Positions 1 to 64,000 of a stretch of DNA of 64,000 bases are shown here, piece after piece; positions within the stretch are counted from its first letter, which is position 1, and the number at the start of each line of letters is the position of its first letter. The stretch comes from Escherichia coli (GTDB lineage Bacteria; Pseudomonadota; Gammaproteobacteria; Enterobacterales; Enterobacteriaceae). The translations under genes and the position numbers were made by a program. A model generated the notes under the pieces. The model saw nothing but the letters and a program-made list of their open reading frames with translations, had not been told where the DNA came from and did not search any database. The stretch lies in NCBI RefSeq assembly GCF_003991155.1, contig NZ_CP031293.1, one strand, 5' to 3'.

Positions 1-717
1 GTCGCTCATCGTGGCGGCGGTAAGCTGGCCCCGGAAAACACCCTGGCGGCAATCGACGTCGGGGCAAAATACGGTCATAAAATGATCGAATTTGACGCGA
101 AGTTATCGAAAGATGGCGAGATCTTCCTGCTCCATGACGACAATCTCGAACGCACCAGCAACGGCTGGGGCGTCGCGGGTGAACTGAACTGGCAGGATTT
201 ACTGCGCGTGGATGCGGGCAGTTGGTACAGCAAAGCGTTTAAAGGTGAGCCGCTGCCGTTGCTTTCGCAGGTGGCGGAACGCTGTCGCGAACACGGGATG
301 ATGGCGAATATCGAAATCAAACCCACCACTGGCACTGGACCATTAACGGGCAAAATGGTGGCGCTGGCGGCACGCCAACTGTGGGCCGGTATGACGCCGC
401 CGCTGCTGTCATCGTTTGAGATTGATGCTTTAGAAGCTGCACAGCTGGCGGCACCGGAACTGCCGCGTGGTTTATTGCTTGATGAGTGGCGCGACGACTG
501 GCGCGAACTGACCGCGCGGCTGGGCTGCGTCTCTATTCATCTCAATCATAAGTTACTCGATAAAGTGCGAGTGATGCAGTTGAAAGACGCCGGACTGCGG
601 ATTCTGGTTTATACCGTCAATAAACCCCAGCGCGCGGCAGAGTTGCTGCGCTGGGGCGTGGATTGCATCTGTACCGATGCGATTGACGTGATTGGTCCGA
701 ACTTTACGGCCCAATAG
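1..717 (+). CDS. ugpQ: glycerophosphodiester phosphodiesterase UgpQ, 5' end truncated by the window edge
   Basis: Frame 1 is open from base 1 ([20 protein letters not shown]...) to a stop at 715-717; the sequence matches my recollection of E. coli UgpQ and only the first few codons are missing. Confidence 0.9.
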
Positions 718-1144
718 TTTTCAACGGAATGTCAGGCTGCGGCGTGCTGGGCTGATTCAGCATGTCGCCGTTTCTCCTCTCCGGCAGCATATGCTGCTGA
801 TTCAACGAACTATCCGGATTACGGTTGCTGTTTAACATCCCGCCGTTGGTGTTGGGCAGCATTTGCTGCCGGGCGGGATTTCGCTCCCCCGGCTGTGACT
901 GCAACACCCGCTGAGAATTATTGTTTATCTGGTTTTCTAAATGCTGCTGTTGCAACTGAGTTTGCGTTTTCAGTTGCTGATTCAGCATCCCTTTTTGCTG
1001 GATTTGCTGAGTCTGCATCTGGGTTTGCATCCGCTGCTGGCTGGGTATCTGATACCCCGGCTGGTTAGGGTTGTTCAGAGTATTAATGGGCTGTGCAAAG
1101 CCGACAAACGGCAGGAGTGCCGTAAGAATCAGAAGTCGTTTCAT
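704..1144 (-). CDS. yhhA: Gln-rich secreted protein YhhA (signal peptide [17 protein letters not shown])
   Basis: 146-aa ORF with an N-terminal signal peptide and low-complexity Q-rich body; convergent with ugpQ, overlapping it by 14 nt. Confidence 0.85.
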
Positions 1145-1263
1145 CGCGTATCCTCCTCTGAAGATATCCTTTAAGTTTACTCGCTTCCCGACAAAACGAT
1201 GATTAATTCAGAGTTATATACCAGGCTTAGCTGGGGTTGCCCCTTAATCTCTGGAGAATAACG

Positions 1264-3006
1264 ATGATAAAACCGACGTTTTTACGCCGGGTGGCCATTG
1301 CTGCTCTGCTCTCAGGAAGTTGTTTTAGCGCCGCCGCCGCGCCTCCTGCGCCGCCCGTCTCGTATGGTGTGGAGGAAGATGTCTTCCACCCGGTACGCGC
1401 GAAACAGGGAATGGTAGCGTCTGTGGACGCCACTGCCACTCAGGTGGGGGTGGATATTCTCAAGGAGGGCGGGAATGCCGTTGATGCCGCCGTGGCGGTG
1501 GGCTACGCGCTGGCGGTAACGCATCCGCAGGCAGGGAATCTGGGCGGTGGTGGTTTTATGTTAATCCGCTCGAAAAATGGCAATACCACGGCTATCGATT
1601 TCCGCGAAATGGCACCCGCCAAAGCGACCCGCGATATGTTCCTCGATGATCAGGGCAACCCGGACAGCAAAAAATCACTCACTTCGCATCTGGCTTCCGG
1701 CACACCGGGTACGGTAGCAGGTTTCTCGCTGGCGCTGGATAAATACGGCACCATGCCGCTGAACAAAGTCGTGCAGCCCGCGTTTAAACTGGCACGCGAT
1801 GGTTTTATCGTTAACGACGCGCTGGCTGACGATCTCAAAACCTACGGTAGCGAAGTGTTGCCGAATCACGAAAACAGTAAAGCTATCTTCTGGAAAGAGG
1901 GCGAGCCGCTGAAAAAGGGCGACACGCTGGTGCAGGCGAACCTGGCAAAGAGCCTGGAGATGATTGCTGAAAACGGCCCGGACGAATTCTATAAAGGCAC
2001 GATTGCGGAACAGATCGCCCAGGAGATGCAGAAAAACGGTGGCTTGATCACTAAAGAAGATTTAGCAGCCTATAAAGCGGTCGAACGTACTCCGATAAGC
2101 GGCGATTATCGCGGGTATCAGGTTTACTCCATGCCACCGCCATCCTCCGGCGGGATCCATATCGTACAAATCCTCAATATTCTGGAAAACTTCGATATGA
2201 AGAAATACGGCTTTGGCAGCGCCGATGCGATGCAAATCATGGCAGAAGCGGAGAAATACGCCTACGCCGACCGCTCGGAATATCTTGGCGACCCGGATTT
2301 TGTCAAAGTACCGTGGCAGGCGCTGACCAATAAAGCCTATGCCAAATCTATTGCCGATCAAATTGATATCAATAAAGCGAAGCCATCCAGCGAAATTCGC
2401 CCCGGCAAGCTTGCGCCTTATGAGAGTAATCAAACTACCCATTACTCAGTGGTGGATAAAGACGGCAACGCGGTGGCGGTGACCTATACGCTGAACACCA
2501 CCTTCGGGACGGGCATTGTCGCGGGCGAGAGCGGTATTCTGCTTAATAACCAGATGGATGATTTCTCCGCCAAACCGGGCGTACCGAACGTTTACGGGCT
2601 GGTGGGCGGTGATGCCAACGCGGTTGGGCCGAACAAACGCCCGCTGTCGTCGATGTCACCAACCATTGTGGTGAAAGACGGTAAAACCTGGCTGGTTACC
2701 GGTAGCCCTGGCGGGAGTCGGATTATTACCACCGTGCTGCAAATGGTGGTGAATAGCATCGATTATGGCATGAATGTCGCCGAAGCGACCAATGCACCGC
2801 GTTTCCACCATCAGTGGTTGCCGGACGAGCTGCGTGTCGAAAAAGGGTTTAGCCCGGATACGCTCAAGCTGCTGGAAGCAAAAGGTCAGAAAGTGGCGCT
2901 GAAAGAGGCGATGGGCAGTACACAAAGCATTATGGTTGGGCCGGACGGTGAGTTGTACGGCGCATCTGACCCGCGCTCGGTGGATGATTTAACGGCGGGG
3001 TATTAA
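1264..3006 (+). CDS. ggt: gamma-glutamyltranspeptidase
   Basis: 580-aa product starting MIKPTFLRRVAIAALLSGS with a signal peptide and the conserved GGT core; ATG at 1264 is preceded by GGAGAA; the track's longer ORF from 1237 is an upstream extension. Confidence 0.95.
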   Translation: MIKPTFLRRVAIAALLSGSCFSAAAAPPAPPVSYGVEEDVFHPVRAKQGMVASVDATATQVGVDILKEGGNAVDAAVAVGYALAVTHPQAGNLGGGGFMLIRSKNGNTTAIDFREMAPAKATRDMFLDDQGNPDSKKSLTSHLASGTPGTVAGFSLALDKYGTMPLNKVVQPAFKLARDGFIVNDALADDLKTYGSEVLPNHENSKAIFWKEGEPLKKGDTLVQANLAKSLEMIAENGPDEFYKGTIAEQIAQEMQKNGGLITKEDLAAYKAVERTPISGDYRGYQVYSMPPPSSGGIHIVQILNILENFDMKKYGFGSADAMQIMAEAEKYAYADRSEYLGDPDFVKVPWQALTNKAYAKSIADQIDINKAKPSSEIRPGKLAPYESNQTTHYSVVDKDGNAVAVTYTLNTTFGTGIVAGESGILLNNQMDDFSAKPGVPNVYGLVGGDANAVGPNKRPLSSMSPTIVVKDGKTWLVTGSPGGSRIITTVLQMVVNSIDYGMNVAEATNAPRFHHQWLPDELRVEKGFSPDTLKLLEAKGQKVALKEAMGSTQSIMVGPDGELYGASDPRSVDDLTAGY

Positions 3007-3013
3007 GGTTAGC

Positions 3014-3037
3014 GGCCCTCTTAGTGGGAAGAGGGCC
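3014..3037. terminator. hairpin between the convergent ggt and yrhB 3' ends
   Basis: Perfect 9-bp inverted repeat ggccctctt / aagagggcc with a 6-nt loop; no clear U-tract, so terminator function is inferred from position only. Confidence 0.4.
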
Positions 3038-3043
3038 GTATTG

Positions 3044-3328
3044 TCAGGGCAAGCCGAAGGTAGCCTTTTTTATTTCATAATCCTGTAGATATTCTTCCAG
3101 TGGCTTTGCCGTTCCCAGAGAATGAATTTCACCACTGCCTTTATCAATAATAAAAGGTGCGTTACCAGCTAAGCGCGCGGCCTCATCTCCAGATTCAAGA
3201 AATTATTGTGATTCGAAACAGAAATACCAGCCCTGGCTAAAACGTCCATGCAGAGTGATGACGACAGGGAGATCTGCATCATCAAGGTAATGGTTCGCTT
3301 TCGCGAATGCGTCGTGATAAGTAATCAT
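3044..3328 (-). pseudogene. yrhB: yrhB-like small protein gene interrupted by an in-frame TAA at codon 42
   Basis: Minus-strand ATG at 3328 gives MITYHDAFAKANHYLDDADLPVVITLHGRFSQGWYFCFESQ, then TAA at 3203-3205; the same frame stays open for 52 more codons (FLESGDEAARLAGNAPFIIDKGSGEIHSLGTAKPLEEYLQDYEIKKATFGLP) to a stop at 3044-3046. Total length equals the 94-codon yrhB as I recall it. Confidence 0.5.
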
Positions 3329-3777
3329 AATTATAATAAATATTATTGTTGATCGTTATATTATTATTCTTGCGTTATACTTTGAGAAAAGACGCGTTCA
3401 TCTTCGTCAAAGATATTATTAAATGCTGGTTTTGAAAAAAGTTCATCGGGTAATATACAGTCACGAAATAAGTATCTGCTAATGTTTTGTGATTTCTTTT
3501 TCAGAACGTCGAACGGGATTTTCTTATTTAAGATATCAGAATCTTATGATTCGGGTGAAATTCTAACTAAATCAACATGTCACTAAAATCATCATAGCCA
3601 TTAGCTATTTCGGCTAAAATAGAGATTACATGTCTTCGGTCCATCTCACTTAAGGAGTGTAGTTCCGTTGTAAGTTTTTCCATAGCTTGCATTGCTAAGT
3701 TTCGAACAAGGAATTTTCTGCTGGTAATCTCTAAAAAGATGGCATGGTTTATAATGATTTTTGTTACCTTTTGATTA

Positions 3778-4272
3778 TTATGAACAACTGTCCATGATTT
3801 CGTTTAAGAATGAAGAGAAATCACTAAACGAACTGAATATATTTTCTGTGCCAATATTATCTCTAATTTCAAAAAAGTTATTTTTAATGTCATAAGTAAA
3901 TATTGAAATGCTATCATCCCCGATCACTAACCGTTCTTGTAGATCAGGGTTTATGAAATCATCATTATTTCTATAAAATTCATTTACGGCAAAAAGGTTT
4001 TTAACTGAAGGTTCTGGAATCGAGAGGCTGAATAATCGTAATCCATTAACTTCGAATCCATCCATTGCTCTTAAAAAAGTAAGATAATCAGGTTGATTAT
4101 TAAAGAGAATACTAACTTCATTACATAACTTCTCCAGGCAATTAGTTGGATTAGAATTAAATTTTATTTGGATTATACTTTCAATAAATGATTCCTTGAG
4201 CGGTGCTTCAAATGGATAGTCTAAATCATTCATCATTTTTTTTAATTTATTTATTTGGGTTTTAGTCATCAT
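3778..4272 (-). CDS. hypothetical 164-aa protein; candidate cognate immunity protein for the YhhZ HNH toxin (occupies the yrhA position)
   Basis: ORF immediately downstream of yhhZ on the same strand with a 4-nt ATGA start/stop overlap (4269-4272); AT-rich, acidic, no signal peptide. The immunity role is inferred from synteny and coupling only. Confidence 0.6.
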   Translation of the reverse strand: MMTKTQINKLKKMMNDLDYPFEAPLKESFIESIIQIKFNSNPTNCLEKLCNEVSILFNNQPDYLTFLRAMDGFEVNGLRLFSLSIPEPSVKNLFAVNEFYRNNDDFINPDLQERLVIGDDSISIFTYDIKNNFFEIRDNIGTENIFSSFSDFSSFLNEIMDSCS

Positions 4273-5447
4273 TTTGTGGGTTCCATAATATTTTTCATGG
4301 GAGGATAAATTGAGCCAGATGGAATGGCCCAGGGAGTGATTTTGCTTTCACCTACTAATATTCCCTTAGCTATTCGTGATTGCATGTTAGTAAAAACTTT
4401 ATGATATGGTTCGTTTTCGATTAATACTAAATTTTCGAAATCATTAGTACCACCATCATCTAGAGATAGTTTATGGTGAACATTATAATTTAGAGGAACA
4501 TTGCCCTTTCTCATTCTTAAAAGGTCTTCGGCGTTGAATCTTCCAGATGCTTCGGAGGTTTTTGCAAGTTTGATAAGAAAATTTTTTCTTACAGTTTTAT
4601 TAAACTCCTTTCGTAAGTTAGCTAAGTCTTTTGAAGGTCTCTTAATGTATATTATTTCTATTATGTCTATACCATCAAGAAGTTTTTGTTGACCTCTAAG
4701 TTTGCCTAAGTAACTATTTATTTCTGTATATGTATCAACATTAGAACGCTTTGTTAAAAGAATAGATGCTGTTGCTATCGCTATGCCCGCTGTTTTTTCA
4801 TTTAGTATTTGATCATAGCCTTTTATTGCATCTCCACCCAGTTTTTCCGCAGTATCTCTGAATCCTTCAATGTTCCCATTGTATACGCCACCAGCAGCAA
4901 GTAGCCTGCCAATAGCTTTGCTGTTTAACGTTTTGAAACGATTATTTGTTTGGTTTTTTGAATTTGGTAAAAACAAACAGTTATAATTTTCAGGGAGTGC
5001 CAAATAGCTGAACTCGGTATTTGCGATAATCTGTTGACAGAGGATAAATTCATAACTAACAGTTATTGTTTCTGTATCCAGTTGATTTTCAATGATCTGA
5101 TGATGAATAGCCGATAAAAAAGCGCCTCTTAGTTGTATATAATAATACTTTTCCCATCTACCAAATCTATTTATTCGATAGAAGTCAAATCCCATAAATA
5201 ATTGTTCATTATTGTTAATGGAATTAATAAATAATGGAGTGCTTTTATCAATTAATTTACAAAATGTTATACCATGGAACTGTGAACCAAGCCCCGTATT
5301 AGTAATACTATTTAAGAGTGAGAATGTAAATATTTCATCCTCATGCCCGCTCTGCCAGCGATTACCTGTAGACTCAGAAGTCCCACAACCTGCGGAGATG
5401 CTTCCTTGTTGTTCTCCCGTTACTGTCAGGTAAACAATATTACTCAT
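4269..5447 (-). CDS. yhhZ: Hcp-family protein with a C-terminal HNH nuclease domain (Hcp extended-toxin type, YhhZ)
   Basis: 392 aa; the N-terminal ~160 aa look Hcp1-like (MSNIVYLTVTGEQQGSISAG...), and the C-terminus carries an HNH-like motif (NYNVHHKLSLDDGGTNDFENLVLIENEPYHKVF); markedly AT-rich compared with its neighbours. Confidence 0.8.
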   Translation of the reverse strand: MSNIVYLTVTGEQQGSISAGCGTSESTGNRWQSGHEDEIFTFSLLNSITNTGLGSQFHGITFCKLIDKSTPLFINSINNNEQLFMGFDFYRINRFGRWEKYYYIQLRGAFLSAIHHQIIENQLDTETITVSYEFILCQQIIANTEFSYLALPENYNCLFLPNSKNQTNNRFKTLNSKAIGRLLAAGGVYNGNIEGFRDTAEKLGGDAIKGYDQILNEKTAGIAIATASILLTKRSNVDTYTEINSYLGKLRGQQKLLDGIDIIEIIYIKRPSKDLANLRKEFNKTVRKNFLIKLAKTSEASGRFNAEDLLRMRKGNVPLNYNVHHKLSLDDGGTNDFENLVLIENEPYHKVFTNMQSRIAKGILVGESKITPWAIPSGSIYPPMKNIMEPTK

Positions 5448-5650
5448 CCCTGAAAAGTCCTTTTATGGCATGCTATTTTATTAATGGCACTATTATGCTT
5501 GTTAATTGTTATTTATTTACTCCAGGAAATTGTAGGCGTATATATTAATAATAAAATATTACACTTTAGGACGTAATTATGAGGTAAATCTCAATATATT
5601 TATTGGGCAAATAAATACATTAAAGGAAGATATGCCGATTTTGAATGACG

Positions 5651-5677
5651 CCCTTTTTCCATCTCAGAAAAAGGGCA
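5651..5677 (-). terminator. hairpin just downstream of yhhY
   Basis: Inverted repeat gcccttttt(c) ... gaaaaagggc lying directly 3' of the yhhY stop on the minus strand. Confidence 0.5.
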
Positions 5678-5682
5678 CTATC

Positions 5683-6171
5683 TTATTTCACCCGCGCCAT
5701 ATAATACGCATCGACATATTCACCATTACGTAATGCGTACTTCTTGCCAGTCCCTTCAATCTCAAAGCCGAATTTTTTATAGACCTTAATTGCTGGCGCG
5801 TTATCGACGAACACCGTTAGCTCGATACGATCTACCCGCAACCAGTTGTCGCACATATCAATCATTTCGCGCATCAGGGCGCTGGCGACGCCGCGGTTCT
5901 TCCAGCGAGAGTCGACACAGATACCAAAATCGGCAACATGACTGCGGCGCGGGCGTTGCTGTACATCAATGGTGAGATGACCTACTACGGTTCCATCAAT
6001 ACAGGCGACGAGTTGCTTGATGCCGGGGCGTTCGGCGAGTCGCTCCTGCCACATATAGTCTGAAGGATGAGGCACCTGTAGCGTGTTGTAATACACCTCC
6101 GGCTGGGCGTGAATCTGCCTGATGGCCTCGTAATCCCGTGTTTCTGCGTGGCGTATCACTATCTCACTCAT
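5683..6171 (-). CDS. yhhY: GNAT-family N-acetyltransferase YhhY
   Basis: 162-aa product from the ATG at 6171 (MSEIVIRHAETRDYEAIRQIH...) with an AGGAA ribosome-binding site; acetyltransferase fold motifs; the track's longer ORF is an N-terminal extension. Confidence 0.9.
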   Translation of the reverse strand: MSEIVIRHAETRDYEAIRQIHAQPEVYYNTLQVPHPSDYMWQERLAERPGIKQLVACIDGTVVGHLTIDVQQRPRRSHVADFGICVDSRWKNRGVASALMREMIDMCDNWLRVDRIELTVFVDNAPAIKVYKKFGFEIEGTGKKYALRNGEYVDAYYMARVK

Positions 6172-6255
6172 TCCTTTGTCCTCTTTGGGGTAAATGTCCC
6201 TTTCAACATCATTGACTTTCAAATGCGAGTCAAATGCATTTTTTTTGCAAAAAGT

Positions 6256-6293
6256 GTTGGACAAGTGCGAATGAGAATGATTATTATTGTCTT
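6256..6293 (+). promoter_or_regulatory. ryhB promoter with overlapping Fur box
   Basis: -35-like ttggac and -10-like tattat just upstream of the RyhB 5' end; the overlapping gaatgagaatgattattatt resembles the Fur consensus GATAATGATAATCATTATC. Confidence 0.7.
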
Positions 6294-6383
6294 GCGATCA
6301 GGAAGACCCTCGCGGAGAACCTGAAAGCACGACATTGCTCACATTGCTTCCAGTATTACTTAGCCAGCCGGGTGCTGGCTTTT
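6294..6383 (+). ncRNA. ryhB: RyhB small regulatory RNA (Fur-repressed, iron-sparing)
   Basis: Base-for-base match to the RyhB sequence as I recall it (GCGATCAGGAAGACCCTCGCGGAGAACCTGAAAGCACGACATTGCTCACATTGCTTCCAGTATTACTTAGCCAGCCGGGTGCTGGCTTTT), ending in a GC-rich hairpin and U-tract; sits between yhhY and yhhX as in K-12. Confidence 0.95.
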
Positions 6384-6505
6384 TTTTTGATCTTTCGTTT
6401 TCAAATTATCCACGGGAAGTGCTTGTGTTCGTTATGCGCACTCCAGTAGGAACCACGTCCGCTTTGCGCTAAGGTGTAAATAACCCCCTTAAAAAGGACG
6501 AAATC

Positions 6506-7543
6506 ATGGTCATCAACTGCGCCTTTATTGGCTTCGGCAAAAGCACCACCCGTTACCATCTGCCGTATGTACTTAACCGCAAGGATAGCTGGCATGTCGC
6601 GCATATTTTTCGCCGCCATGCGAAGCCGGAAGAACAGGCTCCCATTTACTCTCATATCCATTTCACCAGCGATCTCGACGAAGTGCTAAACGATCCCGAT
6701 GTTAAGCTGGTTGTCGTCTGCACCCACGCGGATAGCCATTTCGAATACGCGAAGCGCGCGCTGGAAGCCGGGAAAAATGTGCTGGTCGAAAAACCGTTCA
6801 CCCCGACGCTTGCCCAGGCGAAGGAGCTGTTTGAGTTGGCGAAAAGCAAAGGGCTGACCGTCACGCCGTATCAGAATCGTCGCTTTGATTCCTGCTTCCT
6901 GACGGCGAAAAAAGCGATTGAAAGCGGTAAGCTGGGAGAGATTGTTGAAGTGGAAAGCCATTTTGACTATTACCGCCCGGTGGCAGAAACCAAACCTGGG
7001 CTGCCGCAGGATGGCGCGTTCTATGGCCTTGGTGTGCATACCCTCGACCAGATTATCTCGCTGTTCGGTCGCCCGGATCACGTCGCTTATGACATCCGCA
7101 GCCTGCGTAATAAAGCCAATCCTGACGACACCTTCGAAGCGCAGCTGTTTTATGGCGATCTAAAAGCCATCGTCAAAACCAGCCATCTGGTGAAAATCGA
7201 TTATCCGAAATTTATCGTTCACGGTAAGAAAGGTTCGTTTATTAAATACGGTATCGACCAGCAGGAAACCAGCCTGAAGGCTAATATTATGCCGGGCGAA
7301 CCGGGATTCGCAGCGGATGATTCGGTCGGTGTGCTGGAGTATGTCAATGACGAGGGCGTGACGGTCAGAGAAGAGATGAAGCCGGAGGTGGGCGATTACG
7401 GGCGCGTTTATGATGCGTTGCATCAAACCATCACCAACGGTGCGCCAAATTACGTCAAGGAATCTGAAGTTCTTACCAATCTGGAAATCCTTGAACGCGG
7501 TTTTGAGCAAGCTTCTCCCTCCACAGTGACTCTCGCGAAGTAA
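6506..7543 (+). CDS. yhhX: Gfo/Idh/MocA-family oxidoreductase YhhX
   Basis: 345-aa ORF with an N-terminal Rossmann dinucleotide-binding motif (AFIGFGKSTTRYHLP). Confidence 0.9.
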   Translation: MVINCAFIGFGKSTTRYHLPYVLNRKDSWHVAHIFRRHAKPEEQAPIYSHIHFTSDLDEVLNDPDVKLVVVCTHADSHFEYAKRALEAGKNVLVEKPFTPTLAQAKELFELAKSKGLTVTPYQNRRFDSCFLTAKKAIESGKLGEIVEVESHFDYYRPVAETKPGLPQDGAFYGLGVHTLDQIISLFGRPDHVAYDIRSLRNKANPDDTFEAQLFYGDLKAIVKTSHLVKIDYPKFIVHGKKGSFIKYGIDQQETSLKANIMPGEPGFAADDSVGVLEYVNDEGVTVREEMKPEVGDYGRVYDALHQTITNGAPNYVKESEVLTNLEILERGFEQASPSTVTLAK

Positions 7544-7550
7544 GTTTGAT

Positions 7551-7589
7551 GACCCCTCGAATAGTTCAATTTTTTTGAACAGAGGGGTC
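7551..7589 (+). terminator. yhhX terminator hairpin
   Basis: Inverted repeat gacccctc ... gaggggtc followed by aatttt, directly after the yhhX stop. Confidence 0.6.
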
Positions 7590-7665
7590 AATTTTCACCC
7601 TCTATCATCCCAGGCTGATCGGGTCCACACTAAGCCCATCGAAATCATTCAGGGGGCGAATACAA

Positions 7666-8361
7666 ATGATCTACTTACGCAAAGCAAATGAACGTGGTCA
7701 TGCAAATCATGGCTGGCTGGACTCCTGGCATACTTTCTCTTTTGCCAACTACTACGACCCGAACTTTATGGGTTTCTCCGCGCTGCGCGTGATTAACGAC
7801 GACGTGATTGAAGCAGGGCAGGGCTTTGGCACTCACCCGCATAAAGATATGGAAATTTTGACCTACGTGCTGGAAGGTACTGTTGAGCACCAGGACAGCA
7901 TGGGCAATAAAGAGCAGGTTCCGGCGGGTGAGTTCCAGATTATGAGTGCGGGTACGGGTATCCGTCACTCTGAGTACAACCCAAGCAGCACCGAGCGTCT
8001 GCATCTGTATCAAATCTGGATCATGCCGGAAGAAAACGGCATCACGCCTCGCTATGAGCAGCGCCGTTTCGATGCCGTACAGGGCAAACAGCTGGTGCTC
8101 TCGCCGGATGCGCGAGATGGTTCGCTGAAAGTGCATCAGGATATGGAACTGTATCGTTGGGCATTGCTGAAAGATGAGCAGTCGGTGCATCAGATTGCCG
8201 CTGAACGCCGCGTCTGGATCCAGGTGGTGAAAGGCAATGTCACCATTAACGGCGTGAAAGCCTCGACCAGCGATGGTCTGGCAATCTGGGATGAGCAGGC
8301 AATCTCCATTCATGCGGATAGCGACAGCGAAGTGTTACTGTTCGATCTGCCGCCGGTTTAA
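7666..8361 (+). CDS. yhhW: pirin-like protein / quercetin 2,3-dioxygenase YhhW
   Basis: 231-aa cupin protein with the metal-binding HPH...E motif (GFGTHPHKDMEILTYVLEG). Confidence 0.9.
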   Translation: MIYLRKANERGHANHGWLDSWHTFSFANYYDPNFMGFSALRVINDDVIEAGQGFGTHPHKDMEILTYVLEGTVEHQDSMGNKEQVPAGEFQIMSAGTGIRHSEYNPSSTERLHLYQIWIMPEENGITPRYEQRRFDAVQGKQLVLSPDARDGSLKVHQDMELYRWALLKDEQSVHQIAAERRVWIQVVKGNVTINGVKASTSDGLAIWDEQAISIHADSDSEVLLFDLPPV

Positions 8362-8584
8362 AACTCAACGGCATCTTTGAAGCCTGCCTTTTTGCAGGCT
8401 TCCTCGCTCGCTCCGGTCGCGTGCTGATATACGCTTCCGGGGTTTTGCCGTGTCGTTAGCACAATGCGATGCAATTGATTTAGTGTATATCTAATAATTG
8501 TAAACAAGCACTGTTTTCCCCGGGAAGGTTCTGATGCGTCCGTGTTAAACTAAGAGAATCTATCTCTTTTGTACCTTCAGGACG

Positions 8585-9580
8585 ATGAAAAAGAAAAGAC
8601 CCGTACTTCAGGATGTGGCTGACCGTGTAGGCGTGACCAAAATGACGGTCAGCCGTTTTTTACGCAACCCGGAGCAGGTTTCCGTCGCTCTACGCGGCAA
8701 GATTGCCGCCGCTCTTGATGAACTGGGTTATATTCCCAATCGCGCGCCCGATATCCTCTCTAACGCCACCAGCCGGGCGATTGGCGTCCTGTTACCTTCT
8801 CTCACCAACCAGGTTTTTGCGGAAGTATTACGCGGAATCGAAAGCGTCACCGACGCGCACGGTTATCAGACCATGCTGGCCCACTACGGTTATAAACCGG
8901 AAATGGAGCAAGAACGCCTCGAATCCATGCTCTCCTGGAATATCGACGGCCTGATCCTCACTGAACGTACGCACACGCCGCGCACCTTAAAGATGATTGA
9001 AGTGGCGGGGATTCCAGTGGTGGAACTGATGGACAGCAAGTCGCCATGCCTCGATATCGCCGTCGGTTTTGATAACTTTGAAGCGGCACGCCAGATGACC
9101 ACCGCCATTATTGCTCGCGGGCATCGTCACATTGCCTATCTCGGCGCACGCCTCGACGAACGTACTATCATCAAACAGAAGGGATACGAACAGGCGATGC
9201 TGGATGCAGGCCTGGTGCCGTATAGCGTGATGGTCGAGCAATCTTCTTCTTACTCTTCCGGTATTGAACTGATTCGCCAGGCGCGGCGGGAATATCCGCA
9301 GCTGGATGGCGTGTTCTGTACTAATGATGATCTGGCGGTCGGCGCGGCGTTTGAATGTCAGCGTCTGGGGTTAAAAGTTCCTGACGATATGGCGATTGCC
9401 GGTTTCCATGGTCATGACATTGGTCAGGTGATGGAACCACGGTTGGCGAGCGTACTGACGCCGCGTGAGCGGATGGGCAGTATTGGCGCTGAACGCCTGC
9501 TGGCGCGTATTCGTGGCGAATCTGTGACACCGAAAATGTTAGATTTAGGTTTCACCTTGTCACCGGGCGGATCTATTTAA
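8585..9580 (+). CDS. gntR: gluconate repressor GntR (LacI family)
   Basis: 331 aa; N-terminal helix-turn-helix (VLQDVADRVGVTKMTVSRFL) and a periplasmic-binding-protein-like effector domain. Confidence 0.95.
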   Translation: MKKKRPVLQDVADRVGVTKMTVSRFLRNPEQVSVALRGKIAAALDELGYIPNRAPDILSNATSRAIGVLLPSLTNQVFAEVLRGIESVTDAHGYQTMLAHYGYKPEMEQERLESMLSWNIDGLILTERTHTPRTLKMIEVAGIPVVELMDSKSPCLDIAVGFDNFEAARQMTTAIIARGHRHIAYLGARLDERTIIKQKGYEQAMLDAGLVPYSVMVEQSSSYSSGIELIRQARREYPQLDGVFCTNDDLAVGAAFECQRLGLKVPDDMAIAGFHGHDIGQVMEPRLASVLTPRERMGSIGAERLLARIRGESVTPKMLDLGFTLSPGGSI

Positions 9581-9660
9581 GCCCACAAATTTGAAGTAGC
9601 TCACACTTATACATTTAAGGCACGGATGGATATTGCTTCTGATATTGTCCGGCCGGACAA

Positions 9661-9688
9661 TGTTACCGATAACAGTTACCCGTAACAT
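9661..9688 (+). promoter_or_regulatory. tandem GntR operator half-sites in the gntKU promoter
   Basis: tgttaccgataaca followed by gttacccgtaacat, matching the palindromic GntR operator consensus (ATGTTACCCGTATCAT-like), immediately upstream of gntK. Confidence 0.7.
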
Positions 9689-9718
9689 TTTTAATTCTTG
9701 TATTGTGGGGGCACCACT

Positions 9719-10246
9719 TTGAGCACGACTAACCATGATCACCACATTTACGTCTTGATGGGCGTATCGGGCAGCGGCAAATCTGCGGTCGCCAGTGAAG
9801 TGGCGCATCAACTTCATGCCGCGTTTCTTGATGGCGATTTCCTCCATCCGCGCTGCAATATCGAAAAAATGGCGTCTGGCGAACCGCTGAATGACGACGA
9901 TCGCAAACCGTGGTTGCAGGCGCTGAACGACGCCGCGTTTGCTATGCAGCGCACTAATAAAGTGTCGCTGATTGTCTGTTCTGCACTGAAAAAACACTAT
10001 CGTGACCTGCTACGCGCGGGTAATCCGAATCTCTCTTTCATCTACCTGAAAGGCGATTTTGATGTGATTGAAAGCCGCCTGAAAGCGCGCAAAGGCCATT
10101 TCTTTAAAACCCAAATGTTGGTGACGCAGTTTGAAACGCTGCAGGAGCCGGGTGCGGACGAAACCGATGTACTGGTGGTAGATATCGATCAACCGCTGGA
10201 AGGTGTTGTGGCAAGCACCATTGAGGTTATTAAAAAAGGCAAATAA
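9719..10246 (+). CDS. gntK: thermoresistant gluconokinase GntK (TTG start)
   Basis: 175-aa product (STTNHDHHIYVLMGVSGSGKSAV...) with a P-loop; TTG at 9719 gives the known N-terminus. Confidence 0.9.
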   Translation: MSTTNHDHHIYVLMGVSGSGKSAVASEVAHQLHAAFLDGDFLHPRCNIEKMASGEPLNDDDRKPWLQALNDAAFAMQRTNKVSLIVCSALKKHYRDLLRAGNPNLSFIYLKGDFDVIESRLKARKGHFFKTQMLVTQFETLQEPGADETDVLVVDIDQPLEGVVASTIEVIKKGK

Positions 10247-10249
10247 GTA

Positions 10250-11590
10250 GTGACTACATTAACGCTTGTTTTAACAGCAGTAGGGTCTGTTTTACTGCTG
10301 CTGTTTTTAGTCATGAAGGCGCGTATGCACGCTTTCCTGGCTTTGATGGTGGTGTCCATGGGGGCTGGCCTTTTTTCCGGTATGCCGCTCGATAAAATCG
10401 CAGCGACGATGGAAAAAGGGATGGGAGGCACCCTCGGCTTTCTGGCGGTGGTTGTCGCCCTGGGAGCCATGTTTGGCAAGATCTTACATGAAACCGGCGC
10501 AGTCGATCAGATTGCCGTCAAAATGCTCAAATCCTTCGGTCACAGCCGCGCGCATTATGCCATCGGCCTTGCGGGGCTGGTCTGTGCGCTACCGCTGTTC
10601 TTTGAAGTGGCGATTGTTCTGCTGATTAGCGTTGCTTTCTCAATGGCGCGCCACACCGGTACGAACCTGGTGAAGCTGGTAATCCCATTATTCGCAGGCG
10701 TGGCGGCCGCGGCTGCGTTCCTGGTGCCTGGACCAGCGCCAATGCTGCTGGCATCGCAGATGAACGCCGACTTTGGCTGGATGATCCTGATTGGCCTGTG
10801 TGCGGCAATTCCGGGAATGATTATTGCCGGGCCGCTGTGGGGTAATTTCATCAGCCGCTACGTGGAGCTGCATATTCCTGACGACATCAGCGAACCACAT
10901 CTCGGTGAAGGCAAAATGCCGTCCTTCGGATTCAGCCTGTCGCTGATCCTGTTGCCACTGGTGCTGGTGGGGCTGAAAACCATTGCCGCGCGTTTTGTGC
11001 CAGAAGGCTCTACCGCTTACGAATGGTTCGAGTTTATCGGCCATCCGTTTACCGCGATTCTGGTTGCTTGTCTGGTAGCAATTTATGGCCTGGCAATGCG
11101 TCAGGGTATGCCAAAAGACAAAGTGATGGAGATTTGTGGTCACGCGCTGCAACCGGCGGGGATCATTCTGCTGGTGATTGGTGCAGGCGGCGTGTTCAAA
11201 CAGGTGCTGGTTGACTCTGGTGTCGGTCCGGCACTGGGCGAAGCGTTAACCGGCATGGGCCTGCCGATTGCCATCACCTGCTTCGTGCTGGCAGCTGCAG
11301 TGCGCATCATTCAGGGTTCTGCCACTGTTGCCTGTTTAACGGCGGTGGGACTGGTAATGCCGGTCATTGAACAACTGAACTACTCCGGTGCGCAAATGGC
11401 GGCGCTGTCGATTTGTATCGCCGGTGGTTCGATTGTTGTCAGCCACGTTAACGACGCGGGTTTCTGGTTGTTCGGTAAATTTACCGGCGCGACCGAAGCC
11501 GAAACGCTTAAAACCTGGACCATGATGGAAACCATCCTCGGCACTGTTGGTGCCATCGTTGGGATGATTGCGTTCCAGCTGTTGAGTTAA
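10250..11590 (+). CDS. gntU: low-affinity gluconate:H+ symporter GntU (GTG start)
   Basis: 446-aa polytopic membrane protein of the GntP family; paralogous to gntT in this window. Confidence 0.9.
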   Translation: MTTLTLVLTAVGSVLLLLFLVMKARMHAFLALMVVSMGAGLFSGMPLDKIAATMEKGMGGTLGFLAVVVALGAMFGKILHETGAVDQIAVKMLKSFGHSRAHYAIGLAGLVCALPLFFEVAIVLLISVAFSMARHTGTNLVKLVIPLFAGVAAAAAFLVPGPAPMLLASQMNADFGWMILIGLCAAIPGMIIAGPLWGNFISRYVELHIPDDISEPHLGEGKMPSFGFSLSLILLPLVLVGLKTIAARFVPEGSTAYEWFEFIGHPFTAILVACLVAIYGLAMRQGMPKDKVMEICGHALQPAGIILLVIGAGGVFKQVLVDSGVGPALGEALTGMGLPIAITCFVLAAAVRIIQGSATVACLTAVGLVMPVIEQLNYSGAQMAALSICIAGGSIVVSHVNDAGFWLFGKFTGATEAETLKTWTMMETILGTVGAIVGMIAFQLLS

Positions 11591-11602
11591 TTACTGCGAC
11601 AA

Positions 11603-11628
11603 ATTACTGCGAGCTTGCTCGCAGTAAT
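11603..11628 (+). terminator. gntU terminator hairpin
   Basis: Perfect inverted repeat attactgcgagc / gctcgcagtaat followed by a T-rich tract. Confidence 0.7.
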
Positions 11629-11729
11629 TCATTTCTCTTATCTCCTCTCTTCATCTTTTTGATCTCTCTCGCAAATTTACCTGCTAATAATCCGTTCTAA
11701 TCACTGCCTAAAGATCGCAGGAGATAAAG

Positions 11730-13826
11730 ATGGAAAAGCACGGAGCTGAATTGCTTTTACAGCGGATGTTAGGAAATACCACCGCTACTTTCAGGGAAGG
11801 GCAATGGGAAGCCATAGATGCAGTGGTTAATCAGCGGCGAAAACTGCTGGTTGTACAGCGCACCGGCTGGGGGAAAAGTGCCGTGTACTTCATCGCCAGT
11901 AAAATCTTCCGCGATCGCGGCGCTGGCCCGACAATTATCATCTCTCCTTTGCTTGCCCTGATGCGTAACCAGGTTGCCGCCGCTGAACGGTTAGGTATTA
12001 CGGCTGAAACGTTGAATTCTACAAACAGGGAAGAATGGCAGCGCATTAGCGATAAGTTGCTGCAAGGTGAGGTCGATTGCTTGCTGGTTTCCCCGGAACG
12101 TTTGGCAAACCAGGACTTTATCGAAACGGTTTTATATCCTATAGCCGATCGTATTGGCTTGCTTGTGGTCGACGAGGCGCACTGCATCTCTGATTGGGGC
12201 CACGATTTTCGCCCGGATTACCGACGTATATTAGATATTTTGCGCCAACTGCCTGCGAATACCCCTGTTCTGGGTACAACCGCGACAGCGAATAACCGTG
12301 TTGTTGAGGATATCCGTCAGCAATTGGGTGACATTGTGATTCAGCGTGGAACGCTGGCTCGCGAAAGTTTGGCGCTTGATGCCTTAGTCTTAGGAGAACA
12401 GTCATCCCGTCTGGCATGGTTAGCAACGGTTATCCCTCAGTTTTCCAAATCGGGAATTGTTTATACCCTGACGACTCGCGATGCTGAACTTGTCGCCGAG
12501 TGGTTAAGGAAAAATGGTATCAGTGCATTTGCTTACTACAGCGGCGTGACTTGTGAAGGCGCGGAAGATTCTAATACTGCCAGGGAATATCTGGAGCAGG
12601 CACTGCTGGCAAATAAAATCAAAGTGCTGGTCGCGACGACGGCATTAGGTATGGGGTTTGATAAACCTGATTTAGGTTTCGTCATTCATTATCAGATGCC
12701 GGGGTCTATTGTCGGTTACTACCAACAGGTGGGGCGTGCCGGGCGTGCTATAGATTCCGCAGTTGGCATATTGCTTTGTGGTGGTGAAGACCGCGCTATT
12801 CATCAATTCTTCCGTGAAAGCGCCTTTCCTGCGGAGGCGCAAATTCATGAAATACTCAACGTACTTAGCGAGAATGACGGTCTTACCCTACGAGGCATTG
12901 AACAACGGACGAATCTTCGTTATGGGCAAATAGAAAAAGCACTGAAATTATTGGTAGCGGAAAATCCATCGCCTGTGGTGTATACCGAGAAATTATGGCG
13001 CAGAACTATCGTCAGTTTTTCTCCTGATCATGAACGAATTAACCATTTGATGAATCAGAGAAAAAGTGAGCTGGCAGACGTTGAAAGCTATATCACGACC
13101 AAGGAGTGCAAAATGCAATTTCTGCGCCGTGCACTCGATGAGCCAAGTGCCGAACGTTGTGGTAAATGTAGCAGTTGTCTTCAACATCCGTTATTGTCGC
13201 CCGACATTGATAGCGGCTTACTCCATGCGGCAAATTTATTTATTAAACACGCTGACCTGCCGTTAAATCTCAATAAACAGGTGGCAGCTGGGGCTTTTAC
13301 GCAATACGGATTTAAAGGGAACTTGCCTGCGGGTTTACAAGGATCTACGGGGCGAATCCTTTCTCGTTGGGGAGATTCCGGGTGGGGAAAGCAGGTAGCA
13401 CAGGAGAAAAAAACGGGGCGCTTAAGTGATGAGCTGGTAGAAGCATGTGCGGAAATGGTTTGCCAACGCTGGAATCCGCATCCTGAACCAACCTGGGTAT
13501 GCTGCGTTCCTTCATTAAGGCACCTCGACCTGGTTCCTGATTTTGCCCGGCGACTGGCGGCGAAACTTGGCTTACCTTTTATTGATGCCATTGAAAAAGT
13601 CGTGGACAATCCACCGCAGAAAATGCAGCAAAACCGTTTTCACCAGTGTCAAAATCTCGACGGGGCGTTTGTGATTACCCCTCCTTTGATGCCAGGTCCG
13701 GCGTTGCTGGTTGACGATATCGTGGATTCTGCATGGACGCTGACAGTTCTGACAGCACTGTTACGCAAGGCAGGTTGCCCGACGGTTTATCCTCTTGCCC
13801 TTGCTTCTACCTCGGTAAAAAATTGA
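11730..13826 (+). CDS. RecQ-like superfamily-2 DNA helicase fused to a C-terminal ComF-type phosphoribosyltransferase-like domain (PsyrT/ShosT-like candidate toxin or defence effector)
   Basis: 698 aa; helicase motifs Walker A (RTGWGKSAVY), DEAH in the RecQ-style context VVDEAHCISDWGHDFRPDY, TATA and QQVGRAGR; a Zn-binding Cys cluster (ERCGKCSSC); the last ~150 aa carry a PRPP-binding-like motif ALLVDDIVDSAWTLTVL resembling gntX/ComF MVIVDDVVTTGST. AGGAGA ribosome-binding site before the ATG. Not part of the K-12 gntU-yhgN junction as I recall it. Confidence 0.8.
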   Translation: MEKHGAELLLQRMLGNTTATFREGQWEAIDAVVNQRRKLLVVQRTGWGKSAVYFIASKIFRDRGAGPTIIISPLLALMRNQVAAAERLGITAETLNSTNREEWQRISDKLLQGEVDCLLVSPERLANQDFIETVLYPIADRIGLLVVDEAHCISDWGHDFRPDYRRILDILRQLPANTPVLGTTATANNRVVEDIRQQLGDIVIQRGTLARESLALDALVLGEQSSRLAWLATVIPQFSKSGIVYTLTTRDAELVAEWLRKNGISAFAYYSGVTCEGAEDSNTAREYLEQALLANKIKVLVATTALGMGFDKPDLGFVIHYQMPGSIVGYYQQVGRAGRAIDSAVGILLCGGEDRAIHQFFRESAFPAEAQIHEILNVLSENDGLTLRGIEQRTNLRYGQIEKALKLLVAENPSPVVYTEKLWRRTIVSFSPDHERINHLMNQRKSELADVESYITTKECKMQFLRRALDEPSAERCGKCSSCLQHPLLSPDIDSGLLHAANLFIKHADLPLNLNKQVAAGAFTQYGFKGNLPAGLQGSTGRILSRWGDSGWGKQVAQEKKTGRLSDELVEACAEMVCQRWNPHPEPTWVCCVPSLRHLDLVPDFARRLAAKLGLPFIDAIEKVVDNPPQKMQQNRFHQCQNLDGAFVITPPLMPGPALLVDDIVDSAWTLTVLTALLRKAGCPTVYPLALASTSVKN

Positions 13827-15028
13827 TGAATCTTTCAGCCAATGCACAAGCGACCCTCCTGCTAACCAGCGATTTTTCTCGCGCGGCGGCGAGTGAGTAT
13901 AAACCTCTTAGTAATAGTGAATGGGGGAAGTTTGCATTATGGCTGAAGCACCAACGTATCAGTCCCGCCGATCTTCTGGTGCCGCAACCGCAAGAGAAAC
14001 TTACAGGCTGGAGCGATCCGCGTATTTCTCAGGAGCGTATTCTTGGCTTGCTGGCGCGTGGCCATAGTCTGGCGTTGGCGGTAGATAAGTGGCAACGCGC
14101 CGGTTTATGGATCTTAACCCGCGGAGATGCCGATTATCCCGTTCGCTTGAAAAACCGATTGCGAACGGATGCACCTCCCGTTTTATTTGGCTGCGGGAAT
14201 AAAGCATTACTGCAAGCGGAAGGTATGGCGATTGTTGGCTCGCGAGATGCTCCGACTGCCGATTTGCGCTATACCCAACAACTGGCAGCGAAACTGGCCC
14301 AACAGGGGATTTGCGTTATCTCTGGTGGTGCGCGAGGTATTGATGAATGTGCAATGGCGTCGGCACTGGAGGCCGGGGGAACTGCCGTTGGCGTATTAGC
14401 TGATAGCTTGTTAAAAACGAGTACGTTAGTGAAATGGCGTGAAGGGCTTATAGCAGGCAACCTGGTGTTGATTTCGCCGTTTTACCCAGAGGTACGTTTC
14501 ACCGTCGGCAATGCGATGGCGCGAAATAAATATATTTATTGCCTTGCTGAAAGCGCAATGGTTGTACGTGCGGGAATGACCGGTGGAACGATAACCGGAG
14601 CGATGGAGGCGTTAAAACATCAGTGGCTGCCTGTGCAGGTTAAACCAAATCAGGATGTGCAATCAGCCAATTCACGATTAGTAGAAAATGGGGCGTCATG
14701 GAGTGCTGAACAGGCTGAGAATGTGACGATCAGACTGCCAGACGTTCCTGGGCTGATGTATGACAGAGCACTCCGTAACGCTCAACCAGAATTGTTTTCG
14801 CTGCACGAAGATGACGCAAATTACGCAGTGATGCCCTCGCATACCCCTGTCGATTTTTATCAACTTTTTGTGGCGGAACTGGCGATCCTTGCAAAGGAAT
14901 CGATAAGTATTGAAAGGCTGGCGTCTTGTACTGGTTTAACCATCGAACAAATTAGTGTGTGGCTGAACCGCGCAGAAGAAGAGGGAAGGGTTATCCGATT
15001 GGGCGAAGGTCATTATCAGTTCAGGTAA
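13826..15028 (+). CDS. DprA/Smf-like Rossmann-fold DNA-processing protein (PsyrA/ShosA-like candidate antitoxin or partner)
   Basis: 400 aa from the ATG at 13826, which overlaps the upstream TGA (TGATG, translational coupling); DprA signature (MAIVGSRDAPTADLRY ... VISGGARGIDECAMASALEAGG) and a C-terminal winged-helix-like tail; the track's longer ORF from 13733 is an in-frame extension into the upstream gene. Confidence 0.8.
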   Translation: MNLSANAQATLLLTSDFSRAAASEYKPLSNSEWGKFALWLKHQRISPADLLVPQPQEKLTGWSDPRISQERILGLLARGHSLALAVDKWQRAGLWILTRGDADYPVRLKNRLRTDAPPVLFGCGNKALLQAEGMAIVGSRDAPTADLRYTQQLAAKLAQQGICVISGGARGIDECAMASALEAGGTAVGVLADSLLKTSTLVKWREGLIAGNLVLISPFYPEVRFTVGNAMARNKYIYCLAESAMVVRAGMTGGTITGAMEALKHQWLPVQVKPNQDVQSANSRLVENGASWSAEQAENVTIRLPDVPGLMYDRALRNAQPELFSLHEDDANYAVMPSHTPVDFYQLFVAELAILAKESISIERLASCTGLTIEQISVWLNRAEEEGRVIRLGEGHYQFR

Positions 15029-15030
15029 TA

Positions 15031-15068
15031 AAACAGGTGCCGCCTCTGGTTGTGTGCAGCACCTGTTT
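15031..15068. terminator. hairpin between the island and the yhgN 3' end
   Basis: Inverted repeat aaacaggtgc ... gcacctgttt with an 18-nt loop, between the DprA-like stop and the yhgN stop. Confidence 0.45.
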
Positions 15069-15073
15069 GAACC

Positions 15074-15667
15074 TTACCCTTTCATCCACATTCGAATGCC
15101 GTCGAGGAACATCTGGGTTGCCATCATCACCAGAATCAATCCCATCAGGCGTTCAAGTGCATTCACCCCTTTCTCGCCCAGCAGACGTAAAAATAGCGAA
15201 GACTGTAGCAGGATAACAAAGGTGCCACCCCAGGCCAGCAGCAGAGCAATTACCAGATGTCCCATCTGATTCGGGTACTGATGAGACAACAACATCAGCG
15301 TGGCGAGAATAGTCGGCCCGGCGACTAACGGAATTGCCAACGGCACGATAAACGGCTCTTCACCTGCCGGAAGCCCGCTGCTATTTCCTGAAGCGCTGGG
15401 GAAAATCATCTTAATGGCGATCAGAAACAGAATGATGCCGCCAGAAATGGAGACGGTTTCTGCTCGCAGGCTGAGAAATGCCAGAATTTTCTCACCCGCA
15501 AACAGGAACACCAGCATCACCAGGAGAGCAATAAGCAACTCCCGCACCATGATTGCCCGCCGTCTTTTCGGTTCAGTATGTTTCAGTACGGACATGAAAA
15601 TAGGTAGGTTTCCGAGCGGATCCATAATCAGGATCAATAAAACTGCTGCAGAAATGATTTCATTCAT
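15074..15667 (-). CDS. yhgN: MarC-family inner-membrane protein YhgN
   Basis: 197-aa hydrophobic protein (MNEIISAAVLLILIMDPLGNLPIF...), typical of the UPF0056/MarC family. Confidence 0.9.
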   Translation of the reverse strand: MNEIISAAVLLILIMDPLGNLPIFMSVLKHTEPKRRRAIMVRELLIALLVMLVFLFAGEKILAFLSLRAETVSISGGIILFLIAIKMIFPSASGNSSGLPAGEEPFIVPLAIPLVAGPTILATLMLLSHQYPNQMGHLVIALLLAWGGTFVILLQSSLFLRLLGEKGVNALERLMGLILVMMATQMFLDGIRMWMKG

Positions 15668-15858
15668 AACTCAAATTCCCTGATAATTGCCGCGGACTTT
15701 CTGCGTGCTAACAAAGCAGGATAAGTCGCATTACTGATGGCTTCGCTATCATTGATTAATTTCACTTGCGACTTTGGCTGCTTTTTGTATGGTGAAAGAT
15801 GTGCCAGGAGGAGACCGGCACATTTATACAGCACACATCTTTGCAGGAAAAAACGCTT

Positions 15859-16962
15859 ATGAAAAATGTTGGTTTTATCGGCTGGCGCGGTATGGTCGGC
15901 TCCGTTCTCATGCAACGCATGGTTGAAGAGCGCGACTTCGACGCCATTCGCCCTGTCTTCTTTTCTACTTCTCAGCTTGGTCAGGCTGCGCCGTCTTTTG
16001 GCGGAACCACTGACACACTTCAGGATGCCTTTGATCTGGAGGCGCTAAAGGCCCTCGATATCATTGTGACCTGTCAGGGCGGCGATTATACCAACGAAAT
16101 CTATCCAAAGCTTCGTGAAAGCGGATGGCAAGGTTACTGGATTGACGCAGCATCATCTCTGCGCATGAAAGATGACGCCATCATCATTCTTGACCCCGTC
16201 AATCAGGACGTCATTACCGACGGATTAAATAATGGCATCAGGACTTTTGTTGGCGGTAACTGTACCGTAAGCCTGATGTTGATGTCGTTGGGTGGTTTAT
16301 TCGCCAATGATCTTGTTGATTGGGTGTCCGTTGCAACCTACCAGGCCGCTTCCGGCGGTGGTGCGCGACATATGCGTGAGTTATTAACCCAGATGGGCCA
16401 TCTGTATGGCCATGTGGCAGATGAACTCGCGACCCCGTCCTCTGCTATTCTCGATATCGAACGCAAAGTCACAACCTTAACCCGTAGCGGTGAGCTGCCG
16501 GTAGATAACTTTGGCGTGCCGCTGGCGGGTAGCCTGATTCCGTGGATCGACAAACAGCTTGATAACGGTCAGAGCCGCGAAGAGTGGAAAGGGCAGGCGG
16601 AAACCAACAAGATCCTCAACACATCTTCCGTAATTCCGGTAGATGGTTTATGTGTGCGTGTCGGGGCATTGCGCTGCCACAGCCAGGCATTCACTATTAA
16701 ATTGAAAAAAGATGTGTCTATTCCGACCGTGGAAGAACTGCTGGCTGCGCACAATCCGTGGGCGAAAGTTGTTCCAAACGATCGGGAAATCACTATGCGT
16801 GAGCTAACCCCAGCTGCCGTTACCGGCACGCTGACCACGCCGGTAGGCCGTCTGCGTAAGCTGAATATGGGACCGGAGTTCCTGTCAGCCTTTACCGTAG
16901 GCGACCAGCTGCTGTGGGGGGCCGCGGAGCCGCTGCGTCGGATGCTTCGTCAACTGGCGTAA
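15859..16962 (+). CDS. asd: aspartate-semialdehyde dehydrogenase
   Basis: 367-aa product starting [16 protein letters not shown] with the active-site region around Cys ([11 protein letters not shown]); the track's ORF from 15799 is an upstream extension. Confidence 0.95.
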
Positions 16963-17234
16963 TCTTTATTCATTAAATCTGGGGCGCGATGCCGCCCCTG
17001 CTAGTGCGTAATACAGGAGTAAGCGCAGATGTTTCATGATTTACCGGGAGTTAAATAGAGCATTGGCTATTCTTTAAGGGTGGCGGAATACACGAGTATT
17101 CACAGCCTTACCTGAAGTGAGGACGACGCAGAGAGGATGCACAGAGTGCTGCGCCGTTCAGGTCAAAAAAATGTCACAACCAGAAGTCAAAAATTCAGTT
17201 GGATGGGGTGACACAATAAAACAGGAAGACAAGC

Positions 17235-19421
17235 ATGTCCGATCGTATCGATAGAGACGTGATTAACGCGCTAATTGCAGGCCATTTTGCGGATCCTTTT
17301 TCCGTACTGGGGATGCATAAAACCACCGCGGGACTGGAAGTCCGTGCCCTTTTACCCGACGCTACCGATGTGTGGGTGATTGAACCGAAAACCGGGCGCA
17401 AACTCGCAAAACTGGAGTGTCTCGACTCCCGTGGATTCTTTAGCGGTGTCATTCCGCGACGTAAGAATTTTTTCCGCTATCAACTGGCTGTTGTCTGGCA
17501 TGGTCAGCAAAACCTGATAGATGATCCTTACCGTTTTGGTCCGCTAATCCAGGAAATGGATGCCTGGCTATTATCTGAAGGTACTCACCTGCGCCCGTAT
17601 GAAACCTTAGGCGCGCATGCAGATACTATGGATGGCGTCACAGGTACGCGTTTTTCTGTCTGGGCTCCAAACGCCCGTCGGGTCTCGGTGGTTGGGCAAT
17701 TCAACTACTGGGACGGTCGCCGTCATCCGATGCGCCTGCGTAAAGAGAGCGGCATCTGGGAACTGTTTATCCCTGGGGCGCATAACGGTCAGCTCTATAA
17801 ATATGAGATGATTGATGCCAATGGCAACTTGCGTCTGAAGTCCGACCCTTATGCCTTCGAAGCGCAAATGCGCCCGGAAACCGCGTCTCTTATTTGCGGG
17901 CTGCCGGAAAAGGTTGTGCAGACTGAAGAGCGCAAAAAAGCGAATCAGTTTGATGCGCCAATCTCTATTTATGAAGTTCACCTGGGCTCCTGGCGTCGCC
18001 ACACCGACAACAATTTCTGGTTGAGCTACCGCGAGCTGGCCGATCAACTGGTGCCTTATGCTAAATGGATGGGCTTTACCCATCTCGAGCTACTGCCCAT
18101 TAACGAGCATCCCTTCGATGGCAGTTGGGGTTATCAGCCAACCGGCCTGTATGCACCGACCCGCCGTTTTGGTACCCGCGACGACTTCCGTTATTTCATT
18201 GATGCCGCACACGCAGCTGGTCTGAACGTGATTCTCGACTGGGTGCCAGGCCACTTCCCGACCGATGACTTTGCGCTTGCCGAATTTGATGGCACGAACT
18301 TGTATGAACACAGCGATCCGCGCGAAGGCTATCATCAGGACTGGAACACGCTGATCTACAACTATGGTCGCCGTGAAGTTAGTAACTTCCTTGTCGGTAA
18401 CGCGCTTTACTGGATCGAACGTTTTGGTATTGATGCGCTGCGCGTCGATGCGGTGGCGTCAATGATTTATCGCGACTACAGCCGTAAAGAGGGGGAGTGG
18501 ATCCCGAACGAATTTGGCGGGCGCGAGAATCTTGAAGCGATTGAATTCTTGCGTAATACCAACCGTATTCTTGGTGAGCAGGTTTCCGGTGCGGTGACAA
18601 TGGCGGAGGAGTCTACCGATTTCCCTGGCGTTTCTCGTCCGCAGGACATGGGCGGTCTGGGCTTCTGGTACAAGTGGAACCTCGGCTGGATGCATGACAC
18701 CCTGGACTACATGAAGCTCGACCCGGTTTATCGTCAGTATCATCACGATAAACTGACCTTCGGGATGCTCTACAACTACACTGAAAACTTCGTCCTGCCG
18801 TTGTCGCATGATGAAGTGGTCCACGGTAAAAAATCGATTCTCGATCGGATGCCGGGCGACGCATGGCAGAAATTCGCTAACCTGCGCGCCTACTACGGCT
18901 GGATGTGGGCATTCCCGGGCAAGAAATTGCTGTTCATGGGGAACGAATTTGCCCAGGGCCGCGAGTGGAACCATGACGCCAGCCTCGACTGGCATCTGTT
19001 GGAAGGCGGCGATAACTGGCACCACGGTGTCCAGCGTCTGGTGCGCGATCTGAACCTCACCTACCGCCACCATAAAGCAATGCATGAACTGGATTTTGAC
19101 CCGTACGGCTTTGAATGGCTGGTGGTGGATGACAAAGAACGCTCGGTGCTGATCTTTGTGCGTCGCGATAAAGAGGGTAACGAAATCATCGTTGCCAGTA
19201 ACTTTACTCCGGTGCCGCGTCATGATTATCGCTTCGGCATTAACCAGCCGGGCAAATGGCGTGAAATCCTCAATACCGATTCCATGCACTATCACGGCAG
19301 TAATGCCGGCAATGGCGGCACGGTACACAGCGATGAGATTGCCAGCCACGGTCGTCAGCATTCACTAAGCCTGACACTACCACCGCTGGCCACTATCTGG
19401 CTGGTTCGGGAGGCAGAATGA
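17235..19421 (+). CDS. glgB: 1,4-alpha-glucan branching enzyme
   Basis: 728-aa GH13 enzyme; first gene of the glgBXCAP cluster. Confidence 0.95.
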
Positions 19422-21391
19422 CACAACTCGCCATTGGCAAACCCGCACCCCTCGGCGCGCATTACGACGGTCAGGGCGTCAACTTCACACTTTTCTCCGC
19501 TCATGCCGAGCGGGTAGAACTGTGTATCTTTGACGCCAATGGCCAGGAACATCGCTATGACTTGCCAGGGCACAGTGGCGACATTTGGCACGGTTATCTG
19601 CCGGATGCGCGTCCGGGTTTGCGTTATGGTTATCGCGTTCATGGCCCCTGGCAACCCGCCGAGGGGCATCGCTTTAACCCGGCGAAGTTGTTGATTGATC
19701 CTTGCGCGCGGCAAATTGACGGGGAGTTTAAAGATAACCCGCTGCTGCACGCCGGTCATAATGAACCTGACTATCGCGACAACGCCGCCATTGCGCCGAA
19801 ATGCGTAGTGGTGGTTGATCACTATGACTGGGAAGATGATGCCCCGCCGCGCACGCCGTGGGGCAGCACCATCATTTATGAAGCCCATGTCAAAGGATTA
19901 ACGTACCTGCACCCGGAGATCCCGGTCGAGATCCGTGGCACTTATAAAGCCCTGGGGCATCCGGTGATGATCAACTATTTGAAACAGTTGGGCATTACCG
20001 CGCTGGAACTGCTGCCGGTGGCGCAGTTTGCCAGTGAACCACGTCTGCAACGCATGGGGCTAAGTAACTACTGGGGTTACAACCCGGTGGCGATGTTTGC
20101 GCTGCATCCGGCGTATGCCTGCTCCCCAGAAACGGCGCTGCATGAGTTTCGCGATGCAATCAAAGCACTGCATAAAGCGGGTATCGAAGTCATTCTTGAT
20201 ATCGTGCTCAACCATAGCGCGGAACTGGACCTCGACGGCCCGTTATTCTCTCTGCGTGGGATCGACAACCGTAGCTATTATTGGATAAGAGAAGACGGCG
20301 ATTATCACAACTGGACCGGTTGTGGCAACACGCTCAATTTGAGTCATCCGGCGGTAGTGGATTATGCCAGCGCTTGCCTGCGTTATTGGGTAGAAACCTG
20401 CCACGTCGATGGTTTCCGCTTTGATCTGGCGGCAGTCATGGGCCGTACGCCAGAGTTCCGTCAGGATGCGCCGTTGTTTACCGCTATCCAGAACTGCCCC
20501 GTGCTCTCACAGGTGAAGTTAATTGCTGAACCGTGGGATATTGCGCCTGGTGGTTATCAGGTGGGAAATTTCCCGCCACTGTTTGCTGAGTGGAACGATC
20601 ATTTCCGCGATGCTGCCCGTCGTTTCTGGCTGCATTATGATTTGCCTCTGGGGGCGTTTGCCGGGCGTTTTGCTGCCTCCAGCGATGTTTTTAAACGTAA
20701 TGGTCGTCTGCCGAGTGCCGCGATTAATCTCGTCACCGCGCATGACGGTTTTACGCTTCGCGACTGCGTTTGCTTCAACCATAAACACAATGAAGCAAAC
20801 GGAGAAGAAAATCGCGACGGGACCAACAACAATTACAGTAACAATCATGGTAAAGAAGGGTTAGGCGGTACTCTTGATCTGGTTGAACGGCGGCGCGACA
20901 GCATTCACGCCCTGTTAACAACGTTGTTGCTCTCCCAGGGTACGCCGATGTTACTGGCCGGTGACGAACATGGTCACAGCCAGCATGGCAATAACAATGC
21001 CTACTGTCAGGATAACCAATTAACCTGGTTGGACTGGTCGCAGGCAAGCAGTGGTTTAACCGCATTTACCGCCGCGTTAATCCATCTGCGCAAGCGCATT
21101 CCCGCTTTGATGGAGAATCGCTGGTGGGAAGAAGGCGACGGCAATGTCCGTTGGCTAAATCGATATGCTCAACCTTTAAGCACGGATGAGTGGCAAAACG
21201 GGCCGAAACAGCTGCAAATTCTGCTTTCGGATCGCTTTTTGATCGCAATTAACGCCACGCTTGAGGTAACAGAGATTGTTTTACCTGCTGGGGAGTGGCA
21301 CGCCATTCCCCCATTCGCTGGAGAGGATAACCCAGTGATTACGGCTGTCTGGCAGGGACCTGCACACGGATTGTGTGTGTTCCAGAGATGA
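19418..21391 (+). CDS. glgX: glycogen debranching enzyme
   Basis: 657-aa GH13 enzyme; its ATG overlaps the glgB stop (ATGA). Confidence 0.95.
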
Positions 21392-21408
21392 TAAAAAAGG
21401 AGTTAGTC

Positions 21409-22704
21409 ATGGTTAGTTTAGAGAAGAACGATCACTTAATGTTGGCGCGCCAGCTGCCATTGAAATCTGTTGCCCTGATACTGGCGGGAGGACGTGGTAC
21501 CCGCCTGAAGGATTTAACCAATAAGCGAGCAAAACCGGCCGTACACTTCGGCGGTAAGTTCCGCATTATCGACTTTGCGCTGTCTAACTGCATCAACTCC
21601 GGGATCCGTCGTATGGGCGTGATCACCCAGTACCAGTCCCACACTCTGGTGCAGCACATTCAGCGCGGCTGGTCATTCTTCAATGAAGAAATGAACGAGT
21701 TTGTCGATCTGCTGCCAGCACAGCAGAGAATGAAAGGGGAAAACTGGTATCGCGGCACCGCAGATGCAGTTACCCAAAACCTCGACATTATCCGCCGTTA
21801 TAAAGCGGAATACGTGGTGATCCTGGCGGGCGACCATATCTACAAGCAAGACTACTCGCGTATGCTTATCGACCACGTCGAAAAAGGCGCACGTTGCACC
21901 GTTGCTTGTATGCCAGTACCGATTGAAGAAGCCTCCGCATTTGGCGTTATGGCGGTTGATGAGAACGATAAAATTATCGAATTCGTTGAAAAACCAGCTA
22001 ACCCGCCGTCAATGCCGAACGATCCGAGCAAATCTCTGGCGAGTATGGGTATTTACGTCTTTGACGCCGACTATCTGTATGAACTGCTGGAAGAAGACGA
22101 TCGCGATGAGAACTCCAGCCACGACTTTGGCAAAGATTTGATTCCCAAGATCACCGAAGCCGGTCTGGCCTATGCGCACCCGTTCCCGCTCTCTTGCGTA
22201 CAATCCGACCCGGATGCCGAGCCGTACTGGCGCGATGTGGGTACGCTGGAAGCTTACTGGAAAGCGAACCTCGATCTGGCCTCTGTGGTGCCGGAACTGG
22301 ATATGTACGATCGCAATTGGCCAATTCGCACCTACAATGAATCATTACCGCCAGCGAAATTCGTGCAGGATCGCTCCGGTAGCCACGGGATGACCCTTAA
22401 CTCACTGGTATCCGGCGGTTGTGTGATCTCCGGTTCGGTGGTGGTGCAGTCCGTTCTGTTCTCGCGCGTTCGCGTGAATTCATTCTGCAACATTGATTCC
22501 GCCGTATTGTTACCGGAAGTATGGGTAGGTCGCTCGTGCCGTCTGCGCCGCTGCGTCATCGATCGTGCTTGTGTTATTCCGGAAGGCATGGTGATTGGTG
22601 AAAACGCAGAGGAAGATGCACGTCGTTTCTATCGTTCAGAAGAAGGCATCGTGCTGGTAACGCGCGAAATGCTACGGAAGTTAGGGCATAAACAGGAGCG
22701 ATAA
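21409..22704 (+). CDS. glgC: glucose-1-phosphate adenylyltransferase
   Basis: 431-aa product starting [33 protein letters not shown]; AAGGAG ribosome-binding site; the track's ORF from 21373 is an extension. Confidence 0.95.
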
Positions 22705-24137
22705 TGCAGGTTTTACATGTATGTTCAGAGATGTTCCCGCTGCTTAAAACCGGCGGTCTGGCTGATGTTATTGGGGCATTACCCGCAGCACAAATCGCAG
22801 ACGGCGTTGACGCTCGCGTACTGTTGCCTGCATTTCCCGATATTCGCCGTGGCGTGACCGATGCGCAGGTAGTATCCCGTCGTGATACCTTCGCCGGACA
22901 TATCACGCTGTTGTTCGGTCATTACAACGGGGTTGGCATTTACCTGATTGACGCGCCGCATCTCTATGATCGTCCGGGAAGCCCGTATCACGATACCAAC
23001 TTATTTGCCTATACCGACAACGTGTTGCGTTTTGCGCTGCTGGGGTGGGTTGGGGCAGAAATGGCCAGCGGGCTTGACCCATTCTGGCGTCCTGATGTGG
23101 TGCATGCGCACGACTGGCATGCAGGCCTTGCGCCTGCGTATCTGGCGGCGCGCGGGCGTCCGGCGAAGTCGGTGTTTACTGTGCACAACCTGGCCTATCA
23201 AGGCATGTTTTATGCACATCACATGAATGACATCCAATTGCCATGGTCATTCTTTAATATTCATGGGCTGGAATTCAACGGACAAATCTCTTTTCTGAAG
23301 GCCGGTCTGTACTATGCCGATCACATTACGGCAGTCAGCCCAACCTACGCTCGCGAGATCACCGAACCGCAGTTTGCCTACGGTATGGAAGGTCTGTTGC
23401 AACAGCGTCACCGTGAAGGGCGTCTTTCCGGCGTACTGAACGGCGTGGACGAGAAAATCTGGAGTCCAGAGACGGACTTACTGTTGGCCTCGCGTTACAC
23501 CCGCGATACGTTGGAAGATAAAGCGGAAAATAAGCGCCAGTTACAAATCGCAATGGGGCTTAAGGTTGACGATAAAGTGCCGCTTTTTGCAGTGGTGAGC
23601 CGTCTGACCAGCCAGAAAGGTCTCGACCTGGTGCTGGAAGCCTTACCGGGCCTTCTGGAGCAGGGCGGGCAGCTGGCGCTACTCGGCGCGGGCGATCCGG
23701 TGCTGCAGGAAGGTTTCCTTGCGGCGGCAGCGGAATACCCCGGCCAGGTGGGCGTTCAGATTGGCTATCACGAAGCATTTTCGCATCGCATTATGGGCGG
23801 CGCGGACGTCATTCTGGTGCCCAGCCGTTTTGAACCGTGCGGCTTAACGCAACTTTATGGATTGAAGTACGGTACGCTGCCGTTAGTGCGGCGCACCGGT
23901 GGGCTTGCTGATACGGTTTCTGACTGTTCTCTTGAGAACCTTGCAGATGGCGTCGCCAGTGGGTTTGTCTTTGAAGATAGTAATGCCTGGTCGCTATTAC
24001 GGGCTATTCGACGTGCTTTTGTACTGTGGTCCCGTCCTTCACTGTGGCGGTTTGTGCAACGTCAGGCTATGGCAATGGATTTTAGCTGGCAGGTCGCGGC
24101 GAAGTCGTACCGTGAGCTTTACTATCGCTTGAAATAG
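22704..24137 (+). CDS. glgA: glycogen synthase
   Basis: 477 aa, starting [22 protein letters not shown] (KTGGL motif); 1-nt overlap with the glgC stop. Confidence 0.95.
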
Positions 24138-26603
<2,466 letters not shown>

Positions 26604-26619
26604 GTTCGCTAAAAAACAG

Positions 26620-26648
26620 AACGGGGCCAAAAGGTCCCGTTTTTTTTC
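26620..26648 (+). terminator. glgP terminator
   Basis: Hairpin aacggggcc aaaa ggtcccgtt followed by a run of T. Confidence 0.7.
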
Positions 26649-26731
26649 GCCTTTATTTAGGAAAAGTGTCCAGAGGGGGCGAGGGTTATCGGGGAGTATA
26701 ATTTCGCCATTCAGCAAGAATGGAAAGAATA

Positions 26732-28237
26732 ATGCAAAACGGAAAATGGATTTTGACCTCGCTGGTAATGACTTTTTTTGGCATCCCCATACTGGCGCAA
26801 TTTTTGGCAGCGGTTGTTGCCATGCTGGGGGCCGGGCTTGCCGCTATTCTTGAGGTTTGCAATTTACTCTTTACGCCAACAATTTATCTTCTACTCAACG
26901 TCTTTATGCTGACGCTGGGGGCGATAATCATATTTTTCTCTGGTCGCGTGTGGACTGGTGATAGCGCACCAGAAAAAAGAGAAATAGCCGCCTGGCGACA
27001 ATGCTTTTTTCTCTTACCCGCGCTATTAACCCTGATTGGCTGGATAATCGCGCTACATCTGGCAGATTATCAACTTCGCCAGATGGGAGCCGGTTGGTTG
27101 GCAAACCTTATGCTTCCCTGGTTGGGCGTTTTTACAGTCTCATTCGTCGGTGGTGAGTACTGGTGGATAGTCATTATTCCCGTTGGCGCGCATATCAGTT
27201 TTTCACTGGGATACGGCTGGCCGACCAGACACCCTTTAACCGGCACCTCCGGTCTACGTTGCCGTAATTTACTTCTGTTCATTCTTCTCTTACTGGGTAT
27301 TGTCGCTGGTTATCAGGCTTATTTATATAAACAGCTTAATCCCGGCGTCGGTGTGCGTGAAAATATTGATACCTGGGCCTGGCGACCCGATAAACTTAAT
27401 AATCAACTGACGCCACTGCGTGGTAAACCACAAATTCAATTTACGCAAAACTGGCCGCGACTCGATGGCGCTACGGCGGCGTACCCCATTTATGCCTCTG
27501 CATTTTATGCATTAAGTGTAATACCAGAGGATTTTCACGTTTGGGATTATCTGGATAACTCTCGTACGCCAGAAGCATATAACAAAATCGTTAACGGTGA
27601 TGCCGATATTATTTTCGTGGCGCAACCTTCCGATGGGCAAAAAAAACGCGCTGAGAAATCGGGCGTCACTTTGCTGTACACGCCATTTGCCCGTGAAGCG
27701 TTTGTTTTCATCGTCAATGCGGATAATCCGGTTAATTCCCTGACTGAACAACAAGTGCGTGACATTTTTAGTGGCGAAATTACCAACTGGCGCACGGTTG
27801 GCGGTAAGGATCAGGAGATCCAGACCTGGCAACGCCCGGAAGACTCTGGCAGCCAGACAGTGATGCAATCACAGGTCATGAAAAATGTCCGCATGATCTC
27901 GCCGCAGGAAACCGAAGTGGCAAGCATGATGGAGGGAATGATTAAAGTCGTTGCCGAATACCGTAATACAAACAACGCAATAGGCTACACCTTCCGCTAT
28001 TACGCAACACAAATGAATGCCGATAAAAATATAAAACTGCTAGCGATTAACGGTATTGCACCGACTGCGGAAAATATTCGTAACGGCAAATATCCGTATA
28101 TCATCGATGCCTTTATGGTAACGCGGGAAAATACTACGTCAGAAACACAAAAACTGGTCGAATGGTTTTTAACGCCGCAGGGACAGAGTCTGGTGGAAGA
28201 TGTGGGCTATGTGCCGCTGTATCCAACAATGAAATAA
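26732..28237 (+). CDS. membrane-anchored PstS-like substrate-binding protein (N-terminal polytopic membrane domain fused to a C-terminal phosphate/oxyanion-binding-protein-like domain)
   Basis: About 200 aa of hydrophobic helices, then a binding-protein-like domain with an R-x-x-D-S-G-S-Q-T motif (QRPEDSGSQTVM) reminiscent of the PstS phosphate-binding loop; start taken at the ATG at 26732 (MQNGKW, GGAAAG upstream), though 26720 is also possible. K-12 has only a pseudogene remnant (yzgL) at this position, from memory. Confidence 0.65.
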   Translation: MQNGKWILTSLVMTFFGIPILAQFLAAVVAMLGAGLAAILEVCNLLFTPTIYLLLNVFMLTLGAIIIFFSGRVWTGDSAPEKREIAAWRQCFFLLPALLTLIGWIIALHLADYQLRQMGAGWLANLMLPWLGVFTVSFVGGEYWWIVIIPVGAHISFSLGYGWPTRHPLTGTSGLRCRNLLLFILLLLGIVAGYQAYLYKQLNPGVGVRENIDTWAWRPDKLNNQLTPLRGKPQIQFTQNWPRLDGATAAYPIYASAFYALSVIPEDFHVWDYLDNSRTPEAYNKIVNGDADIIFVAQPSDGQKKRAEKSGVTLLYTPFAREAFVFIVNADNPVNSLTEQQVRDIFSGEITNWRTVGGKDQEIQTWQRPEDSGSQTVMQSQVMKNVRMISPQETEVASMMEGMIKVVAEYRNTNNAIGYTFRYYATQMNADKNIKLLAINGIAPTAENIRNGKYPYIIDAFMVTRENTTSETQKLVEWFLTPQGQSLVEDVGYVPLYPTMK

Positions 28238-28262
28238 CGCTCGAGAGAAAGGAATCAGCGCA

Positions 28263-29255
28263 ATGAATAAATTCACCGGTGTTTTACTATTAGGTACGGC
28301 GCTACTGGCGGGATGTGTCGACCGGGAAGGGTACTATAACAGCGTCAGGGAAGAAGACAGCCATGGACTGACGTCTCTGCGGGGGCAACCTGAATTACGT
28401 TACAACGATGATTGGTCAAGATGGCCGAGAGTGTACGGCGCTACAGCCTTATACCCGCTGTATGCCTCCGCGTATTATGAATTAGTACCCGAGCCAAAAG
28501 ATAAGGATCGAACCTCGCTGGCCTGGCAGGCGTATGGTTTGCAACAAACCCGAACAGCTGAAGCCTACGATAGTCTGATTAAGGGTACCGCGACGGTTAT
28601 TTTTGTTGCACAACCGTCGGAAGGACAGAAAAAACGTGCAGAAGAAGCAGGTGTTAAACTCAAATATACCGCTTTCGCCCGCGAAGCCTTTGTCTTTATC
28701 GTTGATATCAAAAACCCGGTTAATTCACTTAGCGAACAGCAGGTCAAAGACATTTTTAGCGGTAAAGTGAGTCGCTGGAATAAAGTGGGCGGCGGTGACG
28801 AAAGTATAAAAGTCTGGCAGCGGCCAGAAGATTCTGGAAGCCAAACGGTTATGAAGGGACTGGTTATGCAAGATACTCCAATGCTGCCAGCCAAAAAATC
28901 CACTGTTATCGATCTTATGGGCGGTTTAATTACCGAAGTCGCCGACTACCAAAATACACCATCTTCTATTGGATACACCTTCTACTATTACGTCACACGT
29001 ATGAATGACAATATGCTCAAAATGCGCAAACAGATCAAACTGCTGGCTATAAATGGCGTTGCACCTACAGAGGAAAATATCCGTAACGGCACTTATCCGT
29101 ACATAATTCATGCTTATATGGTGACGCACGAAAACCCTACGCTGGAAACACAGAAATTCGTCGACTGGTTTTTAAGCCCGCAGGGACAGCAATTGGTAGA
29201 GGATGTGGGCTATGTGCCGATTTATGACGCATCATCCGAATCATCAGGACAATAA
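28263..29255 (+). CDS. PstS-like substrate-binding lipoprotein, paralog of the C-terminal domain of the upstream gene
   Basis: 330 aa; lipoprotein signal with lipobox (MNKFTGVLLLGTALLAGC); shares long near-identical blocks with the upstream protein (VIFVAQPSEGQKKRAEEAGV, QRPEDSGSQTVM, KLLAINGVAPTEENIRNGTYPYII, VEDVGYVPIY); AAGGAA ribosome-binding site. Confidence 0.7.
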   Translation: MNKFTGVLLLGTALLAGCVDREGYYNSVREEDSHGLTSLRGQPELRYNDDWSRWPRVYGATALYPLYASAYYELVPEPKDKDRTSLAWQAYGLQQTRTAEAYDSLIKGTATVIFVAQPSEGQKKRAEEAGVKLKYTAFAREAFVFIVDIKNPVNSLSEQQVKDIFSGKVSRWNKVGGGDESIKVWQRPEDSGSQTVMKGLVMQDTPMLPAKKSTVIDLMGGLITEVADYQNTPSSIGYTFYYYVTRMNDNMLKMRKQIKLLAINGVAPTEENIRNGTYPYIIHAYMVTHENPTLETQKFVDWFLSPQGQQLVEDVGYVPIYDASSESSGQ

Positions 29256-29257
29256 AG

Positions 29258-29863
29258 ATGAATAAAATCAGACTTTATATTCCTCCGTTAATTCTTGGTT
29301 TTGTTATTGTGCCGTTGTTGGTGTGGCCGACGGTGGTTGCGCTGGCTGCTTGTGTTATCACGCTGAGTTTTATGGGAGAAATACTGTTCTCTATCCCGCT
29401 CATGTTCAGGAGTATTTCACTTCTGGAATTCCAACTTGGGTTATTGGCTGAATATGCACTTTTTTTCTGTGCCATGTGTTGCGTTGGTTGGCAATTTTCT
29501 TGCAGAACTCAATCTGAACTGAAAAGCAGACTCCATTGTTGGTTGGTATTTGCACCAGTTTATTTCTGGTTGCTCCTGTGGAATATCATTTTCTATGTCG
29601 CGCCAGCGCAAATTGCTTTGCTGGAAAATATGCGCAATTTCTTTCTGACCATTGTCTGGTTACCCCTGAATTTTTTTCAATTTGGGTCTCAGCCGTGGAC
29701 TGACTTTATCGGTCCGATAAGCGCCCAGCTTGGTTTTGCATTGGGATATTATTGCCAGTGGCGTAGCAAAAATAGAAGTCAGAGGAAGAAGTGGGGCGAG
29801 TGGGTAACGTGCTTAAGTTTGGCGATTTTAGCTCAGGGGCCGTTATTCAATTATTTACAATGA
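29258..29863 (+). CDS. hypothetical polytopic membrane protein
   Basis: 201-aa ORF with about five hydrophobic segments, 2 bp after the lipoprotein gene (probable operon); no recognisable family from sequence alone. Confidence 0.5.
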   Translation: MNKIRLYIPPLILGFVIVPLLVWPTVVALAACVITLSFMGEILFSIPLMFRSISLLEFQLGLLAEYALFFCAMCCVGWQFSCRTQSELKSRLHCWLVFAPVYFWLLLWNIIFYVAPAQIALLENMRNFFLTIVWLPLNFFQFGSQPWTDFIGPISAQLGFALGYYCQWRSKNRSQRKKWGEWVTCLSLAILAQGPLFNYLQ

Positions 29864-29883
29864 ATAGTCTAAGAATCCAAATA

Positions 29884-29908
29884 GCCCGGTTGCACTTCAC
29901 AACCGGGC
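29884..29908. terminator. hairpin between the membrane-protein gene and the glpD 3' end
   Basis: Inverted repeat gcccggttg ... caaccgggc between convergent genes. Confidence 0.5.
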
Positions 29909-29915
29909 ATCATCC

Positions 29916-31421
29916 TTACGACGCCAGCGATAACCTCTGCTGCGTATACTCCACCAGCCACTGACTCACACGAGATTGTTGATCCGCATTCAGCCACATG
30001 CCTTGTTTTGTGCGACGCCACAGGGCATCGTCGGCGCGACGGACCCATTCGTGATCCACCAGGTATTTCAGTTCCGCTTCGTAGAACTCATGACCGAAAT
30101 CTTCCCCGAGGTCGCTTATCGCTCCCGCGTTGCCGAGCAGCAGTTCGCTGTTGCTGCCGTAAGTGCGCGCGTAGTGACGTGCCAGCGATTCGGTCAGGAA
30201 CGGGTAACGGCGGCGCAGGCGGGCGGCGTAATCGTCACGGTCGCCTTCAATGGCACCACCCGGCAGCACGCTCTCTTTCGTCCACGTCGGACCAATGCCC
30301 TGATAATATGGCGTCAGTTTTTCCAGCGCATGTTCTGCCAGTTTTCGGTAGGTGGTCAGCTTACCGCCGAATACCGACAGCAGCGGTGCTTTGCCGTTTT
30401 CATCATGGATATCAAGGGTGTAATCACGGGTAATAGCCTGCGGCGAGTCGGACTCATCATCACACAGCGGACGCACACCGGAATAGGTCCAGACGATATC
30501 GTCACGGCTAAGCTGTTTTTTAAAGTGCGCGTTATACACTTTCAGCAGGTAATTGATTTCACTCTCTTCAATCTTCACCGCTTTCGGATCGCCTTTGTAT
30601 TCCACATCGGTGGTGCCGATGATGGAAAACTCGTCCATCCACGGGATCACGAACACAATACGTTTATCTTCGTTTTGCAGAATGTAGGCTTGCTTCTGGG
30701 TATGCACGCGTGGCACCACAATATGGCTGCCTTTGATCAGGCGAATGCCATAAGGCGAAGGCAGATGCATCCCCTCGTCGAAGAACTGTTTCACCCACGG
30801 GCCGGTGGCGTTCACCAGGCCGCGCGCCTGCCAGGTGCATTTTTTGCCGGTATCGATATCTTCTGCTTCCACAATCCACAGGCCGTTTTCGCGGCGAGCA
30901 GAAGTGGCACGAGTACGAGTAAGCACTTCACCGCCTTTACGTACCACCATCTGGGCGTTGGCGAGTACCAGACGGGCGTCGTCTACCCAACAGTCAGAAT
31001 ATTCGAATCCGCGCTTAATTTCCGGTTTTAACACTGAGTTTGCGCCAAAACGCAAACCGGTTGATCCCGGCAGGCTGGTGCGTTTACCCAGATGATCGTA
31101 CATAAACAGACCAATGCGAATCATCCACGCCGGGCGCAGATGCGGACGATGTGGCAGGCGAAAACGCATCGGGAAGGCGATATGCGGAGCCATTTTCAGC
31201 AACACTTCACGTTCAGCCAGCGCCTCGCTGACCAGGCGGAATTCATAGTGCTCAAGGTAGCGCAGGCCACCGTGAATGAGTTTTGAACTGGCGGAAGAGG
31301 TCGCGCAAGCGAGATCCTGCGCCTCCAGCATCAGCACGGATAAACCGCGTCCAGCGGCGTCTGCCGCGATACCAGCACCATTGATGCCGCCACCTATCAC
31401 AATCAGATCTTTGGTTTCCAT
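29916..31421 (-). CDS. glpD: aerobic glycerol-3-phosphate dehydrogenase
   Basis: 501-aa product starting METKDLIVIGGGINGAGIAADAAGRG (FAD-binding GxGxxG); the track's ORF is 5 codons longer. Confidence 0.95.
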   Translation of the reverse strand: METKDLIVIGGGINGAGIAADAAGRGLSVLMLEAQDLACATSSASSKLIHGGLRYLEHYEFRLVSEALAEREVLLKMAPHIAFPMRFRLPHRPHLRPAWMIRIGLFMYDHLGKRTSLPGSTGLRFGANSVLKPEIKRGFEYSDCWVDDARLVLANAQMVVRKGGEVLTRTRATSARRENGLWIVEAEDIDTGKKCTWQARGLVNATGPWVKQFFDEGMHLPSPYGIRLIKGSHIVVPRVHTQKQAYILQNEDKRIVFVIPWMDEFSIIGTTDVEYKGDPKAVKIEESEINYLLKVYNAHFKKQLSRDDIVWTYSGVRPLCDDESDSPQAITRDYTLDIHDENGKAPLLSVFGGKLTTYRKLAEHALEKLTPYYQGIGPTWTKESVLPGGAIEGDRDDYAARLRRRYPFLTESLARHYARTYGSNSELLLGNAGAISDLGEDFGHEFYEAELKYLVDHEWVRRADDALWRRTKQGMWLNADQQSRVSQWLVEYTQQRLSLAS

Positions 31422-31454
31422 GCTGCCCTCATTCACTTTCGTTAAAGTTCATAA

Positions 31455-31472
31455 ATGTTCGTTATCGAACAT
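31455..31472. promoter_or_regulatory. GlpR operator in the glpD-glpE divergent control region
   Basis: Near-perfect palindrome atgttcgttatcgaacat matching the GlpR operator consensus, just upstream of glpD. Confidence 0.7.
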
Positions 31473-31532
31473 ATTAGCAAAGAATCGCGCTTTGGGTAAC
31501 ATTGAAAAAACATTTTAGAGTGATATGTATAA

Positions 31533-31937
<405 letters not shown>

Positions 31938-31969
31938 CGCTTTATACTGTCCCCTTTTGTGTGGAATAA

Positions 31970-32812
<843 letters not shown>

Positions 32813-32828
32813 TTCCAGGGATTTAGAA

Positions 32829-33587
32829 ATGAAACAAACACAACGTCACAACGGTATTATCGAACTGGTTAAACAGCAGGGTTATGTCAGCACCGAGGAG
32901 CTGGTAGAGCATTTCTCAGTTAGCCCGCAGACTATTCGCCGCGATCTCAACGAGCTGGCAGAGCAAAACCTGATCCTGCGCCATCATGGCGGTGCGGCGC
33001 TGCCTTCCAGTTCGGTTAATACGCCGTGGCACGATCGCAAGGCCACCCAGACCGAAGAAAAAGAGCGCATCGCCCGCAAAGTGGCGGAGCAAATTCCTAA
33101 TGGCTCGACGCTGTTTATCGATATCGGCACCACGCCGGAAGCGGTGGCGCACGCGCTGCTTAATCACAGCAATTTACGCATTGTGACCAACAATCTCAAC
33201 GTCGCTAACACGCTGATGGTAAAAGAGGATTTCCGTATCATTCTTGCCGGTGGCGAATTACGCAGCCGTGATGGCGGGATCATTGGCGAAGCAACGCTCG
33301 ATTTTATCTCCCAGTTCCGCCTTGATTTCGGCATTCTGGGGATAAGCGGCATCGATAGCGACGGCTCGCTACTGGAGTTCGATTACCACGAAGTTCGCAC
33401 CAAACGCGCCATCATTGAGAACTCGCGCCACGTTATGCTGGTTGTCGACCACTCAAAATTTGGCCGTAACGCGATGGTCAATATGGGCAGTATCAGCATG
33501 GTAGATGCCGTCTACACCGACGCCCCGCCGCCAGTAAGCGTGATGCAGGTGCTGACGGACCACCATATTCAACTGGAGCTGTGCTGA
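32829..33587 (+). CDS. glpR: glycerol-3-phosphate regulon repressor GlpR (DeoR family)
   Basis: 252 aa starting MKQTQRHNGIIELVKQQGYVSTEELVEHFSVSPQTIRRDL (helix-turn-helix). Confidence 0.9.
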   Translation: MKQTQRHNGIIELVKQQGYVSTEELVEHFSVSPQTIRRDLNELAEQNLILRHHGGAALPSSSVNTPWHDRKATQTEEKERIARKVAEQIPNGSTLFIDIGTTPEAVAHALLNHSNLRIVTNNLNVANTLMVKEDFRIILAGGELRSRDGGIIGEATLDFISQFRLDFGILGISGIDSDGSLLEFDYHEVRTKRAIIENSRHVMLVVDHSKFGRNAMVNMGSISMVDAVYTDAPPPVSVMQVLTDHHIQLELC

Positions 33588-35167
33588 TCCTGCACGGCTT
33601 CCCACGTCAGATTAAAACGCGCCAGGTATTTGCGTAGCCGATCCGCGTCGTTGACGCTGGCTTTCCCCTGGCGCGAAACATCAAAGAGTTCACGCCCGGC
33701 AGCGGAAAGCGACTTTGCCTGCCGGCAGATAGCGATAACATGTTCCAGTTGCATACGGTCAAAGAGGTCGATGTTTTCTGCCTCAGCGCCCAGCAACGCC
33801 GTCAGCGCGGAAGGACGACTCTCCTGCCAGTTATAGCGCAGACGGTTTATCTCATCTTCCACCACTTCCAGAGTGATGCGTCCGCTAGTGGCAAAGGTAG
33901 CCATCCGCGTGATGCTGGCAGAAAGTTCGCGAAAGTTACCGCGCCATGTTGCCTGGGGAGATGTCGCAAAGGCCAGCCAGGCGCGCCGCGCTTCGGTGTT
34001 AAAACGCACGCTGTCGCCAGTGAGTGAGGCGTGGCGCTCCACTTCATAATCCAGGTTCGGTTCAATATCTTCCTGGCGCTGGCGTAGACCCGGCAGGGTG
34101 AAGGTCCAGAGATTGATCCGCGCGTACAGATCTTCGCGGAATTTGCCTTCGGCAACCAGCTGACGCAAATCGCGCACCGTTCCGGCGATCAGCTGAAAGT
34201 CGCTACTCACCTGGCGATCGCTGCCAAACGGATAAAAGGTTTTCTCTTCAATGGCTTTCAGCAGCATTGCCTGTTCGTCTGCGCCCAGTTCGCCAATCTC
34301 ATCAAGAAATAACATCCCGCCGTTGGCGCTGCGTAATAATCCTTCCCGCGACTCCCGCGCCCCGGTAAACGCGCCTTTCACATGACCAAACAGCGCTGAC
34401 ATGGCGGTATCGCCGCGCAGAGTGGCACAGTTCACCTCCACAAACGCGCCGCTAAACTGATGCCGCGCCTGTTTTAACTCGAAGATGCGTCGTGCCAGAA
34501 ACGACTTTCCCGCACCGGTTGGGCCGTTGAGCAGGATCGGTGCGCGGGATTTGATCGCCACTTTTTCGATCTGCTCAATCATGCGGTTGAAGTGGGCGTT
34601 ACGCGTGGCAATGCCGGACTTAAGAAAATCGAGCGTTTGCTGGCGTTCCTCGGCAAAGCGGCTGGCGATGGCGTTATAACGGCTTAAATCGAGATCGATA
34701 ATCGTCACTTCACCTGCACCGCGCGGCTGTTCTTTTTTACGCGGTGGCGAAGATTGTATTAACCTGGCGGGCAGGTAACGTGCTTCCGCCAGCAGAAACC
34801 AGCAAATCTGCGCGACGTGGGTACCGGTGGTGATGTGAATTAAATAGTCTTCTTTATCAGGTTCGAACACGTAACCACGGGCGAAATCATGCAGGCAGGC
34901 GTAAACCTCCTCGAAATCCCATGGGTTATGCAGTTCAATCTCAACGCCCACCACTTTTGTTTCTGGCGAAACGCTGGCGATATCGCGTTTAAGCGTTTCA
35001 AACAGCGAGCGCGAGCGGGCGTCGTGCAACAATTCCAGTCGATTGATGACTAACGATTCTTGCTGGCATAGACAGAGTGACGGACGCCATTTCGACCATC
35101 GCTGACTGCCGCGCCCGGCATAATCCAGTACGGTGCCGACAAAGCCAAAAGCCACTGTTTTACGCAT
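33569..35167 (-). CDS. rtcR: sigma54-dependent transcriptional activator RtcR
   Basis: 532 aa; AAA+ sigma54-interaction domain ([24 protein letters not shown]) and a C-terminal helix-turn-helix; convergent 19-nt overlap with glpR. Confidence 0.95.
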
Positions 35168-35301
35168 CTTAGATATCCTTATAAAAGACGATATTTCATT
35201 ATCGGCGAATTGGCTTTGCGGGAAATCTCCGTTTACGGACGTAAAGATTTTATCTATTTAAAAACAATGAATTAAAAAATTAATCTACTCATTTAATTTT
35301 C

Positions 35302-35317
35302 TGGCACGACGGTTGCA
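35302..35317 (+). promoter_or_regulatory. sigma54 (-24/-12) promoter of rtcBA
   Basis: TGGCACgacggTTGCA matches the RpoN consensus TGGCAC-N5-TTGCA, about 40 bp upstream of the rtcB start. Confidence 0.8.
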
Positions 35318-35355
35318 ATTATCTGGACAGCAAACAACGAAAAGAGAAAAATAAA

Positions 35356-36582
35356 ATGAATTACGAATTACTGACCACTGAAAATGTCCCGGTAAAAATG
35401 TGGACCAAAGGCGTACCGGTAGAAGACGATGCGCGTCAGCAACTGATAAATACGGCGAAGATGCCGTTTATTTTCAAACATATTGCGGTAATGCCTGATG
35501 TACATCTGGGTAAAGGTTCCACCATTGGTAGCGTGATCCCAACCAAAGGAGCGATTATTCCGGCGGCGGTGGGGGTAGATATCGGTTGTGGAATGAACGC
35601 GCTGCGTACCGCGTTAACGGCGGCTGACCTGCCTGAAAACCTGGCGGAGCTGCGTCAGGCGATTGAAGCTGCCGTGCCGCATGGGCGTACCACAGGCCGT
35701 TGTAAACGTGATAAAGGCGCATGGGAAAAACCGCCTGTTAACGTCGATGCGAAATGGGCTGAGCTTGAAGCCGGTTATCAGTGGTTAACGCAAAAATATC
35801 CCCGTTTCCTTAACACTAACAACTATAAACACCTGGGAACGCTGGGAACGGGTAACCACTTTATTGAAATCTGCCTTGATGAGTCGGACCAGGTGTGGAT
35901 TATGCTGCACTCCGGTTCACGCGGAATTGGTAACGCCATCGGGACTTACTTTATCGATCTGGCGCAAAAAGAGATGCAGGAAACGCTTGAAACATTGCCG
36001 TCGCGTGATCTGGCGTACTTTATGGAAGGTACGGAATACTTTGATGATTACCTGAAAGCCGTGGCCTGGGCGCAGCTTTTTGCCAGCCTTAACCGCGATG
36101 CGATGATGGAAAACGTGGTAACGGCGTTGCAGAGCATTACGCAGAAAACGGTCAGACAGCCACAAACGCTGGCGATGGAAGAGATCAACTGTCACCACAA
36201 CTATGTGCAAAAAGAACAGCACTTTGGCGAAGAGATCTACGTGACGCGTAAAGGCGCGGTGTCTGCGCGTGCTGGTCAATATGGAATTATTCCCGGTTCG
36301 ATGGGAGCGAAAAGCTTTATCGTCCGTGGGCTGGGAAATGTAGAGTCGTTCTGTTCGTGCAGCCACGGTGCCGGGCGGGTAATGAGCCGTACTAAAGCGA
36401 AAAAACTGTTCAGCGTGGAAGATCAAATTCGTGCCACCGCGCATGTGGAATGCCGTAAAGATGCCGAAGTGATCGACGAAATCCCGATGGCGTATAAAGA
36501 TATCGACGCGGTGATGGCGGCACAAAGCGATCTGGTGGAAGTTATCTACACCCTGCGTCAGGTGGTGTGTGTAAAAGGATAA
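35356..36582 (+). CDS. rtcB: RNA-splicing ligase RtcB
   Basis: 408 aa with conserved RtcB metal-binding histidines and Cys (CHHNY, HSGSRG). Confidence 0.95.
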   Translation: MNYELLTTENVPVKMWTKGVPVEDDARQQLINTAKMPFIFKHIAVMPDVHLGKGSTIGSVIPTKGAIIPAAVGVDIGCGMNALRTALTAADLPENLAELRQAIEAAVPHGRTTGRCKRDKGAWEKPPVNVDAKWAELEAGYQWLTQKYPRFLNTNNYKHLGTLGTGNHFIEICLDESDQVWIMLHSGSRGIGNAIGTYFIDLAQKEMQETLETLPSRDLAYFMEGTEYFDDYLKAVAWAQLFASLNRDAMMENVVTALQSITQKTVRQPQTLAMEEINCHHNYVQKEQHFGEEIYVTRKGAVSARAGQYGIIPGSMGAKSFIVRGLGNVESFCSCSHGAGRVMSRTKAKKLFSVEDQIRATAHVECRKDAEVIDEIPMAYKDIDAVMAAQSDLVEVIYTLRQVVCVKG

Positions 36583-37602
<1,020 letters not shown>

Positions 37603-37644
37603 TATAAAGATGTAAGCCGGATCCGACGTATTATCCGGCTAAAC

Positions 37645-40381
<2,737 letters not shown>

Positions 40382-40973
40382 TCACTTCACTGTGGAAAAT
40401 GAGGAAATATTATTTTTTTTGCGCTTCGTAATTAATGGTTATAAGGTCGGCCAGAAACCTTTCTAATGCAAGCGATGACGTTTTTTTATGTGTCTGAATT
40501 TGCACTCTGTCACAATTCCAAATCTTTATTAATGACTCACCTAAAACGACGCTGATCCAGCGTGAATGCTGGGTTGTACGGTATTTCCCTTATGTTCATC
40601 AGTTTCATTTAAGCAAGGGTTTTTTCTTTATCCCTGATGAAAGTGCCATCTAAAAAGATGATCTTAATAAATCTATTAAGAATAAGATGGAGCACACTTG
40701 ATATTTTACTTATGTAACTGTTTCACTCCTTTACTTAATTTATAGAGTTACCTTCCGCTTTTTGAAAATACACAACGGCCATTTTTTGCACTTAGATACA
40801 GATTTTCTGCGCTGTATGGCATTGATTTGCTGCTAATCCTGTGGTTTGCACTAGCTTTAAGTGGTCGAGATCACATTTCCTTGCTCATCCCCGCAACTCC
40901 TCCCTGCCTAATCCCCTGCAGGATGAGGAAGGTCAACATCGAGCCTGGCAAACTAGCGATAACGTTGTGTTGA

Positions 40974-43391
<2,418 letters not shown>

Positions 43392-43400
43392 GGAAGCTCG

Positions 43401-45485
43401 ATGGAAAGCAAACGTCTGGATAATGCCGCGCTGGCGGCGGGGATCAGCCCCAATTACATCAATGCCCACGGTAAACCGCAGTCGATTAGCGCCGAAACCA
43501 AACGGCGTTTGCTTGACGCGATGCATCAACGTACCGCCACGAAAGTGGCGGTAACGCCAGTCCCGAATGTCATGGTTTATACCAGCGGCAAAAAAATGCC
43601 GATGGTGGTGGAGGGCAGCGGCGAATATAGCTGGCTGCTGACCACCGAAGAAGGAACGCAGTACAAAGGCCATGTAACGGGGGGCAAAGCGTTCAATCTA
43701 CCGACAAAGCTGCCGGAAGGTTATCACACGCTGACACTCACCCAGGACGACCAGCGTGCTCATTGCCGGGTGATTGTGGCACCGAAACGCTGTTACGAAC
43801 CGCAGGCGTTGCTGAACAAACAAAAGCTGTGGGGTGCCTGCGTTCAGCTTTATACGCTGCGATCGGAAAAAAACTGGGGTATTGGGGATTTTGGCGATCT
43901 CAAAGCGATGCTGGTGGATGTGGCAAAACGTGGCGGGTCGTTCATCGGTCTGAACCCGATTCATGCGCTCTATCCGGCAAATCCGGAAAGTGCCAGCCCG
44001 TATAGCCCGTCTTCTCGCCGTTGGCTGAATGTGATTTATATCGACGTTAACGCCGTTGAAGATTTCCATCTTAGCGAAGAGGCTCAGGCCTGGTGGAAGT
44101 TGCCGACCACGCAACAGACGCTGCAACAGGCGCGGGATGCCGACTGGGTCGATTACTCCACGGTTACCGCCCTAAAAATGACAGCATTACGAATGGCGTG
44201 GAAAGGTTTCGCGCAACGTGATGATGAACAGATGGCCGCGTTTCGCCAGTTTGTTGCAGAGCAAGGCGACAGCCTGTTCTGGCAGGCGGCGTTTGACGCG
44301 CTACATGCCCAGCAAGTGAAAGAGGACGAAATGCGCTGGGGCTGGCCTGCATGGCCAGAGATGTATCAGAACGTGGATTCACCAGAAGTGCGCCAGTTCT
44401 GCGAAGAACATCGTGATGACGTCGATTTTTATCTCTGGTTGCAGTGGCTGGCTTACAGCCAGTTTGCCGCCTGCTGGGAGATAAGCCAGGGCTTTGAAAT
44501 GCCGATTGGCTTGTATCGTGACCTGGCCGTTGGTGTAGCAGAGGGTGGAGCAGAAACCTGGTGCGACCGGGAGTTGTATTGCCTGAAAGCGTCGGTTGGA
44601 GCACCGCCGGATATCCTCGGCCCGTTGGGGCAGAACTGGGGATTGCCGCCAATGGACCCGCATATTATCACCGCGCGTGCCTATGAACCGTTTATCGAGC
44701 TGTTGCGTGCCAATATGCAAAACTGCGGCGCATTACGAATTGACCATGTGATGTCGATGCTGCGTTTGTGGTGGATACCGTATGGCGAGACGGCAGATCA
44801 GGGGGCATATGTTCACTATCCGGTGGATGATCTGCTCTCGATTCTGGCACTCGAAAGTAAGCGTCATCGCTGTATGGTGATTGGTGAAGATCTCGGTACC
44901 GTACCGGTAGAGATTGTCGGTAAGCTGCGCAGCAGCGGTGTGTACTCCTACAAAGTGCTCTATTTCGAAAACGACCACGAGAAGACATTCCGCGCGCCGA
45001 AAGCGTACCCAGAGCAGTCGATGGCGGTTGCGGCGACACACGACCTGCCTACGCTACGCGGCTACTGGGAGAGCGGGGATCTAACGCTGGGCAAAACGCT
45101 GGGGTTGTATCCGGATGAAGTGGTACTGCGCGGTCTGTATCAGGATCGCGAACTGGCGAAGCAAGGACTACTGGATGCTCTGCATAAATATGGTTGTCTG
45201 CCAAAACGTGCCGGGCATAAGGCATCGTTGATGTCGATGACGCCGACGCTGAATCGTGGCTTACAGCGCTACATCGCCGATAGCAACAGCGCCCTGTTAG
45301 GACTACAGCCAGAAGACTGGCTGGATATGGCGGACCCGGTAAATATTCCCGGCACCAGTTACCAGTATAAAAACTGGCGGCGCAAGCTCTCCGCAACGCT
45401 TGAGGCGATGTTTGCCGATGATGGCGTGAACAAGTTGCTGAAGGATTTGGACAGACGGCGCAGAGCGGCAGCGAAGAAGAAGTAG
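43401..45485 (+). CDS. malQ: 4-alpha-glucanotransferase (amylomaltase)
   Basis: 694-aa GH77 enzyme immediately downstream of malP. Confidence 0.95.
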   Translation: MESKRLDNAALAAGISPNYINAHGKPQSISAETKRRLLDAMHQRTATKVAVTPVPNVMVYTSGKKMPMVVEGSGEYSWLLTTEEGTQYKGHVTGGKAFNLPTKLPEGYHTLTLTQDDQRAHCRVIVAPKRCYEPQALLNKQKLWGACVQLYTLRSEKNWGIGDFGDLKAMLVDVAKRGGSFIGLNPIHALYPANPESASPYSPSSRRWLNVIYIDVNAVEDFHLSEEAQAWWKLPTTQQTLQQARDADWVDYSTVTALKMTALRMAWKGFAQRDDEQMAAFRQFVAEQGDSLFWQAAFDALHAQQVKEDEMRWGWPAWPEMYQNVDSPEVRQFCEEHRDDVDFYLWLQWLAYSQFAACWEISQGFEMPIGLYRDLAVGVAEGGAETWCDRELYCLKASVGAPPDILGPLGQNWGLPPMDPHIITARAYEPFIELLRANMQNCGALRIDHVMSMLRLWWIPYGETADQGAYVHYPVDDLLSILALESKRHRCMVIGEDLGTVPVEIVGKLRSSGVYSYKVLYFENDHEKTFRAPKAYPEQSMAVAATHDLPTLRGYWESGDLTLGKTLGLYPDEVVLRGLYQDRELAKQGLLDALHKYGCLPKRAGHKASLMSMTPTLNRGLQRYIADSNSALLGLQPEDWLDMADPVNIPGTSYQYKNWRRKLSATLEAMFADDGVNKLLKDLDRRRRAAAKKK

Positions 45486-45497
45486 AGTGCGGTTGAT

Positions 45498-45518
45498 GCC
45501 GGATGCGATGCATCCGGC
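45498..45518. terminator. palindromic REP-like hairpin between the convergent malQ and gntT
   Basis: gccggatgcgatgcatccggc is a perfect palindrome between the two stop codons. Confidence 0.5.
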
Positions 45519-45529
45519 AGTCAGTGTTA

Positions 45530-46846
45530 TCAAATCACCATATTCAGCAGCAGACAGCCTACCAGACCGCACACCGAGATAATGGTTTCCAGCATCGACC
45601 AGGATTTGATGGTCTCGCCGATAGTCAGGTTAAAGTACTCTTTGAACAACCAGAAGCCCGGATCGTTCACGTGAGAGAAAATCACACTACCGGAACCAAC
45701 CGCAATAACCATCAGCTCCGGGCTAACACCCGTCGTTGCAATCAGCGGTGCCGCGATACCACCCGCAGTGATTGCCGCAACGGTTGCAGAACCCAGCGCG
45801 ATACGCAGTACGGCAGCAATCGACCAGGCCATCAGCAGCGGAGAAATGTTGGTTTCGTGCATCATGGAAGCAATGTATTTATCCACGCCGCTGTCTACCA
45901 GCACCTGCTTGAACGCACCGCCACCACCGATAATCAACAGCATCATCGCAATGATTTTGATGGAAGAAACCAGCGTGTCGTTAATCTGATCCATTGAACG
46001 ACCACGGTTCAGACCAAAGGTGAACATCGCAATCAGTACGGCAATCAGCGTAGCCATTACCGGGTCACCGAGGAACTCCGCTACCGGCAGGAAAGCGTGA
46101 CCTTTCGGCAGGATCATTTCGGCAATCGCACGCATCGCCATCAGCACTACCGGCACCAGAGAGGTCCAGACGCTGACGCCAAAGCTCGGCATCTCTTCTT
46201 CGCTGAAGGTTTTCGCGCTGTACAGACCTTCCGGGATCGGCTTATCGATACCTTTCAACACGCGAGCGTAAACCGGACCGGCGAGAATCACGGTCGGAAT
46301 TGCCAGAATAGTCCCGTACAGCAGAGTTTTACCCATATCGGCATTGAAAATGGTGGCAATCGCAGTCGGACCCGGATGCGGTGGCAGGAAGCCGTGGGTC
46401 ACAGACAGTGCAGCCGCCATTGGTACACCAACATACAGCAGTGGAATATTCGCGGAAGCCGCGATGGTAAACACCAGCGGCAGCATCAGCACGAAACCCA
46501 CTTCATAGAACAGGGCAAAACCAACGGTAAAACCGGTCAGTACCACCGCCCACTGGATGTGTTTTTTACCAAATTTAGCAATCAGCGTGGTGGCGATACG
46601 TTGTGCGCCACCGCAGTCTGCCAGCATTTTGCCCAGCATTGCGCCAAAACCCATGATCAGGGCAAGGCTACCGAGCGTTCCGCCGACACCAGCTTTGATG
46701 GAGCCAATAACTTTATCCAGCGGCATCCCTTGCATTAATCCAACAGCAAGCGCCACGAGGACGAGAGCGATGAAACCGTTCATTTTGAAGCGGATCATCA
46801 GGAGCAACAACAAGATTACACCGATAGCAACAATGACTAATGGCAT
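45530..46846 (-). CDS. gntT: high-affinity gluconate:H+ symporter GntT
   Basis: 438-aa GntP-family membrane protein (MPLVIVAIGVILLLLLMIRFKMNGFIAL...). Confidence 0.95.
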   Translation of the reverse strand: MPLVIVAIGVILLLLLMIRFKMNGFIALVLVALAVGLMQGMPLDKVIGSIKAGVGGTLGSLALIMGFGAMLGKMLADCGGAQRIATTLIAKFGKKHIQWAVVLTGFTVGFALFYEVGFVLMLPLVFTIAASANIPLLYVGVPMAAALSVTHGFLPPHPGPTAIATIFNADMGKTLLYGTILAIPTVILAGPVYARVLKGIDKPIPEGLYSAKTFSEEEMPSFGVSVWTSLVPVVLMAMRAIAEMILPKGHAFLPVAEFLGDPVMATLIAVLIAMFTFGLNRGRSMDQINDTLVSSIKIIAMMLLIIGGGGAFKQVLVDSGVDKYIASMMHETNISPLLMAWSIAAVLRIALGSATVAAITAGGIAAPLIATTGVSPELMVIAVGSGSVIFSHVNDPGFWLFKEYFNLTIGETIKSWSMLETIISVCGLVGCLLLNMVI

Positions 46847-46866
46847 GATTTACCTGGCCTTTCATT

Positions 46867-46880
46867 TGTTATGGGTAACG
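46867..46880. promoter_or_regulatory. GntR operator-like site in the gntT promoter
   Basis: tgttatgggtaacg matches the GntR half-palindrome consensus. Confidence 0.5.
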
Positions 46881-47006
46881 TCAATTTTCTGACGACAAAC
46901 TCTAATTATCCCAATCGGGAACAGAGATATTGCGGCACCACGACTGATACCCACTAAAACTAATTATTGTAGTCAGATGTCAGGAGTATGTTTGGTACCC
47001 ACGTGA

Positions 47007-47022
47007 ATGATACGGGTAACAT
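47007..47022. promoter_or_regulatory. GntR operator in the gntT upstream region
   Basis: atgatacgggtaacat is the reverse complement of the GntR operator consensus ATGTTACCCGTATCAT. Confidence 0.65.
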
Positions 47023-47150
47023 CTGGCGTTTGAGAATCACCAGAGCGGGGTAAATTTAAATTATGAGAGGTTGGTCATATTATCGCGGGGAAACGAAGGG
47101 AGGGATTTGCCAAAGCAATGCAGCGCCAACGTCTGGCACATGTTCAACGT

Positions 47151-47206
<56 letters not shown>

Positions 47207-47782
47207 TTAGTAGTAGGAGTGTTCGCCGCGCTGGTGTTCGGTGAGATCGCGCACACCTTTCAGCTCCGGGAATTCGTTTAGCAGCTGCTTCTCGATCCCT
47301 TCTTTCAGCGTCACATCGACCATGGAACAACCGTTACAGCCGCCACCAAATTGCAGAATGGCGTAACCGTCTTCGGTGATTTCCATCAGCGAAACGCGAC
47401 CACCGTGACCAGCCAGTTGCGGGTTGATCTGCGACTGCAGCATATACTCAACGCGCTCCATCAGCGGCGCATCGTCTGCGACTTTACGCATTTTGGCGTT
47501 AGGCGCTTTCAACGTTAACTGGGAACCCAACTGGTCGGTAACAAAGTCGATCTCTGCATCTTCCAGGTAAGGAGCGCTTAACTCATCAACATACGCGGTC
47601 AGCAGGTCAAATTTCAGGGCAGTGTCGGTGGCTTCCACAGCATCCGGCGGACAATAAGAAACGCCACATTCAGCGTTAGGCGTGCCAGGGTTAATCACAA
47701 ATACGCGGATTTGTGTCCCTTCTTCCTGATTTGCCAGCAGTTTGGCAAAGTGCGCTTGTGCAGCATCGGAAATACGGATCAT
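47207..47782 (-). CDS. nfuA: Fe/S cluster biogenesis protein NfuA
   Basis: 191 aa with the C-terminal Nfu CxxC motif ([19 protein letters not shown]). Confidence 0.95.
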
Positions 47783-47840
47783 AGTAATGGCCTAATAGTT
47801 GACTATTTTAGTTGGTTATAATACGCCCATCATCGAGGCT

Positions 47841-49332
<1,492 letters not shown>

Positions 49333-49360
49333 GTGGCTTTTGAAATGGCGAGACAGAACT

Positions 49361-50239
49361 TTACTGACTCGCCGCAGCCAACTCTTCTTCTGACACCCCG
49401 GTAAAACGCATGATGTCCGCAAGAGGGACTCCGGATTCAAGCATTATTTTTGCTATATGCAAGGCTTTGGATTGTTCCCCCTCTTGCCGCAATCTTTCCG
49501 CAATAGTCATTAAGCTCTCCTTGTGTTTCGGTGAATGTTCGGCAACGCCGTCGATAAAATCGTTAAAACGTACCGCATCGCCGGTTTGCAAGATGTAATT
49601 AAACAGCCCTTTGATTTGTCTGTCATTAGCGTATCCACTACTTAATAAGCAGGCCATTTGCTCTACCAGCCCCATCAGATCGCGTTGACGAATATGTTTT
49701 TGAATTAACTCCAGCAGCGCCATACGTCGGTGCTGCATGATTTCATCATCAGGCATGACGGTGACATCAATCAGCGGAAATGCGGAGGCATAAAGCTGCC
49801 TTGCCAGGTTGGGATCGGCGAAACAATCCAGCCAACACAGTGAATAGGGATAGGGGCTTTCAATGCCGTGGTAAAACAACAATGGCACCACCATCGGCAA
49901 CGTTTTGTATCCGGCATCCAGGTGATTTTGCATTGCGGCAATAGCGTAACGCATCATGCGAAATGCGATCAGTTTGTTTGAGGTGCTTTGATGTTCAATC
50001 AGACAATAGATGTATCCTGGTCCTTGTTCCGTTTTCACCGACCACAGCACGTCGGAATAGCTTTCACGCAGATCGTCATCAATAAAGCTGCTCGACTCCA
50101 GCTTGAGGGTTTTCATATCACAGAGCGCGTGAATAGGTGCCGGTAAATGGAACGCAAGAAAATCGCGCGCCGTCTCCGGTTGGCGTAAAAAGAGTTTGAA
50201 CAGCGCATCGTGTGGGGTGGAACTCTGCTTTTTGCTCAT
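49361..50239 (-). CDS. rpnA: recombination-promoting nuclease RpnA (YhgA; transposase_31 / PD-(D/E)xK family)
   Basis: 292-aa ORF matching my recollection of YhgA; a core Rpn-family gene, not an IS element (no inverted repeats). Confidence 0.85.
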
Positions 50240-50384
50240 GGCGTTCCTTCACCTGTTGTTTGAATGCCGCGACTCTACGCGCCACTCCACACCTGTGCAT
50301 TAGCGAGTTTTCATCCCTGCGAGACGCTTTCAGAGGAACTTGCGCCGTGCTGCAAGGGTTGCATTTTTATGGAAAGTCGCACGC

Positions 50385-50420
50385 AAAAAGGCCCGGATGC
50401 AAACGCATACCGGGCTTTTC
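50385..50420. terminator. feoABC terminator hairpin
   Basis: gcccggatgcaaacgcataccgggc with T-runs on both flanks, 3' of feoC. Confidence 0.6.
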
Positions 50421-50441
50421 AAAACAGGCGATGGAGTAAGG

Positions 50442-50678
50442 TTAACGCAGCGCCCACCACTCGCGCAGACAGGCTTTGCCTTCCGGGCAGCTTTTACAAC
50501 TGCCAGAGAGGCAGCCGTCAGGTTCTTCCTGAATCCGCACGGCTTTGCCCATGCTTTCCAGCTGTTGCAGCATGGCGTTAATCATTGGCTGCGGGGTGTT
50601 CAATGTCTGGCTTATCTGGGCCGCTTCCATACGGCCCCGTAACGCCAGCAAATCACGCACCTGAATAAGTGAAGCCAT
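50442..50678 (-). CDS. feoC: FeoC, ferrous iron transport regulator
   Basis: 78 aa starting [22 protein letters not shown] with a C-terminal Cys cluster ([15 protein letters not shown]). Confidence 0.9.
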
Positions 50679-52999
50679 TAATGGCAATCACCGGTGGTGC
50701 TGGCTGCGCAGCAACTGCTTACCGACTTGCGCGTTGCCAACAGTTCGATATCCACCCGGCTACGCGCGCGACGCAGCAAACCGATAACCACGATGTTAAA
50801 CAGGATAACCGCCAGAATGCACACCAGGCTGTAAGTTGGGTGCTGGCTGTAGCTGGCGACCTGATAGAACAATGTTGCCAGTGAGTAAGCAATATTCAGC
50901 CCCCACAGGATGGAGAAGCCCATCCAGCCACGGCTTGATTCACGGGCGATGGCCCCCATCACCGAGATGCACGGTACGTACAGCAGGACGAAAATCAGGT
51001 AGCTGTATGCGGCAGCTGCGCTACCGAATTTCTGATCCATCACGCCCATCGCCCCGGTACCCATTTCGCCGTCGCCTTTGCTTGCTTCAATGGGGTTCAT
51101 CAGTACGCTAAGGCTGAAGGTGTCTTTCAGGCTCTGCCAGGTTTCATCTACCGCACTGAACAGCTCTTCACCGAGGTTAAACTCTGCCGGATTGAACTCT
51201 TCGTCCTGAATATTTTCTGCGGTGTAGAGGGTGTTGAGCGTACCCACTACCACTTCTTTCGCCATGGCACCTGTAAACAGGCCAACCGTTGCCTGCCAGT
51301 TATCTTCATGCACACCAATTGGCTTGAAGACCGGGGTGATCACCCGGCTGACGGACGCCAGCGCCGAGTCGTTGATGTTATCGACGATTTTCCCGCTCAG
51401 CGAGAAGCTGTTGAAAGCACTCAGGAAAATGCTGACGATGATAATCACTTTACCAGCACGCAGAACGAAGCCTTTCAGACGCTGCCAGGTCTGGATAATC
51501 AGGCTTTTAACGTGTGGTACATGGTAGACCGGTAGCTCCATGACAAACGGCGTCGCTTCACCGCGCATGATGGTGTACTTGAGCATCAGGCCAGTCAGCA
51601 CCGCCATCACAATACCGAGCATATACAGCGAGAAGACCGCCAGCGCACCGTTCTGCCCGAAGAAGGCAGCCGCGAATACGGCGAAGATAGCCAGACGCGC
51701 GCCGCAGGACATAAACGGTGCCATCATGATGGTCATCAGACGTTCACGCGGTGCATCAAGCGTACGTGCGCCCATTACCGACGGTACGTTACAACCGAAA
51801 CCAACGATCAGCGGTACAAAGGATTTCCCGGGCAAGCCCAGCGCCTGCATCAGACGGTCCATCACAAACGCCGCACGCGCCATATAGCCGGAGTCCTCGA
51901 GGAAGGAGAGGAACAGGTACATCATGCCGATCTGCGGCACCAGTGGCAGAACGGTGTTAACACCACCGCCCAGGCCCTGGGCGAGGAAGATAGTCAGCCA
52001 GTCCGGGAAGTGGAGCGTGTAGCCAATCCATTGAATACCATGCACAAAAAGTGCCACGGAACCGACGTCAAACAGCGGCTGTAACGCCCCGCCGATGTTG
52101 ATAGCCAGCAAGAACATCAGGTACATCACAAAGAGGAAAATCGGCAGACCGAGGAAACGGTTGAGCACGATTTTATCTACCGCAGTGGTGAAACGGCTGG
52201 GTTCTGCCGTCAGGGTGTTGCTTACCACATCACAGATGGCAGCAATGCACTGGTAACGCGCATCGGCAATGTGCAGCGCCGGATCGTCCATCTCATTACA
52301 CAGACGGGCGAGGGCGGCATCCAGATGCTGCGACGCTTCACCGGCGTAGGCGCGGCTGTAGATATCGCCTTCCAGCATTTGCAGGCCCAGCCAGCGACGT
52401 TGTTTCAGCGGGATGTCGGAAGGCATCACTTTTGCCAGTGAATCTGCTTCGTTGAGCAGCGGCTGAGCGTAATGCACCAGTTCCACATTTTCGTTAGCTT
52501 TATAGCGATCAATCGCCAGCTTGAGCGCTTCAATACCGCGACCACGGGTTGAAACCAGCGGGATCACCGGGCAGCCAAGACGTGCCGACAGAGCATCAAT
52601 TTCAATACGAATATTTTGCTTCTCGGCAATGTCGAGCATGTTCAGTGCCACGATGCAGGGAATGCCGAGTTCCAGCAGTTGCAGCGTCAGGTACAGGTTA
52701 CGCTCAAGGTTAGACGCATCCACCACGTTAATCAGCAGGTCGGCGTCGCCACTCAGAATATAGTGACAGGCGATTTGCTCATCGAGCGAGGTCTGCGATG
52801 AGATGGTGGTCAGAGAATAGGTGCCAGGCAGGTCCACCAGCGTGACCTGATGATCGGTGGTGGAGAATTGCCCTTCTTTACGTTCGACGGTAACGCCAGC
52901 CCAGTTACCTACACGCTGACGTGCGCCAGTGAGCTGGTTAAATAAGGTTGTCTTGCCAGAATTTGGATTACCAATTAAGCCAATGGTTAATTTTTTCAT
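50678..52999 (-). CDS. feoB: ferrous iron transporter FeoB
   Basis: 773 aa; N-terminal G-protein domain ([12 protein letters not shown]) followed by a polytopic membrane domain. Confidence 0.95.
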
Positions 53000-53015
53000 T
53001 GTTGTTATCACCGTA

Positions 53016-53243
53016 TTAACAGGAAACCGCTTCCACTTCTAATAAGGCCAGATCTTTTTTGCGTAATACCAGGCTCACACGACGGGTTTCGATATGAATG
53101 GGGTCGCCGAGTGGAGCGACGCGCACCACATTAAAAGAGGAGCCAGGTAACATGCCTAGAGAAAGCAGTTTTTGGCGATATGCCGGGCTGATTTCACGGG
53201 AAAAGCCAGTAATTTTCCACGCAGTATCTGGAGTGTATTGCAT
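53016..53243 (-). CDS. feoA: FeoA
   Basis: 75-aa SH3-like small protein ([14 protein letters not shown]...). Confidence 0.95.
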
Positions 53244-53351
53244 AGGTGCCTACTTGTTTCTCATTAACTGGATAACTACCTCATGGGGCGTTTGACAGCG
53301 ACATGAGACCAGATGATTTGCCAACGAAGGAGAGATTAAATAATCAACAGT

Positions 53352-53372
53352 ACAATGATAATGAGAATGGTT
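53352..53372. promoter_or_regulatory. Fur box in the feoA promoter region
   Basis: acaatgataatgagaatggtt matches the Fur consensus (GATAATGATAATCATTATC-like), upstream of feoA; a nearby ttgat-N4-ctcaa around 53431-53444 is an FNR-like half-palindrome. Confidence 0.6.
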
Positions 53373-53574
53373 TCTATCAGCAATACTTAAAATGTGTGTG
53401 AATGTTGGTTTGAATAATAATCTGACTCAATGTTGATATGGCTCAAGATTATATCGCAGCGAAAATATAATTCGCATGACGAATTATTAGGGCTGGTTAA
53501 TGTTTAATTAAGGTTTCAGTTGTTAATGAAGTGATAAATATTAACGGGATATATTATGAGTTTGCTTGTGGAAT

Positions 53575-53607
53575 AAAAAGGCCGGAGATATTCTCCGGCA
53601 CTTTTAT
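53575..53607 (-). terminator. tex terminator
   Basis: Hairpin ccggaga tat tctccgg which, read on the minus strand, is followed by a T-run; directly 3' of the tex stop. Confidence 0.7.
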
Positions 53608-53680
53608 GTCAGGCAAGGCGTTCGTTGCCAGATGTGGCGTGAACGCCTAATCGCGCAGGTTTAGGGGCCAGTCCGGGCGT

Positions 53681-56002
53681 TTAACGTTTTTTGCCCATTG
53701 CCGCCGCCAGCGCATCCATCATCGCGCTATTACCGGCAGGCTGCGCTTCACGCCCACGCGGTTTGGCTGCCGGGCGGTTGTTCTGCGGACGTTCATTACC
53801 GCCGCCGCGACGAGCGTTGGTTTCGCCAGGCTGCTCGTCCAGACGCATAGTCAGGGCGATACGTTTGCGCTGAAGATCCACTTCCAGCACTTTCACCTTC
53901 ACAATATCGCCCGCTTTCACCACGGTATGCGGATCTTCCACAAACTTGTTCGACAATGAAGAGATGTGAACCAGGCCGTCCTGATGAACGCCAATATCGA
54001 CAAACGCGCCAAAGTTGGTGACGTTGGTCACCGCACCTTCGAGGATCATACCCGGTTGCAGGTCGTTCATCGTTTCGACGCCATCGGCAAACTGAGCGGT
54101 TTTAAATTCCGGACGCGGATCGCGACCCGGTTTTTCCAGCTCTTTGATGATGTCAGTTACCGTCGGTACACCGAATTTTTCATCAGTAAAGTCAGACGCT
54201 TTCAGGTTACGCAACTCGCTGCTGTTACCCATCAGATCTTTCAGTGCCTGCTGTGTTGCTGCCAGAATGCGTTCCACCACCGGATAGGCTTCCGGGTGAA
54301 CGGTAGACGCGTCCAGCGGGTTATCACCATGGTTAATGCGCAAGAAGCCCGCGCACTGCTCGAAGGCTTTCGGCCCCAGACGGCTCACTTTCAGCAGTTG
54401 CTGACGGTTCTGGAACTGACCGTTCTCATCGCGCCAGGCAACGATGTTTTGCGCCATCATGCGCGTCAGGCCCGCCACGCGAGTTAACAGCGGAACAGAA
54501 GCGGTGTTGAGATCGACGCCAACGGCGTTTACGCAGTCTTCTACTACTGCGTCCAGTTTGCGGGCCAGTTGCGTCTGGCTGACGTCATGCTGATACTGAC
54601 CTACGCCGATAGATTTCGGATCGATTTTCACCAGCTCCGCCAGCGGATCCTGCAAACGACGGGCGATAGACACCGCGCCACGCAGCGAAACGTCGAGATC
54701 CGGGAATTCCTGTGCTGCCAGCTCGGAAGCCGAGTAAACCGACGCGCCAGCTTCGCTGACGATCACTTTCTGCGCGGTCACTTTCGGGAACTGCTTCTGC
54801 ACGTCGAGATAGAAACGTTCGGTTTCGCGAGAAGCTGTACCGTTGCCGATCGCCACCAGTTCAACGTTATGCTTTTCACACAGGGCAGCAACGGTCATCG
54901 CTGCTTTTGCGGCTTGTCCGGTATGTGGATAAATGGTATCGGTCGCCACCAGTTTGCCAGTTGCATCGACCACCGCTACTTTTACCCCGGTACGCAGACC
55001 CGGATCGAGGCCCATCGTTGCACGCAGTCCGGCTGGGGCCGCCATCAGCAGATCGTGCAGGTTACGGGCAAAGACGTTGATTGCTTCATCTTCCGCGCGT
55101 TCGCGCACGGTGCCCATCAGTTCGGTTTCCAGATGCATCAGCACCTTGATGCGCCACGTCCAGCTCACCACGCCTTTGCGCCAGCTATCCGCCGGGGCAT
55201 TGTTCAGGCGCAGGCCAAGGTGATCCATGATGATTTGCTCGCAATAGCTCTCTTTCGGCGGCTCTTCGAACTGCGGATCGGCATTCAGCGAAAGCTGAAG
55301 TATGCCTTCGTTACGCCCACGGAACATCGCCAGCGCGCGGTGAGAAGGCACCGTGGATAGCGGTTCGTGATGATCGAAATAGTCGCGGAATTTCGCCCCT
55401 TCCTCTTCTTTACCGCTCACCACCGTCGAAACCAAATGCGCGTTCTTCCACAGATAATCACGCACTTTTGCCAGCAGCGCGGCATCTTCGGCAAACCGTT
55501 CCATCAGGATATAGCGCGCGCCGTCCAGCGCGGCTTTGGTATCTGCCACGCCTTTATCTGCATCAACATATTGTGCAGCCGCGACTTCTGGCGTGTGTGA
55601 CGGATCGCTCCACAGCAGGTCAGCCAACGGCTCAAGCCCTGCTTCAATGGCGATTTGCCCGCGGGTGCGGCGTTTAGGTTTGTAGGGTAGGTAGAGGTCT
55701 TCGAGTTCGGTTTTGCTTAGTGTGGCGTTGATGGCATTCGCCAGCTCGTCAGTGAGTTTGCCTTGCTCGGAAATGGACTTGAGGATCGCCTGACGTCTCT
55801 CTTCCAGCTCGCGCAGATAGCTCAGACGCGTTTCCAGATTACGCAGCTGCGTGTCATCCAGACCGCCGGTGATTTCCTTACGATAACGTGCGATAAACGG
55901 CACGGTATTCCCTTCGTCAAGCAGGCGAACGGCAGCGTCAACCTGTTCCGGGCGCGCCTGAATTTCACCCGCAATAATGCGGCAGAACGAATCATTCATC
56001 AT
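53681..56002 (-). CDS. tex: transcription accessory protein Tex (YhgF)
   Basis: 773 aa with YqgF/RNase H-like, helix-hairpin-helix and C-terminal S1 domains. Confidence 0.95.
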
Positions 56003-56098
56003 GGTTTGAGTTCATCTTTTCGGATCAAAAATCAGGGGATAGTTATACGGACTGGCTGGCAAAAATGCCAGCCATCGGCAGGAGGTTAAGACTCTTCC

Positions 56099-56575
56099 TT
56101 ACGGTTTCACGTACTCGATAGCATTAACATACCAGCTCGCTTCCCCGGCAGGGGTATTCACCACCGCCAGATCGCCGACTTCTTTTTTCAGCAATGCGCG
56201 GGCCATCGGGGAATCGATAGAGATGTAATCTTTACGGCCAAAAATTTCATCGTAGCCGACAATACGGAAACGGTGAGTCACGCCATCGTCGTTTTCAATC
56301 TCCACCCACGCGCCAAAAAAGACTTTGCCTTCCTGCTGCGGGGAGTAATCGACGATTTTGAGATTTTCCATGCATTTAGTGAGATAGCGCACGCGACGGT
56401 CGATTTCACGCAGGCGCTTTTTATTATACTGATAGTCAGCATTTTCGCTGCGGTCGCCCAGACTTGCGGCCCAGGTCACTTTCTTTGTGACCTCCGGGCG
56501 TTCTTCACGCCAGAGATAATTAAGCTCTTGTTTGAGTTTTTCATACCCTTCCCGGGTAACCAGGGGCGTTTTCAT
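56099..56575 (-). CDS. greB: transcription elongation factor GreB
   Basis: 158 aa starting MKTPLVTREGYEKLKQELNYLW; Gre coiled-coil plus FKBP-like domain; the track's ORF is 12 codons longer. Confidence 0.95.
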   Translation of the reverse strand: MKTPLVTREGYEKLKQELNYLWREERPEVTKKVTWAASLGDRSENADYQYNKKRLREIDRRVRYLTKCMENLKIVDYSPQQEGKVFFGAWVEIENDDGVTHRFRIVGYDEIFGRKDYISIDSPMARALLKKEVGDLAVVNTPAGEASWYVNAIEYVKP

Positions 56576-56802
56576 CTCGTTGATTCCCTTTGTCTGTTTG
56601 ATAATGCGCACATTGGGTATAACGTGATCATATCAACAGAATCAATAATGTTTCGCCGAATAAATTGTATACTTAAGCTGCTGTTTAATATGCTTTGTAA
56701 CAATTTAGGCTGAAATTCATACCAGATTTAGCTGGTGACGAACGTGAGCTTTTTTAAGAATACACGCTTACAAATTGTTGCGAACCTTTGGGAGTACAAA
56801 CA

Positions 56803-58871
<2,069 letters not shown>

Positions 58872-58876
58872 ATAAA

Positions 58877-58904
58877 ACGGGAGGTGAAGGTGCCTCCCGT
58901 TTTT
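58877..58904. terminator. envZ terminator, shared with the convergent antitoxin gene
   Basis: acgggagg tgaaggtg cctcccgt followed by TTTT; the minus-strand antitoxin stop codon (58903-58905) abuts the T-run. Confidence 0.7.
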
Positions 58905-59199
58905 AGATTGTTTTCAATTGATTGATAATGAAAGGATTCGCTTGCAAAAGCAGGAGCAATTTTCGGGGTGCTCCGGTAGGCTGACGGCGTTTGGTTTCCC
59001 AGCTTTTGACCAGGTCATAACTTACCCCTACGGCGACAGCAAAATCTTGCTGACGTAAACCCGTTGCTTCACGGATCGCTTTTACATCGATTTCGCTAAA
59101 AGTATGGACGTGCTCTGGTTCTGGCGTTTCTTCACCCTTTTCGATGCGTACCATTTCTTCTGCGCTGGCAAGAAGATCAGCAAATAATTCATCTTTCAT
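58903..59199 (-). CDS. HigA-like antitoxin (XRE-type helix-turn-helix DNA-binding protein)
   Basis: 98 aa; helix-turn-helix segment (IREATGLRQQDFAVAVGVSYDLVKSWETKRRQPTGAPRKLL) typical of HigA/NadS-type antitoxins; 58 bp downstream of the toxin gene on the same strand. Confidence 0.75.
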   Translation of the reverse strand: MKDELFADLLASAEEMVRIEKGEETPEPEHVHTFSEIDVKAIREATGLRQQDFAVAVGVSYDLVKSWETKRRQPTGAPRKLLLLLQANPFIINQLKTI

Positions 59200-59257
59200 C
59201 TGTTTTCAATGCCTCCGTTGACATTTCGGCCATGGTGGAATTTGTGGAGCTTCAACA

Positions 59258-59575
59258 TTAAAGCAGCTTCTCGGACAATAGTTTCAATGCCTTTCTTTGT
59301 TCTTCTGTTAAATCATCCTGTTCATTTTTAGGATAAATCAACGCCAGATAAATTCGGCCATTGCGTGTTACGTTGTAATAAATTATCCGAATGCCACCCC
59401 GTTTCCCCATTCCAGAACGGTTCCAGCGAATTTTTCTAAAACTGCCTGTGCCTGCGATAATGTCACCGGCAGTGGGATCTTGAATGAGTAGTTCCTGAAA
59501 AGCCCGGAACTCATCATCAGGTAGCAATAACTGGCGGCGTTTGCTAAATCCTTGTAGTTCAATAAAGGTGAACAT
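59258..59575 (-). CDS. HigB-like toxin (RelE/ParE superfamily mRNA interferase)
   Basis: 105 aa with the GTG-x-R-K-I-R ... G-K-R-G-G-x-R-I-I-Y-Y ... L-x-x-I-Y-x-K-N-E motif (GSFRKIRWNRSGMGKRGGIRIIYY, LALIYPKNEQDDLT) that I associate with Vibrio-type HigB toxins; toxin-first gene order is characteristic of HigBA. Absent from the K-12 envZ-pckA junction as I recall it. Confidence 0.75.
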   Translation of the reverse strand: MFTFIELQGFSKRRQLLLPDDEFRAFQELLIQDPTAGDIIAGTGSFRKIRWNRSGMGKRGGIRIIYYNVTRNGRIYLALIYPKNEQDDLTEEQRKALKLLSEKLL

Positions 59576-59639
59576 AATGCATCCTGCGGTCTATTGATAA
59601 TTATAAGTGTACCGTGTACATATTGGTAGCTAATTAGAT

Positions 59640-59670
59640 AAAAAAACCCCTTATCCGTTTGGATAAGGGG
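59640..59670 (-). terminator. pckA terminator
   Basis: Hairpin ccccttatcc gttt ggataagggg preceded on the plus strand by A7 (a U-tract on the minus-strand transcript). Confidence 0.75.
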
Positions 59671-59689
59671 TCAATGAGATATCAGCTGA

Positions 59690-61312
59690 TTACAGCTTAG
59701 GACCTGCCGCTACCAGCGCGGCACCCGCAGGGGTGTCGGTGTATTTATCAAAGTTGTCGATAAACAGTTTCGCCAGGGTTTCGGCTTTTTCCTGCCACTG
59801 TTCCGGGGAAGCGTAGGTGTTACGCGGATCGAGGATCTTCGTGTCTACGCCCGGCAGTTCGGTTGGGATCGCCAGGTTAAACATCGGCAGAGTGAAGGTT
59901 TCTGCGTTATCCAGCGAACCGTTGAGGATGGCGTCGATAATGGCGCGGGTATCTTTAATCGAGATACGTTTGCCAGTGCCGTTCCAGCCGGTGTTAACCA
60001 GATACGCCTGCGCGCCTGCCGCCTGCATACGTTTCACCAGCACTTCTGCGTACTGAGTTGGGTGCAGCGACAGGAATGCCGCGCCGAAGCAGGCGGAGAA
60101 GGTTGGCGTCGGTTCGGTGATGCCGCGCTCTGTACCAGCCAGTTTGGCGGTGAAGCCAGAGAGGAAGTGGTACTGGGTTTGATCGGCAGTCAGACGAGAA
60201 ACCGGCGGCAGCACGCCGAAAGCATCAGCAGTCAGGAAGATAACCTTAGTTGCGTGGCCCGCTTTGGACACCGGCTTAACGATGTTTTCAATGTGATAGA
60301 TAGGATAAGAAACGCGGGTGTTCTCGGTTTTTGAACCATCATCAAAGTCGATAGAACCATCTTCACGCACGGTGACGTTTTCCAGCAGCGCATCACGACG
60401 GATAGCGTTGTAGATTTCAGGTTCCGCTTCTTTCGACAGCTTGATAGTTTTTGCGTAGCAGCCGCCTTCAAAGTTAAACACGCCGTCATCGTCCCAGCCG
60501 TGTTCGTCATCGCCAATCAGGCGACGTTTCGGGTCGGTGGAAAGGGTGGTTTTACCGGTGCCGGAAAGGCCGAAGAACACCGCAACATCGCCTTTCTCAC
60601 CAACGTTGGCGGAGCAGTGCATAGAAGCGATACCTTTCAGCGGCAGCAGGTAGTTCATCATTGAGAACATCCCTTTCTTCATTTCGCCGCCGTACCAGGT
60701 GCCGCCAATCAGCTGCATGCGCTCGGTCAGGTTAAACGCCACGAAGTTTTCGGAGTTCAGACCCTGTTCTTTCCACTGCGGGTTAGTGCACTTCGCGCCG
60801 TTCATAACGATAAAGTCTGGTTTGAAACCTGCCAGCTCTTCATCGCTCGGGCGAATAAACATGTTTTTGACAAAATGCGCCTGCCAGGCCACTTCGGTGA
60901 TGAAACGGACGGAAAGACGAGTATCCGGGTTCGCACCACAGAAAGCGTCGACAACGAACAGACGTTTGCCGGAAAGCTGTTTGGTCACCAGGCCTTTAAG
61001 ATGCTGCCAGGTTTCCGGAGAGAGAGGTTTGTTGTCGTTCTTACCTTTGCCTTTGTCTGCCCACCAGAAAGTATCGCGAGTGGTATCGTCACGGACGATA
61101 TACTTATCTTTTGGTGAACGACCGGTGAAGATCCCGGTATCGACGGCAACGGCACCCAGATTAGTTAACACCCCGCGCTCATAACCTGTCAGGCTCGGAT
61201 CGAGCTCTTCCTGATACAGCAGGTCGTAGCTTGGGTTGTAAACGATATCATGTACGTCACTGATACCATAAGCCTCGAGTTCTTGCGGGGTCAAACCATT
61301 GTTAACGCGCAT
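59690..61312 (-). CDS. pckA: phosphoenolpyruvate carboxykinase (ATP)
   Basis: 540 aa starting [20 protein letters not shown] with the kinase P-loop ([11 protein letters not shown]); the track's ORF is 23 codons longer. Confidence 0.95.
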
Positions 61313-61690
61313 TTCACTGCTCCTTAGCCAATATGTATTGCCTGAATAGTAAAGTCTTTTTGGGGGTGTTAACCGCGACAAGGCTCATAGATTTACGTAT
61401 CTGGAGAAATTCATATTTGACAAAAAACTCCGTGATTCCTGTCACGAAACGGTTGCTATTATCGCAGAAATAGCATTTTAGGTGTGGAAAATGTTCTCAA
61501 AAGGTTAAATCTTGGTTTATATGGCGGGAATATTGTGAGTGGAATCGCATTCCTGAATGAAATTGATGCAAATTCAATCGGTAAAGTATCGATTCACCAC
61601 GCTAACTTTTTTTGATTATTTTCTGAAAAAAGCAAAATACTACGGCCTGGATGCGATAATTAACCCACTTTTTGATTCTGGATAACTAAC

Positions 61691-63415
61691 ATGGATAACG
61701 TTGAACTTTCACCCGCAACACGTTGGGGGATGATTGCTACCGGATTACTTCAGGGTCTGGTTTGCTACCTGCTGATCGCCTGGCTTGCCGGAAAAAATCT
61801 CAGTTGGATTGTTTATGGCGTGCCTGCGACCGTCGCGTTTTCATCCGTTTTACTCTTCTCCGTGATCTCCTTTAAACAGAAGCGCCTTTGGGGATGGCTG
61901 GCGCTGGTGTTTATTGCCACGCTAGGGATGAGCGGTTGGCTAAAGTGGCAAATTGATGGCATGAACCCCTGGAGAGCTGAAAAGGCGCTTTGGGATTTTG
62001 GCTGCTATCTGCTGCTGATGGCAATGTTGTTGCTACCGTGGATACAACAAAGCCTTCGCATCCGCAATGACAGTAGCCGCTATCGCTATTTTTACCAGTC
62101 AATATGGCATAATGTACTTATATTACTGGTGATTTTTCTCGCCAATGGCCTGACGTGGCTGGTGCTTTTACTGTGGAGTGAGTTGTTTAAACTTGTTGGC
62201 ATCACGTTTTTCAAAACGCTCTTTTTTGCAACCGACTGGTTTATTTATCTCACGTTAGGTCTGGTTACCGCACTGGCGGTGATCCTCGCGCGTACACAGT
62301 CACGTTTAATCGACTCTATTCAAAAGTTGTTCACGTTAATCGCCACGGGGTTGCTGCCGTTAGTATCATTGCTAACCCTGATGTTTATTATCACCCTGCC
62401 GTTTACGGGCCTGAGCGCGATTTCTCGCCACATCTCCGCCGTTGGGTTGCTGTTAACGCTGGCCTTTTTGCAATTGATCTTAATGGCTATTGTCCGCGAT
62501 CCGCAAAAAGCGTCTCTTCCCTGGACGGGGCCGTTGCGTTGCCTGATTAAAACCGCTTTGCTGGTTGCTCCGCTGTATGTGTTCGTCGCCGCCTGGGCGT
62601 TATGGCTGCGGGTCGCTCAGTACGGCTGGACTGTCGACCGCTTGCAGGGCGCGCTGGCGGTGCTGGTGTTACTGGTATGGTCACTGGGGTATTTTGTCAG
62701 TATCGTCTGGCGTAAAGGGCAAAATCCCCTTGATCTTCAGGGCAAAGTGAACCTTGCGGTTTCGTTATTGGTGTTGGTAATGCTGGTGCTTCTTAATTCG
62801 CCGGTGCTGGACAGTATGCGCATTAGCGTGAACAGTCATATGGCGCGTTATCAGAGCGGCAAAAACACGCCAGACCAGGTAACTATCTACATGCTCGAAC
62901 AGAGCGGTCGCTATGGACGTGCGGCGCTTGAGTCGCTGAAAAGCGATGCCGGGTTTATGAAAGACCCGAAACGCGCGCGGGATCTGCTGATGGCGTTAGA
63001 TGGAGAGCAACATCTTCAGGAACAGGTATCGGAAAAAGTATTAGCCGATAATGTGTTAATTGCCCCAGGTTCTGGTAAACCGGATGCGACATTCTGGTCG
63101 GCCTTAATCCAGGATCGCTATAACGTGATGACCTGTATTGAAAAAGACGCCTGCGTACTGGTCGAGCAAGATCTGAATAGTGATGGTCAGGCGGAGCGGA
63201 TCCTGTTTGCTTTTAATGATGACAGAGTCATTGTCTATGGCTTTGACTCAGATAGAAAAGAATGGGACGCGCTTGATATGAGTTTACTTCCGCGCCAAAT
63301 AACGAAAGAAAAATTACTCGCTGCTGCGAAGGATGGAAAGCTGGGGACGAGGCCTAAAGCGTGGCGCGATCTGACGGTAGATGGTGAAACGCTGGAAATA
63401 AACTTAAGTAAGTGA
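61691..63415 (+). CDS. yhgE: inner-membrane protein YhgE (N-terminal polytopic membrane domain, C-terminal soluble domain)
   Basis: 574-aa ORF, hydrophobic for the first ~370 aa; matches my recollection of K-12 YhgE. Confidence 0.85.
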
Positions 63416-63517
63416 CAACGCTTTTAACGGATACGACGCTGTATCTGACCAAAATAACTTGCGATTTATTTCATAGGCCTGGTAAGCGCAGCGCATCAGG
63501 CCATTACGTCGTAAAAT

Positions 63518-63539
63518 CCGGCAGAGCCCTCTCTGCCGG
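63518..63539 (-). terminator. hslO terminator hairpin
   Basis: ccggcagag ccct ctctgccgg, followed on the minus strand by a T-rich tract, just 3' of the hslO stop. Confidence 0.55.
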
Positions 63540-63548
63540 ACATACTCA

Positions 63549-64000
63549 TTAATGAACTTGCGGATCTGCCGGAGACGCGTTGTTGCGGATTTCAGCAATA
63601 TCCATCGCATTGAACAGATAGTGGTTACCGCAGTAATCACAATGCATGTCAATTTCGCCATCTTCCGCCAGGATGCTATCGACTTCTTCATCCGGCAGCG
63701 TTTTTAGCGCGTCGGCGCAACGTTCACGCGAGCAGGTGCATTTGAACTCCACATCCTGCGGATCGTAAACCGTCACCTCTTCTTCGTGATACAAACGCCA
63801 CAACACTTCGTTTGCCGGTAAGGTCAGCAGTTCTTCGGTTTTGATGGTTTCGGTTAGCGTCGCCAGGTGGTCAAAGTCGTCCTGCTGGGCATTTTGCGCA
63901 GGCATTACCTGCAACAACATACCGCCTGCAGCCGGTTTGCCGTCTACGTCGCCGGTGCGAATAAACAGGCGCGTCGGCAACTGTTCAGAACGCATAAAGT
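63549..64000 (-). CDS. hslO: Hsp33 redox-regulated chaperone HslO, C-terminal part (5' end beyond the window)
   Basis: The open frame runs to the window edge; the C-terminal zinc centre CxC...CxxC ([10 protein letters not shown]...HCDYCGNHY) is diagnostic of Hsp33. Confidence 0.9.

Follow-up and report, generated by a model that had tools for sequence, protein, structure and literature searches.

A nonsense pseudogene of the Imm35-family gene yrhB in the Escherichia coli clone ST457

Imm35 proteins and the yrhB islet

Imm35 (Pfam PF15567) is an alpha+beta immunity domain with the signature 'alpha+beta; W, [ST]', which is specifically associated with papain-like toxins of the Tox-PL1 type and also with Ntox40, and it was suggested to be a peptidase inhibitor (Zhang et al. 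2012, signature in Table 3, PMC3482391). Orphan immunity and polyimmunity loci, considered in the same work, are among the closest described counterparts of the locus analysed here. In Escherichia coli K-12, the family is represented by yrhB (b3446, 94 aa, 'YrhB family protein', Pfam Imm35), situated between ggt and the yrhD/yrhA/yhhZ islet, as in the sequence under study. The literature found on yrhB consists of passing mentions, namely a list of 'chaperones' (PMC6598250) and a cold-shock/H-NS-type 5'UTR. NCBIfam and PADLOC contained no YrhB model, and a search for a solved structure of a YrhB relative gave only an irrelevant best PDB match (E 0.83).

The window, i.e., the whole stretch of 64,000 nt of E. 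coli DNA that was analysed, begins with the ggt–yhhW region of K-12 in reverse orientation. The genes ugpQ, yhhA and ggt on the plus strand are followed by a minus-strand block of yrhB, a remnant of yrhD, yrhA and yhhZ/tssD, and then by yhhY, yhhX and yhhW (Table 1). This islet is low in G+C: the content is 0.32 at 3329–5650 and 0.44 in yrhB versus 0.51 in the window as a whole.

The product of yhhZ is a putative T6SS effector of the Hcp-ET type. Its C-terminal extension gave a weak match to HNH (17.3 bits, below the Pfam cut-off of 21.4), and a gene of the YrhA family follows it. Hcp-ET1, an HNH-DNase, has been described in reviews (PMC6730261). YrhA, for which no Pfam match was found, is presumed from its position to be the immunity partner of the upstream Hcp-toxin. 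The truncated yrhD, a second pseudogene of the islet, also occurs in the strains GF131, E7-1N7, ST2747 and 266917_2, and an intact gene of 51 aa is present in K-12 and O145; the 41-aa open reading frame of this region (3567–3692) had no match in Pfam or NCBIfam.

When the three neighbours of yrhB in the islet were scanned with Pfam, matches were obtained for yhhZ alone (Hcp and the sub-threshold HNH), and no Tox-PL1, Ntox40 or other peptidase-type toxin was found among the islet genes (ggt was named from RefSeq). For this reason, the description that suits yrhB best is that of an orphan immunity gene. Like the orphan and polyimmunity loci (PMC3482391), it is an immunity gene for which the scan of the islet genes gave no cognate toxin, and it lies in a low-GC islet beside an unrelated putative T6SS Hcp-toxin/immunity pair; unlike them, it is additionally inactivated. 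The yrhB of the window is a typical case of a non-essential accessory gene turned into a pseudogene by a nonsense mutation, and the feature is already known from the public RefSeq record of an ST457 genome, 2016C-3878 (NZ_CP029747.1), where BEN53_RS21000, 100% identical to the window gene, is flagged by PGAP as 'YrhB family protein, pseudo, internal stop'.

Table 1. Features of the yrhB islet and of other parts of the window (positions in the 64,000-nt stretch).
Feature	Position	Strand	Basis or remark
Hairpin, G+C-rich, 10-bp stem	3013–3038		RNA fold, −18.9 kcal/mol, z = −5.7
yrhB pseudogene	3044–3328	−	Translation; gap-free alignment with five orthologues; RefSeq 'pseudo, internal stop'; intact allele is a full Imm35
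C-terminal half of the gene, not translated (yrhB codons 43–94 and stop)	3044–3202	−	Codon listing; Pfam profile positions 44–85
Premature TAA, codon 42	3203–3205	−	'tta' on the plus strand; causal G→T at coding nt 124
Remaining ORF of 41 codons, N-terminal half of Imm35 with W34	3206–3328	−	ORF listing; Pfam profile positions 1–41 of 85
Low-GC islet between ggt and yhhY with the yrhB–yhhZ genes	roughly 3050–5650		Composition profile
yrhD remnant	3570–3683	−	RefSeq on identical sequence: 'incomplete, missing C-terminus'
yrhA, intact, 164 aa	3778–4272	−	NCBIfam NF038335 (YrhA family), E 3.1e-37; annotations
yhhZ/tssD, Hcp domain with C-terminal extension	4269–5447	−	PF05638, E 1.1e-10; TIGR03344, E 2.1e-32
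Two-gene PsyrTA/RqlHI-type module between gntU and yhgN	11730–15028	+	PADLOC; Pfam
Two PstS-family genes and a hypothetical gene, glpD to glgP	about 26729–29863	+	Mapped from NZ_CP029747.1
malT	37645–40375	−	
Duplication in malT	39329–39384	−	Perfect 25-bp tandem unit, 2.2 copies

The causal base and its clonal distribution

Minus-strand translation of the yrhB locus gives MITYHDAFAKANHYLDDADLPVVITLHGRFSQGWYFCFESQ*FLESGDEAARLAGNAPFIIDKGSGEIHSLGTAKPLEEYLQDYEIKKATFGLP*, i.e., a frame of 94 codons with TAA as codon 42, closed by the normal TGA. The sequence-only reading had described just such a frame, intact in length and register up to its normal stop and interrupted at codon 42, and these statements were confirmed; the local sequence quoted in it, TTCGAATCACAATAATTTCTTGAA, matches nucleotides 112–135 of the coding strand. 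It had also proposed a cluster of substitutions rather than an indel, and of this suggestion only the second half has survived. The alignment of the window gene with orthologues from the complete genomes of GF131, E7-1N7, ST2747, 266917_2 and a K-12 derivative comprises 285 columns with zero gaps, so there is no indel, but the lesion is one base. Codon 42 is GAA (Glu) in all five intact alleles, and a single G→T transversion at coding nucleotide 124 (window base 3205, 'a' on the plus strand instead of the 'c' of intact alleles) gives TAA (E42*).

The intact allele shared by GF131 and E7-1N7 (WP_089583060.1) is identical to the window over 394 nt (3007–3400) save for the base that creates the stop, and from 2848 to 3449 this base is the sole difference between the window and GF131. 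In this allele, the state directly ancestral to the ST457 yrhB is preserved.

The K-12 gene has the same length and register, has GAA as codon 42 and gives the complete protein; it differs from the window gene in 12 nucleotides besides the stop. Four amino acid replacements separate the two proteins (A40S, R41Q, T46S and D64G), and all of them are also found in the intact GF131/E7-1N7 allele. Near the stop, A40S, R41Q, a synonymous CTC→CTT change and T46S are present in the intact alleles of GF131, E7-1N7, ST2747 and 266917_2; thus, of the five local differences from K-12, four occur in intact alleles elsewhere, and nucleotide 124 is the private one. Since intact alleles of several lineages carry the neighbouring changes, these are old polymorphisms, and a cluster of substitutions, gene conversion and a mutational hotspot were rejected as the cause of the lesion. 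Comparison with K-12 only can disguise old polymorphism as a fresh 'cluster of substitutions'.

Residue 64 (codon at 3137–3139) is Gly (IIDKGSGEI) in the ST457 allele and in GF131/E7-1N7, and Asp (IIDKDSGEI) in all other alleles examined. The D64G replacement is non-conservative and adjoins a Ser that may belong to the conserved [ST] signature of the family.

The distribution of the allele was studied in 5,426 complete E. coli genomes. The 394-nt region found matches in 4,089 of them, and 1,337, about a quarter, had no match to the yrhB query. Identity of 100% was observed in 49 genomes, and the exact stop-bearing 61-mer is present in these same 49 and in no others; a further 618 genomes differ by 1–3 bases from this stop-centred 61-mer. 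In 266917_2, the one of these 618 that was checked, the lone mismatch is G at nucleotide 124. With positions 1–25000 of the window as a query, the same 49 genomes alone reach 99.8–100% identity, followed by GF131 with 98.8% and by a group with 98.4–98.5%, to which IAI39 and CE10, reference strains of phylogroup F, belong. The distribution of the stop allele is, therefore, exactly that of the clone. The 49 carriers show zero further changes across the 394 nt, which indicates a young lesion.

Two carriers, CREC-544 and AR13438, are published strains of ST457, a lineage described as emerging in humans, in food animals and in wildlife, and one of the papers on ST457 types its own isolate as phylogroup F (PMC5884925, PMC9860340, PMC10100771). 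Membership in ST457 is documented for these 2 of the 49 genomes, and for the remaining 47 it is probable from their 99.8–100% identity over 25 kb. The carriers were sequenced by many groups. Their hosts are humans, cattle, poultry, pigs, sheep, dogs, cats, mink and wild birds, and some come from rivers and wastewater; papers or the record place them in the USA, Korea and China, and sample names imply further places.

These data bear directly on the question of whether the stop is real. A sequencing or assembly error over a true GAA codon, one of the options of the sequence-only reading, would make a difference of exactly the size observed, one base from the closest intact allele. The same base, however, recurs in 49 complete assemblies that were made independently and differ in laboratory, year, host and country; it is fully concordant with clonal relatedness over 25 kb, and the site lies outside any homopolymer or repeat. 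An error is, therefore, excluded for practical purposes. Comparison with other isolates of the lineage, which had been proposed as a check, revealed the stop in 49 of the 49 genomes of the ST457-type clone, and the pseudogene option holds.

It had also been reasoned that the same stop in reference genomes would mean a genuinely shorter gene. The same stop was indeed found in other genomes, but these belong to one clone with one inherited mutation. The gene is not naturally short, because intact alleles of 94 codons are under purifying selection in the five other lineages examined: dN/dS among these alleles is 0.10–0.30, and it follows that yrhB is normally maintained by selection.

Consequences of the stop for the protein

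The intact sister allele matches the Pfam Imm35 profile over its entire length (76.9 bits, E 1.3e-21, residues 5–83, profile positions 1–85 of 85). The 41-aa product of the window gene scores 30.0 bits, just over the gathering cut-off of 27.5 bits, and the unread half scores 33.9 bits. Hence, the DNA of yrhB belongs to the Imm35 family and its translated product is half a domain. The conserved Trp (W34) lies in the retained half; the candidate Ser/Thr residues (S65, S70 and T73) are situated past the stop.

Codon listing revealed no in-frame ATG, GTG or TTG in codons 43–92. Because there is no in-frame start before codon 93, the second half cannot be a separate product, and a split gene with two products was rejected. 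The sole ATG nearby (yrhB nucleotide 143) is out of frame and abuts GGAG without a spacer.

Readthrough or recoding, by which full-length YrhB would still be made through suppression, had been listed as another option. The frame past the stop is fully open and identical to that of the intact GF131 allele, as this explanation would demand, but an open downstream frame is also expected of a young pseudogene, and the 49 carriers have not accumulated any further change. The codon is UAA, not UGA or UAG, and UAA is not known to specify selenocysteine or pyrrolysine. It is followed by U (TAA-T in the DNA), and in E. coli no context terminates translation more efficiently than UAA-U. Natural E. coli is not known to carry ochre suppressors, and no tRNA gene was found in the 64-kb window, so a nearby suppressor tRNA is ruled out within it. 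Moreover, the change is a derived state of one clone, is found in no other lineage and is not a conserved feature of the family, which speaks against programmed recoding. Suppression of this stop is very unlikely.

A phase-variable switch was also considered and rejected: the change is a substitution in the non-repetitive CACAA[G/T]AATTT, outside any repeat, and is fixed in 49 of the 49 clone members. What was found is a premature stop relative to orthologues of the same length, recurring in 49 genomes, with no restart codon or suppressor tRNA detected, and this is what characterizes a nonsense pseudogene.

We infer that the 41-residue product is non-functional, and simple loss of YrhB is the most likely consequence of the stop. 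Some residual activity of the fragment may be conceived, as its sequence keeps the conserved Trp and the match of 30.0 bits.

Effects of the stop on other genes were also considered. The hairpin between yrhB and ggt is placed between their convergent stops (3044 and 3006, respectively); a simple terminator scan did not call it, since it has no T-run. As yrhB is the final gene of its transcription direction, followed by this strong hairpin and the convergent ggt, there is no co-directional gene downstream on which the stop could be polar, and a polar effect was ruled out.

Decay of the islet, fixation of the allele and other lesions

The islet is dispensable and is eroding independently in other lineages. 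In K-12, IS1 is inserted in yrhA (positions 3901–5043 of the extracted locus), so the two genomes are mirror cases: yrhA is degenerate in K-12 and intact in the window, and yrhB is the degenerate gene of the window. In O145 RM10425 (RM10425-C1), yrhB was inactivated independently, as in ST457, but by a 1-nt deletion near codon 86 on a K-12-like haplotype and not by a nonsense substitution; the frameshifted gene has 284 nt (positions 1538–1821 of the extracted locus), and tssD in this strain is also degraded, with a frameshift and an internal stop. Ec-U3 has lost yrhB, yrhA and a part of tssD and carries an IS1 element instead, and in STEC307 all islet genes but yrhB are deleted.

In our opinion, the yrhB of the window is a recent loss-of-function pseudogene (E42*) that arose once in the ancestor of ST457 and was fixed by drift or hitch-hiking; we give this reading a probability of about 0.93. 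A G→T transversion turned Glu-42 (GAA) into an ochre stop (TAA), translation ends at residue 41, in the middle of the only Imm35 domain, and, as the second half cannot be started alone, no functional YrhB would be made. The mutation would have had a single origin in the ancestor of the clone, in the neighbourhood of phylogroup F, and would have been inherited by all descendants. The gene occupies the far end of a putative Hcp-toxin/immunity islet that is low in G+C and was acquired horizontally. Its loss was most likely fixed by drift, or by being carried along as the clone expanded, while selection was locally relaxed; selection for the loss is the less likely cause. The ST457 allele is read as relaxed-selection decay fixed with the clone because the islet erodes independently in other lineages. 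Neutral fixation is the most likely course, and for ST457 specifically it is an assumption, because the dN/dS values show that the intact gene is maintained in other lineages.

The same values may be turned into an argument for adaptive loss or neofunctionalisation, according to which E42* was not neutral and either the loss of the Imm35 protein, if YrhB was costly, or the gain of an active 41-residue peptide was selected as ST457 emerged. Purifying selection on intact alleles elsewhere means that yrhB is not lost by default; E42* has reached fixation in a clone that is successful worldwide, and the fragment, with its conserved Trp, is still recognizable as the N-terminal half of Imm35. Hitch-hiking, however, equally predicts fixation in a clone, E42* has only one independent origin, the unrelated lesions of yrhB or its neighbours in other lineages are typical of relaxed selection, and half an alpha+beta domain would be unlikely to fold. 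Selection for the truncation is, therefore, improbable; if it did take place, YrhB may interfere with the toxin and immunity genes of the clone itself or be made redundant by them. Loss of YrhB by neutral decay remains our preferred explanation.

Several other features of the window deserve mention. In malT, a perfect tandem duplication of the unit GGCAGCTCCGCCGCCAGTTCCCACT causes a frameshift and leaves two open reading frames, 39215–40375 (386 aa) and 37645–39474 (609 aa). It is absent from the ST457 genome 2016C-3878, and the best eight genomes listed match the region of the duplication as two pieces spanning 76 bp only; the duplication appears to be private to this isolate. Disruption of malT should abolish the activator of the maltose regulon and lead to a Mal-minus phenotype, lowered LamB and resistance to phage lambda, and this lesion is more consequential than the stop in yrhB. 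At position 2625 (ggt), the window has T and both 2016C-3878 and GF131 have C; no other base separates the window from 2016C-3878 over the first 39 kb, and T is probably a SNP peculiar to this isolate.

Two further groups of genes were also noticed. The toxin-antitoxin or defence module between gntU and yhgN consists of a RecQ-like helicase of 698 aa (PADLOC PsyrT, E = 0) that overlaps a DprA-like PsyrA (E 5.5e-202; Pfam DNA_processg_A). A RecQ-family helicase is also listed among the best matches to positions 1–25000 of the window, including those in IAI39 and CE10, and to our knowledge K-12 has no such genes between gntU and yhgN. The PstS-family genes between glpD and glgP encode phosphate-binding proteins; in K-12, this interval presumably contains only the yzgL pseudogene remnant.

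The biological weight of the yrhB lesion is very small, as one more small accessory gene is inactivated in one clone. T at coding nucleotide 124 is, at the same time, a clean marker, present in 49 of the 49 ST457-type members and in no other of the 5,426 genomes. The locus as a whole is a tidy example of the piecemeal decay of a putative T6SS Hcp-toxin/immunity islet, which has proceeded by a nonsense mutation, a frameshift, an IS1 insertion and two different deletions.

Follow-up and report, generated by a model that had tools for sequence, protein, structure and literature searches.

Probable remains of two orphan immunity genes downstream of the Hcp-HNH gene yhhZ in Escherichia coli

CdiI proteins are the immunity proteins of contact-dependent inhibition (CDI) loci, and orphan cdiA-CT/cdiI modules are known. 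Polymorphic toxin systems also include polyimmunity loci, which have a compact, same-strand and toxin-free layout (Zhang et al. 2012, PMC3482391). The E. coli gene yhhZ has been described as an Hcp fused to an HNH nuclease (PMC5714182), and such an architecture, together with cognate immunity genes, goes by the name Hcp-ET in the account of Ma et al. (2017) that is given in PMC6730261.

We analyzed the spacer that follows yhhZ and its neighbor yrhA in one stretch of E. coli DNA of 64 kb (hereafter, the window). The spacer very probably contains the remains of two dead orphan immunity genes at the tail of a type VI effector island. Their intact relatives belong to two small protein families, found behind toxin genes of the CdiA type and of the Hcp or Rhs type, respectively.

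The AT-rich island and its 3' spacer

The genes in this part of the window are ordered ugpQ, yhhA, ggt (plus strand), yrhB (minus strand), the spacer, yrhA and yhhZ (both minus strand), yhhY, yhhX, and yhhW, and bases 3000-4300 are 100% identical to those of E. coli strain 2016C-3878. The yhhZ gene (4269-5447, minus strand) encodes an Hcp fused at its C-terminus to an HNH nuclease domain (TIGR03344, E 2e-32; Pfam T6SS_HCP and a weak HNH match) and would, by its architecture, be a T6SS effector of the Hcp-ET type. The neighboring yrhA gene (3778-4272, minus strand) encodes a 164-aa protein of the YrhA family (NCBIfam NF038335, E 3e-37), which is presumed to be the immunity protein for the HNH domain of YhhZ. 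On the other side of the spacer, yrhB (3044-3328, minus strand) is a member of the Imm35 family (K-12 YrhB protein, PF15567, E 4e-23) and is a pseudogene here, with GAA changed to TAA at codon 42 (3205-3203).

The spacer itself (3329-3777, minus strand) was described as AT-rich in a first-pass annotation of this DNA, and its G+C content is indeed 31.2% versus 51.4% for the whole window. It was matched in 3808 of 5426 complete E. coli genomes, every time on the chromosome. An AT-rich block of 2.3 kb and ~32% G+C (3342-5686, minus strand), comprising yhhZ, yrhA and the two gene relics described below, is present or absent as a whole among E. coli strains, with yrhB (44% G+C) outside it. Strain FXCREC180 lacks all of 3342-5686, and therefore the spacer is the 3' tail of this block. 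In that strain the interval between yhhY and yrhB consists of 100 bp of unrelated DNA, for which no informative match was found, and yrhB is annotated as intact, 13 bp from the island junction.

An IS1 insertion of K-12 had been placed in the spacer by the first-pass annotation. The site is vacant here, as had been stated, but alignment with K-12 places IS1E inside yrhA, at a 9-bp target duplication (GACATTAAA; 3883-3891, minus strand) that is 390 nt into the gene and 106 bp above position 3777. The same placement, "within the uncharacterized yrhA gene", is found in the literature (PMC12428005). Rfam 15 covariance models detected no RNA family within 3329-3777; elsewhere, RyhB was matched at 6323-6387, and a snoRNA model matched yrhA below threshold.

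Two frames on the minus strand of the spacer had drawn attention, a 41-codon ORF and an open frame with no start. Stop-free runs of such length are but mildly unusual in sequence of this composition: 8.7% of 2000 dinucleotide-preserving shuffles reached the longest run and 1% the second-longest, and the opposite strand of the spacer likewise has long stop-free runs. Frame length by itself is poor evidence for a coding origin, and therefore the case for gene relics rests on homology.

Two frames and their intact relatives

The 41-codon ORF (3567-3692, minus strand) was confirmed at exactly the position and with the sequence reported earlier. Alignment with K-12 MG1655 (NC_000913) showed that it has the same frame and locus as yrhD (b4612; Swiss-Prot P58037, 51 aa, 'uncharacterized protein'). 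The two products are 92% identical across 38 common codons (I22V, S35N) and fall into one 90% protein cluster. The ORF begins three codons before the K-12 yrhD start (ATG 3683-3681), because a GTG of K-12 is ATG here. The full 51-codon yrhD ORF is absent, the frame being stopped after codon 38 by TAG at 3569-3567 (minus strand; codon 39 in K-12 numbering), where K-12 has TAT and a group of strains at 92% identity has TGG. By this alignment, the ORF is an allele of the annotated yrhD of K-12 with a nonsense codon, and PGAP labels it in an identical strain as 'protein YrhD; incomplete; missing C-terminus' (pseudogene). The exact 45-mer that carries the TAG occurs in 357 genomes, and a further 167 genomes have it with 1-2 mismatches; the 51-codon yrhD stays open in about three quarters of the island-bearing genomes. 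A weak ribosome-binding site had been reported for the ORF. There is no strong site, in agreement with that report, but even a Shine-Dalgarno-like sequence is lacking before both ATG 3692 and ATG 3683.

The yrhD frame is open upstream to and past the yrhA stop, and none of eight E. coli alleles has an ATG, GTG or TTG at 3803-3693 in this frame. Read in this way it forms a start-less pseudogene (hereafter, relic 1; 3528-3776, minus strand) with an ancestral stop TAA at 3530-3528. As relic 1 extends upstream to the yrhA stop, the annotated yrhD is a fragment, and as its frame has no ATG, GTG or TTG upstream of 3692, this fragment is the tail of a pseudogene read from an internal ATG, i.e., the last 51 of ~82 ancestral codons. 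The idea that the 41-codon ORF is a decayed remnant was correct in this respect, but the ORF was already annotated as yrhD and the relic reaches further, to the yrhA stop.

YrhD, used as a tblastn query against the collected loci, weakly matched an ORF of 82 aa from a CDI locus of Leclercia. With the extended relic 1, this Leclercia protein (WP_225758228) matched at 39% identity over 56 aa without gaps (BLASTP, E 9e-12), with a score of 98 versus a shuffle maximum of 57 (0 of 5000 shuffles reached the score; z ~15). Comparison with a five-member profile by hhalign gave a probability of 97.2% (E 4e-11). Further homologs of ~82 aa were gathered from plasmids and one genome per species, in a scan with three closer members, and a 19-member HMM matched the piece at 3570-3803 with E 1.1e-15 (profile positions 5-68 of 84). 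The 83 codons of the K-12-type frame can be aligned colinearly with the family, beginning close to its start and continuing to its stop. A complete ORF with a start ~14 codons ahead of the AIFLEF motif is not found in relic 1.

The genomic context of the ~82-aa family points to immunity genes. In Photorhabdus asymbiotica, the family gene overlaps the 3' end of a CdiA gene by 14 nt, and this CdiA carries Fil_haemagg_2 (hemagglutinin repeats), DUF637, and PT-VENN domains. The same tip of ~115 aa (KWVDE...FDGVD...IDRK), 62-98% identical, precedes a family gene in seven further loci, i.e., those of two more Photorhabdus species, Brenneria, Azonexus, Ralstonia, and two metagenome-assembled genomes (gamma- and betaproteobacteria). 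In Leclercia, Pantoea, and Rahnella, the family gene is part of arrays with Imm63, Imm70 or DUF6911 genes. The gene upstream of relic 1 is yrhA and not the cognate toxin tip of the family; tblastn of the KWVDE...DRK tip against the whole 64-kb window returned nothing at E<=1, and no intact counterpart of relic 1 was found beside yrhA in any genome examined. AlphaFold2 modeled the 82-aa family as a helical bundle at moderate confidence (pLDDT 69), and Foldseek of this model against the PDB gave no match below E 2.

The start-less frame (hereafter, relic 2; 3364-3543, minus strand) has 59 sense codons (3543-3367) and a stop (3366-3364). It had been called an open frame of ~55 codons without ATG; it is real and start-less, as no ORF of at least 20 aa begins at an ATG, GTG or TTG within it, and is slightly longer than was stated. 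At the yhhY-ggt site of Citrobacter youngae, an Hcp-HNH gene and a yrhA homolog are followed by an 85-aa gene, which relic 2 matched with 45% identity over 53 aa (tblastn, E 2e-12). Comparison with a 15-member family alignment by hhalign gave a probability of 97.9% (E 3e-13), and the 85-aa family HMM matched at 3367-3543 with E 8.9e-12 (positions 2-51 of 87). Relic 2 corresponds to about codons 2-52 of the family, and its DNA can be aligned colinearly with that of the Citrobacter genes between codon 1 and about codon 55. At the position of the family Met1 there is AAT (3526-3528, minus strand), encoding Asn in all eight E. coli alleles examined. The last ~33 codons (about 100 nt) are missing, and most of the invariant family residues are located there, including the C-terminal block of R64, R66-M67-N68, G72, E77-Y78, and G80-R83.

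In C. freundii, the same chromosomal site encodes an Hcp of 417 aa, followed after a 1-nt gap by the 85-aa gene, then by Imm35 and ggt. This Hcp is 75% identical to YhhZ over residues 1-229 but differs in its tip, which shares 65% identity with that of a Budvicia Rhs protein. The gene of this Rhs protein likewise has an 85-aa family member 1 nt downstream. The E. coli order of relic 2 and yrhB mirrors that of the 85-aa gene and Imm35 in C. freundii. No trace of the toxin domain shared by the C. freundii Hcp and the Budvicia Rhs was found in the 64-kb window, and neither an intact 85-aa gene nor its toxin was detectable in E. coli by a DNA-level search. The sole matches of that search were yrhB (67-69% identity) and, at other Hcp loci, a small gene of wHTH-like type. 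The AlphaFold2 model of the 85-aa family was uninformative (pLDDT 45).

Both family HMMs were run over the 1850 stop-to-stop pieces from the six frames of the window, and the only matches were the relic 1 and relic 2 frames (next-best E 4.1 and 1.4). Homologs of both fragments, for which the first-pass annotation had allowed that there might be none anywhere, were thus found. A relationship to the 164-aa protein had also been considered, and neither fragment has any resemblance to YrhA, YhhZ or YrhB. In Pfam and NCBIfam, neither the relics nor their intact relatives scored above any family threshold, Imm* families included. Weak matches to SpoIISB_antitox, Topo-V, and DUF1463 were below threshold and were rejected as noise. 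Sequence searches of the PDB with both family profiles and both toxin tips found nothing. A fused YrhD-relic 2 query recovered E. coli fragments only, both from a word-indexed 5.8-billion set and by full HMMER over 1.84 billion representative proteins. The homologs surfaced only after upstream extension of the frame and direct reading of neighboring genomes. Based on gene neighborhood, we infer that both ancestral families were immunity proteins.

The relics abut each other and their neighbors closely. According to the family alignment, the start of relic 1 would fall in the last codons of yrhA. The relic 1 stop (TAA, 3530-3528) shares one base with the codon-1 equivalent of relic 2 (AAT, 3528-3526), so that the junction reads TAAAT, whereas a coupled stop and start would read TAATG. 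The gap between the end of relic 2 and yrhB is 36 nt.

Decay of the relics and alternative explanations

Substitutions were compared among eight alleles, those of the window, of K-12, and of six further strains, with 6-20 differences in each pair. The pN/pS ratio ranged over 0.63-1.52 in relic 1 and 0.46-2.49 in relic 2, versus 0.11-0.69 in yrhA, 0.27-0.81 in yhhZ, and 0.12-0.57 in yrhB, figures that are indicative and not precise given the few substitutions and the eight alleles. The ratios are near 1 in both relics, a neutral pattern, versus mostly 0.1-0.5 in yhhZ, yrhA, and yrhB. Variable sites per site amounted to 0.11 in relic 1, 0.13 in relic 2, 0.05 in yrhA, about 0.05-0.06 in yhhZ, and 0.10 in yrhB.

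All eight alleles have lost the start codons of the two relics and carry the 3' deletion in relic 2, so these events predate the divergence of the lineages. Further lesions were found in particular strains. In the 92%-identity group, yrhD has TAA at codon 23, and in some of its strains the start ATG has become ATA; the 90-95% band of spacer identity holds 562 genomes. Relic 2 of K-12 has an internal stop, and strain EC556 has a 9-bp in-frame duplication. The TAG at codon 39, the TAA at codon 23 with the ATG-to-ATA change, and the stop in K-12 relic 2 are independent lesions. Neither relic is likely to yield a working protein today. The first-pass annotation had taken the two frames for decayed remnants of small-protein or further immunity genes, as are common behind polymorphic toxin loci, and this is supported by the colinearity of both frames with intact families in immunity position and by the pN/pS ratios.

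Several other explanations of the spacer were considered. The shuffling results and the long runs on the opposite strand would also be expected if both frames were chance open frames in AT-rich non-coding DNA. This idea deserves essentially no credence given the two HMM matches (E 1e-15 and 9e-12), which are the sole ones in the six-frame scan of the window, and given the colinearity of relic 2 DNA with the Citrobacter genes; it is refuted by homology. The two frames could instead be halves of one gene, split by a frameshift or joined by programmed frameshifting, as they overlap end to start and a natural E. coli allele (P0001, 63 aa) fuses them via a small deletion. However, the two halves are colinear throughout with two distinct families that are unrelated to each other, the relic 1 stop coincides with the C-terminus of its family, and relic 2 begins at codon 1 of its own. 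No full-length fused homolog was found among the 1.84 billion representative proteins, and the two separate colinear homologies refute a single frameshifted gene, to which we likewise assign practically no probability.

More weight can be given to a present-day role of the spacer or of yrhD, and both readings were nevertheless judged unlikely, the latter more so. The spacer could now be chiefly regulatory, with yrhB and the island driven or silenced by an AT tract that is rich in promoters and bound by H-NS, and with the relics as passengers. The H-NS-bound 'promoter islands' given in PMC3661553 include both yhhZ and yrhA. A promoter-like site (TAGAGA-18-TATATT; 3836-3865, minus strand) is located upstream of the relics, within the yrhA 3' end, and the same hexamers have been reported as an RpoD 'constitutive promoter' for yrhD (a SELEX RNA-polymerase site), flagged H-NS (PMC3946193). 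Further promoter-like sites are found at 3388-3360 and 3352-3324, just upstream of yrhB, and no terminator was found between yhhZ and yrhB, either in our scan or in PMC12428005. However, the promoter-like sites are not more numerous than in shuffled sequence (11 observed vs 13.2 +/- 4.4 expected), and neither terminator-like nor promoter-like sites are in excess in the spacer. Per-site variation in the spacer is ~2 times that of the neighboring yhhZ and yrhA, and FXCREC180, without the island and the spacer, has a yrhB annotated as intact. As the main account of the spacer, regulation is thus rather improbable. A regulatory role, which the AT-rich spacer may have, would be compatible with a pseudogene origin and would only add a present-day function.

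The other reading takes yrhD as a real functional small-protein gene, the allele in the window as a recent strain-specific knockout, and the upstream similarity as distant ancestry. The gene is annotated in K-12 and, by PGAP, in thousands of genomes, 68 identical copies were reported in one study (PMC3575317), and the SELEX site mentioned above is located upstream of it. We consider this distinctly unlikely in view of the missing Shine-Dalgarno sequence before the yrhD ATG and of the substitutions in the annotated 51 codons (pN/pS 0.5-2.3; 0-2 synonymous vs 2-9 non-synonymous differences per pair). The gene has also been disrupted at least three times independently (by the TAG at codon 39, by the TAA at codon 23, and by the change of the start ATG to ATA), no homolog starts at the yrhD ATG, the intact relatives all beginning ~30 codons earlier, and a literature search found no report of yrhD expression or phenotype. 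Because the 51 codons are open in most island-bearing genomes and an RNA polymerase site has been reported upstream, residual expression of the yrhD fragment is possible. Very unlikely, and less probable still than a functional yrhD in general, is that the K-12-type 51-codon yrhD is alive in a specific sense, i.e., transcribed from the site in the yrhA 3' end, started at the internal ATG, and yielding a two-helix CdiI-type fragment that binds and partly neutralizes KWVDE...DRK CdiA tips. If this were true, yrhD would be a miniaturized orphan immunity protein, and alleles such as that of the window would be true losses of protection.

A proposed history and its relation to described systems

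Returning to two dead orphan immunity genes as the preferred explanation, we propose the following history, in which the order of events and the replacement of cassettes are reconstructed from the present gene layout. The island would encode, in order, the Hcp-HNH toxin YhhZ and the immunity protein YrhA, and two more small immunity genes would once have followed yrhA head to tail, with overlapping stops and starts. The ancestor of relic 1 would have been a member of the ~82-aa helical family, which takes the cdiI position behind one CdiA toxin tip; its start has been lost in all sampled E. coli alleles, and the change of TAT to TAG shortens yrhD further in this strain. The ancestor of relic 2 would have belonged to the 85-aa family found behind an Hcp- or Rhs-borne toxin; in relic 2, Met1 is now Asn and the conserved C-terminal third is deleted. 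Such loci may diversify by exchange of toxin-tip and immunity cassettes, the immunity genes of earlier cassettes remaining downstream as orphans. Once the matching toxin is no longer met, orphan immunity genes would be expected to drift and decay.

This history would give an evolutionary explanation for yrhD, an unexplained "y-gene" of K-12, which may best be annotated as the tail of a start-less orphan immunity pseudogene. It also brings together two putative toxin-immunity pairings without a Pfam, NCBIfam or PDB relative, i.e., the CdiA tip with the 82-aa family, and the Hcp/Rhs tip with the 85-aa family. The yhhY-ggt interval would be a hot spot common to Escherichia and Citrobacter, in which Hcp tips and immunity genes are exchanged and old ones decay. 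The events themselves are ordinary gene decay at a toxin locus, and leave the accepted picture of such systems unchanged.

Among the described systems, K-12 YrhD is the same in locus and frame as the 41-codon ORF and differs by the truncation through TAG in the window. Imm35/YrhB is the next gene in the array, and in C. freundii an Imm35 gene also follows the 85-aa gene; its sequence, however, is unrelated to either relic, and it lies outside the island and is kept in island-less strains. The likeness to Hcp-ET, as far as this type is described in PMC6730261, is seen in the C. freundii counterpart, in which the Hcp part is retained and both toxin tip and immunity gene are exchanged, a polymorphic pattern of the kind described for Hcp-ETs, whereas here the relics stand after the cognate immunity gene.

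The ~82-aa family resembles CdiI in several respects. In Photorhabdus it is in the cdiI position, with an overlapping start, after a PT-VENN CdiA, in seven other loci the family gene comes after orphan copies of that CdiA's toxin tip, and its members are small, acidic, and, according to a model of moderate confidence, helical. It differs from CdiI in being outside Pfam and NCBIfam and in having no solved structure, and the E. coli locus differs in that no CdiA is found here, no fragment of the tip is present in the 64-kb window, and relic 1 has no start codon.

The comparison with polyimmunity loci covers the array as a whole. Of its four members, two are dead in every E. coli sampled and three in this strain, and the array follows a full toxin gene and does not stand alone. 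Intact, expressible members, as expected of polyimmunity loci, are not what is found at the two start-less relics or at yrhB with its internal stop. With two of four members dead, the array therefore cannot be the multi-toxin 'backup' proposed for such loci (PMC3482391). In its layout, however, it is similar to them: the YrhA family, 82-aa, 85-aa, and Imm35 genes are unrelated to each other and arranged in tandem in one orientation with minimal or overlapping gaps and no intervening toxin gene, and their content varies among E. coli strains and in Citrobacter.

Decay of the small genes in different lineages

In the window strain, the Imm35 gene yrhB (3044-3328), which adjoins the spacer, is a pseudogene, with a GAA-to-TAA change at codon 42 that creates a stop at 3203-3205. 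With yrhB dead too, three of the four small genes behind the toxin are therefore dead in this strain. Different genes of the locus decay in different lineages. For example, in the O145 strain RM9872 the Hcp-HNH toxin gene yhhZ is frameshifted and has an internal stop, yrhB is also frameshifted, and yrhD (in the window, part of a start-less remnant of the 82-aa family) is intact. Strain EC556 has a yrhD that is already truncated and that is lengthened by three residues through a tandem duplication of 9 bp (ATTTTAGCC), which keeps the reading frame; the resulting gene is annotated by PGAP as a 41-aa hypothetical protein.

Absence of the island and IS1

Strain FXCREC180 is without the entire AT-rich block (window 3342-5686), i.e., yhhZ, yrhA and both relics, and has 100 bp of unrelated sequence in its place (6343-6442 of its comparison locus, L004). 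In two other strains, SF10 and PKF8, an IS1 lies between a truncated yhhY and the final ~70 nt of the spacer, and in both the spacer remnant adjoining the IS1 ends at window position 3399/3400. This arrangement looks like an IS1-mediated deletion that took out the genes yhhZ, yrhA and yrhD together with the greater part of relic 2, the remnant of the 85-aa family. The window itself has the RyhB small RNA (6323-6387, plus strand; Rfam, 83 bits) between yhhX and yhhY, the same as in K-12.

Related tips on other carriers

Beyond Escherichia and Citrobacter, the partner of YrhA homologues is a ~380-aa DUF8093 protein rather than an Hcp fusion, and such pairs were found at unrelated chromosomal sites in Dryocola, Leclercia, Klebsiella sp. 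and a metagenome contig. This pairing suggests that the same toxin-immunity tip is carried by another vehicle.

A ~150-aa C-terminal toxin domain is common (65% identity) to an Hcp of Citrobacter freundii (L027/L028, 3746-4999) and an Rhs protein of Budvicia (L025, 3977-4999), and a gene of the 85-aa family lies directly behind it in both cases. No relatives of this domain were found in Pfam or PDB, so the domain and the 85-aa family are a candidate uncharacterised toxin-immunity pair. The last gene of the Citrobacter array before ggt encodes 78-87 aa with weak winged-helix-like matches (L011, 4807-5070; L014, 2581-2826; L027, 5600-5836). Copies with 80-82% DNA identity adjoin tssD at other loci in numerous E. 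coli genomes, that of Nissle 1917 among them.

The 82-aa family was the next gene after a conserved ~115-aa CdiA tip in every case, across eight loci (L033, 280-3993, and seven others: L023, L036, L037, L038, L040, L044 and L045). The tip had no match in Pfam. Its D...D-R-K motif is reminiscent of toxins with the restriction-endonuclease fold. Near another 82-aa family member, in Collimonas, a different CdiA carries Tox-REase-7.

Follow-up and report, generated by a model that had tools for sequence, protein, structure and literature searches.

The yhhZ-yrhA pair in the AT-rich ggt-yhhY islet of an Escherichia coli strain without T6SS-2: an orthologue of Hcp-ET1/ETI1

Introduction

Hcp-ET1 and its partner ETI1 have been described for the E. 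coli strains STEC004, O104:H4 C227-11 and 55989 (Ma et al. 2017, Virulence 8:1189, as given in PMC6730261 and PMC6099711). Reviews report both DNA degradation and DNase-dependent killing for Hcp-ET1 (PMC6730261). [quoted passage not shown] The HNH domain itself was termed 'degenerate' by Blondel et al. 2009.

Here, we relate this system to the gene pair yhhZ-yrhA within a 64-kb stretch of an E. coli chromosome, to which we refer as the window. RefSeq annotation was taken from the matching record of E. coli 2016C-3878, which is 100% identical to the window. A preceding sequence-only reading of the same DNA had proposed an orphan Hcp-HNH effector with a downstream immunity candidate in a region of foreign origin, and we report below how its individual claims compare with homology searches, structure models and genome comparisons.

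Results

Identity with Hcp-ET1/ETI1

The pair consists of the following two genes.

4269..5447, minus strand: yhhZ (RefSeq 'tssD', Hcp1 family T6SS effector), 392 aa, Hcp-ET1 orthologue; from the open reading frame and WP_061092824.1
3778..4272, minus strand: yrhA, intact with 164 aa, putative cognate immunity gene (ETI1 orthologue); from WP_000988505.1, NF038335, the 55989 match and the gene neighbourhood

Both open reading frames are thus present where the sequence-only reading had placed them. They share 4 nt, i.e., the ATG of yrhA overlaps the TGA of yhhZ (ATGA), as that reading had likewise stated. In strain 55989, the pair likewise lies between yhhY and ggt. YhhZ is 97.4% identical to the 55989 protein with 10 residue differences, none of which is catalytic, and YrhA is 96.3% identical with 6 residue differences. 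The 55989 YhhZ sequence bears the source name 'Hcp protein' (A0A1C9CJD7), while the exact sequence of the 55989 YrhA is named 'HNHc DNase immunity protein'. Based on the reviews, the preprint, the 55989 locus and these source names, we identify the yhhZ-yrhA pair by sequence as Hcp-ET1/ETI1, which has already been characterised experimentally. The function of the pair is thus already published under this name, and the window contains no new type of system.

Domain architecture of YhhZ

YhhZ divides into three parts, the last of which contains the predicted catalytic motif.

5007..5447, minus strand: Hcp/TssD tube-protein domain, residues 1-147; from TIGR03344, Pfam and PDB matches
4758..5006, minus strand: conserved linker before the variable toxin, residues 148-230; from the similarity break at about residue 229 and GRLLAAGG at residues 180-187
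4272..4757, minus strand: predicted DNase toxin domain of the HNH (His-Me finger) type at the C-terminus, residues 231-392; from homologues, the AF2 model, Foldseek and profile matches
4401..4478, minus strand: predicted HNH catalytic motif H324-H325...D330-D331-G333-N335...N339...H349; from column invariance

The Hcp-like N-terminus that had been read from the sequence is well supported by profiles. Residues 1-147 match NCBIfam TIGR03344 with an E-value of 2.1e-32 and 112.4 bits (cut-off 58.9), and the N-terminus matches Pfam T6SS_HCP PF05638 with 1.9e-10. Among PDB entries, Hcp3 (3he1) is matched with 2e-11, and the matches to Hcp3, Hcp and Hcp1 span 2e-11 to 5e-9. Beyond this domain, YhhZ extends for 245 aa. 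It thereby shows the sequence features of an Hcp-ET protein, i.e., an Hcp/TssD N-terminus, an extension of more than 60 aa with a toxin domain, and a putative cognate immunity gene directly downstream. In many genomes, RefSeq calls YhhZ a 'type VI secretion system tube protein TssD', which is misleading for this gene.

The linker marks the position where related proteins diverge. Citrobacter and Salmonella proteins in which Hcp is fused to another toxin resemble YhhZ up to about residue 229. The motif GRLLAAGG is invariant in the alignment of 16 full-length YhhZ homologues and is also found in DUF8093 fusions as well as in Hcp fusions with other toxins.

The HNH domain

The sequence-only reading had also noted a C-terminal HNH motif (HHK...GG.N...N). 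It is located at residues 323-350 (VHHKLSLDDGGTNDFENLVLIENEPYHK), and the catalytic-motif columns given above are invariant in the 16 full-length homologues as well as in 45 diverse C-terminal domains. In particular, the residues H324, H325, N335, N339 and H349, which cover the general-base His, the structural Asn and the metal-binding His/Asn expected of an HNH nuclease, are conserved without exception in both alignments. The domain is matched by 582 representative clusters (E<=1e-3) and occupies a C-terminal position in all of them. The same HNH clade is also found C-terminally in LXG and RHS-like proteins; for ten long HNH-carrying proteins, NCBIfam scans named LysM repeats as the only N-terminal partners.

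The AF2 model of the domain has a pLDDT of 90.3 and a pTM of 0.84, and it shows the beta-beta-alpha-metal arrangement with strands 90-94 and 109-113 followed by the helix 114-129. Best Foldseek matches of the model are the DNases of pyocins S2, AP41 and S8 and of colicins E7, E9 and E2 (prob 1.0), and the model superposes on the ColE7, ColE9 and pyocin S2 DNases with an rmsd of ~2.5 A over ~80 residues. At the sequence level, the HNH profile matches Cas8f-HNH (6.7e-5) and ColE7 (0.04), and the single-sequence Pfam HNH match of YhhZ is weak (E 0.013). Taking conservation and model together, the C-terminal domain of YhhZ is a colicin/pyocin-like DNase with intact catalytic residues, for which activity is predicted.

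YrhA as the probable immunity protein

YrhA matches the NCBIfam family NF038335 ('YrhA family', YPO0640_fam) with 127.7 bits (cut-off 55), and the alignment is of near full length, i.e., residues 4-163 are placed on profile positions 2-149 of 150. A YrhA homologue is encoded directly downstream of the HNH domain in every locus examined, whatever the delivery domain. The carriers in these loci are the Hcp fusions of E. coli and C. koseri, the DUF8093 fusions found at six further sites, and a single LXG protein (a T7SS toxin); the YrhA profile matches the 155-aa protein encoded next to the latter with an E-value of 2.5e-9. Across 12 loci, YrhA covaries with the toxin domain. Where Hcp at the yhhY-ggt site carries other toxin domains, Imm35 or an 86-aa gene follows downstream instead. 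Such a change of the downstream gene along with the toxin domain is the signature of an immunity gene. We infer from this gene-neighbourhood covariation that YrhA is the cognate immunity protein, the role for which the 164-aa protein had been put forward before and which is also the one named for its 55989 orthologue.

YrhA itself has no match in Pfam even at E 10. In a 13-member YrhA alignment, two members match SUKH_6 and one matches SUKH_5 weakly (E<=1e-3, best 1.5e-4), the SMI1_KNR4 match is likewise weak with 0.03, and UniRef names some members of the YrhA family 'SMI1/KNR4 family'. The AF2 model from a 20-sequence alignment reached a pLDDT of 49.7, and Foldseek returned nothing but noise for it. 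In the PDB, sequence as well as profile searches (queries: YrhA, two distant homologues, two alignments) yielded chance matches only, namely to antibodies, EF-hand proteins and OMPLA. Membership of the SUKH superfamily is therefore only suggested by the matches of the family members.

Without the IS1 of K-12, yrhA had been expected to be possibly intact here. It is indeed of full length: the islet holds no IS1, whereas the K-12 IS1 sits in the 3' end of yrhA and leads to a 138-aa product.

The islet between ggt and yhhY

The pair is part of a larger islet, whose remaining parts are listed below.

3007..5683, no strand assigned: AT-rich variable islet with yhhZ, yrhA, the truncated yrhD, an immunity relic and the yrhB pseudogene; from G+C content and homology borders
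5448..5683, minus strand: AT-rich promoter region upstream of yhhZ, reaching to the terminator hairpin of yhhY; from the sequence
3567..3692, minus strand: yrhD, truncated, 41-aa ORF (51 aa in K-12 and 55989); RefSeq partial pseudogene
3367..3525, minus strand: degraded relic of a second immunity-type gene; from tblastn with the 86-aa C. freundii gene
3044..3328, minus strand: yrhB, putative orphan Imm35-family immunity gene, a pseudogene here; internal stop at 3203-3205

The islet comprises 2677 bp and fills the whole ggt-yhhY gap. Its G+C content is 0.337 compared to 0.521 for the rest of the window, which makes 3007-5683 the window's lowest-G+C 2.7-kb stretch and bears out the AT-richness that had been noted for 3.3-5.7 kb relative to the flanks. 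In comparison with the islet-free strain Ecol_AZ162, homology ends at 3006 and restarts at 5684, such that the islet ends coincide with the stop codons of ggt and yhhY. The borders carry no direct or inverted repeats, the only repeats there being 14-17-nt AT-rich chance matches. Promoter-like sites are no more common than in shuffled sequence, and within the islet Rfam yields nothing but a sub-threshold snoRNA match that we attribute to chance. A terminator-like hairpin of yhhY is located at 5650-5676.

For K-12, promoters of yhhZ have been reported, with no terminator through yrhA (PMC12428005). Furthermore, K-12 yhhZ and yrhA are listed as H-NS-bound and of foreign origin (PMC3661553; H-NS binding in Table 1), so that the horizontal origin suspected from the base composition is documented for the K-12 genes, as is H-NS binding, in line with the suspected silencing. 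In our strain, the islet is probably bound by H-NS and for the most part silent.

Downstream of yrhA, the islet contains what by sequence are orphan immunity genes, i.e., yrhB (Imm35) and the relic of the 86-aa gene. The intact YrhB of 55989 matches Pfam Imm35 (PF15567) with an E-value of 4.6e-23, and in Citrobacter an Imm35 gene directly follows an Hcp-Gln_amidase fusion at the same site, i.e., it takes the position after a polymorphic toxin. The relic has lost its start codon and is truncated after about 53 codons. It was detected by tblastn: the 86-aa gene of C. freundii, which lies immediately behind the Hcp-417 toxin there, matches it over 53 aa with 49% identity (E 1e-13). No yrhD homologue was detected in the Citrobacter or Enterobacter loci. 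For annotation, we suggest renaming yrhA as cognate DNase immunity protein and yrhB as orphan Imm35 immunity gene.

Absence of T6SS-2 and distribution of the islet

RefSeq lists no T6SS structural genes in the 64-kb window, in agreement with the sequence-only reading, which had called the pair orphan on these grounds. This label holds on the level of the genome with regard to T6SS-2. When compared with 55989, the aspV site is empty in this strain, i.e., yafV directly follows aspV, and T6SS-2 tssC is absent from this chromosome when searched with a chimeric query. The reported delivery system of Hcp-ET1 is therefore not available to fire YhhZ in this strain.

Among complete E. coli genomes, the islet is found at >=80% coverage in 3757/5426 (~69%) and is missing from ~31%, while T6SS-2 tssC is found in 2192 (~40%). 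Thus, many strains, including this one, hold the effector without its delivery system, and at least 1565 complete genomes keep the pair in the absence of T6SS-2. Separately, the 3' kilobase of T6SS-2 tssM has a single, unexplained match in this chromosome, which further searches did not place.

Within E. coli (vs 55989), dN/dS is 0.90 for yhhZ and 0.69 for yrhA, values that are based on as few as 13 and 8 substitutions, respectively. These high ratios are compatible with relaxed constraint. Relative to C. koseri, dS is saturated.

Discussion

Preferred interpretation

We are highly confident that the pair is best explained as an Hcp-ET1/ETI1 orthologue in a strain without T6SS-2, in which the islet is likely silent, immunity is plausibly retained, and the locus represents one allele of a cassette hot spot. 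YhhZ consists of an Hcp tube domain (1-147), a linker up to about residue 230 and an HNH DNase (231-392). Judging from reports on the orthologue, the Hcp domain would allow YhhZ of strains with T6SS-2 to enter neighbouring cells together with the fired tube, and the HNH domain would then degrade the DNA of the target cell. YrhA, presumably co-translated via the ATGA overlap, would protect both the producing cell and its kin from the DNase. For the strain studied here, the retained benefit would most plausibly be protection from Hcp-ET1-armed neighbours. The gap between yhhY and ggt would be a hot spot of cassette exchange, with the islet as one of its alleles.

We lean, if only slightly, towards a broader joint reading, which combines cassette swapping at a ggt-yhhY hot spot with a trail of orphan immunity genes, YrhA as universal partner and selection for immunity only. 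Here, Escherichia, Citrobacter and Salmonella may share a chromosomally fixed hot spot in the ggt-yhhY gap, where the exchange of toxin/immunity cassettes appears to take place directly behind the GRLLAAGG linker on either an Hcp or a DUF8093 carrier. The K-12 yrhB (Imm35) and the yrhD-proximal relic would be remnants left by former Hcp toxins. Wherever the one HNH clade occurs in type VI or type VII (LXG) toxins, YrhA would be its universal partner, and YrhA would represent a divergent SUKH-like protein not yet in Pfam. If this holds, the retention in at least 1565 T6SS-2-negative genomes reflects selection for immunity only. Independent of this, yhhZ-yrhA is one of few toxin systems in relatives of E. 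coli K-12.

Alternative explanations

The lack of T6SS-2 in this strain also suits the idea that the pair is a decaying, functionless relic which drifts neutrally towards pseudogenes since the loss of T6SS-2. Its neighbours yrhB and yrhD are pseudogenes already, the further immunity relic is degraded, K-12 yrhA carries an IS1, about 31% of the genomes have no islet, and the dN/dS of yhhZ vs 55989 is about 0.9. We nevertheless consider such decay unlikely: both ORFs are of full length with all invariant catalytic residues intact, the dN/dS value depends on 13 substitutions, and the at least 1565 T6SS-2-negative genomes that keep the pair argue for some retained benefit. This wide retention without T6SS-2, together with the bicistronic, translationally coupled toxin-antidote layout, might alternatively point to an intracellular addiction (toxin-antitoxin) or abortive-infection module in strains without T6SS rather than to a secreted weapon. 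A spontaneous deletion of yhhZ-yrhA, however, arose in a K-12 topA mutant and was tolerated, i.e., the pair is not addictive in K-12. Furthermore, the gene order is toxin-first, as is typical of polymorphic toxins, and the N-terminus of YhhZ is a bona fide Hcp domain, for which we know of no intracellular role, such that we regard an addiction module as highly improbable.

With regard to the individual proteins, YhhZ could be a plain structural tube protein (TssD) with a non-catalytic C-terminal extension, as suggested by its RefSeq product name in many genomes and the 'degenerate' HNH of Blondel et al. 2009. We give this next to no credence, given that the 245-residue extension holds a confidently modelled HNH fold with all catalytic residues conserved, that yhhZ lies outside any T6SS cluster beside an immunity-type partner of its own, and that reviews report DNase-dependent killing by Hcp-ET1. 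Small genes beside T6SS effectors sometimes encode chaperones, and the fold of YrhA was not obtained from its AF2 model (pLDDT only 49.7), so YrhA might be an adaptor or chaperone that loads YhhZ into the T6SS rather than an immunity protein. On the other hand, YrhA goes with the toxin domain and not with the delivery domain: the same HNH domain precedes it on Hcp, DUF8093 and LXG (type VII) carriers, and it is replaced where the toxin domain is replaced. The YrhA family also shows weak matches to SUKH families, SUKH proteins being immunity proteins, and the source name reads 'HNHc DNase immunity protein'; a loading function thus has very little probability in our view.

Comparison with known systems

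In relation to Hcp-ET1/ETI1, the pair of the window agrees in locus, Hcp N-terminus, predicted HNH-DNase C-terminus and downstream immunity gene, and differs in that the strain has no T6SS-2, i.e., the reported delivery system. The Citrobacter and Salmonella Hcp fusions follow the same plan as YhhZ, with Hcp first and a variable toxin thereafter. Their alleles at this site are 65-76% identical to YhhZ over residues 1 to about 229 before the toxin switches, and their toxin domains and immunity families differ from those of yhhZ-yrhA, e.g., Gln_amidase with Imm35.

The DNases of colicins E7/E9 and pyocins S2/AP41 are the best structural matches and share the beta-beta-alpha-metal HNH fold and the catalytic motif, although the match is limited to ~80 aligned residues with TM 0.35-0.45 and 17-29% identity. 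Each of these toxins, in the case of YhhZ presumably, is neutralised via a tightly linked immunity gene. Delivery differs, i.e., via the T6SS tube for YhhZ and via receptor-mediated import for colicins and pyocins. The immunity proteins differ as well: YrhA (164 aa, mixed alpha and beta, possibly SUKH-like) is unrelated to the four-helix Im proteins. Like YrhA, members of the SUKH (SMI1/KNR4) immunity superfamily are small cytoplasmic proteins encoded directly after a nuclease toxin domain.

Finally, among the Rhs, CdiA and LXG polymorphic toxins, LXG and RHS-like proteins share the HNH clade of YhhZ at their C-terminus. As in the arrays of these toxins, the active cassette is followed by a collection of orphan immunity genes, here yrhB and the 86-aa relic. 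In contrast to them, the carrier of the toxin domain is Hcp (or DUF8093), and the junction is marked by GRLLAAGG instead of VENN or PxxxxDPxGL.

Locus and AT-rich islet

The window was annotated from the RefSeq record NZ_CP029747.1 (E. coli 2016C-3878 chromosome), which matches it with 100% identity in reverse orientation. The observation made from the bare sequence is confirmed in every detail, i.e., both minus-strand ORFs are present, yhhZ (4269-5447, 392 aa) and, directly 3' of it, yrhA (3778-4272, 164 aa), with a four-base ATGA overlap. They lie in an islet of 2677 bp, whose ends, the stop codons of ggt (3006) and yhhY (5684), are the homology limits relative to the islet-free Ecol_AZ162, where ggt and yhhY are only 60 bp apart. 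The AT-richness that had been noted by eye corresponds to a G+C content of 0.337 compared to 0.521 in the remaining window, and the islet is the lowest-G+C stretch of that size within the 64 kb. The proposed horizontal origin and H-NS silencing agree with data for K-12, where 'promoter islands' inside yhhZ and yrhA are tabulated as H-NS-bound and of foreign origin (PMC3661553). Unlike in K-12, where an IS1 within the 3' end of yrhA leaves a 138-aa product, the islet of the window strain contains no IS1; across the whole window, type VI secretion structural genes are likewise missing from the RefSeq annotation, both as noted from the bare sequence. Between yhhY and yhhX, the known small RNA gene RyhB is found at 6323-6387 on the plus strand (Rfam 83 bits, gathering score 55).

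Domain architecture of YhhZ

The Hcp-like N-terminus is recovered by the curated Hcp model TIGR03344, which matches residues 1-147 with 112 bits (cut-off 58.9), and by solved Hcp proteins (E 2e-11 to 5e-9). In the homologue search, many similarly long proteins from Citrobacter and Salmonella are 65-76% identical to YhhZ over residues 1 to ~229 and then switch to C-termini unrelated to its own, e.g., Gln_amidase (PF15644) or colicin D (PF11429). Full-length homology is limited to fewer proteins, among them some from C. koseri and C. freundii. Searched alone, the C-terminal 161 residues match 582 clusters at E<=1e-3 among 1.84 billion representatives, always at the extreme C-terminus and behind very different N-termini (LXG, RHS-like, DUF8093, Hcp). 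Judged from these homologies, the distribution is the behaviour of a polymorphic-toxin module.

The predicted nuclease motif appears complete. H324, H325, D330, D331, G333, N335, N339, H349 and Q356 are invariant among 16 YhhZ orthologues, and the H-H...N...N...H set is so among 45 distant domains as well. The AlphaFold2 model of the domain, built from the 45-domain alignment, is confident (pLDDT 90.3, pTM 0.84), and the solved structures it matches best are without exception DNase domains, from pyocins S2, AP41 and S8 and colicins E7, E9 and E2 (prob 1.0, rmsd ~2.5 A over ~80 residues). The sequence profile matches HNH chains as well (Cas8f-HNH 6.7e-5, ColE7 0.04). Taken together, conservation, model and profile matches indicate that the HNH case is understated by the weak single-sequence Pfam match (E 0.013) and by the older label 'degenerate HNH' (PMC2907695). 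That is, the C-terminus is predicted to be an intact colicin-like HNH nuclease domain, in line with the sequence-only reading.

Rare gene calls of 552-556 aa from metagenome or read assemblies (P0001, P0003, P0005) join YhhZ and YrhA in frame through the ATGA overlap (...PHKMMTKTQ...); these fusions could be real one-base A-run indels or assembly errors.

YrhA as the probable cognate immunity protein

The curated 'YrhA family' model recognises YrhA with 127.7 bits (cut-off 55), and no Pfam family matches it; its predicted structure reaches a pLDDT of only 49.7, and no solved-structure relatives are detectable by sequence. Single members of its alignment match SUKH_6 and SUKH_5 at ~1.5e-4 and SMI1_KNR4 at 0.03, and some sources name members 'SMI1/KNR4 family', such that YrhA is likely a divergent SUKH-type immunity protein.

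Its role is judged from genetic evidence, namely its genomic neighbourhood. In all loci examined, a YrhA homologue directly follows every protein ending in this HNH domain, with profile scores of 187-212 bits for the re-scored loci. The carrier is Hcp in E. coli (window, 55989, K-12) and C. koseri, and DUF8093 in six loci at different chromosomal sites (Enterobacter, Pantoea, Leclercia and metagenomic contigs); at one locus with an LXG (type VII secretion) toxin, the 155-aa neighbour matches the YrhA profile with E 2.5e-9. The yhhY-ggt site is occupied in C. portucalensis by Hcp-Gln_amidase with an Imm35 gene behind it, and in C. freundii by an Hcp with yet another C-terminus that precedes an 86-aa gene. 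One could regard YrhA as a loading chaperone; this is argued against by a partner gene that changes with the toxin domain and stays constant across carriers. The small downstream gene thus tracks the toxin domain rather than the carrier, a hallmark of immunity genes, and the nomination of the 164-aa ORF as immunity candidate gains genetic support.

The DUF8093 carriers (loci L015, L016, L017, L019, L023, L024, L025) are ~380-aa proteins (L023 295 aa) that join an N-terminal DUF8093 (PF26362) and the same GRLLAAGG linker as in YhhZ to the same HNH toxin. At L015, a 91-aa Hcp fragment is located 2 kb downstream.

Orphan immunity genes and other toxin loci

Two further genes of the islet are of immunity type:

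3044-3328, minus strand: yrhB, orphan Imm35 immunity gene, here a pseudogene with an internal stop at 3203-3205
3367-3525, minus strand: unannotated immunity-type relic between yrhD and yrhB, homologue of the C. freundii 86-aa gene

YrhB has in the past been described as chaperone-like; its intact orthologue belongs to the Imm35 immunity proteins (E 4.6e-23), i.e., to the same family as the gene following the Citrobacter Hcp-Gln_amidase. The relic shares 49% identity over 53 aa with the C. freundii gene (E 1e-13); it is truncated and has lost its start codon. Also truncated in the window strain is yrhD, for which no relatives are detectable in the other loci compared. The GRLLAAGG linker is common to Hcp and DUF8093 fusions, including those with other toxins. 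Together with the yrhB assignment and the relic, this suggests that the islet may be a hot spot of cassette exchange at which orphan immunity genes have been left behind, a pattern well known among polymorphic toxins.

Elsewhere in the window, an insertion between gntU and yhgN (11730-15028, plus strand) encodes a 698-aa helicase of the RecQ family and a DprA-like protein of 431 aa. As the two score 1062 bits (PsyrT) and 669 bits (PsyrA) against the PADLOC models, they form a PsyrTA toxin-antitoxin/defence pair, which 55989 lacks, yhgN and gntU being direct neighbours there. RefSeq further annotates a RelE/ParE-family toxin gene and a NadS-family gene at ~58878-59550 on the minus strand between pckA and envZ.

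Availability of the delivery system

The sequence-only reading had proposed to look for a type VI secretion cluster in the rest of the genome. T6SS-2 is positioned beside tRNA-Asp (aspV) within the yaf genes, where 55989 has the full cluster; in 2016C-3878, yafV directly follows aspV and this site is empty. A chimeric query of islet anchor and tssC matched the chromosome at a single place, and T6SS-2 tssC is therefore absent from it. With 1 kb of the tssM 3' end added, one extra match place appears in NZ_CP029747.1, outside the window. T6SS-2 remnants are common, since the tssM piece occurs in 2647 genomes of the collection but tssC in only 2192. The islet itself is found in 3757 of 5426 complete genomes, such that at least 1565 carry the effector without its reported delivery system.

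Most likely, the pair is silent and undeployable in this strain, and the most plausible benefit of its retention would be immunity against armed neighbours. The pair may instead be decaying neutrally, as the within-species dN/dS is high for both genes, although it is based on only 13 (yhhZ) and 8 (yrhA) substitutions.

Relation to Hcp-ET1/ETI1

The description of YhhZ as an 'evolved Hcp' dates from 2009 (PMC2907695), and in the His-Me finger classification the protein defines group 32 (PMC5714182). Hcp-ET1 of STEC004, O104:H4 C227-11 and 55989 is reviewed as an Hcp-HNH DNase that kills neighbouring bacteria via T6SS-2 and has ETI1 as its neutralising partner (PMC6730261, PMC6099711, PMC9990079), and an O22:H8 strain carries the same orphan pair with 99% identity to that of 55989 (preprint 10.1101/2024.03.05.583533). 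The 55989 locus has yhhZ-yrhA-yrhD-yrhB all intact, and its exact sequences are found in UniProt under adjacent entries, A0A1C9CJD7 with the name 'Hcp protein' and A0A1C9CJE0 with the name 'HNHc DNase immunity protein'. Given this published record and the 55989 match, the interpretation as an orphan Hcp-HNH effector-immunity pair is supported and our finding is a re-discovery of an already characterised pair: compared to Hcp-ET1/ETI1 of 55989, the window proteins differ at 10/392 and 6/164 positions, none of them catalytic.

Follow-up and report, generated by a model that had tools for sequence, protein, structure and literature searches.

PsyrTA has been equated with RqlHI, and a mechanism has been given for it in the literature (Sberro 2013; Russell & Mulvey 2015, PMC4670107; Millman 2022). 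The system has already been characterised in ExPEC, where RqlI was described as having an HTH domain and as binding the toxin, thereby neutralising it (Russell & Mulvey 2015, PMC4670107); co-transcription of rqlH and rqlI was demonstrated in F11. PsyrTA systems can confer protection against phages (Millman 2022), and for the native PsyrTA of E. coli NILS69 phage protection was undetectable. The occurrence of PsyrTA between gntU and yhgN has likewise been tabulated, with the entries MGE 'None' and hotspot 'No' (Hochhauser et al. 2023, S3 Table, PMC10121019). As both the PsyrTA cargo and its MGE-free gntU-yhgN position were already known, they add little as a discovery; what is new in the present analysis is the replacement of one allele by the other from stop to stop, the near-strict two-allele state in 5.4k genomes and the finding of the same two alleles in Citrobacter.

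We analysed a window of 64,000 nucleotides of an Escherichia coli chromosome (NZ_CP031293.1), which contains two islands between core genes, one at gntU-yhgN and one at envZ-pckA. Judged by its predicted proteins, the cargo at 11591-15073 is the rqlH-rqlI (PsyrTA) toxin-antitoxin/anti-phage operon. Two + strand ORFs lie between gntU and yhgN (11730-13826 and 13826(13733)-15028). [quoted passage not shown] Its helicase core is recognised by Pfam (DEAD, 90 bits; Helicase_C, 53 bits) and by TIGR00614 recQ_fam (252.8 bits, cut-off 219.8). The PRTase domain reaches E 2.3e-4 and 21 bits against PF00156, which is under the cut-off of 26.3; the same domain is precomputed for many homologues. The second ORF, psyrA or rqlI (13826-15028, +), would encode the antitoxin (PADLOC PsyrA, 669.1 bits, HMM positions 1-397 of 398), a protein with a DprA/SLOG domain (PF02481, 171 bits) and a possible C-terminal HTH, for which all matches within the last 80 aa are sub-threshold (best E 0.018). 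The genes are arranged as in a two-gene operon, psyrT preceding psyrA, and overlap by 1 nt at TGATG (13824-13828), which joins the psyrT stop to the psyrA start. PGAP places the start of psyrA at 13733; the start at 13826 is backed by the PsyrA HMM, whose alignment begins at residue 32 of the longer ORF, and by gene calls of 401 aa and 391 aa in Citrobacter and Silvania. PsyrA also lies directly 3' of PsyrT in 72 of 80 distant loci.

The locus resembles RqlH/RqlI of ExPEC: PsyrT and PsyrA are matched over their full length, the first gene codes for a RecQ-like helicase with a probable PRTase-like domain at the C-terminus, the start of the DprA-like gene behind it overlaps, and the system is absent from K-12, as published. 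We found no structural difference between the two. ShosTA shares the DprA/SLOG domain of the antitoxin (the ShosA HMM scores 92 bits against psyrA) and probably a PRTase-type toxin module, but ShosT has no RecQ helicase, and the scores of the PsyrA and PsyrT models are much higher, so that an assignment to ShosTA was rejected in favour of PsyrTA.

The left core flank, gntU (gluconate transporter; 10250-11590, +), and the right one, yhgN (MarC/NAAT family; 15074-15667, -), are convergent, and their stop codons, ending at 11590 and beginning at 15074, form the two boundaries of the allele. As references for the empty site we used the K-12 lineage strains BW25113 and DH1. In these alignments the gntU TAA and the yhgN stop are the exact points at which homology is lost and regained; the spacer is thus swapped as a whole, from stop to stop, with 3483 bp (11591-15073) standing in place of a spacer of 56 bp, the state of 70% of E. 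coli. The preliminary description had read both islands as cargo inserted between preserved terminators of the core genes. The alignments show replacement of the whole spacer at both junctions instead, and a replaced spacer with fixed boundaries was seen in 15 of 15 loci. The four hairpins on which that reading was based do exist, and the folding of each is much more stable than that of shuffled sequence (z = -3.5 to -6.2); three of the four, however, are not preserved core-gene terminators, the hairpin of envZ alone being common to the empty site. At gntU-yhgN, the empty allele has an unrelated 56-bp spacer with a hairpin of its own (CCCGGTAG..CTACCGGG) that is missing from the occupied allele, and hence the hairpins at 11602-11629 and 15031-15068 belong to the cargo allele. 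The former (+ strand, 3' of gntU) is a probable gntU terminator and the latter, between psyrA and yhgN, a probable two-way terminator, both as predicted; as the island's own terminators they would probably keep read-through from passing between gntU, the operon and yhgN. At 11590-11628 (+), ATTACTGCGA occurs three times, twice direct and once inverted, and the last two copies build the left hairpin. Its core, CTGCGAG-N4-CTCGCAG, is kept in the Citrobacter and Silvania islands, and hairpins of other sequence are found there where E. coli has 15031-15068.

The second island lies between envZ (57519-58871, +) and pckA (59690-61312, -, stop at 59690), which are also convergent. The placement between convergent core genes noted earlier holds for both islands; with n=2 it is indistinguishable from chance. 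The shared terminator hairpin of envZ (58874-58903, +) is followed by the occupied spacer of 785 bp (58904-59688; GC 0.43), which stands in place of a 44-bp stretch. The hairpin on the pckA side (59645-59672, -), followed by a T-run, is borne by the cargo, replaces this different 44-bp stretch and is the predicted, probable pckA terminator of the occupied allele; it is partly conserved in Citrobacter. Between the flanks are the genes of a RelE/ParE-superfamily toxin (HigB-2-like; 59258-59575, -) and, 3' of it, a NadS-family HTH antitoxin (58903-59199, -). The antitoxin matches NCBIfam NF041265 with 75 bits (cut-off 60) as well as Pfam HTH_31 and HTH_3, and the toxin passes PF06296 marginally, with 27.6 bits at a cut-off of 27. 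Homologues of the toxin are labelled 'Toxin HigB-2' or RelE/ParE family, and RefSeq names it a RelE/ParE family toxin. The toxin-first order, the protein sizes, the PF06296 toxin, the NadS-family antitoxin and the name HigB-2 given to homologues in Klebsiella all liken the pair to type II TA systems of the HigB-2/HigA-2 type; it differs in that the E. coli toxin barely reaches the Pfam cut-off and that the pair is known here from sequence alone. A candidate operator, GTGTACCGTGTACAT (59607-59621), may serve the pair from a position 5' of the toxin gene, and the same sequence is present in the Citrobacter orthologue.

We then determined the state of both junctions in complete E. coli genomes. 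At gntU-yhgN, 3774 of 5424 genomes were empty, 1641 carried PsyrTA and 9 had other content (30% occupied); at envZ-pckA, the corresponding numbers were 4073 empty, 1324 with the TA pair and 28 other (n=5425; 24% occupied). Two alleles therefore account for 99.8% and 99.5% of the genomes, respectively. The single leftover record that was looked at, one of the 28 at envZ-pckA, is an insertion of ISVsa5. Variation of the junctions within the species had been anticipated in the preliminary description, and it is present; the recurrent hotspots with alternative cargo that had been proposed along with it did not emerge from this pangenome survey. Neither junction is a multi-cargo hotspot, because each has essentially two states in ~5,425 genomes. 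The defence-island hotspots of E. coli (Hochhauser 2023) and the core defence hotspots of Pseudomonas aeruginosa resemble our junctions in their variable occupancy and core-gene flanks, and some hotspot instances likewise have no identifiable mobility genes. They differ in offering many alternative cargoes, usually on MGEs, whereas gntU-yhgN and envZ-pckA hold one cargo or none.

These data bear on the explanation by which both islands are comparatively recent insertions between intact core terminators, brought in by flanking recombination at hotspots that collect varied defence/TA cargo. The occupancies of 30% and 24% and the absence of mobility genes and boundary repeats would fit such a history, as would an Enterobacteriaceae contig (L118) with four extra genes between psyrA and yhgN and the homologous TA pairs that in Klebsiella and Pseudescherichia occupy different core junctions. 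It is at odds with the three hairpins that the empty sites do not have and with the replacement of the whole spacer; no more than 0.2% and 0.5% of the E. coli genomes fall outside the two alleles, the tabulated hotspot entry for gntU-yhgN is 'No' (Hochhauser et al. 2023, PMC10121019), the island haplotypes are deep and match lineage, and Citrobacter has orthologous cargo at both sites, as has Silvania for PsyrTA. For E. coli this explanation is largely refuted, and we consider it unlikely overall.

The closest PsyrT relatives outside E. coli/Shigella (68-74% aa) are all located directly downstream of gntU; they come from Citrobacter freundii, from Silvania hatchlandensis and from three metagenomic contigs. 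Alignment of the Citrobacter locus, the Silvania locus and one JGI contig showed homology of both leader and hairpin. Among more distant PsyrTA loci, gntU/yhgN flanks occurred in 0 of 80. A homologous empty allele of 56 bp also occurs in Citrobacter, on flanks 98.9-99.2% identical to those of an occupied strain. Both gntU-yhgN alleles coexist in one species of the Citrobacter freundii complex, so that the polymorphism probably predates E. coli. At envZ-pckA, the TA pair is orthologous in Citrobacter, the comparison there being one of the occupied allele only. A scan of GTDB representatives with PsyrT had hinted at an acquisition of PsyrTA specific to E. coli: among the matches listed, relatives reached at most 65% and included no Escherichia or Citrobacter. 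The scan covers one genome per species, and the top-scoring relatives among the matches listed were not the E. coli-like ones; a protein search and contig look-ups led us to reject such an acquisition. Between genera, PsyrT and PsyrA share 61-74% aa as compared to 90-98% for the flanking proteins; since the cargo is far more diverged than its flanks, related systems might have been acquired independently at the same site.

Within E. coli, divergence reaches 4.25% nt among island haplotypes, compared with 1-2.6% in the flanks. Islands and flanks give the same division into three lineage groups, and empty strains are found in every group. In our small sample of 13 independent loci, no flank SNP or haplotype was linked to occupancy. 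Divergence between haplotypes is discordant for psyrT and psyrA, and the island haplotypes are mosaic. Seven of 8 loci have kept their ORFs intact, with synonymous changes far exceeding non-synonymous ones; decay is seen in O157:H7, where psyrT is a pseudogene, and in Shigella sonnei, where it is truncated. No switch of allele was observed between near-identical strains, the closest occupied-empty pairs being ~0.6% apart in their flanks. Exchange between strains by homologous recombination in the flanks is the most plausible mechanism. The acquisition by this process that had been suggested earlier stands in part: it is the sole visible route by which allele states could pass between strains, and E. 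coli shows no visible event of acquisition. Citrobacter has orthologous cargo at either site, Silvania has it for PsyrTA, and both gntU-yhgN alleles are present within one Citrobacter species.

Could the empty state have arisen by repeated deletion of the operon from an occupied ancestor? The island at the same site across genera and the decay of psyrT in O157:H7 and Shigella sonnei would be in line with this. However, the 56-bp and 44-bp empty sequences have no counterpart inside the islands, and deletion cannot yield them. The 56-bp spacer, moreover, is homologous between E. coli and Citrobacter and bears lineage-specific SNPs, which identifies it as a single old allele and not as a set of independent scars. 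We regard repeated deletion as very unlikely.

Neither island contains integrase, transposase or recombinase genes; each allele consists of two cargo ORFs only. Terminal inverted repeats and direct or inverted repeats at the boundaries were not found above chance level in either island, and alignments to the empty sites revealed no target-site duplication, att site or recombinase footprint at either junction, in agreement with the absence of mobility genes and repeats reported in the preliminary description. We considered the triple ATTACTGCGA as a target-site duplication and rejected it, there being no copy at the right boundary. Matches to the PsyrTA island in complete E. coli genomes are all chromosomal, with a median of one place per genome (highest 2). 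Searches with PsyrT gave no close copy on plasmids (best 60% aa identical) and no full-length match in phages. PsyrTA at gntU-yhgN is a fixed-position chromosomal locus and not a mobile element: its stop-to-stop boundaries are invariant, it has no boundary repeats, occupies one place per genome and has no close plasmid or phage copies. If an unrecognised recombinase acting in trans had moved site-specific elements, independently into the same sites of Escherichia and Citrobacter, this might account for the precise, invariant boundaries, for a cargo much more diverged between genera than its flanks and for the triple 10-mer that adjoins the left boundary. Such elements would not be expected from an opposite boundary without repeat or target-site duplication, nor from the lack of extra copies and of close plasmid or phage copies. 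In addition, the nearest sequence relatives are exactly those that share the site, with a homologous non-coding leader, and E. coli haplotypes diverge along with lineages. Of all explanations considered, this is the one to which we give the least credence.

In our opinion, PsyrTA is quite probably one of two old alternative alleles of gntU-yhgN, immobile, with a similar situation for the pair at envZ-pckA. The occupied gntU-yhgN allele would have been at its site before Escherichia, Citrobacter and Silvania diverged, and both alleles would still segregate in E. coli (~30:70) and in the Citrobacter freundii-complex species. The HigB-2-like/NadS pair appears to behave alike, with 24% occupancy, two alleles and an occupied allele orthologous in Citrobacter. 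A change of allele state in a strain would take place via homologous recombination in the core genes on either side, and the polymorphism may be kept by addiction or by selection that is balancing or frequency-dependent. The lack of detectable phage protection by native NILS69 PsyrTA counts against this explanation as far as the selective force is concerned. With somewhat less than even confidence, we suggest that both loci are long-lived trans-genus presence/absence polymorphisms, that the gntU-yhgN alleles have been kept since before the Escherichia/Citrobacter split, presumably by balancing or frequency-dependent selection, and that exchange takes place only via flanking homologous recombination. 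If so, they would make up a class of 'immobile' defence/TA loci, apart from the defence islands borne by MGEs, and would offer a clean natural case of a defence/TA locus persisting without a mobile vehicle; this would bear on the upkeep and exchange of the ~10% of E. coli defence systems that lie outside MGE hotspots. In any case, the view of the two islands has to be corrected: they are neither insertions between intact terminators nor hotspots, and represent two-state spacer alleles common to Citrobacter.

Some further features of the two regions were recorded. GC content is unremarkable, which fits an old locus. An Rfam scan of both regions gave nothing at threshold, the sub-threshold matches being driven by the terminator hairpin, and a scan for sigma-70 promoters 5' of psyrT gave no consensus match on the + strand. 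The leader 5' of psyrT contains a conserved block, TTTTTGATYTCT..TCRCAA.

The window is 100% identical to E. coli strain 2016C-3878 and is chromosomal. In it, the spacer between gntU (+ strand, ending at 11590) and yhgN (- strand, stop codon beginning at 15074) measures 3483 bp and holds two ORFs, both on the + strand: the toxin gene psyrT (11730-13826, 698 aa) and the antitoxin gene psyrA (from 13826, 400 aa). At the second junction, between envZ (+ strand, ending at 58871) and pckA (- strand, stop at 59690), a 105-aa toxin gene (59258-59575) is followed by a 98-aa HTH gene (58903-59199), both on the - strand. The anatomy given in the preliminary description, i.e. these flanks, two cargo ORFs each and four hairpins, is largely borne out, and all four hairpins are present (z -3.5 to -6.2 relative to shuffled sequence in folding). 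Mobility genes and obvious repeats are absent, as it had said: no integrase or transposase ORF was found at either island, and no direct or inverted repeats at the boundaries of either exceed chance. The motif ATTACTGCGA occurs three times at 11590-11628 (two direct copies and one inverted), the first copy beginning within the gntU stop codon; no partner was found at the right boundary of the gntU-yhgN island.

A comparison of the occupied gntU-yhgN allele with its empty counterpart in BW25113 shows homology precisely as far as the gntU TAA and then again precisely from the yhgN stop. What lies between in the empty allele is 56 bp of unrelated sequence that forms a hairpin of its own (CCCGGTAG..CTACCGGG). 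Given these limits of homology and the unrelated empty spacer, the hairpins at 11602-11629 and 15031-15068 are part of the occupied allele. The empty and occupied alleles of envZ-pckA have the envZ hairpin (58874-58903) in common; the hairpin on the pckA side comes with the cargo, which takes the place of a different 44-bp stretch. Thus, only one of the four hairpins (envZ) is a preserved core terminator and the other three come with the cargo alleles, contrary to the proposal that core terminators are preserved on both sides. The alignments to the empty sites also contradict a clean insertion between core genes, and the event is a replacement of the whole spacer.

A pangenome survey, suggested in the preliminary description, was run on E. 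coli; both junctions vary, with two main states each. At gntU-yhgN, 1641 of 5424 matched genomes are occupied (with the two-gene cargo), 3774 carry the K-12-type empty spacer and just 9 show another state; the corresponding numbers for envZ-pckA are 1324, 4073 and 28 (5425 genomes matched). With these counts, both are essentially two-state junctions and not the recurrent multi-cargo hotspots that had been suspected. This reading agrees with the S3 Table of Hochhauser, Millman & Sorek 2023, where 'gntU-yhgN' is listed for PsyrTA with hotspot 'No' and MGE 'None' (term counts in the table imply 54 such rows among the 190 finished genomes of that study). The rare third state at envZ-pckA is exemplified by E. 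coli EC7518, one of the 28 other records, with an IS4-like ISVsa5 transposase in the spacer (6255-7463 of the fetched locus L005).

Against the PADLOC models, the psyrT product scores 1061.7 bits with PsyrT (positions 5-687 of 689), and the psyrA product scores 669.1 bits with PsyrA (positions 1-397 of 398). PsyrT contains DEAD and Helicase_C domains, exceeds the recQ_fam threshold and has a below-threshold PRTase match at its C-terminus; PsyrA contains a DprA domain. PsyrTA is alternatively named RqlHI (Millman et al.). In ExPEC F11, rqlH and rqlI form one operon, and RqlH is genotoxic via its PRTase domain and is bound and neutralised by RqlI; MG1655 lacks both genes (Russell & Mulvey, PMC4670107). 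RefSeq/PGAP places the psyrA start at 13733, so that the product has 431 aa and the gene overlaps psyrT by 94 nt. Because the PsyrA HMM alignment begins at residue 32 of this long ORF, and gene calls in Citrobacter and Silvania give 401 and 391 aa, we favour the ATG at 13826, overlapping the psyrT stop (TGATG), as the probable start of the 400-aa product.

The age and inheritance of the gntU-yhgN island were assessed on eight occupied and seven empty E. coli loci, taken together with their flanks (3 kb on the left, 9 kb on the right). All 15 share exactly the same allele boundaries. Nucleotide divergence reaches at most 4.25% between island haplotypes versus 1-2.6% in the flanks, and the three island haplotype groups are the three flank groups, with empty strains inside every one of the latter; ST131 (occupied) and APEC O1 (empty), for instance, are just 0.58% apart. 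Occupied and empty flanks are undifferentiated, including the 500 bp nearest the island, and none of the flank SNPs follows occupancy (permutation p = 0.69). The ORFs are intact in seven of eight islands (the exception being O157:H7, with a truncated psyrT), and their substitutions are mostly synonymous. Across pairs of haplotypes, psyrT and psyrA are discordant in their divergence, a sign of recombination within the island. Its GC content (0.494) is inside the normal range of the window; all copies are chromosomal, at a median of one and a maximum of 2 places per genome. The nearest plasmid PsyrT shows 60% aa identity, and a phage search found no full-length PsyrT copy.

In O157:H7 (ECP17-1298, locus L089 10331-12455; also L003) psyrT is a pseudogene with a frameshift and an internal stop, its first ORF spanning merely 202 aa; the island is 28 bp longer and psyrA is intact, a state that fits the usual decay of TA systems, toxin first. 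In Shigella sonnei, the RecQ-like proteins from the PsyrT protein search (P0002-P0013) are truncated to 593-657 aa and 91-92% identical, fitting what Russell & Mulvey (PMC4670107) reported for S. sonnei 53G, where the helicase and PRTase portions of the coding sequence are separated by inserted elements.

In a scan of GTDB representatives (one genome per species), the matches listed include only PsyrT relatives of at most 65% identity. The protein search retrieved relatives at 68-74%, and all of these that were looked up sit immediately downstream of gntU (gene order gntR-gntK-gntU-psyrT-psyrA). Such gntU-linked contexts number five (Citrobacter freundii, Silvania hatchlandensis and three metagenomic contigs), and in three of them yhgN-asd-glgB follow directly after psyrA. 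At locus L116 no yhgN is called between psyrA and asd, and an Enterobacteriaceae metagenome contig (L118, 8294-11451) has four additional genes between psyrA and yhgN (AIM24, hypothetical, metallophosphoesterase, DUF4440). Among 80 more distant PsyrTA loci, none has gntU-yhgN flanks. Independent site-specific capture in each genus would suit a cargo far more diverged (PsyrT 71-74%, PsyrA 61-63% identity across genera) than its flanks (flanking proteins 90-98%), but is unlikely: it is precisely the same-site copies that are closest in sequence, and these have a homologous leader in common. This non-coding leader can be aligned across Citrobacter, Silvania and contig L106, with the hairpin core CTGCGAG-N4-CTCGCAG (11590-11628 region) retained. 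Citrobacter genomes with an identical YhgN protein also have the empty allele, again 56 bp and homologous to the E. coli spacer, in flanks 98.9-99.2% identical to those of an occupied C. freundii strain. A single Citrobacter species therefore has both alleles, as E. coli does. Two Citrobacter genomes (GCA_945906775.1, L110/L119; GCA_016412205.1, L112/L120) are empty at gntU-yhgN and occupied at envZ-pckA; therefore, the two polymorphisms segregate independently.

The evidence best supports reading gntU-yhgN as a long-standing polymorphism of two states, fixed in its place on the chromosome, with an occupied allele that brings its own terminators. That the empty state arises by recurrent deletion of the operon is unlikely, as empty spacers are single homologous alleles rather than deletion scars. 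Since the two states are not interconvertible by simple insertion or deletion and a recombinase signature is absent, alleles would most plausibly move from strain to strain by homologous recombination within the core genes on either side, a step we infer from the missing allele/flank linkage and the mosaic island haplotypes. Homologous recombination, which the preliminary description had invoked for acquisition, thus stands only as the way in which strains probably exchange alleles, and not as a sign of recent acquisition. Earlier publications already give both the cargo and its MGE-free location; what is added here, the trans-genus two-allele pattern, is modest and provisional.

The envZ-pckA junction looks like the same kind of polymorphism, with only the occupied allele seen in Citrobacter. 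Its toxin belongs to the RelE/ParE superfamily (PF06296, barely at the cut-off) and its antitoxin is a NadS-family HTH protein; as the toxin gene precedes the antitoxin gene and relatives of the toxin carry the name HigB-2, the earlier label 'HigBA-like' is reasonable. An orthologous pair occupies the Citrobacter pckA/envZ site (toxin 82%, antitoxin 96%). Upstream of the toxin gene, GTGTACCGTGTACAT (59607-59621) is identical in the Citrobacter orthologue, the adjoining non-coding sequence having diverged, and is a candidate operator for autoregulation. Homologous TA pairs also occur in Klebsiella variicola and Pseudescherichia vulneris, at different core junctions and with no mobility genes among the genes called.

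A better hotspot candidate than gntU-yhgN or envZ-pckA is the ggt-yhhY junction (~3007-5682 in the window), which is multi-allelic among 15 fetched loci: it holds yrhB-yrhD-yrhA-tssD in the window, K-12 and others (with an additional IS1 in K-12) and a DUF4225 gene in O157:H7, and is without cargo in B2 strains, 2014C-3338 and AST85.

Follow-up and report, generated by a model that had tools for sequence, protein, structure and literature searches.

A pyrimidine-rich tract between gntU and the rqlHI (psyrTA) operon of Escherichia coli: a candidate terminator-to-promoter spacer conserved in composition rather than in sequence

Between the gluconate transporter gene gntU and a downstream helicase gene, the 64-kb stretch of Escherichia coli DNA analysed here (the window) contains a pyrimidine-rich tract that is real, extreme, strictly linked to the helicase cassette and syntenic across genera. 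The tract is an ordinary kind of feature, and the one thing unusual about it is that its composition, not its sequence, has been preserved. Our best explanation, to which we give an even chance of being correct, is that it constitutes a native terminator-to-promoter spacer leading from gntU to rqlHI (psyrTA) and combines three overlapping roles. Its first ~10 nt (CAUUUCUCUU in the RNA) would form the U-rich tail of a conserved hairpin at the gntU 3' end, and hairpin and tail together would act as a weak intrinsic terminator and as a structure protecting the 3' end. Its last ~13 nt would supply the upstream half-site and the spacer of a CRP/FNR-type site centred at 11665.5, which would be positioned relative to the hexamer TCTAAT as in class II activator-dependent promoters. 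In that case rqlHI transcripts would begin near 11707 and would lack the tract. The G-free middle would keep gntU read-through RNA unstructured, with more C than G, and we propose that Rho could thereby complete termination before rqlH. The promoter position, the binding factor, the termination efficiency and the involvement of Rho are all inferred. The features concerned are, in order:

10250-11590, plus strand: gntU, gluconate transporter (RefSeq annotation of the 100% identical strain 2016C-3878)
11588-11590, plus strand: gntU stop codon TAA, left breakpoint of homology with empty-site strains
11589-11612, plus strand: E. coli-specific tandem copy of AATTACTGCGA (11589-11599 and 11602-11612; repeat search)
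11602-11629, plus strand: stem-loop with 12-bp stem and CTTG loop (terminator-like call, fold, covariation)
11628-11670, plus strand: pyrimidine-rich tract, top-scoring segment of the window
11655-11676, core 11658-11673, no strand assigned: CRP/FNR-family-type palindrome CTT-TTTGA-TCTCTC-TCGCA-AAT (13-sequence alignment)
11676-11689, plus strand: hypervariable spacer from the palindrome to the -10-like block (differences between the window and Nissle 1917)
11696-11701, plus strand: -10-like hexamer TCTAAT (AAT columns invariant or nearly so across genera)
11719-11724, plus strand: Shine-Dalgarno sequence AGGAGA (read from the sequence)
11730-13826, plus strand: rqlH = psyrT, RecQ-like helicase with C-terminal phosphoribosyltransferase domain, toxin (PADLOC, Pfam)
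13823-15028, plus strand: rqlI = psyrA, DprA/SLOG-like antitoxin, from its probable start (PADLOC, Pfam DNA_processg_A)
15031-15068, no strand assigned: distal terminator-like hairpin between rqlI and the convergent yhgN (inverted repeat and fold)

An unusually CT-rich run upstream of the helicase gene had been noted in the initial annotation, and such a run is indeed present, tctcttatctcctctcttcatctttttgatctctctcgc at 11634-11672 containing 34 pyrimidines among 39 residues. The interval given for it, 11634-11729, was too long, since the tract proper extends only to about 11672 and the remainder is proximal leader of normal composition (pyrimidine fraction 0.48). The AGGAGA ribosome-binding site described at its end was found 5 nt before the ATG at 11730. 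Scoring of the whole window revealed 11628-11670 (43 nt, 88% pyrimidines, score 28) as the top pyrimidine segment, the runners-up being a pyrimidine run with a score of 19 and a purine run with a score of 21; it is the strongest run of either kind in the 64 kb. The densest 39-nt interval, with 35 pyrimidines, begins at 11632. The 78 nt from 11627 contain 23 C and 4 G (C/G 5.75), which, among all such intervals of both strands, ranks them in the top 0.2% by C minus G and in the top 0.03% by low G. Three parts can be discerned. Some 10 nt at the 5' end (CATTTCTCTT) make up the T-rich tail of the hairpin, some 13 nt at the 3' end are shared with the left half-site and the spacer of the CRP/FNR-like site, and the stretch between them is a linker without G. 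The region is free of ribosomes, being located between the gntU stop codon and the ribosome-binding site of rqlH. H-DNA was rejected, as the best mirror arms are 6 nt long with a 7-nt spacer, the longest uninterrupted pyrimidine run in the tract is 12 nt, and the sequence is not conserved. Small open reading frames were rejected as well. They comprise MNYCEQARSNLSQ, ending in a stop and preceded by a good Shine-Dalgarno sequence, and a 16-codon frame on the minus strand, and a TTG-initiated 13-codon frame on the plus strand; none of them is kept across genera, and in one E. coli variant the ATG is lost.

Matches to the PsyrT and PsyrA profiles identify the helicase "island" as the two-gene RqlHI/PsyrTA toxin-antitoxin (phage-defence) operon already known from E. 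coli. The PADLOC PsyrT profile covers residues 3-697 of the 698 residues of RqlH with 1061.7 bits, and Pfam detects DEAD and Helicase_C domains together with weak matches to Pribosyltran (605-684) and RecQ_Zn_bind. PsyrA is matched with 669 bits, the matches of both proteins being full-length. For strain F11, an ExPEC isolate, the searchable text of Russell and Mulvey 2015 (PMC4670107) reports co-transcription of the two genes by RT-PCR, products of 698 aa (RqlH) and 400 aa (RqlI), and rqlHI mRNA levels unaffected by whether growth is aerobic or microaerobic. The literature reports, for F11 and for other PsyrTA systems, that the partner neutralises the toxicity of the helicase, and it reports phage defence. 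According to the text of Russell and Mulvey, rqlHI is a two-gene operon separate from its neighbours, the gntU-rqlH junction lying outside the tests performed. In the RefSeq call, rqlI is a longer ORF beginning at 13733. Since the PsyrA profile begins at residue 32 of this ORF, gene calls for orthologous rqlH and rqlI overlap by 4 nt, and RqlI of F11 has 400 aa, the ATG at 13823, overlapping the rqlH stop codon (ATGA, 13823-13826), is probably the rqlI start. Searchable literature yielded no promoter or transcript-start data on rqlHI/PsyrTA and no transcript 3' end or binding data for the locus.

Among 5426 complete genomes, the rqlHI leader is present in 1650, in one copy each, always on the chromosome and always between gntU and yhgN. 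An empty allele with an unrelated 56-bp spacer was found in 3774, and the two figures sum to all 5424 genomes with a match. K-12-type genomes match up to base 11590 only, and homology with empty-site strains picks up again at the yhgN stop codon, at about 15074. Searches of plasmids and phages did not detect the leader. In one IncF plasmid, psyrTA lacks the leader and is fused into an hsdMS operon. The tract is located near the left edge of the DNA missing from K-12-type strains, and it had been suggested that it could be a recombination scar at the insertion boundary; the remnant of an attachment site would be a variant of that idea. Homology breaks exactly at the two stop codons, however, that of gntU lying 38 nt before the tract; searches revealed neither flanking direct repeats nor a nearby tRNA gene, and rqlH and rqlI are all that the inserted segment encodes, with no integrase annotated. 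The K-12 spacer scores 18-19 against the cassette compared with 19.8 +/- 2.2 for shuffled sequences, and its derivation as a deletion remnant was rejected because it resembles no part of the cassette. Divergence of the cassette between E. coli phylogroups amounts to 1-2%, as in its flanks, the leader was never found on plasmids or phages, and the arrangement of hairpin, tract and site is also kept in other genera, where the helicase is only 68-74% identical. Strains lacking the island do not contain the tract, the leader being confined to the 1650 cassette-bearing genomes. As far as sequence can show, an origin as a scar is already refuted, and we regard it as hardly credible. The label "island" is misleading for a two-gene operon that diverged like its flanks and is syntenic across genera; rqlHI has long occupied the gap between gntU and yhgN, where it is polymorphic for presence or absence, and is not a recent insertion.

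Which parts of the leader are conserved was read from an alignment of 13 orthologous sequences representing 11 lineages, including E. coli, Citrobacter and Silvania. In orthologues with 68-74% identity (Citrobacter, Silvania and others) the gntU-rqlH junction is kept with a gap of 139-144 bp, and in lineage L099 it is kept despite a different downstream flank. Four conserved elements were recognized, the hairpin, the CRP/FNR-type palindrome, the -10-like hexamer and the ribosome-binding site. Outside the coding sequences and the ATG, invariant columns occur in the hairpin core, in GA...TC of the palindrome and at one A of the hexamer, and nowhere else. Identity between genera is 0.74 for the hairpin, 0.70 for the site and 0.59 for the hexamer, and 0.43 and 0.36 for the tract and the middle spacer, respectively. 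The value of 0.43 has to be compared with 0.35 expected from composition in the 11 lineages, so that the sequence of the tract is not kept; its composition is, with pooled fractions of 0.79 for pyrimidines, 0.06 for G, 0.50 for T and 0.29 for C. The alignment thus displays covariation of the hairpin, conservation of the palindrome and of AAT in the hexamer, and conservation of composition without sequence in the middle of the tract. As all 13 sequences are orthologous, the conserved spacing partly reflects common descent. Eighty more distant psyrT loci (46-65% identity) were also inspected. The pyrimidine tract is absent upstream of psyrT in the 33 best of these 80 loci, the hairpin palindrome occurs in 0 of 80, and CRP/FNR-like sites were seen in 6 of 40 loci with a defined start compared with a background of 9%, which is no enrichment. 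By this survey, the module is specific to the gntU-linked enterobacterial lineage. A metagenome scan with GCTGCGAG-N4-CTCGCAGC returned 120 environmental contigs, all unrelated and none with gntU or rqlH.

The terminator that the initial annotation had assigned to gntU corresponds to the hairpin with a 12-bp stem and a 4-nt loop directly after the stop codon. Its inner 7 bp (CTGCGAG/CTCGCAG) are invariant and its outer 5 bp covary. In the alignment 97.9% of the cells are paired, compensatory changes are seen in five of the 12 pairs, and none of 500 shuffles reached the covariation score. The folding energy is -16.6 kcal/mol (z -5.5). RNAalifold found this hairpin as the sole conserved structure, with no conserved pairing downstream of it. 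Using a lenient scan, hairpin and T-rich tail were called terminator-like in five of six sequences (two E. coli alleles and four other lineages); the Silvania sequence received no such call. The tail contains six U in ten residues, with interruptions, and is a poor U-tract in some genera. The hairpin stands at the 3' end of gntU and is predicted to be a weak intrinsic terminator. In E. coli the first copy of AATTACTGCGA overlaps the gntU stop codon and provides an alternative 5' arm for the hairpin; in other genera this upstream copy is degenerate. An Rfam scan of 11300-12100 (E <= 10) gave only chance matches, with at most 19.8 bits against gathering thresholds of 44-85 and E values of 0.7-2.6.

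That the run could be part of the promoter or leader of the helicase gene is supported in outline: the tract lies within a conserved control region, and its 3' end overlaps the CRP/FNR-type site, which is followed by the hexamer and the ribosome-binding site. A sigma-70 consensus promoter, on the other hand, is not detectable. The 18-bp palindrome, with TTTGA-N6-TCGCA as its core, has its centre between 11665 and 11666, and GA...TC of its TGA-N6-TC core is invariant in the 13 sequences. In the window it matches the CRP core (TGTGA-N6-TCACA) at 8 of 10 positions and that of FNR (TTGAT-N4-ATCAA) at 7 of 10, a match of at least 8/10 being expected by chance at about 8e-4 per position. CRP matches of 8-9/10 were found in nine of the 11 lineages, and the other two match FNR at 9/10. 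Since matches of at least 8/10 to CRP or FNR occur in ~9% of random 105-nt segments, the match alone carries little weight, and the argument depends on conservation. The left half always lacks the G of TGTGA, and the right half in E. coli is TCGCA. The CRP site of deoP2 presumably has the same half-sites (TTTGA...TCGCA), which we do not count as evidence. A GntR (LacI-family) operator was rejected by eye, with 6 of 10 consensus positions. For one lineage (L221), the site TTGATTTATATCAC is identical save one spacer base to the validated FNR site of ompW, TTGATTTAAATCAC, described along with the CRP and FNR consensus sequences (PMC4886647). The class II position is -41.5, and a working CRP site of ompW is centred at -42.5 (PMC4886647).

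The distance from the palindrome centre to the beginning of the hexamer is 29.5 bp, or 30.5 bp in E. coli and L099. A class II promoter with its site centred at -41.5 and a standard hexamer from -12 to -7 would have 29.5 bp between the centre and the beginning of the hexamer; the observed spacing of 29.5-30.5 bp fits class II geometry. The hexamer is contained in a block (11690-11706) without differences between the two E. coli alleles. In the spacer at 11676-11689, 8 of 14 nucleotides differ between the alleles; the differences cluster, yet they spare exactly the palindrome and the hexamer block. TCTAAT might be a -10 element, with a predicted start near 11707-11709; the assignment is a weak one because the hexamer (nYWAAT) has no A at -11, a residue present in nearly all sigma-70 promoters. 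Scans for sigma-70 promoters in the window, the Nissle allele and four other lineages gave nothing at a conserved position, and a self-sufficient sigma-70 promoter is absent in five of these six sequences, which fits dependence on an activator. The GGAG/GGA core of the ribosome-binding site is kept in most orthologues. The oxygen-insensitive rqlHI mRNA of F11 reported in the searchable text of PMC4670107 argues against control by FNR in E. coli.

Several other explanations of the tract have to be weighed against the terminator-to-promoter spacer. It could have been selected mainly as a Rho utilisation (rut) zone, with the promoter elements being incidental, an explanation that overlaps with the third of the proposed roles. 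Ribosomes would leave at the gntU stop codon, Rho would load on ~78 nt of G-poor, C-containing, unstructured RNA, read-through would be terminated around the rqlH start, and exonucleases would trim the RNA back to the hairpin. Published criteria for rut sites are ~78 nt with C>G and C every 11-13 nt, and sites with C/G >= 3 are rare (PMC6407284). The C/G ratio of the 78 nt from 11627, their extremely low G content and their C residues every 11-13 nt speak for such a zone, as do the lack of conserved structure downstream of the hairpin, the poor U-tract of the hairpin tail in several genera and the conservation of composition rather than sequence, which would be expected for a signal read by composition in single-stranded RNA. 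The RhoTermPredict criteria as re-implemented here, however, are passed in only 6 of 11 lineages, the B2 allele of E. coli reaches a C/G of 1.91 only, and T-richness and G-poverty are conserved more than C-richness is. We consider it unlikely that loading of Rho is the main selected function of the tract.

Two further possibilities appear improbable to us, and to a similar degree. According to one of them, rqlHI has no separate promoter and depends for its expression on read-through from the gntKU transcript, which gluconate induces; the hairpin would be an attenuator and stabiliser, and the CU-rich tract an unstructured intercistronic leader serving as a landing pad for ribosomes or S1, or as an anti-Shine-Dalgarno sequence. 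Read-through agrees with the adjacency of gntU and rqlH, which is kept in 11 of 11 lineages despite differences in the downstream flank, and with the failure to find a consensus promoter. In addition, AUCUCCU (11640-11646) is perfectly complementary over 7 nt to AGGAGAU (11719-11725), and folding predicts that the Shine-Dalgarno sequence is largely base-paired in read-through RNA (0.79) and largely accessible in a transcript beginning at -23 (0.33). Shuffled upstream sequence gives a degree of pairing that the native one does not exceed, though (0.74 +/- 0.12), the lineages are inconsistent (0.32-0.95), and RNAalifold finds no conserved pairing between tract and Shine-Dalgarno sequence; anti-Shine-Dalgarno pairing by the tract was rejected on these grounds. 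What is actually conserved is a palindrome of DNA type and a hexamer, and the description of rqlHI as a separate operon also stands against read-through, as far as the searchable text of a study that left the gntU junction outside its tests can be applied. The other possibility is a bias without a function of its own, a relic of the T-rich region distal to the terminator and of the pyrimidine-rich half of the binding site, which would persist by shared ancestry or mutational bias and be most extreme in E. coli by chance. It is consistent with the absence of invariant columns from the tract, with a ts/tv ratio of 0.82, transitions not being favoured over transversions, with the weaker bias in several genera (pyrimidine fraction 0.66-0.71) and with the lack of a consistent signal in specific tests for RNA or DNA structure. 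Against it, the identity of the tract is close to that of composition-matched random sequence, yet the bias towards pyrimidines and away from G is kept across the 11 lineages, a combination that is difficult to account for unless there is constraint or mutation is strongly biased by strand.

In extraintestinal E. coli the RqlHI/PsyrTA toxin-antitoxin pair is relevant to virulence, and it is also listed among anti-phage systems; the searchable literature contains no description of its promoter or regulation. The comparison presented here provides a testable map of the control region, consisting of hairpin, pyrimidine spacer, CRP/FNR-type site, -10-like block and ribosome-binding site. This is a modest advance, and it corrects the picture of a recently inserted island. 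Extending the interpretation as a terminator-to-promoter spacer, a conserved CRP/FNR class II promoter might set toxin and antitoxin levels according to carbon or oxygen status in Escherichia, Citrobacter, Silvania and related Enterobacteriaceae, with the hairpin and a Rho-loading pyrimidine spacer, defined by composition only, insulating the operon from gluconate-induced gntKU. We consider this proposal rather unlikely. If true, it would define a regulatory module for a defence system and an operon wired directly to central physiology, and it might relate to the low-oxygen phenotype of rqlI mutants.

Compared with RqlHI of F11, the genes and the locus are the same, a RecQ-like helicase with a phosphoribosyltransferase domain being encoded upstream of, and overlapping, the DprA-like RqlI; the searchable text of PMC4670107 does not mention the tract, hairpin, palindrome, gntU junction, leader or promoter. 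The hairpin resembles intrinsic terminators in being a stable stem-loop right after a stop codon with a T-rich stretch behind it. It differs from them in its interrupted tail, which has no run of 6-8 U, and in its stem with only 5 G-C pairs, and it is unrelated in sequence to the bidirectional gntU/yhgN terminator of the empty site in K-12 (CCCGGTAG...CTACCGGG with TTCTTTT). Like rut sites as defined for RhoTermPredict (PMC6407284), the tract region has more C than G, with a C/G of 5.75 over 78 nt, has regularly spaced C, is free of ribosomes and of structure, and follows a hairpin that could protect the trimmed 3' end; in contrast to them it is T-rich rather than C-rich, and 5 of the 11 orthologous lineages do not pass the criteria. 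With respect to class II CRP/FNR promoters, the left half without the G of TGTGA, the right half TCGCA and the hexamer without the A at -11 are deviations, and the missing effect of oxygen on rqlHI mRNA in F11, as given in the searchable text of PMC4670107, is another in the case of FNR. The likeness to these promoters consists in the conserved TGA-N6-TCA core, the hexamer 29.5-30.5 bp from its centre and the absence of a -35 element.

Composition analyses confirmed the CT-rich run that the initial annotation had noted upstream of the helicase gene. The quoted run (11634-11672) contains 34 pyrimidines in 39 residues. When pyrimidine and purine runs were scored with +1/-2 across the 64-kb window, the maximal pyrimidine segment was 11628-11670 (43 nt, 88% pyrimidine, score 28), the runner-up segments reaching 19 for pyrimidines and 21 for purines. 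The peak pyrimidine count per 39 nt in the 64 kb, 35, starts at 11632. With 23 C and four G, the 78 nt from 11627 are among the uppermost 0.2% of all windows, both strands counted, by C minus G, and among the uppermost 0.03% by G depletion. Judged by these scores and counts, the run lies far beyond chance. Of the interval originally assigned to it, 11634-11729, the tract part could be retained, but the proximal part, 11673-11729, is compositionally normal. The AGGAGA ribosome-binding site is present at 11719-11724, and the ATG follows 5 nt further on at 11730. H-DNA was considered for the tract and rejected; the longest unbroken pyrimidine run is 12 nt and mirror arms are just 6 nt long. An Rfam scan of the region gave no family match, and none of the small ORFs found on either strand of the leader is conserved.

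Features of the gntU-rqlH region:
11602-11629, plus strand: gntU 3' hairpin, perfect 12-bp stem and 4-nt loop, beginning 12 nt past the gntU stop codon
11658-11673, 3' end of the tract: palindrome TTTGA-TCTCTC-TCGCA, GA and TC invariant in 13 junctions
11696-11701, plus strand: -10-like hexamer TCTAAT, AAT conserved; elsewhere CTAAAT, CTTAAT, ATAAAT or TTTAAT
11730-13826, plus strand: rqlH (psyrT), 698 aa, full-length PADLOC PsyrT match, 1061.7 bits

The window derives from the E. coli chromosome and matches strain 2016C-3878 at 100% identity. Its genes run yhhW-gntR-gntK-gntU, then, after a gap, the two genes of the cassette, then yhgN (minus strand)-asd-glgBXCAP. RqlH contains DEAD and Helicase_C domains and, at its C terminus, a weak phosphoribosyltransferase match; the product of the second gene, RqlI, matches the PsyrA profile (669 bits) and also DprA. 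The two-gene cassette is the RqlHI operon of ExPEC strain F11 described by Russell and Mulvey, in which the PRTase domain of RqlH is genotoxic without RqlI and both genes are co-transcribed (PMC4670107). In the phage-defence literature RqlHI is PsyrTA, and a preprint reports strongly correlated PsyrTA expression profiles among E. coli strains with this genomic context. No mapping of the rqlHI promoter, transcript start or gntU junction was found in the literature searched.

Several observations concern the genes themselves. RefSeq annotates rqlI as a 431-aa ORF overlapping rqlH by 94 nt (13733-13826); the PsyrA profile matches from residue 32, and a start at ATG 13823, overlapping the rqlH stop as ATGA, is indicated by gene calls in orthologues and by the published size of 400 aa. 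The annotation of O157:H7 FRIK2069 (locus L007, 740-1339) gives rqlH a frameshift and an internal stop, and in Shigella sonnei the gene product is truncated to 593-657 aa (proteins P0002-P0013); therefore, the toxin gene decays in some lineages with the leader intact. Elsewhere in the neighbourhood, the yhhW-gntR spacer (8362-8584) is 223 bp long in the window and in K-12 and 92 bp in Nissle 1917, an insertion/deletion of about 130 bp, and the annotation places two genes for PstS-family phosphate-binding proteins and one hypothetical gene between glgP and glpD (about 26729-29863; locus L001, 35330-38464).

A recombination scar at the insertion boundary had been proposed as one possible origin of the tract, beside an island promoter or leader. 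The 139-bp leader is present in 1650 complete E. coli genomes, in one copy each and always chromosomal, and a 56-bp K-12-type spacer in 3774; the site has exactly two states, which together make up all 5424 genomes with a match. The suggested alignment with the empty site was performed. Homology between the two states ends exactly at the gntU stop codon and restarts exactly at the yhgN stop codon, and the 56-bp spacer, which carries its own hairpin, showed no similarity to the cassette (local alignment 18-19 versus 19.8 +/- 2.2 for shuffles). Neither direct repeats flanking the cassette nor a nearby tRNA gene were found, no integrase is annotated in the inserted segment, which contains rqlH and rqlI only, and searches of 72,556 plasmids and 50,697 phage records did not detect the leader. 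Divergence from the B2 strain Nissle 1917 is about 1-2% in the cassette, similar to that of the flanking core genes. The closest helicases outside E. coli (68-74% identity) are located directly after gntRKU with a gap of 140-144 bp, in Citrobacter freundii, Silvania hatchlandensis and several assembled relatives, and are usually followed by yhgN-asd (another flank in one case). From this common placement of diverged helicases it follows that the operon is an old resident of the gap with a presence/absence polymorphism. A scar is therefore extremely improbable and the term island is not appropriate; judging from synteny, the tract is part of the native upstream region of the operon, and very probably a regulatory spacer. 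As a separate observation, the E. coli IncFIA/FIC conjugative plasmid L225 (NZ_OX030731.1, 1-3579) carries a 71%-identical psyrT-psyrA pair 14 nt behind hsdM-hsdS, embedded in a type I restriction operon without a leader of its own.

To define conserved elements, 13 gntU-rqlH junctions from about 11 distinct lineages were aligned. Coding sequence and start codon aside, invariant columns are confined to the hairpin, the palindrome and the AAT of the hexamer; the 28 nt separating hairpin and palindrome contain none.

Between-genus identity in the gntU-rqlH gap:
Hairpin: 0.74
Tract: 0.43 (0.35 from composition alone)
Palindrome: 0.70
Next 20 nt after the palindrome: 0.36
Hexamer block: 0.59

Every lineage is pyrimidine-rich in the tract (0.66-0.89, pooled 0.79) and poor in G (0-4 in 27-29 nt, pooled 6%). 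The bias declines downstream, from 0.68 in the palindrome and 0.64 in the next 20 nt to 0.45 near the ribosome-binding site, where it is gone. Near-random identity combined with steady composition means that sense-strand composition is kept and sequence is not. Of the more distant psyrT loci in other contexts (46-65% identity), the 33 best were analysed for composition and lack such a tract upstream. A functionless compositional relic would fit the lack of invariant columns, the constant composition speaks against it, and we consider it improbable.

The palindrome matches the CRP core TGTGA-N6-TCACA at 8/10 positions in the window and at 8-9/10 in nine of 11 lineages, six of these with a perfect TCACA right half; the other two match the FNR consensus TTGAT-N4-ATCAA at 9/10. 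Except for one spacer base, the palindrome of one orthologue, TTGATTTATATCAC, equals the FNR site of ompW, which has been validated experimentally (PMC4886647). Most lineages have 29.5 bp between the palindrome centre and the first base of the hexamer, and E. coli and one further lineage have 30.5 bp, as expected for a site centred at -41.5 or -42.5, the documented class II positions of CRP and FNR (PMC4886647). By sequence match, CRP appears the more consistent candidate across lineages; in E. coli, the degenerate right half-site speaks against FNR, as does the reported absence of an oxygen effect on rqlHI mRNA in strain F11 (PMC4670107). As an independent check within the species, the two main E. 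coli alleles differ at 8/14 positions in 11676-11689 and at 10/22 in 11707-11728 and are identical over the palindrome and 11690-11706, which includes the hexamer. A class II promoter would be expected to leave this pattern of conserved site, free spacer, conserved -10 block and free 5' UTR. Assignment of the hexamer as a -10 element is weak, since no version of it has the -11 A. Differences between the window allele and the B2 (Nissle 1917) allele cluster in two bursts, leader 11676-11728 and rqlH 12070-12173 (104 nt with about 26 changes, mostly synonymous), the remaining cassette differing by 1-2%; the bursts look like patches imported by recombination or rapid divergence of regulatory sequence.

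Terminators and promoters were scanned in six sequences, the two E. coli alleles and four other lineages. No sigma-70 consensus promoter was detected at a conserved position, which fits either activator dependence or read-through. Pure read-through expression of rqlHI, with the tract as intercistronic leader, is quite unlikely beside the conserved palindrome. An anti-Shine-Dalgarno role was also considered: AUCUCCU (11640-11646) could pair with AGGAGAU (11719-11725) at all seven positions, and predicted SD pairing is 0.79 in read-through RNA versus 0.33 in a transcript from -23. This role was rejected; shuffled upstream sequences pair equally well (0.74 +/- 0.12), and pairing in other lineages varies from 0.32 to 0.95 with no conserved pairing detected.

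The tract starts within the hairpin tail. Among the inner seven pairs, CTGCGAG/CTCGCAG, the sole departures from invariance are single mismatches in two of 13 sequences (loci L098 and L223), and the outer five vary by compensatory substitutions, with double changes at five of 12 pairs. In the alignment 97.9% of hairpin cells are paired, falling to 23-58% in shifted registers; none of 500 shuffles matched the covariation score, and RNAalifold found no other structure in the whole gap. Hairpin and T-rich tail fit a lenient intrinsic-terminator pattern in five of the six scanned sequences, Silvania failing, and the tails are interrupted; at best, this is a weak intrinsic terminator. In E. coli only, AATTACTGCGA is tandemly duplicated at 11589-11612, the first copy overlapping the gntU stop codon, so that the 3' arm can form either an 11-bp stem with a 19-nt loop or the 12-bp stem; other genera have no such duplication or a degenerate one. 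In some genera the rqlI-yhgN terminator hairpin shares a TACTGCG...CGCAGTA core with the E. coli upstream hairpin (L098 6282-6317, L223 about 3545-3575, L224 about 3525-3550), and the K-12 empty-site hairpin (L002 4192-4247) and the L224 downstream hairpin have GCCCGGTA and GCTACC in common. These motifs may hint at kinship of the two site alleles, or be due to chance.

By re-implemented RhoTermPredict rut criteria (78 nt, C/G > 1, C every 11-13 nt; PMC6407284), the window allele passes with C/G 5.75, a value rare among K-12 predictions; only six of 11 lineages pass, and the B2 allele has C/G 1.91. Rho loading on the leader RNA of the window allele is therefore plausible, and not uniformly conserved. 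As the main function of the tract, which would partly overlap the reading we prefer, it is rather unlikely.

That preferred reading, to which we give an even chance as a composite, is a terminator-to-promoter spacer with a three-part role. The 5' end would be the U-rich tail of the conserved gntU hairpin, and the 3' end would provide the rqlHI promoter with the upstream half of a conserved CRP/FNR-type activator site; with a predicted start near 11707, the tract would be left out of rqlHI mRNA. The G-free middle would keep gntU read-through RNA unstructured and, in the window allele, suit Rho loading, so that the toxin-first operon may be insulated from gluconate-induced transcription. That this defence/toxin-antitoxin operon is directly controlled by CRP or FNR across Enterobacteriaceae and also insulated by Rho is doubtful.

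Relative to the literature searched, the control-region map and the conserved CRP/FNR-type candidate site appear to be new. The rqlHI genes are a known system, and the tract combines known kinds of features: a terminator tail, a promoter-upstream region and possibly a rut site.

Follow-up and report, generated by a model that had tools for sequence, protein, structure and literature searches.

We found that the two genes lying between gntU and yhgN in the window, a stretch of 64,000 nucleotides from Escherichia coli (GCF_003991155.1 NZ_CP031293.1), are very probably the published E. coli pair rqlH-rqlI, a large chromosomal, toxin-antitoxin-like two-gene module that is catalogued as PsyrTA in lists of defence systems. 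The pair is an already known system that was correctly rediscovered, and a new system is excluded. This identification follows from the full-length matches of both products to the PADLOC PsyrT and PsyrA models, their sizes, the positions of K49, D148 and D663 and the chromosomal site shared with strain CFT073. The first gene, rqlH (psyrT; 11730–13826, + strand), encodes a 698-aa toxin in which a RecQ-like helicase is fused to a ComF-type phosphoribosyltransferase (PRTase), and its product is matched by the PsyrT profile PDLC03928 with 1061.7 bits (residues 3–697 on profile positions 5–687 of 689). The second, rqlI (psyrA; 13826–15028, + strand), encodes a DprA-like antitoxin that is matched by the PsyrA profile PDLC03927 with 669.5 bits (residues 1–400 on profile positions 1–397 of 398), its 400 aa agreeing with the published protein and with the PsyrA of the construct SG127 (see below). 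The lengths of 698 and 400 aa and the numbering of K49, D148 and DIVD663 coincide exactly with the published values for E. coli RqlH and RqlI; the two genes are neighbours in the same orientation, rqlH coming first and its stop overlapping the start of rqlI, as in the published gene-order rule for RqlHI. A preliminary description of this DNA had delimited both reading frames and their TGATG overlap and had likened them to PsyrTA-type toxin-antitoxin or defence pairs, and all of this is borne out. In CFT073, too, the pair lies between gntU and yhgN, and the RqlH and RqlI of the window share 98.3% and 98.5% identity, respectively, with the alleles of CFT073/clone D i2. Relative to the B2 allele, there are 12 amino acid substitutions in RqlH and 6 in RqlI, with 42 synonymous versus 12 nonsynonymous codon differences in rqlH and 14 versus 6 in rqlI; both genes are under purifying selection across phylogroups.

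The rqlH gene is preceded by an AGGAG ribosome-binding site (11719–11723, + strand), which can be read directly in the sequence 6 nt upstream of its ATG. The protein begins with an SF2 RecQ-family ATPase/helicase core (residues ~20–356; 11787–12797, + strand) that is recognized by Pfam (DEAD, 4.9e-25; Helicase_C, 4.2e-13), by TIGR00614 (recQ_fam; 252.8 bits, above the 219.8 cut-off, which marks a broad RecQ-family member) and by PDB RecQ 1oyw (2.1e-53). The core is followed by an RqlH-specific linker (residues ~357–442; 12798–13055, + strand), with a faint match to the winged-helix MarR_2 domain (E = 0.19), which separates it from a RecQ-type tetracysteine Zn-binding module formed by C460, C477, C480 and C483 (residues 443–484; 13056–13181, + strand; Pfam RecQ_Zn_bind, 1.4e-3). 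The motifs listed in the preliminary description were all found in their places, namely GWGKS at residue 46 (Walker A, with K49), DEAH at 148 (with D148), CISDWGHDFRP at 152, TATA at 184, QQVGRAGR at 332, CGKCSSC at 477 together with C460, and LLVDDIVDSAWT at 659. Profile searches likewise recovered the helicase, Zn-binding, PRTase and DprA domains anticipated there, the exception being RQC, which, like HRDC, was not found among the Pfam matches of RqlH. The resulting order of RecQ-like ATPase, linker, tetracysteine Zn module and ComF-like PRTase without HRDC is that by which RqlH is defined. Across nine RqlH homologues, K49, D148 and D663 are invariant (the set compared at D663 spans five phyla), and the C477/C480/C483 cluster is absent in one of the nine, from Sinorhizobium. 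An assignment as a bona fide RecQ was rejected on the scores of TIGR01389 (296.3 vs. 640.2 bits) and NF008279 (225.5 vs. 1015), as well as on the lack of RQC and HRDC matches.

The C-terminal ComF-type PRTase domain (residues ~509–698; 13254–13823, + strand; Pfam Pribosyltran, 3.9e-3) coincides with the region removed in the published deletion 509–690 and displays the PRPP-binding loop LLVDDIVDSAWT (residues 659–670; 13704–13739, + strand), which is identified by its motif position, the nine-homologue alignment and the published D663 mutants. A PDB sequence search with this domain alone returned nothing significant (best match, APRT, E = 0.14) and no solved structure covering it, so we turned to the nine-sequence alignment, a model of the domain and a fold search. 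The AF2 model of residues 490–698 has a pLDDT of 90.6, and Foldseek places it among type I PRTases, with the H. pylori ComFC (7p0h) being best in both TM-score and rmsd. GntX, which is encoded in the same window (47841–48524, – strand), is the best NCBIfam match to the domain; the two do resemble each other, as already pointed out in the preliminary description, but only weakly (26% identity across 76 aa; E = 9e-6 in a pairwise comparison). Membership in the ComFC/GntX equivalog itself was rejected (NF008616, 15.8 vs. 304 bits), the similarity being at the level of the fold only. PGAP labels a truncated copy of rqlH a 'ComF family protein'.

The TGA stop of rqlH (13824–13826) has one base in common with the ATG of rqlI (13826–13828), and the TGATG overlap (13824–13828, + strand) supports the earlier reading that the two genes are translationally coupled. 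The second reading frame ends at 15028 and could begin at 13826, giving 400 aa, or at 13733, giving 431 aa; the latter start is the one chosen by PGAP and probably makes the protein too long. RqlI contains a DprA/SLOG Rossmann domain (residues 89–292; 14090–14701, + strand; Pfam DNA_processg_A, 2.2e-50; SLOG LDcluster4, 9.9e-11), followed by a C-terminal region with a putative helix-turn-helix (14813–15025, + strand), for which we rely on the published domain map and a faint HTH_26 match (residues 354–382, E = 0.35). This region is reported to be dispensable for the neutralization of RqlH, as seen with a 1–320 truncation (Russell & Mulvey 2015). A bona fide DprA/Smf assignment was rejected (TIGR00732, 102.1 vs. 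191.15 bits; NF008007, 80.1 vs. 495), the strong match being at the level of the Pfam domain only.

The two genes occupy a strain-variable segment (11590–15074, + strand), delimited by comparison with a K-12-type genome and by the length of the SG127 insert, that replaces the 56-nt gntU-yhgN spacer of K-12. The inference that this is an accessory segment missing from K-12, be it through insertion here or through deletion in K-12-like lineages, holds: gntU and yhgN are 56 nt apart at the empty site of the K-12-type genome, and of 5426 complete E. coli genomes 1650 (~30%) carry the island, always on the chromosome. Just past the gntU stop (11588–11590) lies a perfect 12-bp-stem hairpin with a T-rich tail (11602–11629, + strand; –16.6 kcal/mol, z = –5.46), which probably terminates gntU transcripts and marks the left edge of the island; a second hairpin, common to the convergent 3′ ends of rqlI and yhgN (15031–15068, either strand; –18.7 kcal/mol on the + strand and –20.9 on the – strand), is probably a bidirectional terminator and the right edge. 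Both of the terminators proposed in the preliminary description thus fold well, and its statement that integrases and IS elements are lacking holds as well; a repeat search found no flanking direct or inverted repeats of the kind left by a mobile insertion. The GC content is also unremarkable (49.4% vs. 51.3% for the window). When the 139-nt spacer upstream of rqlH was scanned for promoters, its + strand showed no sigma-70-like site, and Rfam recognized nothing within the island at a threshold as loose as E ≤ 1. An assembly labelled E. fergusonii also carries the island at this site, with 98% identity in the island, 95–96% in the flanks and 85% in asd, a pattern that fits recombinational exchange and is compatible with insertion as well as deletion.

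The functional picture comes from published work on alleles of the same size and residue numbering, notably in the E. coli strains F11, CFT073 and 536, with rqlI deleted in CFT073 (Russell & Mulvey 2015, PLoS Pathog 11:e1005317). Cells with RqlH but no RqlI show SOS induction, filamentation and mutagenesis and lose viability. This genotoxicity requires the PRTase domain (deletion 509–690, D663A) in cis with the rest of RqlH, and the D663A and DIVD663EVME mutants abolish the toxicity (Russell & Mulvey 2015). RqlI binds and neutralizes RqlH, as shown for F11-type alleles, and the PRTase domain is additionally restrained by the helicase activity. Both in vitro and in vivo, deletion of rqlI has strongly deleterious effects that are rescued by deletion of rqlH; the double deletion is viable and reported to yield more persisters (Russell & Mulvey 2015). 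Millman et al., who give RqlHI as another name of PsyrTA and note a PRTase domain in its toxin, could not transform a psyrA deletion. [quoted passage not shown]

Phage protection is documented for the PsyrTA of Bacillus sp. FJAT-29814, which was verified as phage-protective by Millman et al. The same authors observed no defence with SG127, a construct whose 3485-bp insert carries the PsyrTA of E. coli STEC 1299. This insert begins with exactly the 63 nt that open the island, and its length projects to the right edge of the island (11590 + 3485 – 1 = 15074); the SG127 insert is the E. coli STEC 1299 version of the same intergenic segment. In a second study, the PsyrTA of E. coli NILS69 gave no defence, whether deleted in its native host or expressed in K-12. 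As protection has been sought twice for E. coli rqlHI and not seen, its benefit in E. coli is unproven. An association with defence is seen in the neighbourhood of some paralogues of rqlHI, which are embedded in the type I R-M operon of an E. coli IncF plasmid and in BREX-1 on an Acinetobacter plasmid as well as in Halomonas. The plasmid collection holds 12 full-length RqlH homologues and the phage collection none. RqlH also occurs without RqlI in most Gram-positive bacteria and on the archaeal and actinobacterial plasmids that we examined, which argues against RqlH always being a toxin.

In the reading preferred here, RqlH combines a RecQ-like 3′-5′ DNA helicase and Zn module with a ComF-type, PRPP-binding PRTase domain in the place of HRDC, and RqlI, a DprA/SLOG-fold protein, is made from the same mRNA by translational coupling. 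We infer that the helicase anchors the PRTase domain on single-stranded DNA or replication intermediates, and that the PRTase there damages DNA through PRPP-dependent chemistry on a base, a nucleotide pool or DNA. In a defence setting, infection would release the toxin and result in abortive infection, either because host shut-off depletes the antitoxin, as in ShosTA, or because the helicase or DprA domain senses phage DNA. The lack of protection in two independent phage panels also prompts a reading, which we consider unlikely, in which the E. coli chromosomal pair is not antiphage at all and RqlH acts as a helicase-guided, PRPP-dependent enzyme on DNA or nucleobases at single-stranded DNA (e.g., in DNA phosphoribosylation or the production of a nucleotide signal), the DprA-like RqlI serving as its partner in DNA loading or regulation.

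A kindred and similarly doubtful alternative is that the locus is a domesticated DNA-processing module, a chromosomal analogue of ComFA/ComFC/DprA that acts on single-stranded DNA in repair, recombination or uptake, its toxicity being a side effect of unbalanced expression. The idea has been raised by both Russell & Mulvey and Iyer et al., and it accommodates the nearness of the C-terminal domain to ComFC in fold and to GntX in sequence, the strong DprA domain of RqlI, the fixed syntenic site without mobility genes in 30% of E. coli, which is also occupied in the E. fergusonii-labelled assembly, the purifying selection, the absence of observed phage defence with E. coli alleles and the solo RqlH of many taxa. 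However, paralogues embedded in R-M and BREX operons and the phage-protective Bacillus homologue are hard to reconcile with it, and the double deletion is viable with no reported repair or uptake phenotype, the reported effect being instead on persisters.

Less probable still is a purely selfish addiction module that confers no benefit on the host and is kept because losing rqlI in the presence of rqlH is deleterious. The rescue of the rqlI deletion by deletion of rqlH and the absence of observed defence with E. coli alleles are in line with it, as is strain NRZ94505, in which rqlH is interrupted by ISEcp1-blaCTX-M-15 and rqlI is intact, this being the order of loss that an addiction module permits. 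Nevertheless, the toxin-first order and the protein sizes are atypical of such modules, both genes are under purifying selection, and paralogues recur inside defence operons. For the toxin-antitoxin-like rqlHI module preferred here, addiction may account for part of its persistence in E. coli.

The preliminary description had gone further and proposed a new or poorly characterized defence system in which a PsyrT helicase toxin and a ShosT PRTase toxin are fused; we consider such a chimera highly improbable. PsyrTA and ShosTA do share a DprA-like antitoxin and a PRTase-containing toxin, and RqlI gives a partial match to ShosA in PADLOC (92.5 bits). However, the PsyrT profile already spans the PRTase domain, which alone scores 248.7 bits on its positions 494–687, and it is by this very fusion of helicase and PRTase that RqlH/PsyrT is defined, an architecture reported for the first time in 2012 (Ordonez et al. 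2012) and again in 2015. ShosT, which couples its PRTase to an N-terminal pyrophosphatase domain and has no helicase, was also rejected directly: its models gave no match at E ≤ 1 to the C-terminal domain or to residues 351–499, none appeared among the 25 listed whole-protein matches at E ≤ 0.01, and no entry described as ShosT was among the best 50 fold matches. Nor is the pair poorly characterized, RqlH and RqlI having been dissected in 2015 (Russell & Mulvey) and the segment tested against phages as SG127. As the result of a scan the locus is of little importance: PADLOC and DefenseFinder already call it, a genetics paper on E. coli exists and the segment has been cloned for a defence test; those reading annotations only will go on rediscovering it. 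Finally, a stray DpdF of the Dpd 7-deazaguanine DNA-modification/restriction system can be practically dismissed, for although many PADLOC DpdF models match RqlH (up to 309.7 bits, two of them on the PRTase domain), the NCBIfam equivalog NF041063 scores 149 bits against a cut-off of 550, there are no other dpd genes nearby, the neighbours being gntU and yhgN, and RqlH is matched much better, and from end to end, by the PsyrT model.

Among known systems, the competence proteins ComFA, ComFC and DprA present the same trio of SF2 helicase, ComF-type PRTase and DprA fold, ComFC being GntX in E. coli; unlike ComFA, the RqlH helicase belongs to the RecQ family, the scores lie far below the orthologue cut-offs and the true gntX is elsewhere in the window. 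ShosTA (Kimelman 2012; Rousset 2022; Pu et al. 2025; NAR 2026 gkag197) likewise has a DprA-like antitoxin and a PRTase toxin that binds PRPP, damages DNA and makes cells filament, but ShosT joins its PRTase to a pyrophosphatase where RqlH has a helicase, and ShosA does its work without binding tightly (type IV), in contrast to RqlI, which binds RqlH. The M. smegmatis RqlH agrees with that of the window in domain order, absence of HRDC and K49/D148 numbering, with a 90-aa spacer described; it differs in lacking an RqlI partner and in that no toxicity has been reported for it, and the actinobacterial homologues compared are 39–44% identical. PsyrTA (Sberro et al. 2013; Millman et al. 2022) is matched by the window pair over full-length profiles with adjacent, co-oriented genes, although its phage-protective example comes from Bacillus sp. 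FJAT-29814, whereas the E. coli construct showed no defence. The E. coli RqlH-RqlI of Russell & Mulvey (2015) has alleles that differ from those of the window by 12 and 6 residues (B2 comparison), and shares with them the lengths, key residues, gene order, overlap and CFT073 site.

We found that the gntU-yhgN segment encodes two genes on the plus strand, rqlH (11730-13826), a 698-aa ORF with an AGGAG 6 nt upstream of its ATG, and rqlI, which ends at 15028. The ORF list and direct reading of the sequence agree on this layout and on the TGATG overlap of the two genes, in which the last base of the rqlH TGA (13824-13826) is shared with an rqlI ATG at 13826. A strong hairpin marks each edge of the segment, one directly after the gntU stop (11602-11629) and the other between the convergent 3' ends of rqlI and yhgN (15031-15068). 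The preliminary description had reported this layout and both hairpins, and all the RqlH motifs it named are likewise present in the sequence: GWGKS at residue 46, which supplies the Walker lysine K49, DEAH at 148 followed by CISDWGHDFRP at 152, TATA at 184, QQVGRAGR at 332, cysteines at 460, 477, 480 and 483, and LLVDDIVDSAWT at 659, which places the start of DIVD at 663.

This locus is the published rqlHI/PsyrTA locus, an identification that rests on profile matches, published sizes and residue numbers, the genomic site in strain CFT073 and a cloned insert. The PADLOC PsyrT profile matches RqlH with 1061.7 bits (residues 3-697, profile positions 5-687 of 689) and the PsyrA profile matches RqlI with 669.5 bits (residues 1-400, positions 1-397 of 398); both proteins align end to end, and the proposed PsyrTA-like toxin-antitoxin/defense class is right. 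Millman et al. describe PsyrTA as 'also called RqlHI', with a DprA-like antitoxin and a toxin containing a phosphoribosyltransferase (PRTase) domain. The E. coli proteins of Russell & Mulvey 2015 are 698 aa (RqlH) and 400 aa (RqlI), and the residue numbers of their mutants (K49A, D148A, D663A, DIVD663EVME and a PRTase deletion of residues 509-690) are exactly those of RqlH in the window. Among the three ExPEC strains from which they removed rqlI is CFT073, which carries rqlH-rqlI at gntU-yhgN, as in the window; its RqlH and RqlI protein accessions are identical to those of clone D i2, whose alleles share 98.3% (RqlH) and 98.5% (RqlI) identity with ours. Construct SG127 in Table S2 of the Millman preprint is a 'PsyrTA' clone from E. 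coli STEC 1299 (3485 bp; PsyrT 698 aa, PsyrA 400 aa). The beginning of the insert, as displayed there, equals window 11590-11652 without mismatch, so that 3485 bp from 11590 would end at 15074 and comprise the entire gntU-yhgN spacer; relative to the window, the protein prefixes shown differ at one position in PsyrT and two in PsyrA.

The PGAP (RefSeq) annotation gives rqlI a 431-aa product from an in-frame ATG at 13733, 31 codons upstream and within rqlH. The PsyrA profile aligns from the first residue of the 400-aa form, Russell & Mulvey report 400 aa for RqlI, and this length is also given in the SG127 table and by other gene callers; this evidence supports the TGATG start as the probable one. 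The rqlI start (13733-13825) looks to be mis-annotated systematically in many E. coli genomes.

Profile searches recovered helicase and DprA domains strongly and the Zn-binding and PRTase domains weakly. RqlH matches the Pfam models DEAD (4.9e-25) and Helicase_C (4.2e-13), with weak matches to RecQ_Zn_bind (1.4e-3, residues 443-484) and Pribosyltran (3.9e-3, residues 605-684), and RqlI matches DNA_processg_A (2.2e-50, residues 89-292) with an overlapping SLOG LDcluster4 match (9.9e-11). NCBIfam TIGR00614 places RqlH in the RecQ family (252.8 bits against a cut-off of 219.8). Both proteins score far under the NCBIfam equivalog cut-offs for RecQ and DprA, respectively; the pair is therefore RecQ-like and DprA-like and not the housekeeping RecQ and DprA. 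Because the Pribosyltran match is weak, residues 490-698 of RqlH were modeled from a nine-homologue alignment (mean pLDDT 90.6). A Foldseek search of the PDB with this model retrieved type I phosphoribosyltransferases exclusively, the best superposition being H. pylori ComFC (7p0h; TMq 0.52, 3.8 A, 170 columns), with similar E-values for adenine PRTases. The resemblance of this domain to GntX of the same window (47841-48524, minus strand), noted from the outset, is genuine but modest (26% identity across 76 residues; pairwise E = 9e-6), and GntX is also its top NCBIfam match, below threshold. In a nine-sequence RqlH alignment (E. coli chromosome and plasmid copies, Nostoc, Acinetobacter, Sinorhizobium, two haloarchaea, Arthrobacter and Tsukamurella), K49, D148, D663 and W669 are invariant and the Zn-binding cysteines vary. 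Two PADLOC 'DpdF' models, PDLC02869 and PDLC02866 (74 and 255 positions), match 13227-13823, the C-terminal region of RqlH and mainly its PRTase, with 178 and 52 bits; they resemble RqlH fragments filed as DpdF and could produce spurious Dpd calls.

The preliminary description regarded RqlH as a new fusion of the PsyrT helicase with the ShosT PRTase. This does not hold, as the PsyrT profile already spans the PRTase domain (248.7 bits for the C-domain alone, positions 494-687), and the novelty argument started from a wrong picture of PsyrT. The helicase-PRTase architecture was described in 2012 for M. smegmatis RqlH, which lacks an HRDC and runs from a RecQ-like ATPase (1-346) through an RqlH-specific linker and a tetracysteine Zn domain (435-499) to a ComF-like C-domain containing a PRTase module; Russell & Mulvey assign E. 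coli RqlH an identical architecture. ShosT, in which the PRTase is joined to an N-terminal pyrophosphatase domain, has models in PADLOC, none of which matches the RqlH C-domain at E <= 1. Nor is the locus a poorly characterized new system, being already catalogued and experimentally dissected; the claim of novelty is wrong, and the residual interest lies only in field-wide questions on the PRTase chemistry and on the biological role of the E. coli allele.

A 4.7-kb query with both flanks matched 5424 of 5426 complete E. coli genomes, with full coverage in 1641. In the same set the island alone occurs in 1650 genomes (e.g., ST131, JJ1887, clone D i2, CFT073 and O157:H7), always on the chromosome and never on a plasmid, at a median of one and a maximum of two places per matching genome, every match being at least 95% identical. 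It is accessory relative to K-12, as had been supposed: a K-12-type genome has 56 nt between gntU and yhgN that cannot be aligned with the island edges. No integrase or IS, as already remarked, and no flanking repeat, GC anomaly or Rfam match was found in searches of the island. Codon differences from the B2 allele are 42 synonymous to 12 nonsynonymous in rqlH and 14 to 6 in rqlI. In an assembly labeled E. fergusonii the site is likewise occupied, with the island 98%, gntK, gntU and yhgN 95-96% and asd 85% identical to the window; these values fit a putative exchange by homologous recombination via the flanks and do not discriminate insertion from deletion. Wu et al. found PsyrTA enriched in phylogroup E2, and a 2025 preprint reports E. 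coli PsyrTA systems in similar genomic contexts with expression correlated between strains. In E. coli NRZ94505 (locus L007, NZ_OZ501598.1, 4552-7788), an ISEcp1-blaCTX-M-15 insertion truncates rqlH to a 'ComF family' PRTase remnant and spares rqlI, i.e., a broken toxin with its antitoxin kept.

Diverged relatives occur on plasmids and within defense loci. An E. coli IncF plasmid (locus L005, NZ_OX030731.1, 2694-12773) carries a pair 60%/47% identical to rqlHI within a type I R-M operon, flanked by hsdS and hsdR, an Acinetobacter plasmid (L009) has a pair between pglX and pglZ of BREX-1, and a Halomonas genome has PsyrTA within BREX. The actinobacterial and haloarchaeal plasmid copies consist of RqlH alone, in non-defense neighborhoods, in agreement with the published finding of RqlH without RqlI in most Gram-positive bacteria. 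The Halomicrobium and Halanaeroarchaeum plasmids (L011, L013) encode full-length RqlH homologues, 43-44% identical, that keep D663 of the PRPP loop and lack RqlI; the RqlH papers examined describe the family in bacteria only.

Elsewhere in the window, an Hcp1-family gene (tssD/yhhZ) overlaps yrhA (3778-5447, minus strand), adjoined in the matching RefSeq record by yrhD and yrhB pseudogene remnants, and looks like an orphan T6SS-effector-like cassette. No Rfam family other than RyhB (6323-6387, plus strand; RF00057, 83.1 bits) exceeds its gathering score across the window's 64 kb. Between glgP and glpD, 26720-29863 (plus strand) holds two genes for PstS-family phosphate-binding proteins and one hypothetical gene; the CFT073 spacer (L018) instead holds a fimbrial operon and hypothetical genes, marking another strain-variable spot. 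Between pckA and envZ (58903-59575, minus strand) are genes for a RelE/ParE-family toxin and a NadS-family protein, annotated as a small type II toxin-antitoxin pair. The RefSeq record NZ_CP029747.1 matches window 11000-15700 at 100% identity; its projected gene coordinates fit as far as about 29.9 kb and are displaced by 25 nt at gntX and beyond, and therefore a 25-nt indel lies between about 29.9 kb and 47.8 kb.

The published phenotypes come from alleles numbered identically to RqlH of the window. [quoted passage not shown] RqlI binds RqlH, and neutralization requires its DprA/SLOG region and not the HTH. [quoted passage not shown] We found no paper giving a substrate or structure for the RqlH PRTase in our literature search. 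As for phage defense, none was observed with SG127, and E. coli NILS69 PsyrTA was not protective, whether assayed by deletion in the native host or by expression in K-12, the latter with a growth defect; these results count against a defense role for the window allele.

We posit that the helicase would carry the PRPP-using domain to ssDNA or replication intermediates, where it would damage DNA or disturb nucleotide pools, and that the TGATG coupling would ensure that RqlI is synthesized along with RqlH. By analogy with ShosTA, the RqlI brake might be lost upon infection: in that system, shut-off by T7 Gp0.7 combined with an unstable antitoxin releases a PRPP-binding toxin, with DNA damage and filamentation.
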